Of a stretch of DNA of 64,000 nucleotides, positions 1 through 64,000 are shown piece by piece. This stretch comes from Octopus sinensis (Eukaryota): contig NC_042998.1 of the NCBI RefSeq assembly GCF_006345805.1, positions 171,244,001-171,308,000 of the forward strand, in the 5' to 3' direction. Every line of letters starts with the position of its first letter. The stretch's first letter is position 1. Under the pieces are notes generated by a model. The model searched no databases, had not been told where the DNA came from, and saw only the letters and a list, made by a program, of their open reading frames with translations. The position numbers were made by a program, and so were the translations under genes.

Positions 1-179
1 GAAAAGTAAAGAGTAAAACAATAAAGAATTATATATATGTATGCATATATCTGTATGTATATTTGTATGTATGTATATATATGTATATATTTTTATCTAT
101 GTATACTTTGATAGGTTTCGGCCATTATTGGCCCAGGCCATGTCTAACTTAATAGCACCACCTGGTGAAGTCTTTCAAG

Positions 180-1202
180 TCAGAATTTGGGCACTATGGC
201 CCACTCAAGTAGAGAGTTATTGTTTACAGAGACATATCCGGGTGTAGGGGGTTTATCCGGGATTTCTTGAAGGAATCTGTCCAAAGACTTCTTGAACCCT
301 ATAGGGTCAGTTTCTGTTTTAATGTGTTTTGGTGTAATGTTAAAGAGAGCGGGGCCAATTGAGGTGAAATAATTGTGCCGTATTGTTGTTATGAGATGAG
401 AGTGCGATTTTTGTTTGGGGGATGGCACGGGGCCCAAGCCTGGATGTACCCTAAAGGTGATGCCAACATCATTTGAGCAATGCTGATGGAATATTTTCCA
501 CATCATGCAGATGATGTAGCGCTCACGACGACGTTGGAGAGAATAAAGTTTTAGCTTTTCTAGTCGACCCCAATAGTCGAGGCCTGTCATGCCATCTATC
601 TTTTTTGTGATTGCCCTTTGAGGTGCTTCAACTTTTATGATACCTTGTATTGTGTGGGGAGACCACAGTGGACAACAGTATTCAAGGTGGGGTCGGGCAA
701 AAGTGGAGAAGAGAAGGATAATGGTGTGGATATCTCTCGACTGGAAAGTTCTGAGAATCCAGGAACACATTCTGCGAGCCATGTCAACTTTGGTGCTTAT
801 ATGAGTGGCCCAGCTTATGTTGTTGTCCACAATTACTCCCAAGTCTCTGATGTTGTTGGACGCCGCGAGAGTTTCACCTGAAGGAAGGGAGTATGGGAGT
901 TTCAGGGCATCCTCTTTTCCAAAGTGGATTAACTCAAATTTATCCTCGTTCAGCAGCATATTGTTTTTTTCTGCCCATTGGATAACAGCCAGTAGATCTG
1001 ACTGAAGGCATGTCCGGTCAATCGCCTCATTTATGACCTTCTGTAGCTTGGAATCATCTGCAAAAATTTTTATGTTGCTGTGCTTGATGATGTCATTAAT
1101 GTCATTAATGTAAATGATGAAAAGAAGTGGGCCCAGCACAGTGCCTTGCGGAACGCCACTACTGACTTTGGCTGGGCTTGATTTTACCCCTTCAACTGCA
1201 AC
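180..1202 (-). mobile_element. 5'-truncated CR1/L2-group non-LTR retrotransposon, RT and C-terminal part of ORF2
   Basis: About 340 uninterrupted codons with RT motifs [32 protein letters not shown] and a stop at 180. The upstream part of the called 549-aa ORF is microsatellite. Both ends abut TA-rich microsatellite. Confidence 0.9.
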
Positions 1203-1674
1203 ATATATGTGTATATATATATATATGTGTGTGTATATATATATATGTGTGTATATATATGTATATATGTATGTATATGTATACAGGTATATGCTTGTAT
1301 GTATATGTATATATACGTTTATATGTATATATGTATAATACATGTATATATGTATATATACGTATATATATGTATATATATTTATTATATATATATATGT
1401 ATATATATATATATGTATCGATATATATATGTGTGGTATATATATTATACATATGTATATATATATATATATATGTATGTATATATATGTATATATATAT
1501 ATGTATCTATGTATATGTATATATAATATATATATATGATATATATGGGTACATATGTATATTAATGTATATATATATATATATATATATTGTATATATA
1601 CATATATATATGTATATATTGTATATATATGTATATGTATATATATGTATATGTATATATATGTATATAATATA

Positions 1675-1721
<47 letters not shown>

Positions 1722-1737
1722 ATATATATATATATAT
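1203..1737. repeat. Compound (TA)n/(TATG)n microsatellite
   Basis: Directly visible. Confidence 0.97.
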
Positions 1738-1995
1738 GTGGAGGCGCAATGGCCCAGTGGAATCGCAGTCGGAGGATCGCAGTTTCGTTTTCCAGACCGG
1801 ACGTTGTGTGTGTTTATTGAGGGAAACACCTAAAGCTCCACAAGGTTCCGGCAGGGGGTGTTGGCGACCCCTGTTGCACTCTTTCGCCCCAACTTTCTCT
1901 CACTCATTCTTCCTGTTACGTATTATCTGGATTGGCCACAGAAACCGGGAAACCGGGCCCATGAGCCTGGTTAGGCTTGAAAAGGGCGCAAAAAA
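1738..1995 (+). mobile_element. tRNA-derived SINE (family 1, head GTGGAGGCGCAATGGCCCAGTGG)
   Basis: A-box-like TGGCCCAGTGG and a degenerate B-box. The same head and body occur at 16084-16258 (-). Ends in an A-run. Confidence 0.8.
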
Positions 1996-2487
1996 TGTAT
2001 ATATATAGGTATATATACATATAGGTATATATATGTATATATATATATATATGCATATATATGTATATATATATATACGTATTTGTATGTATATATATAT
2101 ACGTATATATATGTATATATCTATATATATATACATATATGTATATGTATATATGTATATATGTATATGTATATATGTATATGTATATATATGTATATAT
2201 ATACATATATATATACATACATATATACATATATATATATATAAATATATATACATATATATATATACATATATATACATATATATATATACATGTATAT
2301 GTATATATGTAAATATATATATACGTATATATATGTATATATATATGTATATGTATATATATGTATATATGTACATATATATATATATGCATATATATGC
2401 AGATATATATGTGTATATATATATATATATGTATATATATATAAGTACATATAAATGTATGTATATGTATATATATATATGTATAAT
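1996..2487. repeat. Compound (TA)n/(TATG)n/(CATA)n microsatellite
   Basis: Directly visible. Confidence 0.97.
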
Positions 2488-2898
2488 AATAAGCAACAGG
2501 ATATCCTGTTGCTTATTTTGATTTTATTCACCTTATTTGAAACTTTATGGATAATTCTGCAGTAATTTTTGTTGCCTCAACTTAAATAACTAATACATCT
2601 GAATCTCAATTATTTTACTATATGTATGTATATATGTAAGTGTATACATAGTAATTTGAATATTGTGGGAAAACGAATTTCCAAATCAATCAGGTACAGT
2701 CCTTTAGCATTACATGCATCTGCATATCGTGCAATGGGGTCTTGATTAAAAAATATGTATTTATCTAGAAATATACAAAATACACAATAGAAATTAATAA
2801 GAATTCACCTTCCGATATACTCGTTATGTTATTTTTTGCATAATCTGAAATAGAATACCCACATATCTATTAATGCCAAAAATTGATTTAAGTTTATA

Positions 2899-3206
<308 letters not shown>

Positions 3207-3342
3207 GGGGAAAATAAGTTCAGATGAGAACACTTCAAAGTTTTTGAAACGTCCAAAAAAGAGAGAAAGAATAATTTCTAATAAAGATTCATCATATTCA
3301 TTAAAAAAAACACCCAGAGCAACTAATAAAAATATGAAAATA

Positions 3343-3936
3343 ATAGTTGAAAATATCTTTATAGTTATAAATATACCATAAACAATTATAGAAAAATGGA
3401 GGAGAAAAAGATGTTGAATCAAAATTAGATTTAATACAAAACAGGATTCAATACTTACGCGCATTTCAAAGGACAATACAAACATGTAAGAAAAAGATTA
3501 TAACCATAGTAATTATAATTAGATTTATGCATTGCCATTTTCATCAGTGTGAGTAATTTTTGTAAGGACATCAAAAAATAATATAAATTAAATTAAAATA
3601 AGATACAGTAAGGGAGAATACAAATGGGTAAGAGGGAAAACGTCGGATATTTACAAACAAGTTGTAAAAGGGAAAAAATAACGGTAATAATAATAGTAAG
3701 AGAAGCGAAAGAGAAAGAAAGCCAGACATATCAATGTGTATGCACGTCTATATGTGCGGTGAACTATAACAAAAATAAGAACAAAAATCTACCGGATGTG
3801 TTTAAAAAATGGTAATTGGTCGAGACGAAGTATAGTAAATAGTGCTACGTGTGTATAGTATAATATAACGTAACATGTGGATTAGTAGAAAAAAGACCAA
3901 AGAGAGTTATAGATATACATATTAATATTGAAAAGC

Positions 3937-4005
<69 letters not shown>

Positions 4006-4334
4006 CATACGAAGTTAAAAGTGATAGGCAAGACGATGCTTGAAAGAAGTTACAATATTTAAGTAAAAATGTACATACATGCAGAGAAAAAATCACTGAT
4101 GAAAATGACAAGGCATAAATTTGTCCACTGATGAAAACGAAAATGCATAAATCTACTTATAATTACTATGGTTATAATCTTTTTCTGGCAAATTTGTATT
4201 GTCCTTTGAAACGCGAATATGTATTGAATCCAGTTTTGTATCAAATCTAATTTTGATTGAACATATTTTTCTCCTCCATTTTTCTATAATGGTTTATGGC
4301 ATATTTATACCTATAACGATATTTTTTCAACTAT
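3343..4334. repeat. Diverged inverted repeat pair (3343-3549 vs 4094-4334), possibly Penelope pLTR-derived
   Basis: The reverse complement of 4094-4334 aligns to 3343-3549 along its length. The right arm has an internal duplication of the CACTGATGAAAA segment. Confidence 0.75.
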
Positions 4335-4788
4335 ATATATATATCTATGTGTAATATATATATATATTTATGCATGTGTGTGTGTGTGTGTGTATGTGTG
4401 TATATACATATAAGCGTACATACATATGTGTATATGTATATATGTTATATATATATATATATAATATATATATTATATATATATATTATATATATATATA
4501 TAATATATAATATATATAATATATAATATATATATATATATCTATATATGTGTGTGTGTGTATGGAAAAAAGTCAAGATAGAAAATGCTAAAATAATTCT
4601 ATAAAAAACATTTCAGAACCGGTTTCAGTCATTGACACATTTTCAACTGTAACAATCAAAGAATCTAATTTAGGAAAATTAACGGAAAAGTTTTTTTTTA
4701 AAAGAATATTTGTAGAGTGTTCAAATACAAGTGGCATTTTCCTTGTTTCTGCCTGTCTCTGTCTCTCTTGTTTACTCTTATATATATA

Positions 4789-5624
4789 CTAGCAGAATTG
4801 CCCGGCGTTGCTCGGGGCTGAATTACTTGAAAGTACTGTTAATGATTGCACTGAATGATGATGATTATTCAGGCAAATATTGATATAAGTTTACGCTGGG
4901 AGATAAGGACTTAACGATCAAACGTGTGCCATTGCATTGTTTTGGGGGAACCAAATTTCTGATGAGCATTATAGGGGCACCAACTTTAAGTTTGAGAATG
5001 TGTGGTTGTAGTCCGGGGTGCTCAAAGGAATTGAGTACCTCTATTGGATAGTTGATGACGTCCTCTGGGTCAGGAGTTGTATCGATAGACTGATATACAT
5101 AGACTTCCCCAGGAATGAGTTTTAGCATTTCATCATTAATATGGTGAACAGTTTTATTCCTCGGGGCCAGTATAGCCTTTTTGCAATCCAATCCATATTC
5201 TGATAATTAGCTTGTAGATCTTGGAACACTGCATCAGAAGGCGTCTTAACAATGGTACAAATGGAATCGATGGCAATATTACCATTTTCATCCCCTGGTA
5301 TTTTGCCTTCGCCAAGTGCAATGAGGGTGTGAGGAAGCTGCTGCTGATGTGATATTACGTCGCATATGAGCACGCATATTGGTGTGAAGTTTGAGAGTTA
5401 CTTCCCTTAATTTTAAAAAATGCATTAAAATGGGAAAAAATTATGGTAAATTATTTGTAAAATCGTAGACTCATCGTAGACGCGCGCTAATACCCAGAAG
5501 GGCTCGATATGAATCACGACTATAAGATACTCGGTTTTGGTTAAACTGCATCGCAAAATGTGGGAGTAGTTAGGAATCTAAATCGGAGTAGACAGACACA
5601 CAACCTTTCTTTTATATATAAAGA
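4789..5624 (-). mobile_element. Non-autonomous Helitron (A-type ends) with a PIF1 helicase relic
   Basis: Minus strand reads A|TCTTTATATATAAAAG at the 5' end and CCCGAGCAACGCCGGG hairpin...CTAG|T at the 3' end, i.e. an A^T insertion site. Internal helicase fragment present. Confidence 0.9.
4865..5330 (-). pseudogene. Helitron RepHel PIF1-like helicase fragment, frameshifted
   Basis: AILAPRN, YQSID, LKLKVGAPIMLIRNL, CNGTRLIV are PIF1/Helitron helicase motifs. Confidence 0.9.
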
Positions 5625-5625
5625 T

Positions 5626-7098
5626 TTTCGTCCTAAAAACTTTGTATGGAGTGAATGGTTACCTCTATGGAAATATATACACACACATTATACATACATG
5701 TGTGTATAGATGAATATATAAATACATTAAATATCTATATGCACTTTTGGACGATCTTTCTGCTTCTTAGAGATAACTTTAGATGTTATTTTCGTCCTAA
5801 AAACTTTGTGCGGAGTGAATGGTTACCTCTATGGAAATATATACACACACATTATACATACATGTGTGCATAGATGAATATAAATACATTTAAATATCTA
5901 TATACACTTTTGGGCGATCTTTCTGCTTCTTAGAGATAACTTTAGATGTTATTTTCGTCCTAAAAACTTTGTGCGGAGTGAATGGTTACCTCTATGGAAA
6001 TATATACACACACGTTATACATACATGTGTGCATAGATGAATATATAAATACATTAAATATCTATATACACTTTTGGGCGATCTTTCTGTTTCGTAGAGA
6101 TAACTTTAGATCTTATATTCGTCCTAAATAACTTTGTATGGAGTGAATGGTTACCTCTATGGAAATATTACACACACATTATACATACATGTGTGTATAG
6201 ATGAATATATAAATACATTTAAATTCTATATACACTTTTGGGCGATCTTTCTGTTTCTTAGAGATAACTTTAGATCTTATATTCGTCCTAAATAACTTTG
6301 TATGGAGTGAATGGTTACCTCTATGGAAATATATACACACACGTTATACATACATGTGTGCATAGATGAATATATAAATACATTTAAATATCTATATACA
6401 CTTTTGGGCGATCTTTCTGTTTCTTAGAGATAACTTTAGATCTTATATTCGTCCTAAAATACTTTGTATGGAGTGAATGGTTACCTCTATGGAAATATAT
6501 ACACACACATTATACATACATGTGTGTATAGATGAAAATATAAATACATTTAAATATCTATATACACTTTTGGGCGATCTTTCTGTTTCTTAGAGATAAC
6601 TTTAGATCTTATATTCGTCCTAAATAACTTTGTATGGAGTGAATGGTTACCTCTATGGAAATATATACACACACATTATACATACATGTGTGTATAGATG
6701 AAAATATAAATACATTTAAATATCTATATACACTTTTGGGCGATCTTTCTGTTTCTTAGAGATAACTTTAGATCTTATATTCGTCCTAAATAACTTTGTA
6801 TGGAGTGAATGGTTACCTCTATGGAAATATATACACACAGATTATACATACATGTGTGTGTCTATATACACTTTTGGACGACTGCTACTTAGAGATAACT
6901 TTAGATGTTATTTTCGTCCTAAAAAACTTTGTGCGGAGTGAATGGTTACCTCTATGGAAATATATACACACGTTATACATACATGTGTGTATAGATGAAT
7001 ATATAATACATTTAAATATCTATATACACTTTTGGGCGATCTTTCTGCTTCTTAGAGATAACTTTAGATGTTATATTCGTCCTAAATAACTTTGTATG
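5626..7098. repeat. Tandem satellite, about 9 units of 163-166 bp (one 133-bp deleted unit)
   Basis: Anchor CGTCCTAAA at 5629, 5793, 5956, 6120, 6284, 6450, 6616, 6782, 6915, 7078. Confidence 0.95.
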
Positions 7099-7322
7099 AA
7101 TTGAAAAAGTAACTGAATTGAAATTCTAAAAGAAAGGAATTTGTTTACATACATGTGTAAAATGGCAAATGTTTGTGCAGTTGTCCGATGGAACTGATGT
7201 ATTATAATGAATAGTCCTTCTTCTTGTGAATATTAATTTGATTAATATGAACTGAAAACCAGTGGTGTAGCATAGGTGATCTTCTAGCAAAAAGGATGAC
7301 CAGTCTGAATGGGTCGTCCCTG

Positions 7323-7455
7323 TCACACACACACACACACACCCACGTACCCTCACACCCACGCACACACACAACACACACACACACACACACACACACC
7401 ACACACAGACACACACACACAGACACACACGCACACACACACCACACACACACAC
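7323..7455. repeat. (CA)n microsatellite
   Basis: Directly visible. Confidence 0.95.
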
Positions 7456-7569
7456 GTTAGCTTACAATGTCTGTCAACAATTGACACTGTCGTATATATT
7501 AGCGTGTCTATGTGTCTAAAGAGGAAGTGGGAGTAATAGGCAGAGTAAAGGCTTCAAAGTGAAATGTTA

Positions 7570-8127
7570 AAATATTGAGTTTTCTCGAATTTTGTCTTAA
7601 TTGGGGGTGAAATTGAAAGAAATTTTGTATGGCATGAACCACTCGAATTTTGTCTTAATTGGGGGCGAAATTGAAAGAAATTTTGTATGGCATGAACCAA
7701 TGGAAGCTCTTTGAAAAATCATAGGTAAAGTCTAATTGAAGAAATTGTGTGAGGAGTAAATCATTATGTATTTATTTGTTTCTGTTTGCTGCTTTCTTTT
7801 TTTTTGAGTAGTGTTGTAAGGTAGACTTGCAAAGAGAAAGGAGAAATTAGGGTGATAGCGTCAGTGAAACGGTTCGCTCCGTTTGTGTGTGTTTGTGTAT
7901 GCGTGTGCTTTAACCCACACTAAGAAAAGCATTTGACATACACACCAGAATGTGAGTTTTCTGTAAATTTGCTTAATTGGAGTTGAAATTTGAAAAACTG
8001 GACCTGGCACGACCCGATGGATTCTACTCTTAAAAATGCTAGGTAAATTGTAATTGAAGAAATCCTATATTGTAGATTTCTATAAGTGACAAAGGAAGGC
8101 AGATAAAATCTGCCTTTTATAATAAGA
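7570..8127 (-). mobile_element. Helitron B-type 5' head module plus an older diverged copy with a 58-bp tandem duplication (7584-7699)
   Basis: Minus strand starts TCTTATTATAAAAGGCAGATTTTATCTGCC. Homologous to 9050-9294, 10950-11191, 12110-12347 and 13700-13958. Confidence 0.7.
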
Positions 8128-8520
8128 CTAGCAGTATCACCCGGCGTTGCTCGGGTTGTAAGGGAAATAACTATATAAGCATTTTAGAGAGTTATAGCCA
8201 AAAAATAGCAAAAAAATGCATTAAAAATTGAAAAAAAATTAAGGTAATTTTTTTTTAAATCGTTGACACATCGTAGATATTTTTAGAGAGTTACTTCCCT
8301 TATATAAAAGCGAAAAAAATGCATTAAAATGGAAAAATATGATGGTAAATTTTTTTAAAATCGTAGACTCATCGTAGACGCGCGCTAATACCCAGAAGGG
8401 CTCGATATGAATCACGACTATAAGATACCCGCTTTTGGTTAAACTGCACGGCAAAATGTGGGAGTAGTTACGAATGTAAATCGAAGGGGACAGACACACA
8501 ACTTCACTCTTATATAAAGA
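8128..8520 (-). mobile_element. Non-autonomous Helitron A module (393 bp)
   Basis: 5' A|TCTTTATATAAG, 3' hairpin plus CTAG, and an internal ~103-bp repeated module. Confidence 0.88.
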
Positions 8521-8843
8521 TGCTTTTTTTTTTCAGTCATAGAGTTAGATTTATGAAGGTCTTCAGTAGAAAATCCTTCGAATTCTGACTCGCTGCTTGA
8601 TATAATGAAATTCGTATCCATTTTTTGTCAGAATTACAATTTTGAAAACACAATAGGAACAAATTTCGGAAAAAAATCTCCCATAATTCACGGAATTAAA
8701 TTACACTTCGATTTTTGTACAAAACTGTATTTGAAGTGTTTACGAAGTATATACGTGTTTTCACGAATGTACTAAAGAGATTTACTCTGATATTCTCATT
8801 TAAATATGAATAGGTAAATTCGGGCGGTTTGGTAACGAAAGGG
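8521..8843 (-). mobile_element. piggyBac-like left end carried as cargo (second copy 11576-11898)
   Basis: Minus strand TAAA|CCCTTTCGTTACC resembles a TTAA|CCC piggyBac terminus. It is followed about 220 bp later by a short acidic ORF start MDTNFIISSSESEFEGFSTEDL. Confidence 0.45.
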
Positions 8844-9294
8844 TTTATATAAGTGTCGTTTGTTTATACATAAACACTGTTTCATAGTTTCAGTTTAGTC
8901 TTTCTCAAATCACTCTGTCGCTAATTTACTCTCTTCCAAGAACATTTTCACTCACTGTTATCTGTTAGCTTCCCATACATTTTACTCATGTATCTATCAG
9001 CGTGATAGACAGAAACAAATATTACATTTACTTTCATTTTATTCGTCGCACCTTGTGTGTGCGTTTGCGTGTGGTGTAAACCAGACTAAGAAAAGCATTT
9101 GACACACACACCAGAATGTGAGTTTTCTGTAAATTTTGCTTAATTGGAGTTTAAATTTTAAAAACTGGACTGGCATGACGCGATGCATTGTACTCTTAAA
9201 ACTGCTAGTAAATTGTAATTGAAGAAATCCTATATTGTAGATTTGTATAACTACCAAAGGGAGGCAGATAAAATCTGCCTTTTATAATAAGAGA
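8521..9294 (-). mobile_element. Helitron B head plus cargo (unit X, copy 1)
   Basis: Free 5' end A|TCTCTTATTATAAAAGG at 9294. Near-identical to 11576-12347. Confidence 0.75.
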
Positions 9295-9305
9295 TATATT
9301 ATATA

Positions 9306-9941
9306 CTAGCAGTATCGCCCGGCGTTGCTCGGTTGTAAGGGAAATAACTATATAAGCATTTTTAGAGAGTTATAGCCAAAAAAATAGCAAAAAATGCATT
9401 AAAAATGGAAAAATATGATGGTAAATTTTTTGAAAAATCGTTGACTCATCGTAGACATTTTTAGAGAGTTACTTCCCTTATATAATAGCGAAAAAATGCA
9501 TTAAAATGGAAAAAAAACGATGGTAAATTTTTTTTAAAATCGTAGACTCATGTAGACGCTTTCTTAGCCATTTCTGTTTTGGTGTCTTCAAGCCATGAAG
9601 TCGTTGTTCTAAAAGAACGCTGGTCTCCTTGACAACGCATTACGACGTTGATTTCCTTACACTCCCTTCCCCACAGGTGCAGGTGTGAGCGTGGACGCCA
9701 ACTCCGCCGCCATCGACACACGAAAAATTATGCATTAAAAATGGAATAAAAAATGATGTTAAATTATTTTTAAAATCGTAGACTCATCGTAGACGCGCGC
9801 TAATACTCAGACGGGCTCGATATGAATCACGACTATAAGCTACCCGAATTTGGTTAAACTGCACCGCAAAATGTGGGAGTAGTTTGGAATCTAAATCGAA
9901 GGGGACAGACACTCACACAACTACAGTTTTATATATATAGA
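9306..9941 (-). mobile_element. Helitron A module, longer variant with extra internal sequence (~9557-9720)
   Basis: CTAG at 9306-9309 with hairpin; 5' A|TCTATATATATAAAAC at 9941. Confidence 0.85.
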
Positions 9942-9984
9942 TATACATAGCGCAGTAGTGGTGAGATGTGACAGCAAAGAAAAG

Positions 9985-10393
9985 CATACATTCACTCTCT
10001 GCATGCAATTAGACTCGGAAAGTTCGTGAGGAACCCATTGACCCAATTTGCTGACTTTTCCGATAGCACACAGGTCTCACTGAATGGTTGAATGACCAAA
10101 TCCAAGCTTCTCTGCTAGTTCCTCAACAGTTACGATGAGATTTTGTTCCACCAGAGTTTTCAGGATGTCCTTGTCGAGTTCTACAGATCTTTCAGGATGA
10201 GGCAATCTTCTAGGCTGTTCCAATATAGCTTTGAAAAAAATAGCTGTTAAAATCGAAATGCACTCTTCAAAACTTGCACTATGAATAAGGACAAGATAAA
10301 ATACTACCTGCTTTTATAGCAAGTTAATATAAGTAGTTTATCCCATTCCCCTCTGACTTTTAGTTCAAGCTTTTGAAAAAACCGCATTATTAG
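9985..10393 (-). mobile_element. Mariner element 5' fragment, degraded
   Basis: Manual translation LVEQNLIVTVEELAEKLGFGHSTIQ*DLCAIGKVSKLGQWVPHELSESN contains the mariner WVPHEL motif. Confidence 0.85.
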
Positions 10394-10421
10394 ATATATA
10401 TACACATACATACATACAACA

Positions 10422-10453
<32 letters not shown>

Positions 10454-10675
10454 CCCACGCACTCTCTCTCTCACACACATGCACACATTTATATTCTGTT
10501 ATTCTTTTATATGTTTCAGCCTTGAGGTTGTGGCCATGCTGGATCATGTGTGTGTGTGTGTGTGTGTCTATCTGTCTGTCTGTCTGTATGTATATATGTA
10601 TATGTATGTGTGTGAACAATAATATTTTCAACAGATGTGTTGCAAATGTATCTGATTGTTCTCAAGCTTCAATAC

Positions 10676-10708
<33 letters not shown>

Positions 10709-10799
10709 ATGTATGTATGTATGTATGTGTGTATGTATGTATGGTGTGGTGTGTGTGTGTGTATGTATGTATGTATGTATGTATGTATGTATGAGTGTT

Positions 10800-11191
10800 C
10801 CTCAATCACTATCTCTGGCTATTTACTCTCTTCCAAGAACATTTTCACTCACACTTATGTGTTAGCTTCCCATACATTTTACTCATGTATCTATCAGCGT
10901 GATAGAGAGAAACAAATATTCATCTAGTTTCACTTTATTCGTTGCCCACTGTGTGTGTGCGTTTGCGTGTGGTGTAAACCAGACTAAGAAAAGCATTTGA
11001 CACACACACCAGAATGTGAGTTTTCTGTAATTTTGCTTAATTGGAGTTTAAATTTTAAAAACTGGACCTGGCATGACGCGATGCATTGTACTCTTAAAAT
11101 TGCTAGGTAAATTGTAATTGAAGAAATCCTATATTGTAGATTTGTATAACTCCCAAAGGGAGGCAGATAAAATCTGCCTTTTATAATAAGA
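10800..11191 (-). mobile_element. Helitron B head plus partial X cargo
   Basis: Homologous to ~8900-9292. Joined directly to the CTAG at 11192. Confidence 0.75.
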
Positions 11192-12347
11192 CTAGCAGTA
11201 TCGCCGCGTTGCTCGGTTGTAAGGGAAATAACTATATAAGCATTTTTAGAGAGTTATAGCCAAAAAAATAGCAAAAAATGCATTAAAAATTGAAAAAATT
11301 AAGGTAAATTTTTTTTAAAATCGTTGACACATCGTAGATATTTTTAGAGAGTTACTTCCCTTATATAAAAGCGAAAAAATGCATTAAAATGGAAAAATAT
11401 GATGGTAAATTTTTTTTAATCGTAGACTCATCGTAGACGCGCGCTAATACCCAGAAGGGCTCGATATGAATCACGACTATATACCCGCTTTTGGTTAAAT
11501 GCACGGCAAAATGTGGGAGTAATTACGAATGTAAATCGAAGGGGACAGACACACAACTTCACTCTTATATAAAGATGCTTTTTTTTTTCAGTCATAGAGT
11601 TAGATTTATGAAGGTCTTCAGTAGAAAATCCTTCGAATTCTGACTCGCTGCTTGATATAATGAAATTCGTATCCATTTTTTGTCAGAATTACAAATTTTG
11701 AAAACACAATAGGAACAAATTTCGGAAAAAAATCTCCCATAATTCACGGAATTAAATTACACTTCGATTTTTGTACAAAACTGTATTTGAAGTGTTTACG
11801 AAGTATAACGTGTTTTCACGAATGTACTAAAGAGATTTACTCTGATATTCTCATTTAAATATGAATAGGTAAATTCGGGCGGTTTGGTAACAAAAGGGTT
11901 TATATAAGTGTCGTCTGTTTATACATAAACACTGTTTCATAGTTTCAGTTTAGTCTTCCTCAAATCACTGTCGCTAATTTACTCTCTTCCAAGAACATTT
12001 TCACTCACTGTTATTTGTTAGCTTCCCATACATTTTACTCATGTATCTATCAGCGTGATAGAGAGAAACAAATATTACATTTACTTTCATTTTATTCGTT
12101 CCCACTGTGTGTGTGCGTTTGCGTGTGGTGTAAACCAGACTAAGAAAAGCATTTGACACACACACCAGAATGTGAGTTTTCTGTAAATTTTGCTTAATTG
12201 GAGTTAAAATTTTAAAAACTGGACCTGGCATGACGCGATGCATTGTACTCTTAAAACTGCTAGGTAAATTGTAATTGAAGAATCCTATATTGTAGATTTG
12301 TATAACTCCCAAAGGGAGGCAGATAAAATCTGCCTTTTATAATAAGA
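11192..12347 (-). mobile_element. Composite Helitron unit (B head + X cargo + A module), 1156 bp
   Basis: CTAG at 11192 and the next CTAG at 12348. Near-identical to 8128-9294. Confidence 0.85.
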
Positions 12348-12625
12348 CTAGCAGTATCGCCCGGCGTTGCTCGGGTTGTAAGGGAAATAACTATATAAGC
12401 ATTTTTAGAGAGTTATAGCCAAAAAGTAGCAAAAAATGCATTAAAAATTGAAAAAAAATTAAGGTAAATTTTTCTTTAAATCGTTGACACATAGTAGATA
12501 TTTTTAGAGAGTTACTTCCCTTATATAAAAGCGAAAAAAATGCATTAAAATGGAAAAATATGATGGTAATTTTTTTTTAAATCGTAGACTCATCGTAGAC
12601 GCGCGCTAATACCCAGAAGGGCTCG
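12348..12625 (-). mobile_element. Helitron A module 3' part; its 5' ~110 bp is replaced by satellite
   Basis: CTAG and hairpin at 12348. Homology stops at ...GGGCTCG (12625). Confidence 0.85.
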
Positions 12626-13341
12626 TTTGTTATTCTGGGTACTTTCTGTAAAATTATTAAAATTTTGTTCAAACATCGCTATAGAAAATGGGTTATTAGC
12701 TAATATTCAATTGGGTATACAACAAAATTTTACGATAGAATTTGTTATTCTGGGTAACTTCTGTAAAATTATTAAAATTTTGTTCAAACATCGCTATAGA
12801 AAATGGGTTATTAGCTAATATTCAATTGGGTATACAACAAAATTTTACGATAGAATTTGTTACTCTGGGTAACTTTCTGTAAAATTATTAAAATTTTGTT
12901 CAAACATCGCTATAGAAAATGGGTTATTAGCTAATATTCAATTGGGTATACAACAAAATTTTACGATAGAATTTGTTATTCTGGGTAACTTTCTGTAAAA
13001 TTATTAAATTTTGTTCAAACATCGCTATAGAAAATGGGTTATTAGCTAATATTCAATTGGGTATACAACAAAATTTTACGATAGAATTTGTTATTCTGGG
13101 TAACATTCTGTAAAATTATTAAAATTTTGTTCAAACATCGCTATAGAAAATGGTTATTAGCTAATATTCAATTGGGTATACAACAAAATTTTACGATAGA
13201 ATTTGTTATTCTGGGTAACTTTCTGTAAAATTATTAAAATTTTGTTCAAACATCGCTATAGAAAATGGGTTATTAGCTAATATTCAATTGGGTATACAAC
13301 AAAATTTTACGATAGAATTTGTTATTCTGGGTAACTTTCTG
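12626..13341. repeat. Tandem satellite, about 6.2 units of 115-116 bp
   Basis: Unit starts at 12626, 12741, 12856, 12972, 13087, 13202, 13318. Units are nearly identical. Confidence 0.96.
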
Positions 13342-13659
13342 ATACCCCATAATATTTATGGCAAAATAGGCCTTAATTTCATTTAAGGTTGTGGAAATAA
13401 CTAACTATCCTTTCTTTCGTTTGTTTACGTTTAGCGTAACAGTTCGTTTCTGCCGTAATGATTTCAAATGGGCTCATTCGAAAAAGTAAATAGAAATAGT
13501 GTAAGGCTTTACTCTTCTGGGAAAGTCTGTGGCTTAGTGCAGTTTCTTCAGAAAAATCACCGAAAAAACAGTTTTTAAATTTTCACTCCATTCAGGTGCT
13601 AATTCGTGTTCTTAATCGCTGTCGGATTCACTGTTTTCACTTTAATAGCTGCCAACTTG

Positions 13660-13956
13660 CAAAGACAAAGGAGGAGAAGGGTGATAGCGTGAGTGAAACA
13701 ATTCGCTCCCTTTGTGTGTGTGTGTGTTTGCGTGTGGTGTAAACCAGACTAAGAAAAGCATTTGACACACACACCAGAATGTGAGTTTTCTGTAAATTTT
13801 GCTTAATTGGAGTTTAAATTTTAAAAACTGGACCTGGCATGACGCGATGCATTGTACTCTTAAAATTGCTAGGTAAATTGTAATTGAAGAAATCCTATAT
13901 TGTAGATTTGTATAACTCCCAAAGGAGGCAGATAAAATCTGCCTTTTATAATAAGA

Positions 13957-13958
<2 letters not shown>
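13660..13958 (-). mobile_element. Helitron B-type 5' head with a free end in (TA)n
   Basis: A|TCTCTTATTATAAAAGGCAG at 13958. Downstream cargo variant shared with 7826-7900. Confidence 0.75.
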
Positions 13959-13994
<36 letters not shown>

Positions 13995-14159
13995 ATATAT
14001 ATATATATATTATGTGAAATAGAAAGATGAATAATCTTGTAGTGGATTAATCAAAAGTTTAACCGATACCTTAGTAGCAAAAATCACAGCAGTGAACAGC
14101 ACGGTTGGAGGTACAACCATCTGGCGTTTCAACCGTGCGTTGGTGCGGATAATTGAAAT

Positions 14160-14291
14160 TAAAACATTATTGGTGAATTGAAGAAATGGAGCTGAACGCA
14201 GATTGAACAGAAATCGTTTTATAAAACGATTTCTGTTTATAAAACGATTCTGTTCAATCTGCGTTCAGCTCCATTTCTTCAATTCACCAAT

Positions 14292-14300
<9 letters not shown>
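14160..14300. repeat. Near-perfect fold-back inverted repeat (~60-bp arms)
   Basis: 14160-14220 vs 14241-14300, one 1-nt indel. Confidence 0.93.
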
Positions 14301-14355
<55 letters not shown>

Positions 14356-14540
14356 ACATGTATGTATATACATATATATATATATGTATATATGCATATA
14401 TATACATATGTATATATATGTATATGTATATATGTATATATATATATGTATATATATGTATATATGTATACATATATATATGTATATATATATCATATAT
14501 ATTATGTATATATATATATATGTATATATATATGTGTATA

Positions 14541-14720
14541 TATTTTCCAGGACTGCCATGTTAGCTTGGCGATAAATATTACTATCCAGTACTGCTGTCG
14601 TAATCTCCTTTATATATATATATTAATATTAATATTTTAAAATCTCTCTAAAGGAGATTACGGCAGCAGTACTGGACAGTAATATTTATCGCCAAGCTAA
14701 CATGGCAGTCCTGGAAAATA
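14541..14720. repeat. Inverted repeat, 72-bp arms, 36-bp AT loop
   Basis: 14541-14612 vs 14649-14720, 2 mismatches. Confidence 0.93.
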
Positions 14721-15059
14721 GGGCGAATGCTGCCGTTGATTAGCTCCAAGAGGCCATCGCCTCTAGCTAGCTTTGTGACACATATACCTTTGTCTATTAG
14801 AACCTTCGAACAGACAGTCAACACCGATGCCTGCTGAGTTCGGCTACTCCACATTGTGAACGAGCAATCACCCCGAAACTAGTCTGTGGATGTTGAACCA
14901 GCAAGGGGAAGCTGCTGATCTCCCCTTTTCGAAAATTGTTTTGGACACAGGTTTATGTGTCACAAGAGGCAATTAGAGGCGATCGCCTCTTGCAGCTAAT
15001 CAACGGTAGCATTCGCCCTATTTTCTCGGATAACTGTGTTAGCTTGGTGATAACTATTA
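14680..15059. mobile_element. MITE-like element with ~100-bp imperfect TIRs
   Basis: 14680-14782 is an imperfect reverse complement of 14954-15059. No TSD resolved. Confidence 0.65.
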
Positions 15060-15084
15060 ATATTATATATTTATGTGTATATCG

Positions 15085-16083
15085 TCATCATCATCATCAT
15101 CATCATTTAACGTCCGTTTTACATGCTAGCATGGGTTGAACGGTTCGACCGGGGTCTGGGAAGCCAGGAGGCTGCACCAGGCTCCAGTCTGATCTGACAG
15201 TATTTCTACAGCTGGATGCCCTTCCTAACGCCAACCACTCCGTGAGTGTAGTGGGTGCTTTTAATGTGCCACCGGCATAGGGGCCAGAGGAGGCTGGCAA
15301 ACGGCCACGATCGGTCGGTGCTTTTTACGTGTCACCGGCACGGACGCCAGTCAACGCGGCGCTGGCATCACAACTACAATTTCCATTTGATTTTTATTTT
15401 GATGTTGATATACTTGACTCAATAGTTCTCAAGCACAGCAGGTCACCCTATGATCCAAGGTTAGCACAGTAGGCCGTCCTGCGAGCCATAAACTAATTTC
15501 ATTTGTCGGGTCTTCGCAGTCACAGCATATCTCAGAGGTCTCGGTCTTTCGTCATTGCCTCTGTGAGGCCCAACGCGCCACCGACACTGGTTTCACAACT
15601 ACAATATCCATTTAAAAATATATATAATATCCATTTTATTTTGATATTGATGTACTTGACTCAATAGGTCTCCTCAAGCAAAGCAGGTCGCCCTACGATC
15701 CAAGGTAAACACAGCAGGCTGTCCTGCGAGCTATGAACTCACTTCATTTGTCGGGTCTTCGCAGTCACAGCATATCTCCAGAGATCTCGGTCTTTCGTCA
15801 TTGCCTCTGTGAGGCCCAACGTTCGAAGGTCATGCTTGATCACCTCATCCCATGTCTTCCTGGGTCTACCTCTACCTTCACACATCTCTCCTCATCCATC
15901 CGTAGTACATGCCCATACCAACGCAAACGTCTCTCCTGTACGCCACATCTGATGCTTCTTATATTCAACATTTCTCTCAAGGCGCTTACACTCTCGTGCA
16001 TGCACACTGACATTACACATCCAGCGGATCATGCTCGCTTCATTTCTTTCGAGCCTACGGATGTCCTCCGCAGTCACAGCCCA
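15085..16083 (-). mobile_element. RTE-clade LINE 3' end: ORF C-terminal fragment, partly duplicated 3' region and (ATG)n tail
   Basis: WAVTAEDIRRLERNEASMIRWMC; GGATGCCCTTCCTAACGCC motif; (CAT)n at 15085; ~200-bp duplication 15370-15569 vs 15594-15820. Confidence 0.8.
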
Positions 16084-16258
16084 TGGGAGAAAGAGTGGTG
16101 AAAGAGTACAGCAGGGATCACCACCCTCTGCCGGAGTCTCGTAGAGCTTTTAGGTGTTTTCGCTCAATAAACACTCACAACGCCCGGTCTGGGAATCGAA
16201 ACCACGATCCTACGATCGCGAGTCCGCTGCCCTAACCACTGGGCCATTGCGCCTCCAC
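16084..16258 (-). mobile_element. tRNA-derived SINE family 1, 5' ~175 nt, fused to the RTE fragment
   Basis: A box TGGCCCAGTGG and B box GTTTCGATTCC. Homologous to 1738-1900. Confidence 0.85.
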
Positions 16259-17199
16259 TGCATATATATACGCACACATAATTCATGCGTTAGGTGAGGT
16301 GTATTCCTGAAGTGGTCCGTATTGTCCTTGCATATATATAAATGAATGAATGAATGAATAAATATACACACTTAGATATACATATACATCAATATATGAT
16401 GTGTTTATAGTTGAGGGCCTGCAATCATGGTTCCCATTATGGGGTGAAAGTTTATATCAATATTTATGACAGCAGTTGTAATGCATTAGTAAATGCATTA
16501 GTAAATGCATTAAATCTCCGGGTAGTTAACAAGATACTGTATTATCTTCCGTTATTTCTTCCGTCATTCTATAGTTAACAAGTTACTGAATCCCTATTGG
16601 TAATGGGGAGCGGGTTGTGGTTATTCACGTAATCTAATTGGTCAGCTTATTTATTTGAAAGGCCATGACGTTGCTATGGTTAGTTAATGGTTAACAGATA
16701 ACAAACAAACTATATAAAAGTTATATATGTATGAAAACATAGAAACAAATAATTTATAGTTAACTATGGGTAGGTATGAGAGTAAAAATTAATATTGAGA
16801 CTTGATTCGATTAGATTAAATTAAATTAAATTAAGAATTATATTAGTAAAAAGTTGATGAGTGTATAGGTTAGTGAGTATAATATAATAGGTTATAGTGA
16901 TATGATTAGGGGATGTGGTTTTTAGATTGTTTACGAGAAATAAGGTATTACAAATGTATGAAACCATATATTATTATATTATTATAAATGTAAAAACGTG
17001 TATCCGTCTAATTAGGGGGATTAAATGTGCATTTACCAAAATATATGAGCAATACAGGAGGAAATTCTATGATGGAAATTATAAGTACCAATTTTTTATC
17101 AATGGATAAGATATAAGAAGGGACTGGATAAGTTATTTTTTCGAGTTGTTATTCATCGTTAAAATATGTTTATAGTATAATATATTTCATTAAACACAA

Positions 17200-17690
<491 letters not shown>

Positions 17691-17820
17691 AACTATGCCA
17701 TTTTAATACCGAGCAACGCGGTGTATCTCTGTTAGTTGGTATTAAGCCAAGGATTTGATATTAGGAAGAAATGGAAGGCTGTCGAAATAGCATTTCTTGC
17801 ACTATATATGGTACAGATAA

Positions 17821-18205
17821 GGCGGCGAGCTGGTAGAAGCGTTAGCACGCCGGTCGAAATACTTAGCGGTATTTCGTCTGTCTTTATGTTCTGAGTTCAA
17901 ATTCCGCCGAGGTCGACTTTGCCTTTCATCCTTTCAGGGTCGATAAATAAAGTACCAGTTACGCGCTGGGGTCGATGTAATCGACTTAATTCCTTTGTCT
18001 ATCCTTGTTTGTCCCCTCTATGTTTAGCCCCTTGTGGGTAATAAAGAAATAGGTATTTCGTCTGTCTTTATGTTCTGAGTTCAAATTCCGCCGAGGTCGA
18101 CTTTACCTTTCGTCCTTTCGGGGTCGATAAATTAAGTACCATTTGCGTACTGGGGTCCTGGCCCTCTCCGCCAAAATTTCGGGCCTTGTGCCTAAAGTAG
18201 GAAAG
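17821..18205 (+). mobile_element. Head-to-tail dimer of tRNA-derived SINE family 3 (GGCGGCGAGCTGGCAGAA head)
   Basis: GAGTTCAAATTCC B box and GTCGACTTTGCCTTTCATCCTTTCGGGGTCGATAAA core occur twice, with two different 3' tails. Confidence 0.85.
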
Positions 18206-18248
18206 TATATATGGTACAGATATATTATGTACACACACACACACACAA

Positions 18249-19390
18249 GTGGGCTGTATCAAATGTAACGCAAAAGTGGGTATAACTTTTTAAGTGCCAG
18301 AGGTCGTTCAAAGTGCACATATTGATTAGATTAGCTCTCCGTCTATACAAAGGTACTACTTAACACAGTTTCCATCACAAGCGATGCATTTATGTCATTG
18401 TTGAACATAATTCTCGAATCCTTTTTGAAAAAATTCAGGTGTGCACTGTTATATCCATTTTTACAGCCTTTTACCCATCGTCTGTGTCATAAAATCGGTG
18501 TCTCTGAAACTACCCTTTATTGAATCGAACATGTGAAAATCTAAAGGTACTATATCCGGTTTTATTGGCGGATGGAACATCACTGATCAGCCCAATTTGC
18601 CAGTTGCCCGATTTGTTGCTAAAGATGTGCATGGTCGTACATTGTCATGAGGAATGTAAACTATTTTTAGATTCTTGTTCGGCCTCTTCCTCCTACTAAG
18701 CTCTTTGAGCGTCACAATATTACCGTTCACTGTTCACTGAGCAGCCACATTTCAAAAGTTTCAATGAGAATGGAGCCTTTGTTACACACCAAACATTCAC
18801 CATGCCTTTCTGTACTGATCGTTGGTTCTTGAACTTATTAGGCATTGGAGAAGAAGTGTAGCACCATTCTATGGACTAAACCCACATTTCTGGATCATAA
18901 AGATACGGCCACATTTCGTTCCGTCACCAGATCGGAAATAAACGTGTCTTCGTTGGCTTCGAACGTTTTAGCAGTTTAGAGCACCCTTCTGTCTTTTAAA
19001 TGGTGTGTCACCTGCCGAGATACCCATTTTGCACATACTTTCCGATATTCAAAATCTGCCGCAGTCTTCTGTAATGCATCGGGATCACAGTCCAGCTGTC
19101 CAACACACTCACAGATTACGACTTAGCTGTTCACGTGAAACGATTTGTCCACTCACTAGCGATTCGTACCAGTGACAACAGTTAATGCTCTCTCGCTGCG
19201 TGGTTTGTCTTCAAAGCTGCTTTTCCTTCTATAAACTTCTTCATCCATCTGTGCACATTGTTCTTGTCATTGGCATCATTTCCATAAACAACCTGTAGCT
19301 CTCTCCGTAGCTTTCTCCATGATGTCAGACTGCTCGCACCTTTCCTACGCCAAGAACTCAATGACAGCACGTTGCTTCTGCTTGGAACCT
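18249..19390 (-). mobile_element. Degraded mariner element
   Basis: N-terminal HTH-like VYGNDANDKNNVHRWMKKFIEG, a recognisable degenerate C-terminus, and TIR-like GGGCTGTATCAAATGTAACGCA at the left end. Confidence 0.7.
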
Positions 19391-19465
19391 ATTATTTGTC
19401 TGCAACGAAAAGGAATAGGAAGAAGACTTACTTTATCAACATGGGCAGATTAAACGACCTATGTC

Positions 19466-19469
<4 letters not shown>

Positions 19470-19511
<42 letters not shown>

Positions 19512-19521
19512 TAATAATAAC

Positions 19522-19562
<41 letters not shown>

Positions 19563-19581
19563 TAATAATAATAATAATAAC

Positions 19582-19620
<39 letters not shown>
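19470..19620. repeat. (TAA)n microsatellite, 5' flank of the Dong element
   Basis: Directly visible. Confidence 0.97.
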
Positions 19621-19621
<1 letters not shown>

Positions 19622-22600
19622 GGTACCGGGGACGTAAGAAGACACCGGGGACGTTTAAGATGTAAGAAGGAAAATACAGATCTCCGAAATCTATCCACAA
19701 ACATCGAAAACAAGGACACCCTATGGAGCCAAAGATTTACTAACAAAGAATTGGACTATATCCGAGTAAGTAATACGAATTGAAATTTATTACTATTTTC
19801 GAAACGAAATGATGTATTTTGACTCGATATTATCTCCACCTCTAACACAACACATGTAAACATGCGTGGAACAACACGATCACCCCCGACCTCAAACACC
19901 ATGTACAAAGGAACTACGAAGAAATTAAATGCCACCGATACTATTCAACCCAAGAATAACAATCGAGCGGTACGTACATTAAACCTACAACAAAAAATGT
20001 ACGAAAAACTACACGTGCGAAATAATGTGACAACAGAAATAAACGGACCGGTACCCTACGAAAATGACGACCGTCAAAATAATGGGCCGGACGTTGTACC
20101 TCATGTCCCGCAATTAAAACCCAAAAGACGTAAATGGACACGTGAGGAATACATTTCTATCTTACACGCATACTTCACAGCAATGCTCTACCCACAAAAT
20201 GAAAATACAACAACACATACATATAAAATATGGAAGGAAAATAATAGAGATATAGACTTGGATACAGCAATGAACCCTAATAAATTAGCTAACGTACGAA
20301 GATACATTCTCAAAGCCAAAAAAATATCAGAAATAGAAATAGAACATTTAAAAGAAAAAATACACCAGGAAAATGTAGATAGAAGCCACACAACAATGCC
20401 CAATAATATAAACACTGAAACTGTAAAACACGAAGACAAACGCAACATTCCCAACAAACACGATGTAAACAACGAAGGGGAGCCTAATGATTATGATAAT
20501 ATAAAAAATAAAATAATCAAAGAACTAAAAACCACAGAGCTCAAAATGGACCACCGACCATATCTCCCAAGAATAAAAATAAACGCAATAACACACCAAT
20601 TATAAACAACATAAACCTAGCCGTCACTGAACTAGCCACTGAAACAAAAAAAAGTGATATCACTGAACTAAATGACTTGATATACGCAGCAGCCACTGCA
20701 GCCACAAAAGAAGCTGGATACTCACCCAAACCCGCCCAAACAGGAGTACCACCACCCAAACAAACCCTGTGGATAAATAACATCCAAAACAAAATAAAAA
20801 AAATTAGAAAAGACCTGTCGATTCTTAATGAAATCAGCAAACAAGCAACGCTACTGAGCAACAAAAAGAGAACAAAAATGCTCCGCAAATATAACATCAC
20901 AGAAAAGATTTGCCGGAGATAAAAGAAAAGCTGAAGCAAGATATCCTTGCCAAAGCTCAAAGGATCCGCCGATACGAGAAACGCCAACGCTTCTTTGAAC
21001 AGAACAAAAAGTTCAACTCCGACCCCAAAAAGTTCTACCAAGAACTGGGCAAAAATAAAATAGACGTCACTGCAGCACCAACGGCAGAAGAATTGGAAGA
21101 ATTCTGGAAAGAAATATGGTCGGCGAACGAACAGCCAAAAAAAAGGAGTATGAAAATAACAAACTCGGCATCTGAACAACTTTGGACCCCCATAACAACT
21201 GAAGAGGTCACCCAGGCACTGCAAAAACTAAGCAACTGGAAGGCACCTGGGCATGACAAGATCCCCAACTTCTGGTTGAAATATCTAACAGGAATGCACA
21301 AAAAGCTGGCTGAAAACTTTAACAGCATACTAGCAGAGCCAGAGACAATGCCTGAATGGCTCACGAAGGGGAAAACCATCTTAATTCCCAAATCAAATGA
21401 AACAACAAAACCAGAAAATTACAGACCAATAACCTGCCTCCCTACTATGTTCAAGGCATTTACTGCAGTGATATCGCAAAGGCTGAACAAGCACCTGGAC
21501 GAAAACAAACTGTTCCCAGAAGAGCAGAAAGGATGCCGCAAGGGCTCATATGGCTGTAAAGATCAACTAATGATTAATAAAGCCGTAACTGAAACAGCCA
21601 CAGAAAGAAGAAAGGCCTCAGTATGGCCTGGATTGACTACAAAAAGGCGTTTGATAGCATCCCCCACACATGGATCCTTGAAACACTAGCCATTAACAAA
21701 GTAGCACCAACAATCATAAAATTCATAGAGCACTCTATGAATAAATGGCAAACAGTCCTACACCTCCAAACAAAAGAGGGACTCATGAAAACCAAAGACA
21801 TCCCCATTAGAAGAGGAATATTCCAGGGAGACACGCTCTCTTCACTCCTTTTCTGCTTGGCACTGTCACCTCTATCTGATATGCTAAATAGAACTGGATG
21901 CGGATATAAATGTTACGGCAAAACGATCAGCCACCTTTTATATATGGATGACCTAAAACTATACGCTGCAAATGACAAACAGCCGGAAACACTATTAAAG
22001 ACAGTTCATGGATTTACCAAAGAAATAGATATGAAATTTGGATTAGAAAAATGCGCCAAAGTACCATGAAAAGAGGAAAACTAGTTAAGAGTAACAACAT
22101 CACACTAGATAAAACCAATGAAATAAAAGAATTAGACCAAAGCCAAACTTACAAATACTTAGGAATCCATGAACTAGATAAGACACAACACACACAAATG
22201 AAAGAGAAAATAAAAAAAGAATATTATAGACGAGTTAGATCAATACTAAAAACAGAGCTCAATGCTAAAAACAAGATAATAGGTATCAACACTTTAGCTG
22301 TCCCAGTTATAAGTTACAGCTACAATATGGACACGAAATGAACTGTCCAAAATAGATAGGAAACAAGAAAAATACTGACAGGATCTAGGATGCATCACCA
22401 AAATCTGACATAGAAAGACTATATATACAACGTATAGAAGGTGGTAGAGGCCTTATACAGCTGGAAAACTACTATAAAATAACCACCATAGGACTGCAAA
22501 AATACCTACTTCAGAAGAAGGAAAACTGATCCAGATAGCAGCAAAACACGAGCAAAACAAAAAACTGTTCTCAGTATTTAAGGAAGCTGACAAATACAAA

Positions 22601-23578
22601 CAAGAAATCATACCACCTAATAACACAAAGAAGAAGAAGAAGATGATGAAGAAACAACAAAAGCTATAAAACAAATGAAATCCAAACTAAAAATAGAACA
22701 GCAACGAGCCATGATAAAACGATGGCAAGAAAAGCCCCTTCATGGTAAATACTGCACTAAACTAAACGCAAAAGAAATAGACAAAGAAAAATCCCAGCAA
22801 TGGTTGAGAAGCTCAGGACTCAAAGCAGAAACGAGGGATTTTTAATTGCAGCACAAGACCAAAGCCTCCCCACCAGAAATTACCAAAAACATGTAATGAA
22901 AAGAAATATTACAAGTAACTGCAGAATATGTGGAGATGGACAAGAAACAATAAATCATATTATCTCTAGCTGCCCAGTCCTGGCTAAGAAGGAATATTCA
23001 CAGACATGACAGAGTTGGAACCTACATACATTGGAAGCTATGCCAACATTATGAATAACAACAGAAAAAAGATGGTATAGGCACACACCAGAAAAGGTCA
23101 CAGAAAACGAGAAAGCAACCATACTCTGGGATATGCCGATACACACAGATAGAGAAATTAAGGCCAACAGACCAGATATAGTTGTCAGAGATCATGAAGA
23201 AAAAAAATGCTTTCTAATTGATGTATCAATACCGGCAGATGACAACGTGTCTCTAAAAGAAATGGAGAAACTCTCAAAATACAAAGACCTGGAAATAGAG
23301 GTAACTAGAATGTGGAACCTGAAAACAGAAACAATTCCTATCATAGTAGGTGCATTAGGCATGATAAAAAATATTCAAACAAATACATAACAAAAACACC
23401 AGGACTTACAAACACATATACATACAGAAAATTGCACTACTAGGCACTGCACACATCCTACGCAGAACACTTTCCATACAATAACCATCAGAGCATCACA
23501 ACAAATCACAGCACATACCCAAGGCACACAGAGCTGCGCTCGGTAGTGAAGTGAAAGCACGCTATAAAAATAAAACTA

Positions 23579-23581
<3 letters not shown>
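19621..23581 (+). mobile_element. Full-length R4/Dong-clade non-LTR retrotransposon (RT + CCHC + restriction-like endonuclease), multiple frameshifts
   Basis: KWTREE N-terminus; RT motifs WKAPGHD, NYRPITCL, WIDYKKAFDS, GIFQGD, YMDDLKLY; CRICG..ETINHIISSC knuckle; NRPDIVV..CFLIDV RLE; flanked by (TAA)n on both sides. Confidence 0.95.
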
Positions 23582-23610
<29 letters not shown>

Positions 23611-23923
23611 CTCTCAAAATACAAAGACCTGGAAATAGAGGTAACTAGAATGTGGAATCTGAAAACAGAAACAATTCCTATCATAGTAGGTGCATTAGGC
23701 ATGATAAAAAAATATTCAGACAAATACATAACAAAAACACCAGGACTTACAAACACATATAACATACAGAAAATTGCACTACTAGGCACTGCACACATCC
23801 TACGCAGAACACTTTCCATACAATAACCATCAGAGCATCACAACAAATCACAGCACATACCCAAGGCACACAGAGCTGCGCTCGGTAGTGAAGTGAAAGC
23901 ACGCTATAAAAATAAAACTACTG
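23611..23923 (+). mobile_element. 5'-truncated copy of the same Dong family, lying in the (TAA)n tail of the full-length copy
   Basis: Near-identical to 23271-23581. (TAA)n on both sides. Confidence 0.93.
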
Positions 23924-24503
23924 AATAATAATAATAATAAAATTACGCCCACACTTGCATAAATTTCGGAACATTCTTCATTTGTAAAATATTGTCTAAT
24001 CTAAGTCTGGGTTTGAAATTTACCTGCCGACAATTTCCAGACTTTAAACAAACTCCATGCTAAGAATTAACACTTTTATAGCGTGAATAGACTCTTCAAT
24101 GCCAAGTTGCTGCTTTATATCATTTTATTCACTTCAACTATGAAAGAAGTCACAGATCACAGTGTTAAGACAAAATTTGTGACTTTTCAACGTCAGTATT
24201 TGTCAAATTGAAAAATAGCTCGATAACTTGCAGGGATGATTTGAAATTATACTTCCCATGTTACACTGCATGGAGATGAAATATTTGATGATAGCCCTAT
24301 CATTCAATGAAGAGATTTGTTAAACCTTTTCCAATGATTTGATTAAATACGCTGTCAGAAAATTTCTCTAGTTTCCCCCCAAAATGATTTGATTCTTCAA
24401 GCATACAAATTGGATTTCTGTCGTTTCTCTTTAGCTACATTGCCAAACAATTCATTAGAGTATCATCGCCGCACCACCACCACCTCTTCTTCTTCTTCTT
24501 CTT

Positions 24504-24554
<51 letters not shown>

Positions 24555-25289
24555 ATCATTATAATAATGGCTCTAGAGTTGTCCCAAACCACTACAAGCT
24601 GTGGCGACACGACTAGTTAGCGAAAGAGATAAAATTGGAAACTGCGAAAAGTAGGGGCTAGAGAGAGGCAAGACGTGATATGATCACAAACCGCAGAGAG
24701 TGGCAGAGTCGGAGACTAGCAAAATCCTCTAAGATTTCCCAATCCAAACAGATCAGGTGCTAGAGTATAACAGACCGGGCCTAGTGGTGGTCGACGAGAT
24801 GGACCACATGTGCTATATAGTCGATGTTGCATGCCGCTTTGACCCACAAATAGTCAAGAAGAAAGACGAAAAGATAGATTGATAGAACCCTCTTAAATAC
24901 GAAATAGCCCGGTGTAAAGATTTCAAGTTACCCCACATTTCAAGCCACCTCCCAGTAATCTGAAATAGACTTCAAATTACCGTGGGTGGAGGTGAGAAGG
25001 TAGCCTGAAACCGATTTCAAATTACCCCCGCGCTGTTCACATTGACTCCTCAATGATTTTGCTAAAATAATAAATTCCATGACTTACTACTCCTGATATT
25101 TTTATTACATTAACCGCAGATTACATTGAAGATTGTAAACTAATCTTAAAATATGAAAATACGACAAAAATATTAGATTTTTTAAAACACTTTTATGATA
25201 TGCTGAAAAAAACATGTTGACTATCTGCTTTGCATTTTTTATTAAATAAAAACATTTTATTATTTTTTTTATTTATGAGAAAGTGATTT

Positions 25290-25832
25290 GGATTGTTCAA
25301 TTTAGTTATATAAAAAAGTAAATAAAAATTAAGGAGGAGATAAGTAGTAAAAGAAGCAAAGGGACATTGGGTATTCCGTGGCATAGAGAGAGTCTCAAGA
25401 AAGTGTTTTTTGGTCGAAGCGCCAGACCGCACAGAAGAAACTTTAACTGAGCTGATATAAAGGTGGATTTTTACCTGTGTCTCACACAGCCAGCGATGGA
25501 TGGCAAGCATATAATAACATCGGTATCCTCAATGGATTATACACCAATAACATTTTGTTGATCCTTCATGATCAAGACGTTCACACAAAATGTGGAAAAT
25601 ATGTGAATGCCTGTGAAACGGAAGTTGAGACGAGATTTTGGGACGTCGGACGAATTGTTTGTTTCGTATCTGCAATGAGTTTCTCTGGCACAATTCCACT
25701 AAGAAGACATTTGTTCACTTTCTGGCGGCGATCGCCAGTCTTAATACTGTATAAAAAGTAAGCTGCTTCTTTTACTACATATCTCCCCTTAATTTTATTC
25801 ACTTTTTTATATAACTACACTGAACAATTCCC
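25290..25832 (+). mobile_element. Internally deleted Merlin (IS1016/ISXO2-like) element nested in the Ginger-like element
   Basis: ~70-bp inverted repeats starting GG (25290-25358 vs 25764-25832) enclose GHWVFRGIERVSRKCFLVE..DR, SDGWQAY, HTQNVENM, EFLW (frameshifted). No clear TSD. Confidence 0.85.
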
Positions 25833-26077
25833 GGATTAGAATACGTTTTTCCAATAGATATGTAGCAGATGGATATTATTTATAGTGGACTGAGTTGAGT
25901 TGACAGAATGTAACGATAAGAGATTGATTTGAAGAACAATATATATTTTATATACAAAGCGAAATTTATTTATACGCTTTAAATTGGTAACGAAATGTAT
26001 TTATATACATCAAAACATCACTGCAGTTTTTTCTTCTAATTTTGGAGCTTTTAAAATTTTTTACTTGCTGGTGGTTA

Positions 26078-26319
26078 CTCAATACATCGAATGAGGTTGG
26101 TAGCATTTGCTTTCTTTTCTAGTACTTTATTGCTATTTGAAAGTCGATATGTATTTTTGTCACAAACTTCTGCAGCAGTGTAACGACCTGTGCGGCGTTC
26201 CGCAAAATGTCCTCCCTTTTATCCTCTCTAATCAGATTTTTGAGCAGAACTTTATTTCTAATGCTAAACTGCTGTTGCTTGTGTTTCCCATTGTATTGTT
26301 CTTTTTGAACAGACTGAGC
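26078..26319 (-). pseudogene. Gypsy-type integrase / Ginger transposase C-terminal (GPY/F-module) relic
   Basis: Manual translation AQSVQKEQYNGKH..F..RNKVLLKN..RED(K)RGGHFAERRTGRYTAAEVCDKNTYRL, one frameshift. Confidence 0.75.
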
Positions 26320-27000
26320 TATTCTAATATACTAAAAGTAGCCATTCTGGATATGCTTCTTTCAAATTTCTTCATTTCTAAGTAACTAAGTGAAACTCCA
26401 ACTAAATGAAAGCTCTGAATTTCTCTTTCATTTACAAAGGTACATTACGCATGCACACACATAATAAACATCAACACATACATTGATGCAAACCTGTATT
26501 ATTAATTATACTTTTTGGTAATTATATTTGTAAGTTACGAAAGAAAAATGATGACGATGATGATAATAATAATAAACATAATATTTCTCCTATTTGCTAT
26601 CACGGTGACGAACATTTGGGGAAAGATTTTAGGCGGGGATAATCTGCAATCGTATGGTGTAACTTGAAATCGATTTCAAGTTACTCCCGGGGGTAATCTG
26701 AAAACGATTTCAAGTTGCCGGGGTGGATGGGGGTTATCTGAGTGGGAGGTAATCTGAAATCGCTATACTGGCTATGGAACATGAAGAAGGTGAAGATAGT
26801 GCCAATTATTGTTTGGTTCTTGGGAACAGTATCAGAAGGCACCAAGAGGAATTTAAAGGAAATTGGAATAGTGTGCTCAGTAGACCTTGGTATGGTCAGA
26901 ATAATCAGGAAAGTATTAGATAGCCGAAAAGAATGGAAAGCATGGTACCGTAGGCTGCAAGCAGTAAGCCCGCCACCCATGCAAGACTCCCTAACAATAC

Positions 27001-28080
27001 ATAGACCTCATTATCCACGCACAGACACTGTTTGCCTATACATGAAAAGAGCAAATGGAGGAAGAGGACTGGTAAGAGTGGAAGACTGCGTACGTATCGA
27101 ACTCGGGAGCTTAATGAGGTACCTATCCCAAAGTAAGGAAACCTTGCTAGTGTCAGTTAGGAATGAGGAAATAGTGAAAGCAGACAAAAAGGGGAAACAA
27201 AGGAAGAAGTGCAAAAAGGACATGAAGAAGCATTATGCAACAAGGGACTATACAATCAGCTCTATGCAGCCAGAGCTTAAGTTGCTGGAAAACATAGGTG
27301 TGATTGACTGAAGAAATGAACACTGGAAAAAGTAACTGAGAGCACTATACTGGCAGTGCAAGACCAAACTTTGACTACGAATTGGAAGGTCAACCTCAGG
27401 AATGAGCAAGTGTATCCGCTGTGCTGCATCTGTAACAGAGTGGTTGAAACCATTGCTCATATTGCGAACGAATGCAAAACCGCTACAAGCTGTGGCGGTA
27501 CAATGAGGCAGCAGAAGTGCTACATTGGAAGCAGTGCGAAAAGTGGGGGCCAGAGAGAAGTAAGACGTGGTATGAGAACATACCGCAAAGTGTGGCTAAG
27601 TCGTAGACTTGCAAAATCCTCTAGGGTTTCCCAATCCAAACAGATTAGCTGCTAGAGCATAACAGACCGGACCTGGTGGTGGTGGACAAGAGGCACACAT
27701 GCTATATAGTTGATGTTGCGTGCTCCTTTGACCCACGAATAGTCAAGAAGGAAGGCGAAAAAAATAGGTAAATAAAATCCTCTTAAGTACGAAATAGCGC
27801 AGCTATGGAAAATGAAGAAGGAGAAGATAATGTCAATTATTGTTTGATCCTTGGGGACAGTACCAGAAGGAATCAAGCAGAATATAAAGGAAGTGCCCAG
27901 TAGAACTGTTACAAAAGGTTTGCTTCCTTGACACGGCCAGAATAATCAGGAAAGTATTAGATAGTTGGAAAGAACAGATAGCATGGTACCATAGGCTGCA
28001 GGTAACAATTCCACTACACATGTAAGACTCAGGAGTTACAGCAAAATCTGTGATAAAAAGAATAATAATAATTACAACAC
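27001..28080 (+). mobile_element. Older R4/Dong-like family, 5'-truncated copy B, directly behind copy A
   Basis: HYPRTDTVCLYMKRANGGRGL; QDQTLTT; CCIC..VETIAHIANEC; NRPDLVVVD; KYEIAQLW; ends in AAT repeats. Confidence 0.85.
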
Positions 28081-28084
28081 TCAC

Positions 28085-28215
28085 TCTTTGGAAGTGGTAG
28101 AATACTTAGAAAAGTGCTTGACAATTGAAGGTGCCACCTCAGTCTGTTGGTTGTTGTCAGCAGGCACCCATATTACACCACCAGCAACGAATACTGTGCG
28201 ACAAGCGGAATAATG
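28085..28215 (+). mobile_element. Short 3' end of another RLE-LINE
   Basis: LGSGRILRKVLDN* resembles the C-termini of the neighbouring copies, followed by a short UTR and AAT tail. Confidence 0.5.
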
Positions 28216-29149
28216 ATAATAATTGTTTCTAATTTAGACATATGGCCTATAACTTTTAGTGGTGAGTGTAGTCGTTTATATAGACAACAGTAATTCATTG
28301 ATACTTTATTCTATCGGAAGGATGAAAAGGCAAAGTTGAGCTCGGTGGGATTTCAACTTAGGCATTTAATGATATTCATAATCAATATCGCTAAATACCC
28401 TCTATTTCTCTAATTTTTTTTTTCATACTCTTACTCTTGTTGACTAAATTAGAATATGCTTTTCTGAGAAGATCTAAAAAGTGCGTAGCTTGTATTTTGG
28501 CTTCACTAAATCAGATCCATTTGAACAAGTATCATGTTTTTTGTTAACAAATTTCCATCGAATGATTTTAATCGAGTTTTTTCTTTCTCGCTTGTCAATG
28601 CATGTCGACATTGAAAGCAAATTGAATCAATTCAAGTTTGCAGTCTTTCCCTTGGCTAATCGTTAGTGTCGTGGAGGAGTACTTCCATGAATTAGCAACT
28701 GCTAATTTTCGTAAAAGAAATCTTGCTCAGGTCTGCGCATGCATAGTCAACGATGACCGACGGAGGTCCTCTAAAACACTGCATTTAAGAAGCCTACCAT
28801 ATTCAAGTTGTATGTGATTATGTATATTGAGTTGGGAAGTGTTGGTTGCTCGAAGGTATTCTGACTGTTTTGTTCAGAACTTGTTAAGTGTGTCTAGTCT
28901 ATGATGTTTTTGCAAGCAATTTACTGGAGTTAATATGTAGATTATTGTACGAATATAATAGAAAGGTAGTTTATATACCAGTTTTATTTTGTAGCATAAA
29001 GTAGTATAACTATATAATATTTTTGTACAAAGTAATATTTTGCTATATAACTAACGGTTACAGTGGTATCAATACTTTTATGATACAAAGGAATTTAATT
29101 TGCATCACAGACAGCAACTTATTTTAATATCCTACTATTTCCATATTAA

Positions 29150-29670
29150 CCCATTGCTTGCCATGAGCTCCATTTGTGGAACTGCTAAAATCAGTCTCAC
29201 TACCGGTTGTTCGTTGTATTTAAAGTGAATTGCTTATTTACATTGCATTTGCAGTGGTGTGTTTAACAATATTTAGTAGTTAAATTTGTCATTATTAGCT
29301 CTGGCTACTTGTGGAGGACATTTTATGTCATAAATCGCAATTTTTGAACTACAAAAATATTGACTGTTTTGGAAAGGTTTTTTTTTTGCATTTCTTATCT
29401 ATATCATTCATTGATATTTCATACAAATTCGCATTTGATACTACAGTTTAAGAAAAAAAAACTAAAATTTTTATTATTGAAACTGAATAGAAAAGGGTAA
29501 AAAGGGTAAGCATTTTTCAGCTAACCCTATTTGGGACTTTTCGAAAAATTTATCATAATTTCCAAAATAATTTACACATGATGAAATTTTAAATGCTATA
29601 TATTATGTTAACTCCAAAGATTCCTGGCAAAGCCAAAAAGTATGAAAAATATAATTTGGCCGTTAATGGG
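29150..29670. mobile_element. piggyBac-type MITE (521 bp)
   Basis: TTAA|CCCATT ... AATGGG|TTAA; 13-bp imperfect TIR (9/13 match). Confidence 0.65.
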
Positions 29671-30069
29671 TTAAGTGTATTTCCTTTCCTTTTCGTTGGA
29701 ATTTAGTCTGCTTTGGTACCGAATGTACTTAATCGATAGAATTTTACTATTCAAGTTATGGCTGTCTGTAGCTGCCAACTTGTTCGTATTTTACGTATGA
29801 AATTCTTGTTCCGGCAGTAAGAGAGTTGGCATCTAAAATTTGTGAAAAAGTTGGGAAGTAAGCTTCTAGTGGACTGACACAAACAATCGAGTTTCGATTC
29901 TGATGTGAGCAACTTATATTTAATAGGCACTTTATAATTATGAACCCAGTCGTTATTAGTATCATTAAGTCTGTTGCACTCCATCAAACTAACTTGCTTC
30001 AGGAACATGGAGACTAAGATTAAATTAGTGACTTAATGACACTTGAATTATTTTCGAGGAATTATTATT

Positions 30070-30302
30070 TGTTTCTTTATAACCCACAAGGCGCTAAACA
30101 TAGAGGGGACAAACAAGAACAGACAAACGGATAAAGTCGATTACATCGACCCCAGTGCGTAACTGGTACTAAATTTATCGACCCCGAAAGGATGAAAGGC
30201 AAAGTCGACCTCGGCGGAATTTGAACTCAGAACGTACCGGCAGACGAAATACGGCTGCGCATTTCGCCCGGCGTGCTAACGTTTCAGCCAGCTCGCTGCC
30301 TT
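30070..30302 (-). mobile_element. SINE family 3, full length
   Basis: Reverse complement of the 52383-52612 type. Confidence 0.88.
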
Positions 30303-31597
30303 GCCAGCTCGCTTGTCGTATAAAGTAGACGATATGAAGCGCATAGTGGTATAGAACTGATGTAACTTATCAACTTATACTGAAGTATGAATTCTGATTG
30401 TTCCAGTTTACTTTATGTTTGAATTACGTACTGATGCTCTTATTTACGATTACTTAAATACCATGCTTTAAATATCAGGCTTGCAACATCATGTTTATTT
30501 AACATTCAACTGCTCATACACAAAAATGGGAAAATAAAGAAAAATGAGAATATTACATTGACATTTTGGATAGCAGAAACAATTATGCCTTGAAAAAAAT
30601 ATAGCCTTGCGAACTAATTTTGGTGTTAAGACCCGTAAAGTCTTCAACTGAAAAACTGCGATATCAGATTGCATACAATGTAAAATTATCCGGTATTTTA
30701 AGAAACGATAATCTGAATAATGGCAAATCTCCTCTATTGAAATATGGCGGTTGTTACCTCTTTTTCGTGAAAGCTAATAATTTACACATGACATTCGTGT
30801 TAACTAATTTACATTTTAATCATATGAATGATTTTTTTTTTCGCAATTAACACATCGAATTATAAATTAGATAGCAGAGAAATCAACATCTTAGTTATCA
30901 GACAACACGCATAGTTCTTAGTGATTTAAACGGCAAGAGAATACCAGGTAATCCATTTTCATTGCCTGTTTATCAAATAATTAAACGATTTATTAATTTA
31001 TTTGAAAACTCTTCGCTTTGAATAGTTAAAAAGACTTTAGAGTAATAATTTTGAAAGAATACAAGTGTGATGTGAAAAAGAGTATTTAATAAAGATTGGT
31101 TAATTAGCTGGAGTCCCAGCTTAATATAACTTTTCCAGTTTTCCTGTGAGCATTTAATTTACTAACACTAGTTGTCGTTGGAACATTTTGTTCTTTGCTT
31201 CAAAGGTTCTTGCATAGAAAAATAAAAAGGTTCTTGCATCTGAAAAAAAAAAAAAGAAAACGAAAACAAAACAAAAATGATAAATTTTAAAAATCCATCA
31301 TCACAACGAACCTTCGAACCATGAACTGGAATTCATAATCTACCAAGAAGGAAAATGATTGATTGATATTGTAAATCATTTGTCCACTGCAAGCTACTGG
31401 GGAGAGGTGGGTGCTTTCTACACCACGGAAATTCGAGATCAAACAACTATCACCCACACAACGGTTTTACCGTCGTGAAACCAGGATTTTCTACACATGA
31501 TCAACTTTGGTATTAGTCTGGAATCCGATAGCAATGATAGCACAGAATTCGGTTTGAGTGCTTCTCTGGAAATACTCTACCTTTTACCCTAACCGGA

Positions 31598-31641
<44 letters not shown>

Positions 31642-32447
31642 TATTCAGCAGAAGTAGCAGAGTGACACATGGTCCGTGAGTTTCGTGCGTTGGGCACTTA
31701 TCACACTATACACATACACACAAACACGTGCGCGCACACACACACTCAATACATTTGCGAGTTTTACCACATCGAACGAACTATATTTTGGAATGTTTTA
31801 CTGTACACCTGTCTATGAATGTTGACTTATACATGTGACAAATCCATTTATCTTCCCATATTCATCTATTATATTCTTGCAGTAGTTGGTTGTCTTTTCA
31901 TAGAAATCTTCTCCAGGCAATCGATTTCAATGAATGTCTCGGCTCTTATTGATGACTGATAGAAGCCCTATTTTTTTAATCAGTAGTTATATTTATTGTA
32001 TGATATTACCTCTTACTTACTTTATATCATTTTCATCTGAGCATGTTTTTCTTTTTTAAATTTTCGTATTTATTATGTGACTCGTCAGTCACTGTATCAT
32101 TTTCATTCTGACATTTTCCTTATTTGCTTTCCAAGTAGAAAATACTGGTAGCAATTATAAAACAAAAGTTGTTGGCTGAAAGTACCCCCCCCCCACATCG
32201 TAGTATACTCGTTCCATAAAAAAATGGCGTCAATTTAAAAGAAATAGTCAGAAACTGATGTTAAATAAATGTATCAAATTTACATATTAATATTTTAATT
32301 ATATTTGATATAAACTTAGTGCAATACATCATATATTGCCAAACAAAGTCCGGATCAAAGTTCTTTTCTCAATAAATCAGTGTAATTTGCATTCCATGTG
32401 CATATAATCTAAATACCATTATGACATTCTTTCTGTCTGTCTGTCTC

Positions 32448-32507
<60 letters not shown>

Positions 32508-32773
32508 CAAATTCACTGCAGTTATCGCGGAGAAAATTTTCTCTTATGGTAAATAGGTGTAAAAGCACCATATCTGTCCAGTGTCGCCATCTGTCAGACA
32601 TCGATGTTTCTAGCTCCTTAGCCGTTAGGGAAATATCTAAGAGAGGCAACTCTGGACAGACCTTATTGAAGCTATAGCTTTAACTAAAATACTGTCAACA
32701 ACAGTGGCTGATTTGCGCCATTAGACCGCCAAGTCGAAGAAATTACCGTAATATTAGCGCCAAGCAGTGTTTA

Positions 32774-32810
<37 letters not shown>

Positions 32811-32815
<5 letters not shown>

Positions 32816-33230
32816 TATAAGAAGGGATGACCACTAAGTGGACATCCAATATGTTAGAAATAGATCACCTACGATCTAACCACAAAAGAAAAGAATGTTC
32901 TCTAGAAAAATTCAGCAAACACCAGAACATAAGTGGGTAAGACAAATGAAAATATACAAAATAAAGAATTTATCGTAGACTAGTTTCGCTATTAAATGTT
33001 CTGGTGTTTGCTGAATTTTTCTAGAGAACATTCTTTTCCTTTGTGGTTAGATCGTAGGTGGTCTATTTCTAGCATATTGGATGTCCACTTAGTGATCATC
33101 CCTTCTTATACGCATGTAATACAATTTTTCTGAATTTTCAGATTTTTCTATATGCTAGGCCACTGGTTTTAAATTGATGTTAATTAAATTAATATTCAAT
33201 TTATCACCCTCATTATTGAAATTATATATA
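32811..33230. mobile_element. Fold-back element: 120-bp inverted arms plus conserved right flank; relative at 42392-42700
   Basis: 32811-32930 vs 32996-33115 with 4 mismatches. Flank GCTAGGCCACTGGTTTT shared with the 42.6-kb copy. Confidence 0.75.
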
Positions 33231-33417
33231 TACGTAGGTTAGGCCAAGACGAATTGTAATGGGTAACGTCTGGGAGAAATTTTGAAAGGATATAGAATAA
33301 ATAGAAGAGAAGGAAATAGTGAAAAGAGAAAAAAATGTTGAGAAGCGAGAGAAATGACGTCCAGACCGTTGGGCTGACTACTTGGTAAAATTATTAATTA
33401 TTAAAATTAATTGATTT

Positions 33418-33493
<76 letters not shown>

Positions 33494-33544
33494 TGTGTGT
33501 GTGTGTGTGTGTGTGTGTGTATTGTGTATATATGTTTGTGTACG

Positions 33545-33689
33545 TGTTTGTCCCCCCACCATCACTTGACAACCGATGGTGGTGTGATTACGTTCCCATG
33601 ACCGATAAAATAAATCCTGGGGGCGATTTATTCGACTAAAGGCAGTGCTCCAGCATGGCCACAGTCCTATAATTGAAACAAATAAAAGA

Positions 33690-33690
<1 letters not shown>
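33545..33690 (+). mobile_element. SINE family 2, 3' fragment
   Basis: Homologous to 17500-17690. Confidence 0.7.
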
Positions 33691-33756
<66 letters not shown>

Positions 33757-33758
<2 letters not shown>

Positions 33759-34010
33759 TAATTAGAGACAAAACCACTATTAGGCAAATCAAACAATGAA
33801 AAACTTAAGCCAATACATAAGATTATTTAATTTATATTATTTAAATATATACAAAATTATTAAAAAAATATAATTAATATCACACTACGATCGTTTCATG
33901 CCTGCTAACTTCTTCAAATTTTTGAGTCGCAGTCATTCATCAGGTGGTTAAATATTTATCTTGGCGAGGTTTAAACAATGAAGTTTGGATTTATTCCCTA
34001 ATATTTATTA
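33757..34010 (-). mobile_element. Solo Penelope-like pseudo-LTR between (TA)n tracts
   Basis: Contains a hammerhead motif followed by a T-rich tail. TA microsatellite on both sides. Confidence 0.6.
33876..33956 (-). ncRNA. Type I hammerhead ribozyme motif (PLE-type, palindromic helix III)
   Basis: CAC-CUGAUGA-AUGACUGC...GCAGGCAU-GAAA-CGAUCG-UA-GUG: intact core, helix II 7/8 pairs, helix III ACGAUCGU, GUA cleavage triplet, helix I CAC/GUG plus AAUAU/AUAUU beyond an internal loop. Confidence 0.72.
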
Positions 34011-34261
34011 TTAATATATATATATATATATATATGTGTGTGTATATATATGTATATATATATATAAATATGTGCACATATATAATCGACTGATGAGGAA
34101 ATCTGCTGCAAATGGTCCGTCTGTTATGTTATCGTCTATTTTTCAGTATGTTGTGTTTTGTTCGATTCCGCTTGTCATCTTCCTTTTGCCTTACCTTTGA
34201 TTTATATGTGTATATATATATATATATATATAATATATATATATATGTGTGTGTGTGTGTG

Positions 34262-34297
<36 letters not shown>

Positions 34298-34384
34298 ATG
34301 TATGTATGTATGTATGCAAAAGTGTTTTTTGCATCTTTGCATCTCAGCAGCGTGTGCGTGCGTGTTTATATGTAGTACTTCCCG

Positions 34385-35200
34385 AATTCAGAGGAAGGAG
34401 CAATGTCACTAGTGTTGCTCTTGAACCACTGTAAGTCTATGTATGCAGGAATGAGTCGCAGGAAAAGAATTTCTTGGATGTTGAGGTCCTGGAAAGTAAC
34501 GATTGGATGCAGTGATCATTGCTAATTTTTTATGTGAGTTTAACAAGTGTGATGAAAGGAAGAGAGGTGAGTAAGACATGAATGCCTGAACGGAGGTGAT
34601 AAGATCTCAGCTAGTACCGAGGAGCAGATGTCATTATAGTTGCAATGGAAAAGTTAGAGAGATAAGGCAGTAGTGGTCAAGAATGTGTCTGGGAATGACT
34701 TCATGCCAATAAGCCGAGTGGCCCTTTAATGAATGCGGTCCGTGATACCTGTGTATACAACAGCAGCACTGCCCACATTTGAGTGCAATACACCTTTATG
34801 ACAATCATTTGAGCTTTGTAGAGTCTTAATTGTTAGGCGATGAAGTATCTTCTTTCTGGCTCTGAAGAGAAGAGCCACTCGTTGGAATGTTATTCTATTT
34901 ATGTCAAGGATGTACTTTCGCTTGAAATGATTACCGATGATAGTGAGACTCGACAACAGTAGCGATAAGTGCTCTAGTTGAGTACAATTTATGAATAAGT
35001 GTGAAACTAAGGTGCAATAATATTTTCTTCGCATGAATACAGGTCAGTGAAGTTTCTGAAATACCTTTATTCGATTCTATGTTAGAGTTAGAGTTAACAG
35101 TAGTAAGAGCTTGATATATCTGCAATCCCATAATCATGGTTTCTACTTTAATTTTGTCATAAATAGTCAATCTATTCACTTCTTTTTTCCATATCGTTTT
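34385..35200 (-). mobile_element. Degraded CR1/Jockey-group LINE 3' fragment
   Basis: Degenerate LYKAQ..YC..MW, RATRLIG, YFPRTS and LQWFKSN C-terminal motifs across stops and frameshifts. Confidence 0.6.
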
Positions 35201-35878
35201 CAGTTATGTCAAGTATTTAATTTCTAATAAACTAATTAGATCTAATTCCTTAACAAACGTTTCTGCGCTTGTTTTAGAAAGGCTACTGTTATATCAATTC
35301 TGGAACCCCGAAGACATTTTTAGCATTTTGTAATGAATCAGAAACAGAAATTTGCTTTGAAATTACATTTGCATCAAATTGGCTTTAAATATAATTAAGT
35401 TCAGATAGAATTTTTGGAAAAACCTATCGTCGATAATAAGTCGTTAAATCTCCTGAAGCAACAATGTTGTGTTTCAAAGAAAAAAATCACTTTGATGTTC
35501 CTCAACGTAAAATTGTTCCCGAGTGCTTTATTAGCAAAACAACTTTTCAGTTTAATTCCAAATCCCTCTACAGCAACCAGTTATTAAAAATAGCTGTAGA
35601 CGTTCACACATTTGCATTAACGAACACCAATACATGCGACACGTTTGAAACATCGAGAATGTTTACTTTGTCCAATCAATAACTCACATTCCTGTCATTT
35701 CATATTAGCACAAAGAGAACTGTCATTTGGTATTTTTAAAAAAAAAACATGCTCCAGTATTACACGAAAATAAAACTGTTTCGTGAGCGTTGTAAATAAA
35801 ATGTAGAGAATATTCATCAAATTATTTTAGCTATTTTGTCTCAGCTCACACTTTTGCTAATAATAATAATAATAATAA

Positions 35879-35911
<33 letters not shown>

Positions 35912-35931
35912 TATAATAATAATAATAATAA

Positions 35932-36882
35932 GATGAAGATGAAGAAACAACAAAAGCTATAAAAAAAATGAAATCCAAACTAAAAATAGAACAGCAACGA
36001 ACCATGATAAAACGATGGCAAGAAAAGCCCCTTCATGGTAAATACTGGACTAAACTAAACGCAAAAGAAATAGACAAAGAAAAATCCCAGCAATGGTTGA
36101 GAAGCTCAGGACTCAAAGCAGAAACAGAGGGATTTTTAATTGCAGCACAAGACCAAAGCCTCCCCACCAGAAATTACCAAAAACATGTAATGAAAAGAAA
36201 TATTACAAGTAACTGCAGAATATGTGGAGATGGACAAGAAACAATAAATCATATTATCTCTAGCTGCCCAGTCCTGGCTAAGAAGGAATATATTCACAGA
36301 CATGACAGAGTTGGAACTTACATACATTGGAAGCTATGCCAACATTATGGAATAACAACAGAAAAAAGATGGTATAGGCACACACCAAAAAAGGTCACAG
36401 AAAACGAGAAAGCAACCATACTCTGGGATATGCCGATACACACAGATAGAGAAATTAAGGCCAACAGACCAGATATAGTTGTCAGAGACCATGAAGAAAA
36501 AAAATGCTTTCTAATTGATGTATCAGTACCGGCAGATGACAACGTGTCTCTAAAAGAAATGGAGAAACTCTCAAAATACAAAGACCTGGAAATAGAGGTA
36601 ACTAGAATGTGGAATCTGAAAACAGAAACAATTCCTATCATAGTAGGTGCATTAGGCATGATAAAAAATATTCAGACAAATACATAACAAAAACACCAGG
36701 ACTTACAAACACATATAACATACAGAAAATTGCACTACTAGGCACTGCACACATCCTACGCAGAACACTTTCCATACAATAACCATCAGAGCATCACAAC
36801 AAATCACAGCACATACCCAAGGCACACAGAGCTGCGCTCGGTAGTGAAGTGAAAGCACGCTATAAAAATAAAAATAAAACTA

Positions 36883-36885
<3 letters not shown>
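35932..36885 (+). mobile_element. 5'-truncated young Dong copy (CCHC + RLE region)
   Basis: 239-aa ORF 35968-36687, near-identical to 22640-23581. (TAA)n at 35858-35931 and 36886-36923. Confidence 0.95.
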
Positions 36886-36923
<38 letters not shown>

Positions 36924-36925
<2 letters not shown>

Positions 36926-37435
36926 CCCTGATGCAGTACCGGGCATTGGGTCTCGTGGTTTCTGATCTTAACTGATTGGAAGTGTTATCATGTACATTGT
37001 TTTGTCTTGGTATAAAAGATGGAGTACAGCAAATATTCTGCTTAATACCACAAATTTGCTTGTCACTTCTTTGAACATAACCTGTTGAGCATGTCCCTTA
37101 GTGGCTGACGATATGTGCATCTCTGATCACGAGCAGAAATAGTGGGGGAGCATCATAGCTATGTGTTGAGAGGGATTTTTTGGGGTTTGAATAATTGACC
37201 TCTGGAAACATGGGTGTTTCGTTCAAAATCCTTAAACAACCCTTTTTCAGGGACCTTTTGAGCGGGATGGGTTACTCGACCAGAAGAAAATTCTAACTGG
37301 GCCCCACCTGCAAGGTCATGCGCTGTTTATCTTTATATGAGATCACCATGTCGTGCACATATGGTTGTGATGCATGTGCTTGGTGTACCCTTATCAGACG
37401 GGTTGACATTGGAACTCGACGCAGGCCTGTGGTTC
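36924..37435 (-). repeat. Unclassified interspersed repeat, probably a retroelement 3' end whose (TTA)n tail hosts the Dong copy
   Basis: Mixed-composition block ending exactly at the TAA tract. Recalled as a common octopus repeat; not verifiable here. Confidence 0.35.
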
Positions 37436-37439
37436 GCCG

Positions 37440-37510
37440 ATTATTGAAGCGTTCAACCCATGTCAGCATAGAAAACAGACAATAAATGATTATGATGATG
37501 ATGATGATGG
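37440..37510 (+). mobile_element. RTE-type 3' tail fragment with (GAT)n
   Basis: ACCCATGTCAGCATAGAAAACAGAC..(GAT)n matches the tail at 15085-15140. Confidence 0.55.
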
Positions 37511-37513
37511 CAT

Positions 37514-37561
<48 letters not shown>

Positions 37562-37879
37562 GATGGCATACATATACACATACCATCGACCGTCTTCTCC
37601 CTCCGGCTTTTTCCATCTTTTTCTCCTCTCTGTCGCCATCCCATGCTCACAACACTTTGCGTTATATAATTAATTTAAATCATAACTTTCATCAATTTCT
37701 TGCCAACATCAAACTTCATAAACTCCACTCACTCCTCCATTCCATCATACCCAATGCCACTACCCCAACTCCTCCACTACCCTTCTCCCTCCCTGATACG
37801 ATCCCCCCTCCCCTCCCCCCAGCCTTCCACCAGCCCTACCACCCCTCCTACCGCCACCCATCCACACTCCTATGTCTAT

Positions 37880-39220
37880 TCCATCCACCCCTTCTCCACT
37901 TCAGTCTGTTGTTACCATTTCCCCAGATCTCTCTGAGGCGGAGCTCTCCATCCTCAGTAGGGGTCTGCATTTCATCCCCCTCACTCCATCCAGCAACGAA
38001 TTTCGCCCTCGTGCTGATATCCACAGCTTTGTGCGCCGTGTTAGGTTGTGTGCGCTTTTCCGCGACACTCCAACCGCATCTAACGAGGACTGCTTCACTG
38101 ACCTGGGCCGCCGACCATCCCAGTGGACGCTTGCTCCTGTCCAGTTCCAAGCAGTTGATCGCTGTGGACCGGTTTAACTTTTTCAGGCGTCCCTGACGTC
38201 TCAACATCTCCCCAGTCGAACTCTCGGCTCTTCGATTCCTCTGACGCCGCACTGATATCATTATAAAACCAGTCGACAAGGGTGGAGCCGTGGTGGCATG
38301 GCGCGCAGACCTCTATAAGGCCGAAGCTCTCCGCCAATTTCAAGACACCTCCTTCTACTGCCCTCTGCCCTCTGACTCCACGCCCAGCTACCAACAGACT
38401 GTCCTCCACTATCCATGACCTCATCTCTTTCTCCCGTCTCACCCACACCGCCTCCAACCTCATTGTCCACACCCCCGCATCCCCACCATTTACTTCCTTC
38501 CCAAAGTTCACAAACCTAACAACCCTGGCCGCCCCATCGTCTCCACCTGTAATTGCCCCACCGAGCTTATCTCCAAATATCTTGACCGTGTCCTTGCCCC
38601 CCTAGTTGCTTCTCTCCCTTCTCACATCCATGACACCAACCATACGCTTCGTTTGTTCAACTCTTTCTCCTTCCCTCCTGGCCCCTCTAAACTTCTCTTC
38701 ACCCTCGACATCCAGAGCCCTTACACGGTGATCCCTCACCACGATCCAACCCCCAACCCGACACCTCCACACTCGTTCGTCTGGCCGAACTTGTTCTCTC
38801 ACTCAACTGCTTTTCGTTCGCGGGTGATTTCTACCATCAAATCTCGGGAGTGGCCATGGGAACGAGAATGGGCCCCAACTATGCAAACCTGTTCGTTGGC
38901 TATGTTGAGGCCCAAATATTCTCAAGTTTCACTGGTCCCACTCCCGAACTATATGGCCGTTATATTGACGACTGTATCGGTGCAACCTCACTCTTTCGCG
39001 AACATCTAGACTCCTTCCTCTCTTTTGTCAAATCTTTCCATCCTGCCCTCCACTTCTCCTGCACTATCTTTGACACCTCTGTCTCCTTTCTTGACATTTC
39101 GGTCAGCTTTCATCACTCCACTCTTACAACCTCCTTCCACTACAAACACACAGACTCACACTCATACCACAACTTCTCCTCCTCCCACCCAAAACACACC
39201 AAGCTTTTCATCCCCTGTTC
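37880..39220 (+). mobile_element. Penelope-like element RT fragment, frameshifted, no GIY-YIG endonuclease
   Basis: LSEAELSILSRGLHFIP; IIIKPVDKGGAVV; PKVHKPNNPGRPIVS; GVAMGTRMGPNYANLFVG; RYIDD. Confidence 0.92.
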
Positions 39221-39646
39221 CGTCTACATTCAACTGTGTAAAGCTAAGAAGGAAATTCGAGACAAAATTATTTCTAAAACAAAGAAAAATTCACACCAAG
39301 CTCTATGCAAAGTCACGGATGTAAATATAAATTGATTCCAATCTGTTCATCGCAAACACAAATGTACTTTCGTCACAATCCGACATCACATCCATCAATC
39401 ACAAAAGACTTCATTCTAAAAGCCATTTTCATATATCGACCTATTCTCGATTTCTTCGAACAAGATAAAACATTATTCTACAAGTCAGAAGAAAATTATT
39501 GTCATTTGATAGCAACATTCGGATAAAAATATTTCCAATAGATCCTTTGACAGCAGTAGACACAGAAACTTGTACTAACATCCCCATTAAGTTGTCTGTA
39601 ACAAGCATAGCACTAAGATTTGAAATTTCGCTGCTACAAAGAAGTA

Positions 39647-40931
39647 CGGGGTGTCCCAGAAAGATTTACCCATTGATTTTTCTTAATTATTCAAAATAAA
39701 TTTAAGGTAAGATAATGAAATTTGGCACACGCATTCTAATGAAAATTGTCATTCCATTTCAGTAATTATATTTCAGTAATTATATTTCAAAATGACCACC
39801 CTTCGTCTTGATCATAGCCTGCAAATGAGTGGTCACTGAGTTGCATGAGTGCCGTACCACCTCTTCATCCAACTTGACCCATGAAAACAGAAGGGCTTTC
39901 TTCAGATCTGACACATTTGAATAGGAGCACGCAGAAGCATTACTAAGATGGACGAGATAGCAAAGTCCATGGGATTGATATTTGGACTTGAGGGATGTCA
40001 TATGGTCTTGTCCCAAAACCGCTGAAATGCTCTTTGCATCACCTCTGTATCAAATTGGATGCGTCTTGAGTGAAGATGTAATGGTCACCAAATGTTTCTA
40101 TGACCCAGGATAACACTTTCCCATCCGACATTTCCACATAAACTTCACTGATGACCTTGACGCCAGCATCGATGAAGATCAAAGGAGACTTGAACCCATC
40201 AGATGCAACTGAAGCCCACACCGTGAGTGAAGCTGGCTTCTGATGACGTAAATGACTCCTGCTACCTTCGAGCAAGTCTTGTATTACGTGCATAAAGCTT
40301 ATCATTCTGCTTCTTGGTAACTGCCTCTACGGTGATGATCTTCTCATCGGGCCAGATTAACACTGTTAGCGGCGCATTTCATCTCAGATAACATGGTTTT
40401 ACCACTGTGGAACCGTTTCTTCTTGGAAGCTACTGAAATTAACTCTTCAGATTGTTTCTTGTATGCAGTTAGCTTTAAATTCTCTTTAAAAATCCTGTGC
40501 ATTGATAATTTAGAAATATCAAGAGCTTTTACAATTTTTCTTGCGCTCCTGCGAGTATTTCGGTTCATTCACTTCTTCGCAGCTTTAACAGTTTGTTTGT
40601 TACGAACTGATCGTTTCCTACTAGGAATTGGCCTGCTAAAGGTAGTAGCAGTTTCCATATATCATTTCCAGGTATTGAACACTGTTTTACGGTACATTCA
40701 ACTGTTTTGTTATGTCTTTATTTCTCACTCCTGCTGTTTTCAAAGCGACAATTTGGTCACGTTTTGCTTTCGACGCCATATTTGTTCCAAACCTGTTATA
40801 GTCGAACGAAACAATAGACCCATGAACAAAGGACATATGCAAATCTTTATGTAAAATGTAGATAATATTACCTGAATCGATATTCTTTAGAAAGAGTTTT
40901 AAACATGGATAAATCTTTCTGAGACACCATG
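39647..40931 (-). mobile_element. Tc1/mariner superfamily element, maT (DD37D)-like, full TIR-to-TIR copy with decayed transposase
   Basis: TA|CGGGGTGTCCCAGAAAGATTTACCCAT ... ATGGATAAATCTTTCTGAGACACCATG|TA (27-bp TIR, 4 mismatches); VWASV, TQD, SPNINPMD, KGGHFE motifs. Confidence 0.9.
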
Positions 40932-41099
40932 TACGTTTGAAACTTAATTATCCACCTGTTTTACCCATACACATGCAGACTCTTACATGCATGCATGCAT
41001 ACATACTTGCTTATATGCATACATACATAATACTATTATGCACACATGCATACATACACATATACATACTTACATGCATGCATAAATACATACATGGTG

Positions 41100-41560
41100 A
41101 CTTGTTTCTCTGAGCTTCCTCGTTGTCAATGACGTTTCTGACTTTCCATCTATGAACTGTCAGATGGCTATTCAATCCCACTGAAGATCTATATGGTTTG
41201 AAGCATAAGTGATAGACAAAAGTCTATGTCACTGGATTGATTGGATTACTTTGTGAGATATGATTTCTGTGAACCACCATATGTCTCTTTTCAGACCCGA
41301 AATCACCCAGCCTAGGAGGAAGGACGTTACATACAGTTAATCTTTCATGGGACTTCAAATGTTTGACATACCCAGCATTAGAAAAGGGCACACAGTCATA
41401 GCTTTCATATTCTCCAATACTTCATGTTCTTATTGACGTTCTGAAGACAGCCCCTCCGATGCATGTGATTTAGGCTTTCGTCCTCATGGGGATTCGCTTC
41501 AAAAGTTTTATAGCCTTCCCTTATATGCTTCCTCCTCTCAGCTCTTCCAAAGCTAGTTCC
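41100..41560 (-). mobile_element. Degraded LINE 3' end with C-terminal C2H2-like motifs (RTE-like)
   Basis: Manual reading AGYVKHLKSH ... CNV ... GLKRHMVVH. Confidence 0.4.
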
Positions 41561-41755
41561 TCCTAGTTCATTAAATTGATTTTCAGTTTCTTCAGGCTGC
41601 TTTTATGAAGTCTTTTCACATTTTTGTGGTTTGTATTTTGGAATCCTATTGCATGCATGTATGTATATGGAAGGCAATAAGATTCCAAAGTACATACCAC
41701 AAAAATGTATAGACTGCATAAAAGCAACCTGAAGGAACTGAAAATGCATACATAC

Positions 41756-41830
41756 ATGTATGTATGTATGTATGTATGTATGTATGTATGTATGTATGTA
41801 TGTATGTATGTATGTATGTATGTATGTATA
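41756..41830. repeat. (TATG)n microsatellite
   Basis: Directly visible. Confidence 0.97.
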
Positions 41831-42139
41831 TGTATTCATATTGGTTTCAAAGTTTGGCACAAGGCCAAATCCATATTAGCATAATGGGTTTTATGTCAAA
41901 TATAAATGTTTGCATGGGTCAGATGAAAGTACATACAGCCGGATGCTCTTCCTGACGCCAATCCTGACACTGACACACACACGCATACGATGGACTTCTT
42001 AGTTTCTACATACTGAATGCATTCAGAATCTATTCAGTATCATTGTTGAACCTTTCGAATGACACCAACCTGATGGCTTGAATGATAGGCCAACGCTCCT
42101 TCTGAACGGAATATCAGTCCGTCTCAGGATAACTATTTA

Positions 42140-42269
42140 CAACTTAGCAGACTGGAGCAACGTGAAATTAAGTGAAATTAAGTGCTTATGAATACAACGC
42201 ACTGCCCGTCTGGGAATCGAAACTGCAATTATGTGATCGTGAGTACGACACGAAGCTACGCGTCTTCAC

Positions 42270-42270
<1 letters not shown>
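42140..42270 (-). mobile_element. Degraded tRNA-derived SINE
   Basis: Minus strand GTGAAGACGCGTAGC...GTTTCGATTCCCAGACGGGCAGTGCGTTG...TTTCACGTTGCTCCAGTC. Confidence 0.55.
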
Positions 42271-42343
<73 letters not shown>

Positions 42344-42391
42344 ATACATACATACATACATACACACATACATACATACATATATATATAT

Positions 42392-42700
42392 GAATGACTA
42401 CTAAAGTGGACACCCTATACGCTAGAAAAAAAATCTCAGCAAAACACCAAAATGTAAAATGAGCAAGACAAATGAAAACATATGAAATAAAAACGATTAC
42501 CTACGTACCATTGGTTTCACTTGTTAATATTTACGTATATAAACACGTGGTAATGGTGATTTGACGTCTATGTTTAGCGTATAGGGTGTCTACTTTAGTG
42601 GTCATTCCTCTTAGTTTTGTATGTAACACAATTTTTAATCTTCGGATTTTTAAATATGCTAAGCCACTGGTTTTAATTGATTAACATCAATTTCTACCCT
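42392..42700. mobile_element. Fold-back element related to 32811-33230
   Basis: GAATGACTACTAAAGTGGACACCCTATACGCTA ... TAGCGTATAGGGTGTCTACTTTAGTGGTCATTC plus the shared right flank. Confidence 0.7.
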
Positions 42701-42703
42701 TAT

Positions 42704-43078
<375 letters not shown>

Positions 43079-43176
43079 AAAAAAGGTTTGAAAATGCAAT
43101 TTAAACGATGTTTATTTACTTAACCGGTTTCACTCTTTGGTAAAAGATTGTCAAAAGTTACATTTAAGGAAACATT

Positions 43177-43402
43177 GAATAATATGGGTTCAAAAAAAGT
43201 TTTTTACATAATTGTCACATTGAATATTATGCATTCAAAAAAGTTTTTTACATAATTGTCACATTGGATATTATGGGTTCAAAAAAAGTTTTTTACATAA
43301 TTGTCACATTGAATATTATGCATTCAAAAAAGTTTTTTACATAATTGTCACATTGGATATTATGAATTCAAAAATGTTTTTTTATACATAATTGTCACAT
43401 TA
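43177..43402. repeat. Minisatellite, 5 units of 44-47 bp with ABAB dimeric pattern
   Basis: ACATAATTGTCACATT at 43206, 43250, 43295, 43339, 43386. Confidence 0.92.
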
Positions 43403-43621
43403 TTTGGGAAAATTTGGCAGAAAAGGATAAAACAAATATATTATTGGGAATTGGTTGCGTTAATTATTGGTTGTCGCAAATTGTCACATTACATGTATAT
43501 ATATATACAATCTTTGGTATATATATACAGCGTTTTGACAGCAAAAATTAAAATGGATTTTTTGTACATCTCAGAATATTTTAAGTATGTTTTTACTGAC
43601 CTGTCAGTATTAGCAGAAAGG

Positions 43622-43661
<40 letters not shown>

Positions 43662-43671
43662 ATATATATAT

Positions 43672-43715
<44 letters not shown>

Positions 43716-43734
43716 TATATATATATATATATAC

Positions 43735-43770
<36 letters not shown>

Positions 43771-43994
43771 TATATATATATATATATATAATATATATAT
43801 ATATACATACATACACACACCCACACACATATATATATACATATACACATATGTATGTATACATGTGTGTGTGTATATTTATAGGCATACACACATACAC
43901 ACACATAAACATATACACGTATACATACATTATTATACGTGTGCGCGCGGTCACACACACACACATATATATATCAATATATATTGTGGATATA

Positions 43995-44485
43995 CAGTAA
44001 CCCCTCGACTATTGCGGGTGTTACGTTCCAAAACCCTCCGCGATAGGTGAAAATCCGCGAAGTAGAAAAAGTACTGTATATTTGCGTTTTCATTTTTATA
44101 ATTTGTATATATTTATTTTATTATAAATGCAATACAACACCACACACTCACCTCCCGAGTTTCATTTTCCATACAGTATGTGCGATTCTTTGTTTACGCA
44201 TCTACGGCACACTACGTATTTTCTTTTAATATATTTTATATATATCGTTATATAGTGCAGTACTGTAATGTATTTTCATTTATTAATTTGTTAATTTTTA
44301 GGCGTGGAAATGCTTATATTACCGCAGAAGTAATTAAAATCTAAAAAATATAAATACTTGTCGGCCGCTGAAACCCGCGATATACTGATGAGTCCGCGAT
44401 ATAAATTTACCTATATTAGTCAGAAAAAAATCAAAGATGTGCTGAGGAAGCGATAGGTGAACCGCGATATGACGAGTGATTACTG
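43995..44485. mobile_element. pogo/Tigger-type MITE (491 bp)
   Basis: TA|CAGTAACCCCTCGACTATTGCGG ... CCGCGATATGACGAGTGATTACTG|TA. Confidence 0.85.
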
Positions 44486-45129
44486 TATATAAATATTTAA
44501 ATGCATATTGACTTAAATACACACACACATATATGTACATACACAGACTCAGACACACAGACACACATATATGTACATACACAGACACAGACACACACAC
44601 ACACGCACACACACACACACACCACACACACACACAACACACACACACACACACACATACACACACACACATATATATATATACTTGGCTTGCTCGCTTA
44701 GCCAGCGGGGTGGCGTCATTCGAAGGCTAAAACAATGCGAACGCATTGTGACCAGCGATGTGTAACAGCGTCTGATGGTCTGGTCGGTCACGTGGTCACG
44801 TGATATGTATATATATATACTAGCTTAAAGTTAGCTCCTGTGGAGGGCTCTTCATTGGACCTTGAGTCCAATTATGATACTTCATGCACTGAGTAATGTA
44901 AACTTTTATTAAACTTGACCAATATTTTTCAAGCAACTAACAATTTTCGTCAAAAGAATGATATAATATATGGACTTGGAACTTAGTGCAAAGCTTCACG
45001 ATAAACAACATTTTTTGTCTTTCCATTCGGGGGTCAGTACAAGTTTTTATTTTAACCTTTTTCTCTCTCTTTTTGTTGATTGTTTACAACCATCACCATC
45101 ACCAGTACCACCACTATCACCTCCACAAC

Positions 45130-45807
45130 TGCTATGCGCACACCATTCAAACTTCTCACGTGTACACACACATACCTCCCCCACACACAACGCACACTCA
45201 TGCAGACACGCACATAATTACACTCACATAGGCATAAACACACACACGCTCGCACGTAAGCACACGCACGCACACAAACACACAGGAACACACATAAACC
45301 TAACATACACAACTCCACATACAACCCTACGCATACACGCATACACAAACTCAGATACACACACACATACATACACAGGCACACACATACACAGGCACAC
45401 ACAATATATACGTACACGCACACACATACATGCACACACGCATACATACATACACACACACGCACACACACATGCAAAAATCACACATTTACCTCCACAT
45501 ACAACCTCTCGTTCACGCACACATACGCACACACATACACGCGCACACACATACATGCACACACATATACATACATACACTCACACGCTCACACATATAT
45601 ACACACACACGCACACACAAATGAACCCACACATACCTTCTACACGCACACACAACACACACTCATACATACACGTACACAATTATACATACATGGACAT
45701 ACACATACGCACATGTACGCACACACACGAACGCACAAAGTAACGCACATTTACTCCACAAACAACCCCACACACAACCCCACACATACACACACGCACT
45801 TACACAC

Positions 45808-45838
<31 letters not shown>

Positions 45839-46130
45839 CACGGGCACACACTGCACACAAAACACACACATACACAACATATACATACACGCACACACAG
45901 TTAAACACCTTTCTACTGACCATTCTCCTACGCACATGTGAAGGAACACACTACACAAAAGACAGCCACTCCTACTATAGATTCTTACAATAAATTCTTC
46001 CTACAACATTAAGCGACACAAAGTCCACTCACATAAACAACCAAAACCACACACACATACAAACGCACACACACACACACACACACAGACCTGCGCTCAC
46101 GCACATACCCACATATACACACACATGCCT
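45130..46130. repeat. About 1-kb degenerate (CA)n/(CAYA)n low-complexity tract
   Basis: Directly visible; source of the His/Thr-rich spurious ORFs. Confidence 0.93.
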
Positions 46131-46542
46131 CCTTCTCTTGCACTCTTCCGGTCATTTCAAAATGTAACCACGTAGAATCGTTGGCGATTTTCTTCCTCCG
46201 TCTTCCGGTTGTTGTACCACGTCTTCCGGTTGTTGTTTTTCATGTTTGCTCTTTTTTGTTTGGATTCGCTATATATATATGGGGTAGAAAGGGCTCCTTA
46301 GCCGTAGTGAAGGCAATCTATCTAGGGAGATAACCTTACAATAAATCACTGGGTCCGTAGCTTAGAAATACTGGGTTGACGTCCAGCGGGAACAGCTTTG
46401 TTTCATGGAGGAGGAAAGATCTTCTTTAGTACTTGGTTGTACAATGCTTTCCAATGTGTGTAGTAGTGGCGCGCGCACACATTATTAGCCATTTGAAAAG
46501 ACTATGAAAGTCTCGACCACGGTCGAACAATGATGATGATGA

Positions 46543-46574
<32 letters not shown>

Positions 46575-46583
<9 letters not shown>

Positions 46584-46775
46584 ATCCAAACAAGAAAACA
46601 CAAAAAACACAACAACGCGAGGACGTGGAACAAATATAGTATTATTGGACGCTCAGGAAAGAAGGGAAGAAGGAGGGTTTAACGTTTCAAGCGGAGCTCT
46701 TCGTCGGAAACATAGGAGAAGGAAAGCTCCAGAGAAGGGAAGACAGAGGAAAAAAATCGCCAACGGTACACACGC
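46575..46775 (-). mobile_element. Penelope-like pLTR remnant with a variant hammerhead-like motif; related deleted copy in opposite orientation at ~46165-46270
   Basis: Minus strand GTTT-CCGACGAA-GAGCTCCGCTT-GAAACGTT-AAAC. Shared CGTTGGCGATTTT and TTTGGATT segments in the inverted copy. Confidence 0.5.
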
Positions 46776-46782
46776 GATATAT

Positions 46783-46834
<52 letters not shown>

Positions 46835-47411
46835 ATATACATACATACATATATAGATATACATACATACATATATATTTGTATTCATACACAGATATAC
46901 ACATATACACACATGCGTGTGTGTGTGTGTGTGTGCATATGTATAATATATATACATTTTATTTATTTCAGTGCAAATTTCCCAAGTTCGTAGACTTAAC
47001 GTGAGTGATAGAATTAATCCATCGTCTAGTTTCCAATCACCACCTGGTCATTGGATTGCTCAAGCGGATTCCGCTTTGTAGCAAAATATTTGGACTAGAT
47101 ATCTTATTTGAAATCACCGCGTTCTTTATCCCTTTTCCCTGCTACCACTGTCAGAGATCATACAAAACGCCATGGGTCCTGACATTTCTCTCTTGTACAA
47201 ACCATTCAAAAATATTAATCATTGAGTCATTGACTTAATACTTTCTTCTCCTCATTGTGTAAATATTGTTAATTAATTAGATTTTCCATCGTCACTAAAT
47301 CCAGTATGATGACTTTTAACTTGATTGTTATTTTTCGTGCGGATAGCATTCCTTATTAATTTCATTCACTCATATCTTGAGTGTGAAGTGTAGATAACAA
47401 CAACAATAACG

Positions 47412-47449
<38 letters not shown>

Positions 47450-47572
47450 AATAACTAAAAGCCTTCATGCTTTCTTTTCTTCAATTTCTATAATTTAATA
47501 TCGATTTTTTTACGATAGTTTATAAAAATACACATTTATAAGAGAAGTGTGTAGTCCACTGAATCGATAATA

Positions 47573-48138
47573 GTGGGTTGTCCGGAAAGTTCGTGCCGAT
47601 TTATAGTAGCTTACCTTTCGACTTATTTTAGAACATGGTTGAGTCCATAAAATAGGATTTGACTACACCTCAATTTAGAGCACAGTTTAAGCTATCTTTT
47701 CGTGGAAGAAGGTTAATGTTCCTATAACTTGTGTTAATTCTATAACCCTTTAAAATGGAAGATAAGAAAGTTCATTTTCGGCACTTGATGCTTTGGGAAC
47801 CAGACAAAAATTGCTGCAGCTCGGCTGGGATGTGTTACTCCACTCTCCACATTCACCAGATATTGCTCCTTCGGATTCTCACTTATTCAGGTCTCTGCAG
47901 AATAGTCTTAATGGTAAAAATTTCGATTCCTTGGATAACGTAAAAAAATACCTTGATGAATTCTTTGCCATGAAACCACCTCAATTCTAGGAAGAGGGTA
48001 TTTTCAAGTTAAAGGAAATATGGAGACGCATTGTGCAACAAAATGGTTCATATTTGGTTGATTAAAAATGTAATGGCAAGTATTTATTGACCTTTTTCTT
48101 TTTTTAAAATATCGGCACGAACTTTCCGGACAACCCAA
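47573..48138 (+). mobile_element. Internally deleted mariner (566 bp)
   Basis: TA-flanked 28-bp TIR (T/G)TGGGTTGTCCGGAAAGTTCGTGCCGAT; MEDKKVHFRHLMLWE fused to KLLQLGWDVLLHSPHSPDIAPSDSHLFRSLQN. Confidence 0.93.
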
Positions 48139-50465
48139 TAGTATATATTTTTATTTTCTGTCTCAGCCAAAAGCAATGGAATATAGTTATGACCTTTGAA
48201 AGCACTCACCCCACCTCAAGATTGGTTTTAATTGATGTGGTTTATATTGCTTTCACACTATATGTAAGGTAAAACCGACCCTAGGCCGCAACAAAGTACT
48301 GTAAGATATTTAATGATATTCCGTTTTGCCATTCTACCATTCAACTATCCTTTCTATGTCTGTAGAGATTTTGACCATTGATGACACTTCTGGAATAAAG
48401 GTAAAGTCAATCAAATGGTACATTTAGTCTTTCCTTGGTGTTCTGATTTCATTTTCTCCCAGGGTCGACTTTGGGTTTCATGTCTTAAATGACAAAAAGA
48501 TATGTAATAGTAATTTCCATTGTCTTCTTAAAAGCAATTAGCTTTATTGAGTGAGAAATTTATATTGTCACATAATTAGTGTAAAAGTAGGTTGTGTGTC
48601 TCTGCAAGTTGGTTATGTGTCTGGTACAAAGAAGACATTTTCACGTCAGTATTTCTCTGTTTAAAATAACTATAATATCAGAGAAGTTAATTTGATACCA
48701 TGTTTTAATGTAGATATGAAGAAAGTGCCCCAGTCGATACCTCTTACCTTTAAAATATCATTGGTGATTATTGTAATGTTTTAATTGTCCACAAACTGAT
48801 CCTACAGGATAGTATAGGCCAGGTATTCTAAGTGAAAAGTTAATTTTTGAAAGTAACTCAGTTGATATACAGTGAATCTTTTAACCCATTCTTCTGCAAG
48901 GGAACCATTGACGATATCGTTTTTATATAGTGTATCCTGGGTAAACCATTCTCGTAAAATCGCTTTCTTTGTTTCTCTCTCTCTCTCTCTCTCTCTGTCT
49001 TTGTGAGTGACACCTGCAAGAGAGTTTTAAGCTTTGAATACGAAGCATTTATTAATGGCTTAATGCTGTCAACGCTTACTGAGACAAATTGTTTTTGTTA
49101 CATAGTGCACACATATCTATGTGGGCTGGGTCATTTAAGAGTTAAGCGTTCTTTCGGTTTGTGGTCTGGTACTCTATTCAGAGATATATCGATAGATACA
49201 CTAGAAAACCATTCTAGATTCCTGACAGCAATTAGTTTCGTTTCTCTGCCTTAAAATTTGGAACCCCACAATGGTTAACTTTGCCTTCTATGTCACTAAC
49301 ATAAAAAACGTAACAGTAATATCATTCAATCAACCACACCACAACAGATATGCAGATGTGTCTTTGGAAAAGATGTCCAGCGTGACCTTTAACTGTGATG
49401 GCTACAATAAAGAAAAGAACACAGTCAAAAGAAGTCGACATAAATTATATTTATGATAATTCATTATTCCTTCAATGTTCACAATTTGCAAGACTGGAAG
49501 CTAGAAGTTCGGAGCATTCAATAAATATTGTCTTCTATGACTGAAGAGGAAACGACATATGTAGTTTTCAAGTGACTTTTGAACAGCAGTGGTAGCGATA
49601 ATTGTAACAATATAAATATACTTTGTAAAACAAAATAACCACACTAAACACACAAAACAGAGAGGAGATAGAGCAATATGAGAGGAGAGAGGGAGAGGGA
49701 GAGAGAGAGGGAGAGAGAGAGAGAAAGAGGGAGAGAAATGTATATATAGTATATACGGTAAAATGAAAGGCAATGACAAATATATTACATATTTCGGATT
49801 TATGGGAACTGGTATAAATGTCATTGTAATTTGTCAATTTGCTTATAAGATTCATGGAGAAGATTGAAAGAAAATATTTATATAAGGGAAAAATATTTCA
49901 TTTGAGGAAGCAAAGTAGGTAATTGTACAAACTGCTCCGTGAAGTATTATTTAGATAAATACATCGTAGTTTATCTAGGAAATCGTCTACATGTGAAGCA
50001 TTTCAGAAACGTTGAGGCAATAAAGGTTTTTAAAATCTTTCTCCAAATTTATGTGAATATTCATATTATTATTTATGTGAAAAGATGGCTGTTGAAAGAA
50101 ATGTTTCAAGTTCGTTTGGAGATTGATATTGTCAGATGACAATATATATGTATGCACGTGCGTATGCGCGTATGTATGTAAATACACACGCACATACACA
50201 CATATCAGTGTTATTTTGACAATAATATTTTGTGAGAGATATATCATAATTTCTTATGTTGTCTTCTTTTTTTATTGTTCACAGAAAACTTATTCACAAA
50301 TGAAGAAGAATGATGATCTATGAGGGTATGCCATGATAATAAACCAAGGCTTTTGCCGATAAAACAGTTATGAAAGGAAGATCTTGGATTTATAAAAACG
50401 AAAAAAAAAGAAGAAAAGCTGATGGAGGGATGAAAAACATGAAAGCGTCCATCGTAATTGAATAA

Positions 50466-50533
50466 ATAAAGGTTTTGCATCTTGAAGATCGGTTAGACAT
50501 TATTTAAGAGCATGATGGAACAGAAGTATCACT
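50466..50533 (+). repeat. 68-bp perfect direct repeat, partner at 51763-51830
   Basis: The two segments are identical base for base; their flanks are unrelated. Confidence 0.9.
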
Positions 50534-52382
50534 CTGATCAACCGGTTAACAGCAAACGAACTAACCATTAATTAACCGAAATGTAATTTCTTGTTTCAAG
50601 GTTTCAATCCCAGCTAAGCAACAGACCGCAGTTACTGGAGCTAGTAAAAAAAATAATAAAAAGAAATTGTTTTTAACGTTAAAACATTGTTTTCAGTACC
50701 AACAGTATTTTAATGAATAAATAATCTTGTTTTAGTTTGACTTTCCACATGAGTTTTCTCTATGCGTTTATTATTACTATTTCACTTTTCATATATTCTT
50801 TAGATTTTATATTGAGTTTATGGTTTGTGTATGAAAGTTGTGGTCTATATATGCGAGCGCCATAGAATATGAACGCTTGATTTCAGTTTGAAGCCATTTT
50901 GCTTCACTTGCACTGCTAAAGGCTTACGGAAAACATCATCAAAGATAGAGCACTCCCACCAGCATCACCTTATGCCGTGCTAAATCAATACTAAATAAAT
51001 GTTTGTGAAGAATGTGATACGCACAATGGAGATAACAATGTTTTGCTATGGAGAGTATTATGAATTTCCGAGATTTGTAACCTTTTGCGAAATCAAAGTA
51101 ATTGATATACAATAATTATCAAATATTAAGTTAATTGATGATTAATCTAGAATTTATATGCACTTAAAAAGTGATTACACACAGACAAAAGAGCGTATAA
51201 TAAGATACGGTAGGACTATAAACACATATAATACACGCATATAATTAAATGTCAATATACCTATGAAGGAATCATTGCGTTCCTAACAGCAGCAGGTGTA
51301 ACACCACCACCACCACCACCACCACCACCATTATCATGACGACGACGACAACGAAGCTATTTCATAATGCTTCTCGTTTAGTGACTTTATATACTTTCTA
51401 TGACGAATAACTTCTAAGCTTTTCCTCACAGTTTGTTGGAGGAGACAACAGGTATGTTACTAAGGAGAATGTGGCAGCTCAGGATATCTGTAAAGTGAAG
51501 ACATGGCTGGTAAGCTTAGTGTAGTTGATGTCACTCCTATCTCAAACAATTAGGATATCGTTTGGCAATCAATCATTACACATTAAAGGAAAGAGACTTT
51601 TTGCCTAGTTTTAGCTGCAACTACTTATCGTGTGCGCGTGTTTGTTTGGGTGTTTTCATCAATATACGCATCTCAGAATCAGAGATTAAGACTCGAGATA
51701 GAACTTGGAATCTTCTGTTCAGCGACGGTGTAGAATGTTTCAGGATTTGCAGCTTCTCAACTATAAAGGTTTTGCATCTTGAAGATCGGTTAGACATTAT
51801 TTAAGAGCATGATGGAACAGAAGTATCACTTCTGTTCCATAATTTAAAACTAGTTGTGTCTTGGGAAGGTTAGCCTTGTTAGTATGTGGGATAGCTCTGT
51901 CCACAATATCAAGTAATGGAAGAACGCTCAGTTCCGCGGTTCCTTTCCAAACAAATCGTTTCAGAAGTGAAGTTCTGTTTGTCGCTGGCCTAAATACAAG
52001 TATATATTAGTTATACTGGTTTTTATATGTGTTACTACGAATTATTGTAATTCTTATCCATACAATGTGCAGATGTCATAGTTGCTCCACAGGGAATACA
52101 TTGGATAATTTCTACTTAGAATAATTTCTGAAGTTACCATTGGTTGTTACGATAGGAGTATCAGGATGTATATCAAAAATTATTGTGTGAACTCTTGGAA
52201 GTATGTTGTCCAGACAAGAAAAGCTACATTACTCACATTGGAAAGTTTGTGGAAACAGAATCTAACTAGAGATAGGAAGTTTCTGTCTATGCCGGTTGTT
52301 AAATAGTGGATGGAATAAATTTATTTTCTTCGTCCTTTTCAGCTCTTATTGTGTGTATGTGTGTGTGTATTTATATGTATGT

Positions 52383-52612
52383 AGCGGCGAGTTGGCAGAA
52401 ACGTTAGCACGCCGGGCGAAATGCGTAGCCGTATTTAGTCTGCCGTTACGTTCTGAGTTCAAATTCCGCCGAGGTCGACTTTGCCTTTCATCCTTTCGGG
52501 GTCGATGAATTAAATACCAGTTACGCACTGGGATCGATGTAATCGACTTAATCCGTTTGTCTGTCCTTGTTTGTCCCCTCTGTGTTTAGCCCCTTGTGGG
52601 TAGTAAAGAAAT
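52383..52612 (+). mobile_element. SINE family 3, full length
   Basis: Head, B box, core and type-1 tail ending AAAGAAATA. Confidence 0.9.
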
Positions 52613-52875
52613 ATGTATGTATGTACAATTTTTCTTTGAGTTCATGGTGTTTGTAAATACGTGGTTGAATTGGTGTGTTGGATGAACTGTCGATGCATAC
52701 ACTCAAATATGTGCGTCTATTCACATAAGAGTTAACTCCTCTGAGTCTGCATCGGTTGTCACATTTTACTGCTTTTCCTGCATCTCTGTCCCTTTTATAC
52801 ATCAGGTATTTGGTTGATATTTCCTGTTAATGGATTGCAAACGCATACTCTTCAAAGTGGGAGGTAGTAATCAGG

Positions 52876-52934
52876 TATGTATGTATGTATGTATGTATGT
52901 ATGTATGTATGTATGTATTATGTATGTATGTATG

Positions 52935-52963
<29 letters not shown>
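52876..52963. repeat. (TATG)n microsatellite
   Basis: Directly visible. Confidence 0.97.
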
Positions 52964-52965
<2 letters not shown>

Positions 52966-53247
52966 GAAATGGGGAGTAGGATAGTTCTTTAATAAGCCAT
53001 TTCTTATTAGTCGTCGTAATATAGGGTAGCACTGTTGAAAACACCCCTGTCTGAATTTAAATTGGAAACACACACACACACTCACATATATATATTTGGA
53101 AATGGATGCGTGGTGTTCAATCAAATAATATGAATAATATATATATGCAGCATATATGTACATACATATATACTTACAACCATACATACAAACATACATA
53201 CATACATACATACATACATAAATACATACATACATACATACATTCAT

Positions 53248-53278
<31 letters not shown>

Positions 53279-53548
53279 TATGCACAGGACGTCACCAACA
53301 AGAAACAACATGAAATTCGAAAACAAATGAGTTCAATACGCAAACAACGAGAGAAACAAATGGAAAACAGGACAAGTAACACAAAAAACGACCCTTCATC
53401 AGTTGTCAGCTATCTATCTACTCCTCATTTCGAGCATTCAACGATAATATGAGTCTTCGAAGACAGTTACTCACATAAGTACCAAAATATAATTTGAGAT
53501 TTATGGAGGGTCAATGTTGGGAACAAAAACAGAACGAAAACAAACATT

Positions 53549-53585
<37 letters not shown>

Positions 53586-54599
53586 GCTTCAAGACACACG
53601 AGCTCAGAGCTATATTAACCATTGTTCTTTATTTTCTAAGACGCTATTTTCAGCAGGTCAGCCGACCATTTAAAGGCTGGCTACGTCATTGGCTCGTATA
53701 TATTTTAGCTATGGTTGATGTTCAACTCCAGCTCAACTCTCATCGACCTGATACATACTTAACAGTGTTCCAGCCATGACCATTCGTCATATTTTCAGAC
53801 AGTATATCTTGGTCTGCATTATCCAGTATGTACTTCCTTGTTTCAAACAGGTTGGTATGTTTTGAGAAAGATTTGATGATTTTTCATGCAAATCGAACGA
53901 CTTCTTAGATGTCTTATTTAATATCTGTGTTGTTTAGTAATTAGCGGAGACAGAGCTAAAGTGTTGGTAGTTCATTTCTCGTTACCGAATATGTCTTGTG
54001 TGTCCATGGATAATCCACTGAAGTCTTCCAGACTCAATTTTATCTTCCTGTAAGCAATCACCAGCAGGTAAGTAAACAGTATTGATACTGTATTAATAAA
54101 AAAATAAGTTTCGTTAAGCGAATTAGCCGAGTCGTTAAAGGATCGGGTAGAATGTCTTACTGTTATTGTTCCAGATCTCTGTACCCTGACTTCAAATATC
54201 ACCGATATCGACTTTGATCGGGGTCGACAAATCTAGTTACCAATCTAGTGTGGTGGTTTGGGGAATTATTAAAGAGTCAAATGAGATATTTTGTGGTATT
54301 TGTTTTCAGCTCTTTGTGTTCTGAGTTCAGATTCCGCCACCTCAATTGGAACATCTCGGTTGCATCAATTAAAAAAGTAAATCAGCATACCTTATACTAA
54401 GTTGGACAGATGCTAGGGCATAAAATAATAATGTCGATAGCTTGCACTGACGAGTTCAAATATTTCTAAAGGCCTAGCCATAATACAAAGGCTCACACCA
54501 CGATTCTGATTCAATTAAAGTTACTGCCAACCCGAATAATTGCCATCGCATTGAGAGCTTCTCTGGGGTTTTCACAGCCCCAATACAACAGAATACCAG

Positions 54600-55050
54600 A
54601 ATACCAGACTACAACAGATTCCCTAGAGTCTCTTCTCGGTTCATGTACGTCTTTTTAGTATTGATCTACAGCATTTTAAACAACATCAAAAGCATTAAGT
54701 TCACCGATATCGGAGATCCTGTACAGTTCATAGGCACGGTTCCTTTTTCCAGATCCAGTAAGAAATATATCACAAAAACTGGCCTTCCTCTCAGGATCAG
54801 AAGGCAGTTCAGCTGCCAACAATTACCAACCCATTACATAACTTGAGATGCACATTGAATATTATTCCAACATTTGGGGTGGTACTGCAAATGCAGATAT
54901 CCTAGATCACTTCCGTCATCCATCCAACTGATTGGCACGAAGTCGCCAACCACCAAATACGAACTCCTGAAGAACATACCTGTTGTCTCTTCAGTTACCT
55001 TTTCTACCGCTTCTACAGTAGTCTTCGTCCCTCAGAGCCGACTGGTTTCA
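54600..55050 (+). mobile_element. Degraded CR1/Jockey-group LINE fragment
   Basis: Degenerate Y.SNIWGG, IQLIG and YLFYRFY segments similar in order to the 34.4-35.2 kb relic. Confidence 0.4.
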
Positions 55051-55962
55051 TTCAACTAAAGAACTTTAAACCCAATGATACTACAATTCAGGGATGCTTT
55101 ATATGAGTACTGCTGCAAATTAGAAACATACACGAAGCTTAATATAAATAGGCGTACTAATAATAAGTGATGTGATAATGAGCCATAAAAATTAACCAGG
55201 AGTCTGTATATTAGATGTACTATACTTAAGTAGTAATGAACATTTAGCATGGGTAAATAGAGTTTTCCCTAAAAAAACAAACAAAAACTACCGATATTTT
55301 TATCAATAATTTACCATTGCTAAGAGATCATCCTGTAAAAGAATTACTACCTCATCGATATATTCTTATCCTATCAGAGACTTTTCTCCTTTCTGCTTGT
55401 AATTTTAAATCAAGCTGTTCTGGCGTGACTTCCATTTGTTAAAATTTGATCGTGAATGGTAGAGTAATTTGAATTGTTGTTTGTGAACAGGTTTCACATT
55501 TCCTTTTTTTTTTAAAAAAAACATCTTTTAGGAAGTTAATGCTGTTTCTAGTAAGTAAAATGTTACCCTTTCGTTTGAAGTTTCGTAACTGTGAAACAGA
55601 CTACGAGCTCATAATGTTTCATTACGCATTTGAGTTATACACGTTATTCAAAGTCCCCTTAGATATCAGAATAGATAGACGGGTTCTACTCAACTATATG
55701 GTTTATATCTTATTAGCTTAGCTCAATGAGAACAACCTAAAAACAAAATATGTTCTATATTCCCAGTTAAAAGTAACACGTAGAGCTGACAGAGCTTTGT
55801 AATATGAAAATAAACTTTTTTGAAATCCCAATACCTACTTTATAAAGTTAAGTTATATAGATACACCTCTGTAACTGCTCTATGTTGTTGTGATGTGATA
55901 CCACATTATACTGCAACATATATTTATCAATTACTTTTCTTATTAGAGGATGAAAATTTTAC

Positions 55963-56374
55963 GGATCTTTTCGGTTTGAACGGCAGTTTTTTCTAGCGGT
56001 GTCATATGAAATTGTCACCTATAATTATGACCCTAGAATCGATCTATTGCATTTCAATCTCTTTTAGGGTTAGGGTTAGGGGAAGGGTATCTTTTTTTCT
56101 TCACAAATGTAAATAAACCCAATCTGTTTCTTAAACGAGGGACACATTCATACGGCACAGAATGCTTTTTAACTTAATAGACGTCACTGATTGGTTGAAA
56201 TTGCAGAAATTGAAGAAAAAAAAAGCAACAAATATTTTACAAACTATAGAATTTTCTCAATAAAACCAAGAGAAAAAGATGTTTTATAAACACATTCTAC
56301 CAGTATACGAAGTTTAACATTTTTTAGTTAGCTAGAAATTATGTTAAAAACTGCCGTTCAAACAGAAAAGATCC
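55963..56374. mobile_element. MITE (412 bp), 29-bp TIR, internal (TTAGGG)3
   Basis: GGATCTTTTCGGTTTGAACGGCAGTTTTT ... AAAAACTGCCGTTCAAACAGAAAAGATCC, 1 mismatch; TSD unresolved. Confidence 0.85.
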
Positions 56375-57384
56375 AATTATACTATACGCTGAGTATTTTA
56401 GATTTGAAAATGTAACCTATTACAATATTGCTCTTGATATAAAGGGAACGATATCTCAGCTTTTAATGACTATCTTTTTAAATAATTACCATAACAATTT
56501 CGGTTATACTGTAGATTCGTCTACAGTCATATTTCTCTTTTTACTTAGTGGATATTCGTTCGGTTGTTGCTAACCGGTATGCTGTGTAACTACAGAATTG
56601 ACTCTGTGCTGAACATCCTTGCACCGACGACAACAAAATGTTTGTAAGAATGCAGACTTATATTTCTCTGACATTATATTATACAGGATTGGGTTGATAG
56701 CCGAATGGGAAAAATACAGGATCCCTGTAGTGGAAGAAAAAAAGAGATTTTTGAATTAATTACTAATTAACAAATAAATAGTATAAAGAAAAGGAAATAA
56801 ATATTTTGAGACAAAGAAATAAAAAGCTTGAAAAATCTGGCTCTTGATATATATACACAAAGGAATTCTTAGTTACTGTTACATTTCTTGGAGAAAATAT
56901 TAATTCTTAAAATTGTAAAGATCTAAACTCAACATCAATCGATTCTAATAAAATTTTTTGTACTTATTTTACCAACATCGGAAGGACAAAATTAAAAGTC
57001 AACCAGGCAAGATTTGCATTCATAAGGGGAAACGTAATTAATTAGTGAACCTACTTATGCTGCTCAAGGTTATTCGTCAACCACAAATCTTAGTTAGAAA
57101 TATTGATTTATTACATTAAGGGAATAGTATAGTCAATTTAAACGACTGCTATTTGCCATTTTATAGTTATGGACTAGGACGAATGAAAGACAAAAAGGTA
57201 ATCTCAGTGGGATTTGAACTCGGAACTTAAAGAAGTATAGCCAAACATTGCAAAAAATTTTAAATGCTGATCCAATGGTTGTAATATTCACTGTCCTCTA
57301 TGGATTCATGACATAAACACAAATTACAAATTTGAGGCAGAGGAAGGCTTGATTGCACTGATCCTGATATTAACTGCCACCAAG

Positions 57385-57585
57385 GAGGTGAGCTGGCAGA
57401 ATAGTTAGTACGCCGGGCAAAATGTTTGGCGGCATTTCGCCTGTCTTTATGTTCCGGGTTCAATGCCACTTTACCTTTTATCCTTTCGGGATCGATAAAA
57501 TAAATTGCGTACTGGGGTCGATGTAATCGACTTAGCACTCCCCCGAAATTGCTGGCCTTGTGCCAAAATTTGAAACCAATATTAA
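57385..57585 (+). mobile_element. SINE family 3, diverged, type-2 tail
   Basis: GGTGAGCTGGCAGAA head; GGCCTTGTGCCAAAATTTGAAACC tail. Confidence 0.8.
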
Positions 57586-57724
57586 CTGCCACCTATTTTA
57601 TTTATCTAAAGAAAAAAATATAGGTTAACGTTGATAAGATTTGAACTCAGAACGTTGACAGACGGAACAAAATAAGGCAAAGCACATTTTTTTCCAGCGA
57701 TGGAGCGTGTTTGCAAGATTTTTC

Positions 57725-58143
57725 TAAATGCAAGTATTCTTTTCTACTCTAGGGCACAAGGCCTGAAAGTTTTGGGAGAGGGGTTCAGTCGATCTAATCG
57801 ACTGCAATACGAAAGGAGGAAAAGCAAAATCGACCTCGGCGGAATTCGAACTCAGAACGTAAAGATAGACGAAATACCGCTATGCATTTCGCCTGGTGTG
57901 CTAACGTTTCTTATTTCTTTACTACCTACAAGGGGCTAAACACAGAAGGGACAAACAAGGACAGACAAACGGATTAAGTCGATTACATCGACCCCGGTGC
58001 GTAACTGATACTTAATTTATCGATCCCGAAAGGATGAAAGGCAAAGTCGACCTCGGTGGAATTTGAACTCAGAACGTAACGGCAGACGAAATACCTCTAA
58101 GCACTTTGCCCGGCGTGCTAACGTTTCTGCCAGCTCGCCGCCT
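57725..58143 (-). mobile_element. Head-to-tail dimer of SINE family 3
   Basis: Full copy 57911-58143 (type-1 tail) followed by a head-clipped copy 57725-57910 (type-2 tail). Confidence 0.85.
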
Positions 58144-58499
58144 TTCTAGATGCAAATATTGAAGACTAACCTCAAGACTAAAAGTATTATTTTTGACACT
58201 AATATTCAAAAATAACTGCGAGCAAATCCTGAAACGTTTTAGACGAAAGCATTTTTCATCTCGGAAGATATCTAATATTATTGACATTGTTGGAAAATAA
58301 TGCTTTAATTTGCCATCCAGGTCATAAGCTGTAGTTTACTCATTCTTATCCTTCACTAAACGTTTATTTTACGTTACAACCATGCTATATTCGACGATAA
58401 AGTACGAGATACGATATGCTGAGAAACGCTTACTTCCTATCCCCACTCTGTATCCATAGTTGATTGAACACAACACCTCCTGCTGATAAGTAAATTTTT

Positions 58500-60300
58500 T
58501 ACTCTTTCCTGAGATATAAAAAAACCCCATATTCTAGTTCTAAACCAACTCTACTGTTCAGGTTACATTCTATTCTATAGTTCATCTTTTTTCTAAAACG
58601 TGTTGTCTGTACTTACGTAAAACTCACTTTCTCTATCACCCATCTAGACACAGCAATAAAGATATCCTGTTACTTAGGCTCTATTTTCTTTTCGTCACAC
58701 TAGTTAACTTTGTTTTCTCTTCCATTTTTCAGATTCTCAAATCATCATTAGGTACCCGATTATCACATGTTCGGTAATGAATACATCTAACCCAACTCAC
58801 TTCTTTCCGAAAGTATATCATGCTTGGAGACATCAATGCGTTCGTGTCCCTTCCTCAACAAGATTGCAGGAGAAGAGGCCGAACGTTCGTAATTTTAAAC
58901 TACTTGTGCTTGTGAAGCTATTCACTAACTCGTATCCTTGTCTGATATACTTAGTTTGTAAATACTCTTAATCTCTTCCTCACTCTTTAACTCCAACATT
59001 TACCCTGTTCCTAAAGGATTACCTGATCATTGTCTTAGCAAAATAATCCAGGTTGTATAAGTCAATCGTATAACAAACTCAGTCTCCGAACATTTATCAA
59101 CTCAGCTCCACCAGTTCTGCTAGGACTATTTTTGGCAGTAAATCTTCCTCCCGAGTCATTTGAGATAGATAAACAAAGGACTGATACCATCTATGTTTTC
59201 ACGTCCCTCTTCAATCTTCCCACAGCCTAAATCAACAAGTGAAATCCTCTATATACTATGTAGTGGTACAGACGAAGAGTACTGCCAAGTAAACTTAGAG
59301 AAAATAAAACAGTCAATAACTCGGAAGCGTTTACTTATATTTTCAATGTTTGGGAGGCCGCCACCAGGAAAGCAAAGGGTGTCTTCTTGGATTGCACGAA
59401 CTATAAACCCTTCGAAACATAACAGCATTGGTAAATCCTCTTCAGCCACCCTCTTGTGAGTAGCACTCATTGCAGACAAGACAATGATATTCGTTGCAGC
59501 TTTTGTTTTCAATTGTACACTGCATATACAAAACAAAACTGCTTATGAACCTTCCTCTTTAAATTTATCTTTCTTCTCATTACATACAAGCAGGCTCCCT
59601 AATGCACAAAACTTTCAGTTTACTATGATCACACAAGGTGACTAGTCCTTAGAATTATACATTGAGCTCCTCAATCTTTGCCAAATTTCAACCTTCCTCT
59701 CTTTACTAGGATCAAATCGTATTGCTTAAAAACATCATACAATTTCTCAACTACCGCTCATTGCCTCTCATTCCAGTATCTCAAAGAGCGATAGAAACAT
59801 ATATAAATCATCACCTTTATCTCTTCCAGTCTTTCTCTCACTTATATGTGAAAATAGTGTGGCCTTCATTGAACCAAATCTATCAAAGACTTGCTCTTCT
59901 AATTCATAAATTAGCAATCTTTCGCAATTCAAAAGGTCGATGAAAATAATGCTATTGCCATTAGCATCAATGAATATTCAATGAGGTTGACATCAATGAG
60001 ATAATATGAGTATTCCACACTCATTATCTTCTAACACCCGTCATTCCCCCCGTCAATCTTAAAAAAAACACGCATCATCTACATGCAATCTAAACATCTC
60101 TTCGCACGAACTGAAACTCGCATGAACAGTAACTTTATGTCGTTTTCCAATGAGAACATAACATCATTCAACAGCATCGATTACACAAACATATAAGGAA
60201 ACAGTCTTGTACAACACACACCTAATCTACACGTGAACAATACTTAAATAAAGCGTCCAAATTATTAGTTCCCAGGTTTCGAAATGTCAGACATCATGTG
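58500..60300 (+). mobile_element. Possible very old CR1/L2-type LINE relic
   Basis: C-rich/A-rich strand bias and only faint RT-like segments; no clean motif recovered. Confidence 0.3.
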
Positions 60301-63034
60301 AAACCGTTTGCTCTCACATCATGACATACATAGATAACATAGCCAAAGCTACATACCAATGGTTAGGTCTTCTACAAAACCAGAAAATATGAAAAGCCTG
60401 ATCAACTACTAACTCTCTATTAAACTTAAGCACGGTTTCTAAAAACTTAAATATCAGTACAATAAAACAAAACAAAAAGTATATAAATGAAGTCAATGGT
60501 CAATTAATTTTAAACTAACTACTTGATAATGTTCTTTACCATCTCTGACTTCTCAAAATTTCTGCTTTTATATAAAAGGAAACAGATAAACAAATTTCTC
60601 AATTTATTTCGCTTTATGATAAAGATAATTGATATGCTGTCTGAAAAGAGAGCTACTTACCCGATATATAAAATAAATGTAAATGTATTTGTAATAAAGG
60701 TGGCGTCCAGTTACTGACATAAAGTGTGAGAAGACGCTGGATGTGAAATGGAGCCCAACAAAAGAAAAAGGCAACTACGACTGCAACTGAAATAAACATA
60801 AAACTCTTTTAATATTTTCCTTCGTATTGTATATTTCAAAAGAGAAAAACATTGTAGATGCTTTGTTCGGTTGCAATAGTAAATGCATTTTTAATAGTTT
60901 GTTTAATACGAATCACAAACAAAATATCATAATAGCTTTGCTGTCGAATGTGTCAATCATATTAGAAGTAAAAGAAAAGTTGGCAAGCATATTGCATCAT
61001 CTAATGAATGATCAAAATATAAACAGTGAGCTGCGAACATTGTAAAGCAAAGATGGGCGCACTGTTTTTGGAGCCTTCAGTTTACATTATAAAGAAACGA
61101 GATAAAATGATAGAAATTTAATGATATTTGAGAGTTATCTCGACATAACAATGCTTGCCGAGCTGAGTGACATTATTGTCTATTTTTATCAGGTCAAGTT
61201 ATATTTTGTCGTCATTGTTTATACCCAAGTGAAGCATGACCTAGCATACCGGTTATTAAAAGTATTTCTACTGTGGCCATCTTAATTTTATAAACGTATC
61301 TAAGACTCCTTTTGTCTAATCTGTCCTTCTCTTTTTTCCAATAAATATTTTAGAGATTTACTGGTATCAGTTCCACCGACCCCTGTAAAATTATTTCTCT
61401 CTATCTATAAAACCATATATGGCACATAATTTTGTCTTCTTATCTTTTTGATCTAAAATGAAGAATTTTACATGGATAATATACTATAATAATTTAATAA
61501 TTACTGTTCCTTTACTCCATGCTGAATCTACAAGCAAGGCCGAATTTAAACCTTGTGGAGCCCAAGGCTCTTCAAGTTCGGTGGGCCTCTCATACATAAA
61601 AATTAAAATCGATGACAAATCACCAAATTTCACGTAATTAACATAAATAGTTTAAATGGCGTGAATGGCGGTGCTCCAGTATGGCTACAGCTCGTGAGCT
61701 GAAACTAGATAAAATGAAAAATGAAAAAAAAAATGCGTCCGTTATTGCAAAATTAAGTATAGCATGTTTTGTCCCTTTACTTCTATATACATTTGATATT
61801 TTCATTTACAACGGTTATATACTGCTTTGAAGGGAAAATTATATTAATTTATGATAGCATTTTTTCCATTTTGTTTTTTTTTTCCTTAAAGTTATTATTA
61901 GTAAGTTATTCAATATTATACTGTTTATATGTTTGATGTTTAATATTTCCCACTGGAAATGCCTGCTTTTGAATCTTGTACGTCTTCAACATGGGACCAT
62001 AGATATTAGATTAAATAATTATAAAATCCATGGACATGCTCGTTTCTGTATTTTGTACATCTTCAGTATGGAGTGATGGAAAAGTAATTATTGAATTAAT
62101 TAATTATAGTTTATTACCCAAATAAATGTCTTTATTTTAAATAATAAAGATAAGAAAGAGAAAAAAATTAAGAAGAGTCACACATAGTTTTAGCGATAGG
62201 AGAAAATTTTTTTAATATTTTAAATCAATTTTCTTTCTTTGCCAAGCCAAAAGCAATTTTAATTCAAATATACAAGGGAAATTTCCATTGATATAGTTTT
62301 GATTTAGAATCAGTAATACTTTGTGTGTATTCGGTCTAAACGGGCTAATGAGCTACGTACAGCTGGTATTCCCCTGTAATTTCTAGACCTAATTTGCGGT
62401 GGCTATATTACAACACAATTCGTCATGTGAATGACGACCTCTCACTACAGTAGTTGGCCCATTTATATTTCTCTATGCAAGCGTTTGTGTGCGTGTGTGT
62501 GTGTGTGTATTTTGGCGATGTATATTGGCGAAGGATGTGAACATAGAGAGAAAGTAAAACAGAATTCAGTACTCTTTAAACAAAGACCTTTGCGATATTT
62601 ATTCCGCACCAAGTTACGAACACTCACTTGTCATCTCCAATGAAATTGCACAACACATGGTGATATAACACAAATAGAACCATAAATAGTAATTATAAAA
62701 GAAAAAAAATGATCAACTATAGATGACTGAAGAGGTTGAAATATCTACAATGATTTCATCGATTAATAATGAAATAGCTTAAGAGCTAAAACACTATATA
62801 AAAATTAACTAATCATTTAAAAAATACTGCTCATTTTAAAGGAAAACAGATCACTCAAATATTGATGTCGCTTGGATTAACACTACCATCGGGTATTTAA
62901 ATATCTTTAGCTCTATCAACTCTACTAAGCATCCGAGCCGGGTCTCCGATTGGAAAAGAATTTCCCCCCCTCCTACCAACCACTGCGTCTTTGAAAATGG
63001 TCATGATTCCTGACAGATACAAAGAAGATTTTAT

Positions 63035-63044
63035 GAGAGAGAGG

Positions 63045-63096
<52 letters not shown>

Positions 63097-63110
63097 GAGA
63101 GAGAGAGAGA
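63035..63110. repeat. (GA)n microsatellite
   Basis: Directly visible. Confidence 0.97.
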
Positions 63111-64000
63111 GTACTATCGAAGCATTTACTGTATTGCTAGTTTTGCATTATTGAACTAGGATGAATGACAAGTAAAGTGGATTCGGGCGCGATATTGAAA
63201 ATCGTTTGAATGCTGACAAAATGCTTACGGCGTTTACTTACGGCACTTATGCCATGTTTAGCATTACTTTAGCTAAACAGCAGCTCAAATCCCGCCATGG
63301 TCAACTGTGCATTTGATATTTCTGGGGGCTATGAAATAACGAACTAGTCAAGAATTGGAACCGTTTTAATATTCCTATAAAGCCTCCTAGATGTGAATGG
63401 AATCATAAAAGAATTTTGTACCATTTACTAAGCAAGAACTGCCAAGCTAAATACGACAGAACAACTTTGAATCTATAGATTGAGTCCACCAAATGATGAA
63501 ATGCATTATTGAACCAGATAATAGTTGAACTTCGAACCGAAAGAGATAATTCTGAATACTGAAAATTAGATAAGCTACTTTTAACATAGTTAATGTAGGG
63601 AACATTAAAAAAAACAGGGGAAATATCCATGCAGTGGGGAGAATACAACAATTGCTCAATGGCTAATAATATTTTTATAATTTTAGTGAATACGGAAGAT
63701 AAGTCCATTTCGATAATATTAGATCTCAATTGTGAAGAGTAAACTTCACTGACTCATGGCGAGTAGTGATGAAGAAAAACACTACGCATTACTGAGAAGG
63801 CATTAGAAGACTGAAATATATCCGGTCTTTCGAATTTATTATAAAGATTACTGTATTAATAGTAATTGAACTACTATTGTCTTATCCTTACTGCATAAGT
63901 ATTTCTCTTTGTATATATTTTTTATTGCTCATTAATTAGATTAACTATTTGCATATCCAGCTTTCCCTCTTTCTCTCTTTCAGTTTGAAGTTCAAGTATT

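What the first reader, a model, noticed from the sequence alone, without database searches (positions are those of the whole stretch)
4789..13958. 9.2-kb train of five head-to-tail Helitron units with constant ends and interchangeable cargo
Seen, on the minus strand: five consecutive units each begin with the same head (TC(TC)TTATTATAAAAGGCAGATTTTATCTGCC, 7-bp hairpin) and end with the same hairpin-CTAG tail. Unit 13958-12348 carries a 116-bp satellite; 12347-11192 a piggyBac-like end; 11191-9306 microsatellites and a mariner fragment; 9294-8128 a piggyBac-like end; 8127-4789 a 165-bp satellite and a PIF1 relic. Four units also keep a second, internal TC head. Three junctions are direct CTAG|TCTTATT fusions lacking 2 nt relative to the two free heads (A|TCTCTTATT); the fourth has an 11-bp TA spacer. 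Known: Helitrons use rolling-circle transposition, can form tandems, acquire new 5' ends and capture DNA. Inference: a modular cargo-shuttling Helitron system that either concatemerises or targets its own ends.
Basis: partly seen in the sequence, partly recalled or inferred. Interest (0 to 1): 0.8.

Follow-up and report, generated by a model that had tools for sequence, protein, structure and literature searches.

The report
Five joined Helitron transposons in a microsatellite
A 9.2-kb stretch holds five related rolling-circle (Helitron) transposons joined head to tail inside a TA repeat, each a patchwork built on an older, smaller Helitron; it is a clean example of known Helitron behaviour, not a new kind of system.

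Summary
On the minus strand, 13958-4789 contains five same-orientation units. Each starts with an identical 28-nt head and ends in ...CGAGCAACGCCGGG..CTGCTAG. Three joints are direct CTAG|TCTTATT and one has an 11-nt TA spacer. The whole cluster lies in a (TA)n tract. The satellites, the mariner fragment, the Pif1 helicase relic and the four internal TC heads are confirmed. The 'piggyBac-like' label found no support in any search.

The units are composite, non-autonomous canonical Helitrons. Each has a 'B' 5' end (245-400 bp), captured DNA, and an older short 'A' Helitron that supplies the 3' end. This is the published end-bypass or composite-transposition pattern. The units are not clonal. 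Heads differ by 0.8-10%, tails by 1.2-6.4%, and head and tail histories disagree for unit 3. A single rolling-circle concatemer of one element is therefore excluded.

Precise heteromeric joints most likely come from transposase-mediated end joining, or from insertion at a resident's 5' nick site. Two separate hits into one microsatellite would then give the two blocks.

Tandem and abutting Helitrons, satellite cargo and constant ends with variable cargo are all published. No other copy exists in the window or in the searchable collections, so the genome-wide tests could not be run. Interest is modest.

The parts
13959..14010 (.). (TA)n microsatellite flanking the 5' end of the cluster. The last base before the first head is A.
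12348..13958 (-). Unit 1 (1611 bp). It has a free head TCTCTTATT..., a B block to about 13655, unidentified DNA, the 115/116-bp satellite (12626-13341), then only the 3' 278 bp of an A element (12625-12348). It has no internal TC head.
11192..12347 (-). Unit 2 (1156 bp).
9306..11191 (-). Unit 3 (1886 bp). Head fused directly to the unit 2 tail, B block 11191-10794, microsatellites (10404-10793), a mariner transposase fragment (about 9950-10223), and a nested A Helitron at 9941-9306 that carries a ~160-bp GC-rich insert (about 9720-9560). Its tail is 4.4-6.4% diverged from the other tails.
9295..9305 (-). 11-nt spacer TATATAATATA between the unit 3 tail and the unit 4 head. It reads as a remnant of the TA microsatellite and has the canonical flanks CTAG|T ... 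A|TC.
8128..9294 (-). Unit 4 (1167 bp). Free head TCTCTTATT. It is a full-length homologue of unit 2 (24 substitutions in 1151 aligned positions, 2.1%; 15 indels, 9 of them in homopolymers). The nested A Helitron lies at 8520-8128.
4789..8127 (-). Unit 5 (3339 bp). Head fused directly to the unit 4 tail, B block 8127-7825 (7-10% from the others), a second diverged B-like piece (about 7745-7646), a 58-bp x2 repeat (7584-7699), (CA)n (7324-7455), the 165/166-bp satellite (about 7105-5625), and a nested element at 5624-4789.
4789..5624 (-). Nested element of unit 5. It consists of an A-type 5' end (236 bp, about 85-87% identical to the other A heads), a frameshifted and truncated Pif1-helicase relic (4865-5373), 76 nt, then the tail CCCCGAGCAACGCCGGGCAATTCTGCTAG. 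It reads as an internally deleted autonomous Helitron. It sits at GAAAA|T of a satellite monomer.
13926..13944 (-). Head hairpin AGGCAGAT-TTT-ATCTGCCT, starting 13-15 nt from the 5' end. The same hairpin is at 12317-12335, 11161-11179, 9262-9280 and 8097-8115. A-type heads have no such hairpin.
4779..4788 (.). TA-rich 3' flank (TATATATATA, then AGAG...). The first base after the last CTAG is T.

Best explanation
The region is a cluster of five non-autonomous canonical Helitrons of one family, all in the same orientation. They are lodged in a (TA)n microsatellite as two blocks, units 1-2-3 and units 4-5, separated by 11 nt of that microsatellite.

Each unit is a composite:
- a 'B' 5' end, made of the TC terminus, an 8-bp hairpin and 245-400 bp of shared sequence;
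- then captured DNA (satellite, microsatellites, a mariner piece, unidentified DNA);
- then an older short 'A' Helitron whose CTAG end serves as the unit's terminator. This A element is complete in units 2, 3 and 4 and 5'-truncated in unit 1. In unit 5 it is a deletion derivative of the autonomous element that still carries part of the helicase gene.

Such units arise when rolling-circle transposition starts at an upstream 5' end and stops at the 3' end of the next Helitron downstream. This is end bypass, or composite transposition.

The five units are different family members, not copies made in one event. Their exact CTAG|TC joints are the joint the RepHel transposase makes when it closes a Helitron circle. 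I infer that the joints were made by the transposase in one of two ways. Either circular or rolling-circle intermediates of different members became joined or recombined into heteromeric multimers that then integrated. Or an incoming element integrated at the transposase nick site at the 5' end of a resident element. Two separate integrations into the same microsatellite gave the two blocks.

Shown: the anatomy, the composite build, the non-clonality and the TA target. Inferred: the joining mechanism.
For: Helitron identity:
- 5' TC in 5/5 B heads and 4/4 A heads.
- 3' CTAG in 5/5 units.
- The flank is A before every free or nested head (6/6) and T after both free tails.
- No terminal or subterminal inverted repeats.
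- The Pif1_2B relic (E 2.4e-14) is on the same strand and ends 76 nt before a tail. It is collinear with Helitron helicases up to ...NGTRL(I/A)(V/I)K.L.
- B and A heads resemble each other over their first ~15 nt.

Composite build:
- Complete nested A elements of 384 and 393 bp lie at the 3' side of units 2 and 4.
- In unit 5 the nested head sits at GAAAA|T of a satellite monomer. Intact monomers continue TAACATC, yet the satellite does not resume after the CTAG. The upstream half of an A insertion site was carried along and the downstream half left behind.

Unit of duplication: units 2 and 4 match over their full length. The match is 2.1% substitutions.

Non-clonality:
- Heads differ by 0.8-10%, tails by 1.2-6.4%, and the cargo differs.
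- Unit 3's head is close to the others but its tail is distant (Fisher p 0.01-0.02).

Transposase-made joints: precise TC-to-CTAG junctions are the experimentally shown product of Helitron circle formation (PMC4778049).

Published parallels:
- Helitrons whose 5' end abuts another's 3' end occur in bats.
- Composite transposition using the ends of two copies is documented (PMC4224331).
Against: - This is a single locus. No other copy of either end exists in the other 54 kb of the window or in the metagenome, prokaryote-genome or viral collections. Pairing frequencies, donor loci and empty sites are therefore unknown.
- The 3' hairpin is not better than shuffled sequence.
- No Rep (HUH) domain is present in the window.
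- B's 5' end is never seen with a 3' end of its own, so how B came to lie upstream of several different A copies is unexplained.
- The extra TC on the two free heads is not predicted by any simple version of the model.
- The assembly shows homopolymer-type indels, and the array cannot be checked against reads.
Confidence: 0.55

Rival explanations
1. A single rolling-circle concatemer of one element was integrated as a homogeneous tandem array. The units later diverged through gene conversion or recombination with dispersed family members, and through internal insertions and deletions.
For: Rolling-circle concatemers are the standard explanation for Helitron tandem arrays in plants (Xiong et al. 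2016, as summarised in PMC12628747 and PMC11934779). Exact CTAG|TC joints are what a circle template gives. The shared 245-bp heads and 255-bp tails offer ample homology for conversion.
Against: There are four different cargo types in five units and three different A-type 3' partners. Head divergence reaches 10%. Every central region would have had to be replaced while the joints stayed intact. The published plant arrays are truncated copies with many 5' ends and one 3' end, whereas every unit here keeps its own 3' end.
Confidence: 0.12
2. The array arose by local recombination. Two or more independent insertions into the same microsatellite were followed by unequal crossing-over or segmental duplication, which built it without any transposase-made joint.
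For: TA microsatellites are dense here. The 11-nt spacer shows that at least two separate insertions hit the same tract. Units 2 and 4 are near-duplicates placed two units apart. Double insertion at preferred sites is a documented source of transposon dimers (McGurk and Barbash, as cited in PMC12628747).
Against: Unequal exchange between homologous heads or tails cannot by itself create a first exact CTAG|TC joint with zero microsatellite bases left. Three of four joints have zero spacing, although a 25-30-repeat tract offers many A|T sites. Units 3 and 5, which follow units 2 and 4, are not duplicates of each other.
Confidence: 0.1
3. This is an assembly artefact. Dispersed copies that share 98%-identical heads and tails were chained together by a long-read assembler.
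For: Nine of 15 indels between units 2 and 4 lie in homopolymers, which suggests a noisy long-read assembly. The shared blocks of 245-280 bp could mislead an overlap step.
Against: A false join through a shared block would switch flanks inside the block. It would not manufacture three exact tail-to-head abutments that never occur in the true genome. The units are only 1.2-3.3 kb, well within single long reads. The outer flanks form a coherent TA tract.
Confidence: 0.08
4. B is not a Helitron 5' end. It is a separate repeat or 'landing pad', and A-type Helitrons insert exactly upstream of it.
For: B has a strong 5' hairpin that A heads lack. B has no 3' end of its own. A diverged B-like piece without the terminus exists inside unit 5.
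Against: Free B heads are preceded by C (of TCTC) or, read the other way, start with TC after an A. That is a Helitron start, not an A|T target left intact. B's first ~15 nt resemble A heads. Units 2 and 4 are homologous as whole B-to-A units. The model also needs five B copies with unrelated spacers to have pre-existed in 9 kb.
Confidence: 0.05

Closest known systems
Composite or chimeric Helitrons made by end bypass (Tempel et al. 2007 model; HelibatN539 in bats, PMC4224331; read-through shown experimentally with Helraiser, PMC4778049)
   Same: [quoted passage not shown] Here the downstream copy is still visible as a nested TC...CTAG element in four units. In unit 5, half of that copy's satellite target site came along.
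   Different: Here the same B 5' end is paired with at least three different A-type 3' partners. No 3' end belonging to B itself is seen. The parental loci could not be examined.
Abutting and tandem Helitron insertions (Myotis: 5' end of one abuts the 3' end of another, PMC4778049; three copies in tandem in Metarhizium acridum, PMC5148889; tandem insertions reported in bat, Drosophila, rice and maize, cited there)
   Same: Same-orientation Helitrons are joined end to end. The literature already offers the same two explanations: insertion at another element's end, or rolling-circle replication of a circle.
   Different: This is a five-unit train of non-identical members with three exact joints and one microsatellite spacer. 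The fused heads are 2 nt shorter than the free heads.
Rolling-circle-amplified Helitron arrays of plant centromeres (Xiong, Dooner and Du 2016, as summarised in PMC12628747 and PMC11934779)
   Same: Head-to-tail Helitron arrays attributed to the rolling-circle intermediate.
   Different: The plant arrays are many near-identical truncated copies, typically with many 5' ends and one 3' end. Here there are five full units, each with both ends and different cargo.
Satellite-carrying non-autonomous Helitron/Helentron elements (Cg_HINE in Crassostrea gigas, PMC7492417; DINE-1/DINE-TR1 in Drosophila, PMC4067079)
   Same: A conserved 5' block ends in a microsatellite, followed by a variable stretch, a central tandem repeat and a conserved 3' block. 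Related flanks occur with different tandem repeats.
   Different: Those are Helentrons, with subterminal inverted repeats and insertion at T|T. The elements here have TC...CTAG ends, A|T flanks and no inverted repeats.

Membership tests
Canonical Helitron (HLE1) | 5' terminus TC | tested here: met
   5/5 B heads and 4/4 nested A heads start with TC.
Canonical Helitron (HLE1) | 3' terminus CTRR, usually CTAG | tested here: met
   5/5 units end in CTGCTAG.
Canonical Helitron (HLE1) | Short palindrome or hairpin about 10-20 nt upstream of the 3' end | tested here: inconclusive
   A CCCG..CGGG-type imperfect GC stem ends 12 nt before the 3' end. Its stability is -4.5 and -4.3 kcal/mol with z -0.9 and -0.5, no better than shuffles.
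Canonical Helitron (HLE1) | Insertion between A and T without target-site duplication | tested here: met
   A precedes both free B heads and all four nested A heads, and T follows both free tails. One nested head lies at A|T within a satellite monomer whose intact copies show the uninterrupted site. Absence of a duplication cannot be judged for the outer flanks because both are (TA)n.
Canonical Helitron (HLE1) | RepHel transposase (HUH Rep plus Pif1-like helicase) in autonomous members | tested here: inconclusive
   Only a truncated, frameshifted helicase piece is present (Pif1_2B_dom, E 2.4e-14). It is on the same strand and ends 76 nt before a tail. There is no Rep domain in the window. The nearest relatives are 50-60% identical, and one lies in a locus with Helitron_like_N plus PIF1 genes.
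Canonical Helitron (HLE1) | Dispersed copies with empty-site evidence | not testable with these tools
   No further copy exists in the window. There were no hits in the metagenome, prokaryote-genome or viral collections. The source genome is not in the protein collection.
Helentron / Helitron2 (HLE2, HINE) | Subterminal or asymmetric terminal inverted repeats; insertion at T|T | tested here: not met
   No head-tail inverted repeat is present beyond a 13-nt, 85% match that is absent from unit 5. The flanks are A|T.
Rolling-circle concatemer array (plant centromere type) | Units are copies of one template, near-identical, often truncated, with many 5' ends and one 3' end | tested here: not met
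   There are four cargo types, heads differ by 0.8-10%, every unit has its own 3' end, and unit 5 has a different 3' partner.
Composite (end-bypass) Helitron | The 5' end of one element and the 3' end of another in the same orientation with foreign DNA between; the second element's own 5' end may persist inside | tested here: met
   Nested complete A elements are present in units 2, 3 and 4, and a nested helicase-bearing derivative in unit 5. The unit 5 satellite is cut at the A|T site and does not resume. Parental loci were not testable.

The most novel reading that the evidence does not exclude
The transposase of this family regularly joins the 3' end of one Helitron to the 5' end of a different one. 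It would do so either by trans end-joining of intermediates or by integrating at the nick it makes at a resident's 5' end. The result is heteromeric trains that can move in whole or in part and that reshuffle heads, cargo and tails. The 2-nt difference between free (TCTC) and fused (TC) heads would then be the mark of that reaction.
Probability: 0.15. Interest if true: 0.6.

Novelty: new member of a known kind. Interest (0 to 1): 0.3.

Why it matters
If the joints recur genome-wide, this family would give natural evidence on a poorly documented step of Helitron transposition: what the transposase does with ends from different elements. It would also show how satellites and transposon fragments are packaged and spread. 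As it stands, the locus is a tidy single example of three published behaviours in one place: composite formation by end bypass, satellite cargo, and tandem or abutting insertion. It is useful for annotation. Repeat maskers would otherwise split it into unrelated pieces or call the shared ends a 1.2-kb tandem repeat.

Tried and rejected
1. Public DNA scans for the head (24-mer) and tail (26-mer, degenerate) in metagenome, GTDB genome and viral contigs gave 0 hits.

2. Other copies in the window: BLAST of all units against the window gave only microsatellite hits outside 4789-13958. Motif searches found one weak tail-like site at 17708-17734 on the plus strand.

3. Organism identity: the Pif1 relic and a LINE reverse-transcriptase ORF have no relatives above 60% identity. 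Contigs of the best Pif1 hits (marine metagenomes and a 1.49-Mb ENA contig) do not carry this tail. A cephalopod origin is only a lead. It rests on the best named Pif1 hit being Octopus sinensis at 50% and on a SINE-like repeat that I recall from octopus genomes.

4. piggyBac cargo: there was no support from Pfam, PDB sequences or the 5.8-billion-protein search with stitched fragments, and no second terminal copy. By eye, unit 1 cargo resembles the start of a piggyBac transposase core. I kept this as a lead only.

5. Helentron-type inverted repeats were not found.

6. Rfam and tRNA scans gave nothing in the window.

7. The idea that B is a read-through extension of A was rejected. The ends of the B blocks show no CTRR or hairpin, and they differ between subfamilies.

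Full report
**1. Observation**

The minus strand of 13958-4789 was read in full. The 28-nt head core occurs exactly five times, all on the minus strand, where no matches are expected by chance. The tail is found at four sites within three mismatches. The fifth tail, at the end of unit 2, differs only by two homopolymer contractions.

The junction table shows the following:
- Three direct CTAG|TCTTATT joints, at 12348/12347, 11192/11191 and 8128/8127.
- One joint with the 11-nt spacer TATATAATATA (9305-9295).
- Two free heads reading A|TCTCTTATT.
- An outer 3' flank reading CTAG|TATATATATA.

The cluster therefore sits inside a TA microsatellite.

The cargo was checked item by item:
- Tandem Repeats Finder confirms the 115/116-bp satellite (12626-13341, 6.2 copies, 98% matches) and the 166-bp satellite (5627-6859, 7.5 copies). 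Self-BLAST extends the second array to about 5625-7105.
- The mariner fragment matches Mos1 transposase residues 73-140 (E 4.7e-9).
- The helicase relic matches Pfam Pif1_2B_dom (E 2.4e-14).
- Four internal TC heads, each preceded by A, lie at 11575, 9941, 8520 and 5624.

Two details need correcting. The head hairpin is real (8 bp, z -3.35), but the tail 'hairpin' is no better than shuffled sequence. The 'piggyBac-like' label could not be supported by any search.

**2. Anatomy beyond the termini**

BLAST between units shows that the shared parts are far longer than the termini.
- All five units share a ~245-bp 5' block, here called B.
- Units 1 and 5 share it to about 304 bp, and units 2, 3 and 4 to about 396 bp. 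There are therefore two B subfamilies.
- Units 1-4 share a 255-280-bp 3' block.

In units 2 and 4 this 3' block is the end of a complete small Helitron, here called A. It is 384 and 393 bp long and runs from its own A|TC start to CTAG. The A element contains a ~100-bp internal duplication. In the other units the A element is altered:
- In unit 3 it carries a ~160-bp insert.
- In unit 1 only its last 278 bp remain.
- In unit 5 the first 236 bp of an A-type 5' end are followed by a frameshifted, truncated piece of a Pif1-type helicase gene on the same strand. After 76 nt comes a tail that resembles the other tails only in its last ~30 nt.

The unit 5 relic is collinear with Helitron helicases from other animals up to the NGTRL...K.L motif and then stops. 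The nested element of unit 5 thus reads as an internally deleted autonomous Helitron. The A family reads as its shorter derivative. B and A heads resemble each other over the first ~15 nt (TCTTATTATAAAAG against TCTTTATATATAAAAG). No inverted repeats link heads and tails.

**3. How each unit was built**

In unit 5 the nested head sits at GAAAA|T of a satellite monomer. The nine intact monomers continue TAACATC or TATAAGATC at that point. After the nested element's CTAG the satellite does not resume, and the TA flank follows instead. The upstream half of a Helitron insertion site travelled with the unit and the downstream half stayed behind.

This is the signature expected when transposition starts at an upstream 5' end (B) and stops at the 3' end of a Helitron lying downstream. 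It matches the end-bypass or composite model, which was documented for HelibatN539 (PMC4224331) and supported by Helraiser read-through experiments (PMC4778049). The same logic fits units 2, 3 and 4, where a complete A follows foreign DNA.

Units 2 and 4 are homologous over their whole length, with 24 substitutions in 1151 aligned positions (2.1%). Nine of the 15 indels lie in homopolymers, so part of the difference may be assembly noise. This is the only evidence within the window that a B-to-A unit is duplicated as a whole.

**4. The units are not clonal**

Substitution-only divergence is 0.8-3.3% among the heads of units 1-4 and 7-10% between those heads and unit 5. Among the tails of units 1-4 it is 1.2-6.4%. 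Unit 3's head is among the closest to the others, but its tail is the most distant (Fisher p 0.01-0.02). Its A head also differs. Heads and tails therefore have different histories.

With four cargo types and at least three different 3' partners, one rolling-circle run on one template cannot have produced this array.

**5. How the train formed (inferred)**

The exact TC-to-CTAG joint is the product shown experimentally when the Helitron transposase closes a circle. Random insertion into a 25-30-repeat TA tract would rarely leave zero bases between neighbours three times out of four. By contrast, the one 11-nt spacer, with canonical CTAG|T and A|TC flanks, looks like an ordinary second hit in the same tract.

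I therefore favour transposase-made joints, formed in one of two ways:
- Circles or rolling-circle intermediates of different members were joined or recombined through their shared blocks into heteromeric multimers, which then integrated. This would also explain the mosaic heads and tails.
- An incoming element integrated at the nick the transposase makes at a resident's 5' end.

Two integrations, a three-unit block and a two-unit block, would complete the picture.

The extra TC on both free heads is not explained. With five heads the perfect split has P = 0.1, so it may be chance.

Rivals are listed with their weights: a homogeneous concatemer later converted, local unequal exchange, misassembly, and B as a landing pad rather than a 5' end.

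**6. Comparison with what is known**

- Tandem insertions of Helitrons are reported in bat, Drosophila, rice and maize.
- Helitrons whose 5' end abuts another's 3' end occur in Myotis.
- Plant centromeric arrays are attributed to rolling-circle amplification. They consist of truncated near-identical copies with many 5' ends and one 3' end. That definition is not met here.
- Conserved flanks with interchangeable central satellites are described for oyster Cg_HINE elements and for DINE-1. Those are Helentrons, a membership not met here.

The structural criteria for a canonical Helitron (TC, CTAG, A|T; summarised in PMC13404089) are met. The exceptions are the statistically weak 3' hairpin and the absence of a Rep domain in the window.

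**6a. Limits**

No other copy of either end exists in the remaining 54 kb. The searchable public collections gave no hit. The source genome is not in the protein collection. They are specified as next steps.

**7. Verdict**

It is best read as a new family-level example of known Helitron behaviours: composite formation by end bypass, satellite and transposon-fragment cargo, and tandem joining. It is not a new kind of system. Interest is 0.3. The most novel reading still open is regular heteromeric end-joining by the transposase, at about 0.15 probability.

Noticed in passing
window 14160-14300: A perfect 53-nt inverted repeat (100% complementary) with a 35-nt spacer that is itself palindromic. 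It lies between two (TA)n tracts about 150 bp from the cluster. It is a foldback or MITE-like element.
   Followed up: partly
window 17400-17734 (+) and 10491-10543 (-): A SINE-like repeat is present, and a 53-nt piece of it also lies inside unit 3 cargo (79% identity). It ends in ACCGAGCAACGCGGTGTATCTCTGTTAG|T, which resembles the Helitron tail (2 mismatches in the 14-mer, 0.03 expected). This may be a decayed Helitron 3' end on the opposite strand. From memory the repeat resembles an abundant octopus SINE, which hints at a cephalopod source.
   Followed up: partly
window 13290-13582 (-), unit 1 cargo: Two short open stretches (…SPFEIITAETNCYAKRKQ… and …TLNEIKAYFAINIMGYQKV…) look by eye like the start of a piggyBac transposase core. 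The 116-bp satellite begins inside the second stretch, as if it were amplified from it. No tool supported the piggyBac assignment.
   Followed up: partly
window 9560-9720 (-), inside the nested A element of unit 3: A ~160-bp GC-rich insert of unknown origin is flanked by a duplicated ~70-bp piece of the A element. No protein family hit was found.
   Followed up: partly
window 7646-7745 (-), unit 5: A second, 74%-identical copy of part of the B block lies here without the TC terminus, next to a 58-bp x2 repeat. B-like sequence therefore exists outside the context of a 5' end.
   Followed up: no
window 19862-22069 (+) and 35968-36687 (+): Broken non-LTR retrotransposon reading frames are present (RVT_1 E 4e-17; zf-RVT E 2e-6). 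The best relatives are about 50% identical.
   Followed up: partly
window 1203-4549, 14299-14543, 42707-43813 and others: The density of TA, CA, TAA and ATAC microsatellites is very high across the window. There are also 342-bp x2 (23269-23940) and 44-bp x5 (43172-43401) tandem repeats.
   Followed up: no
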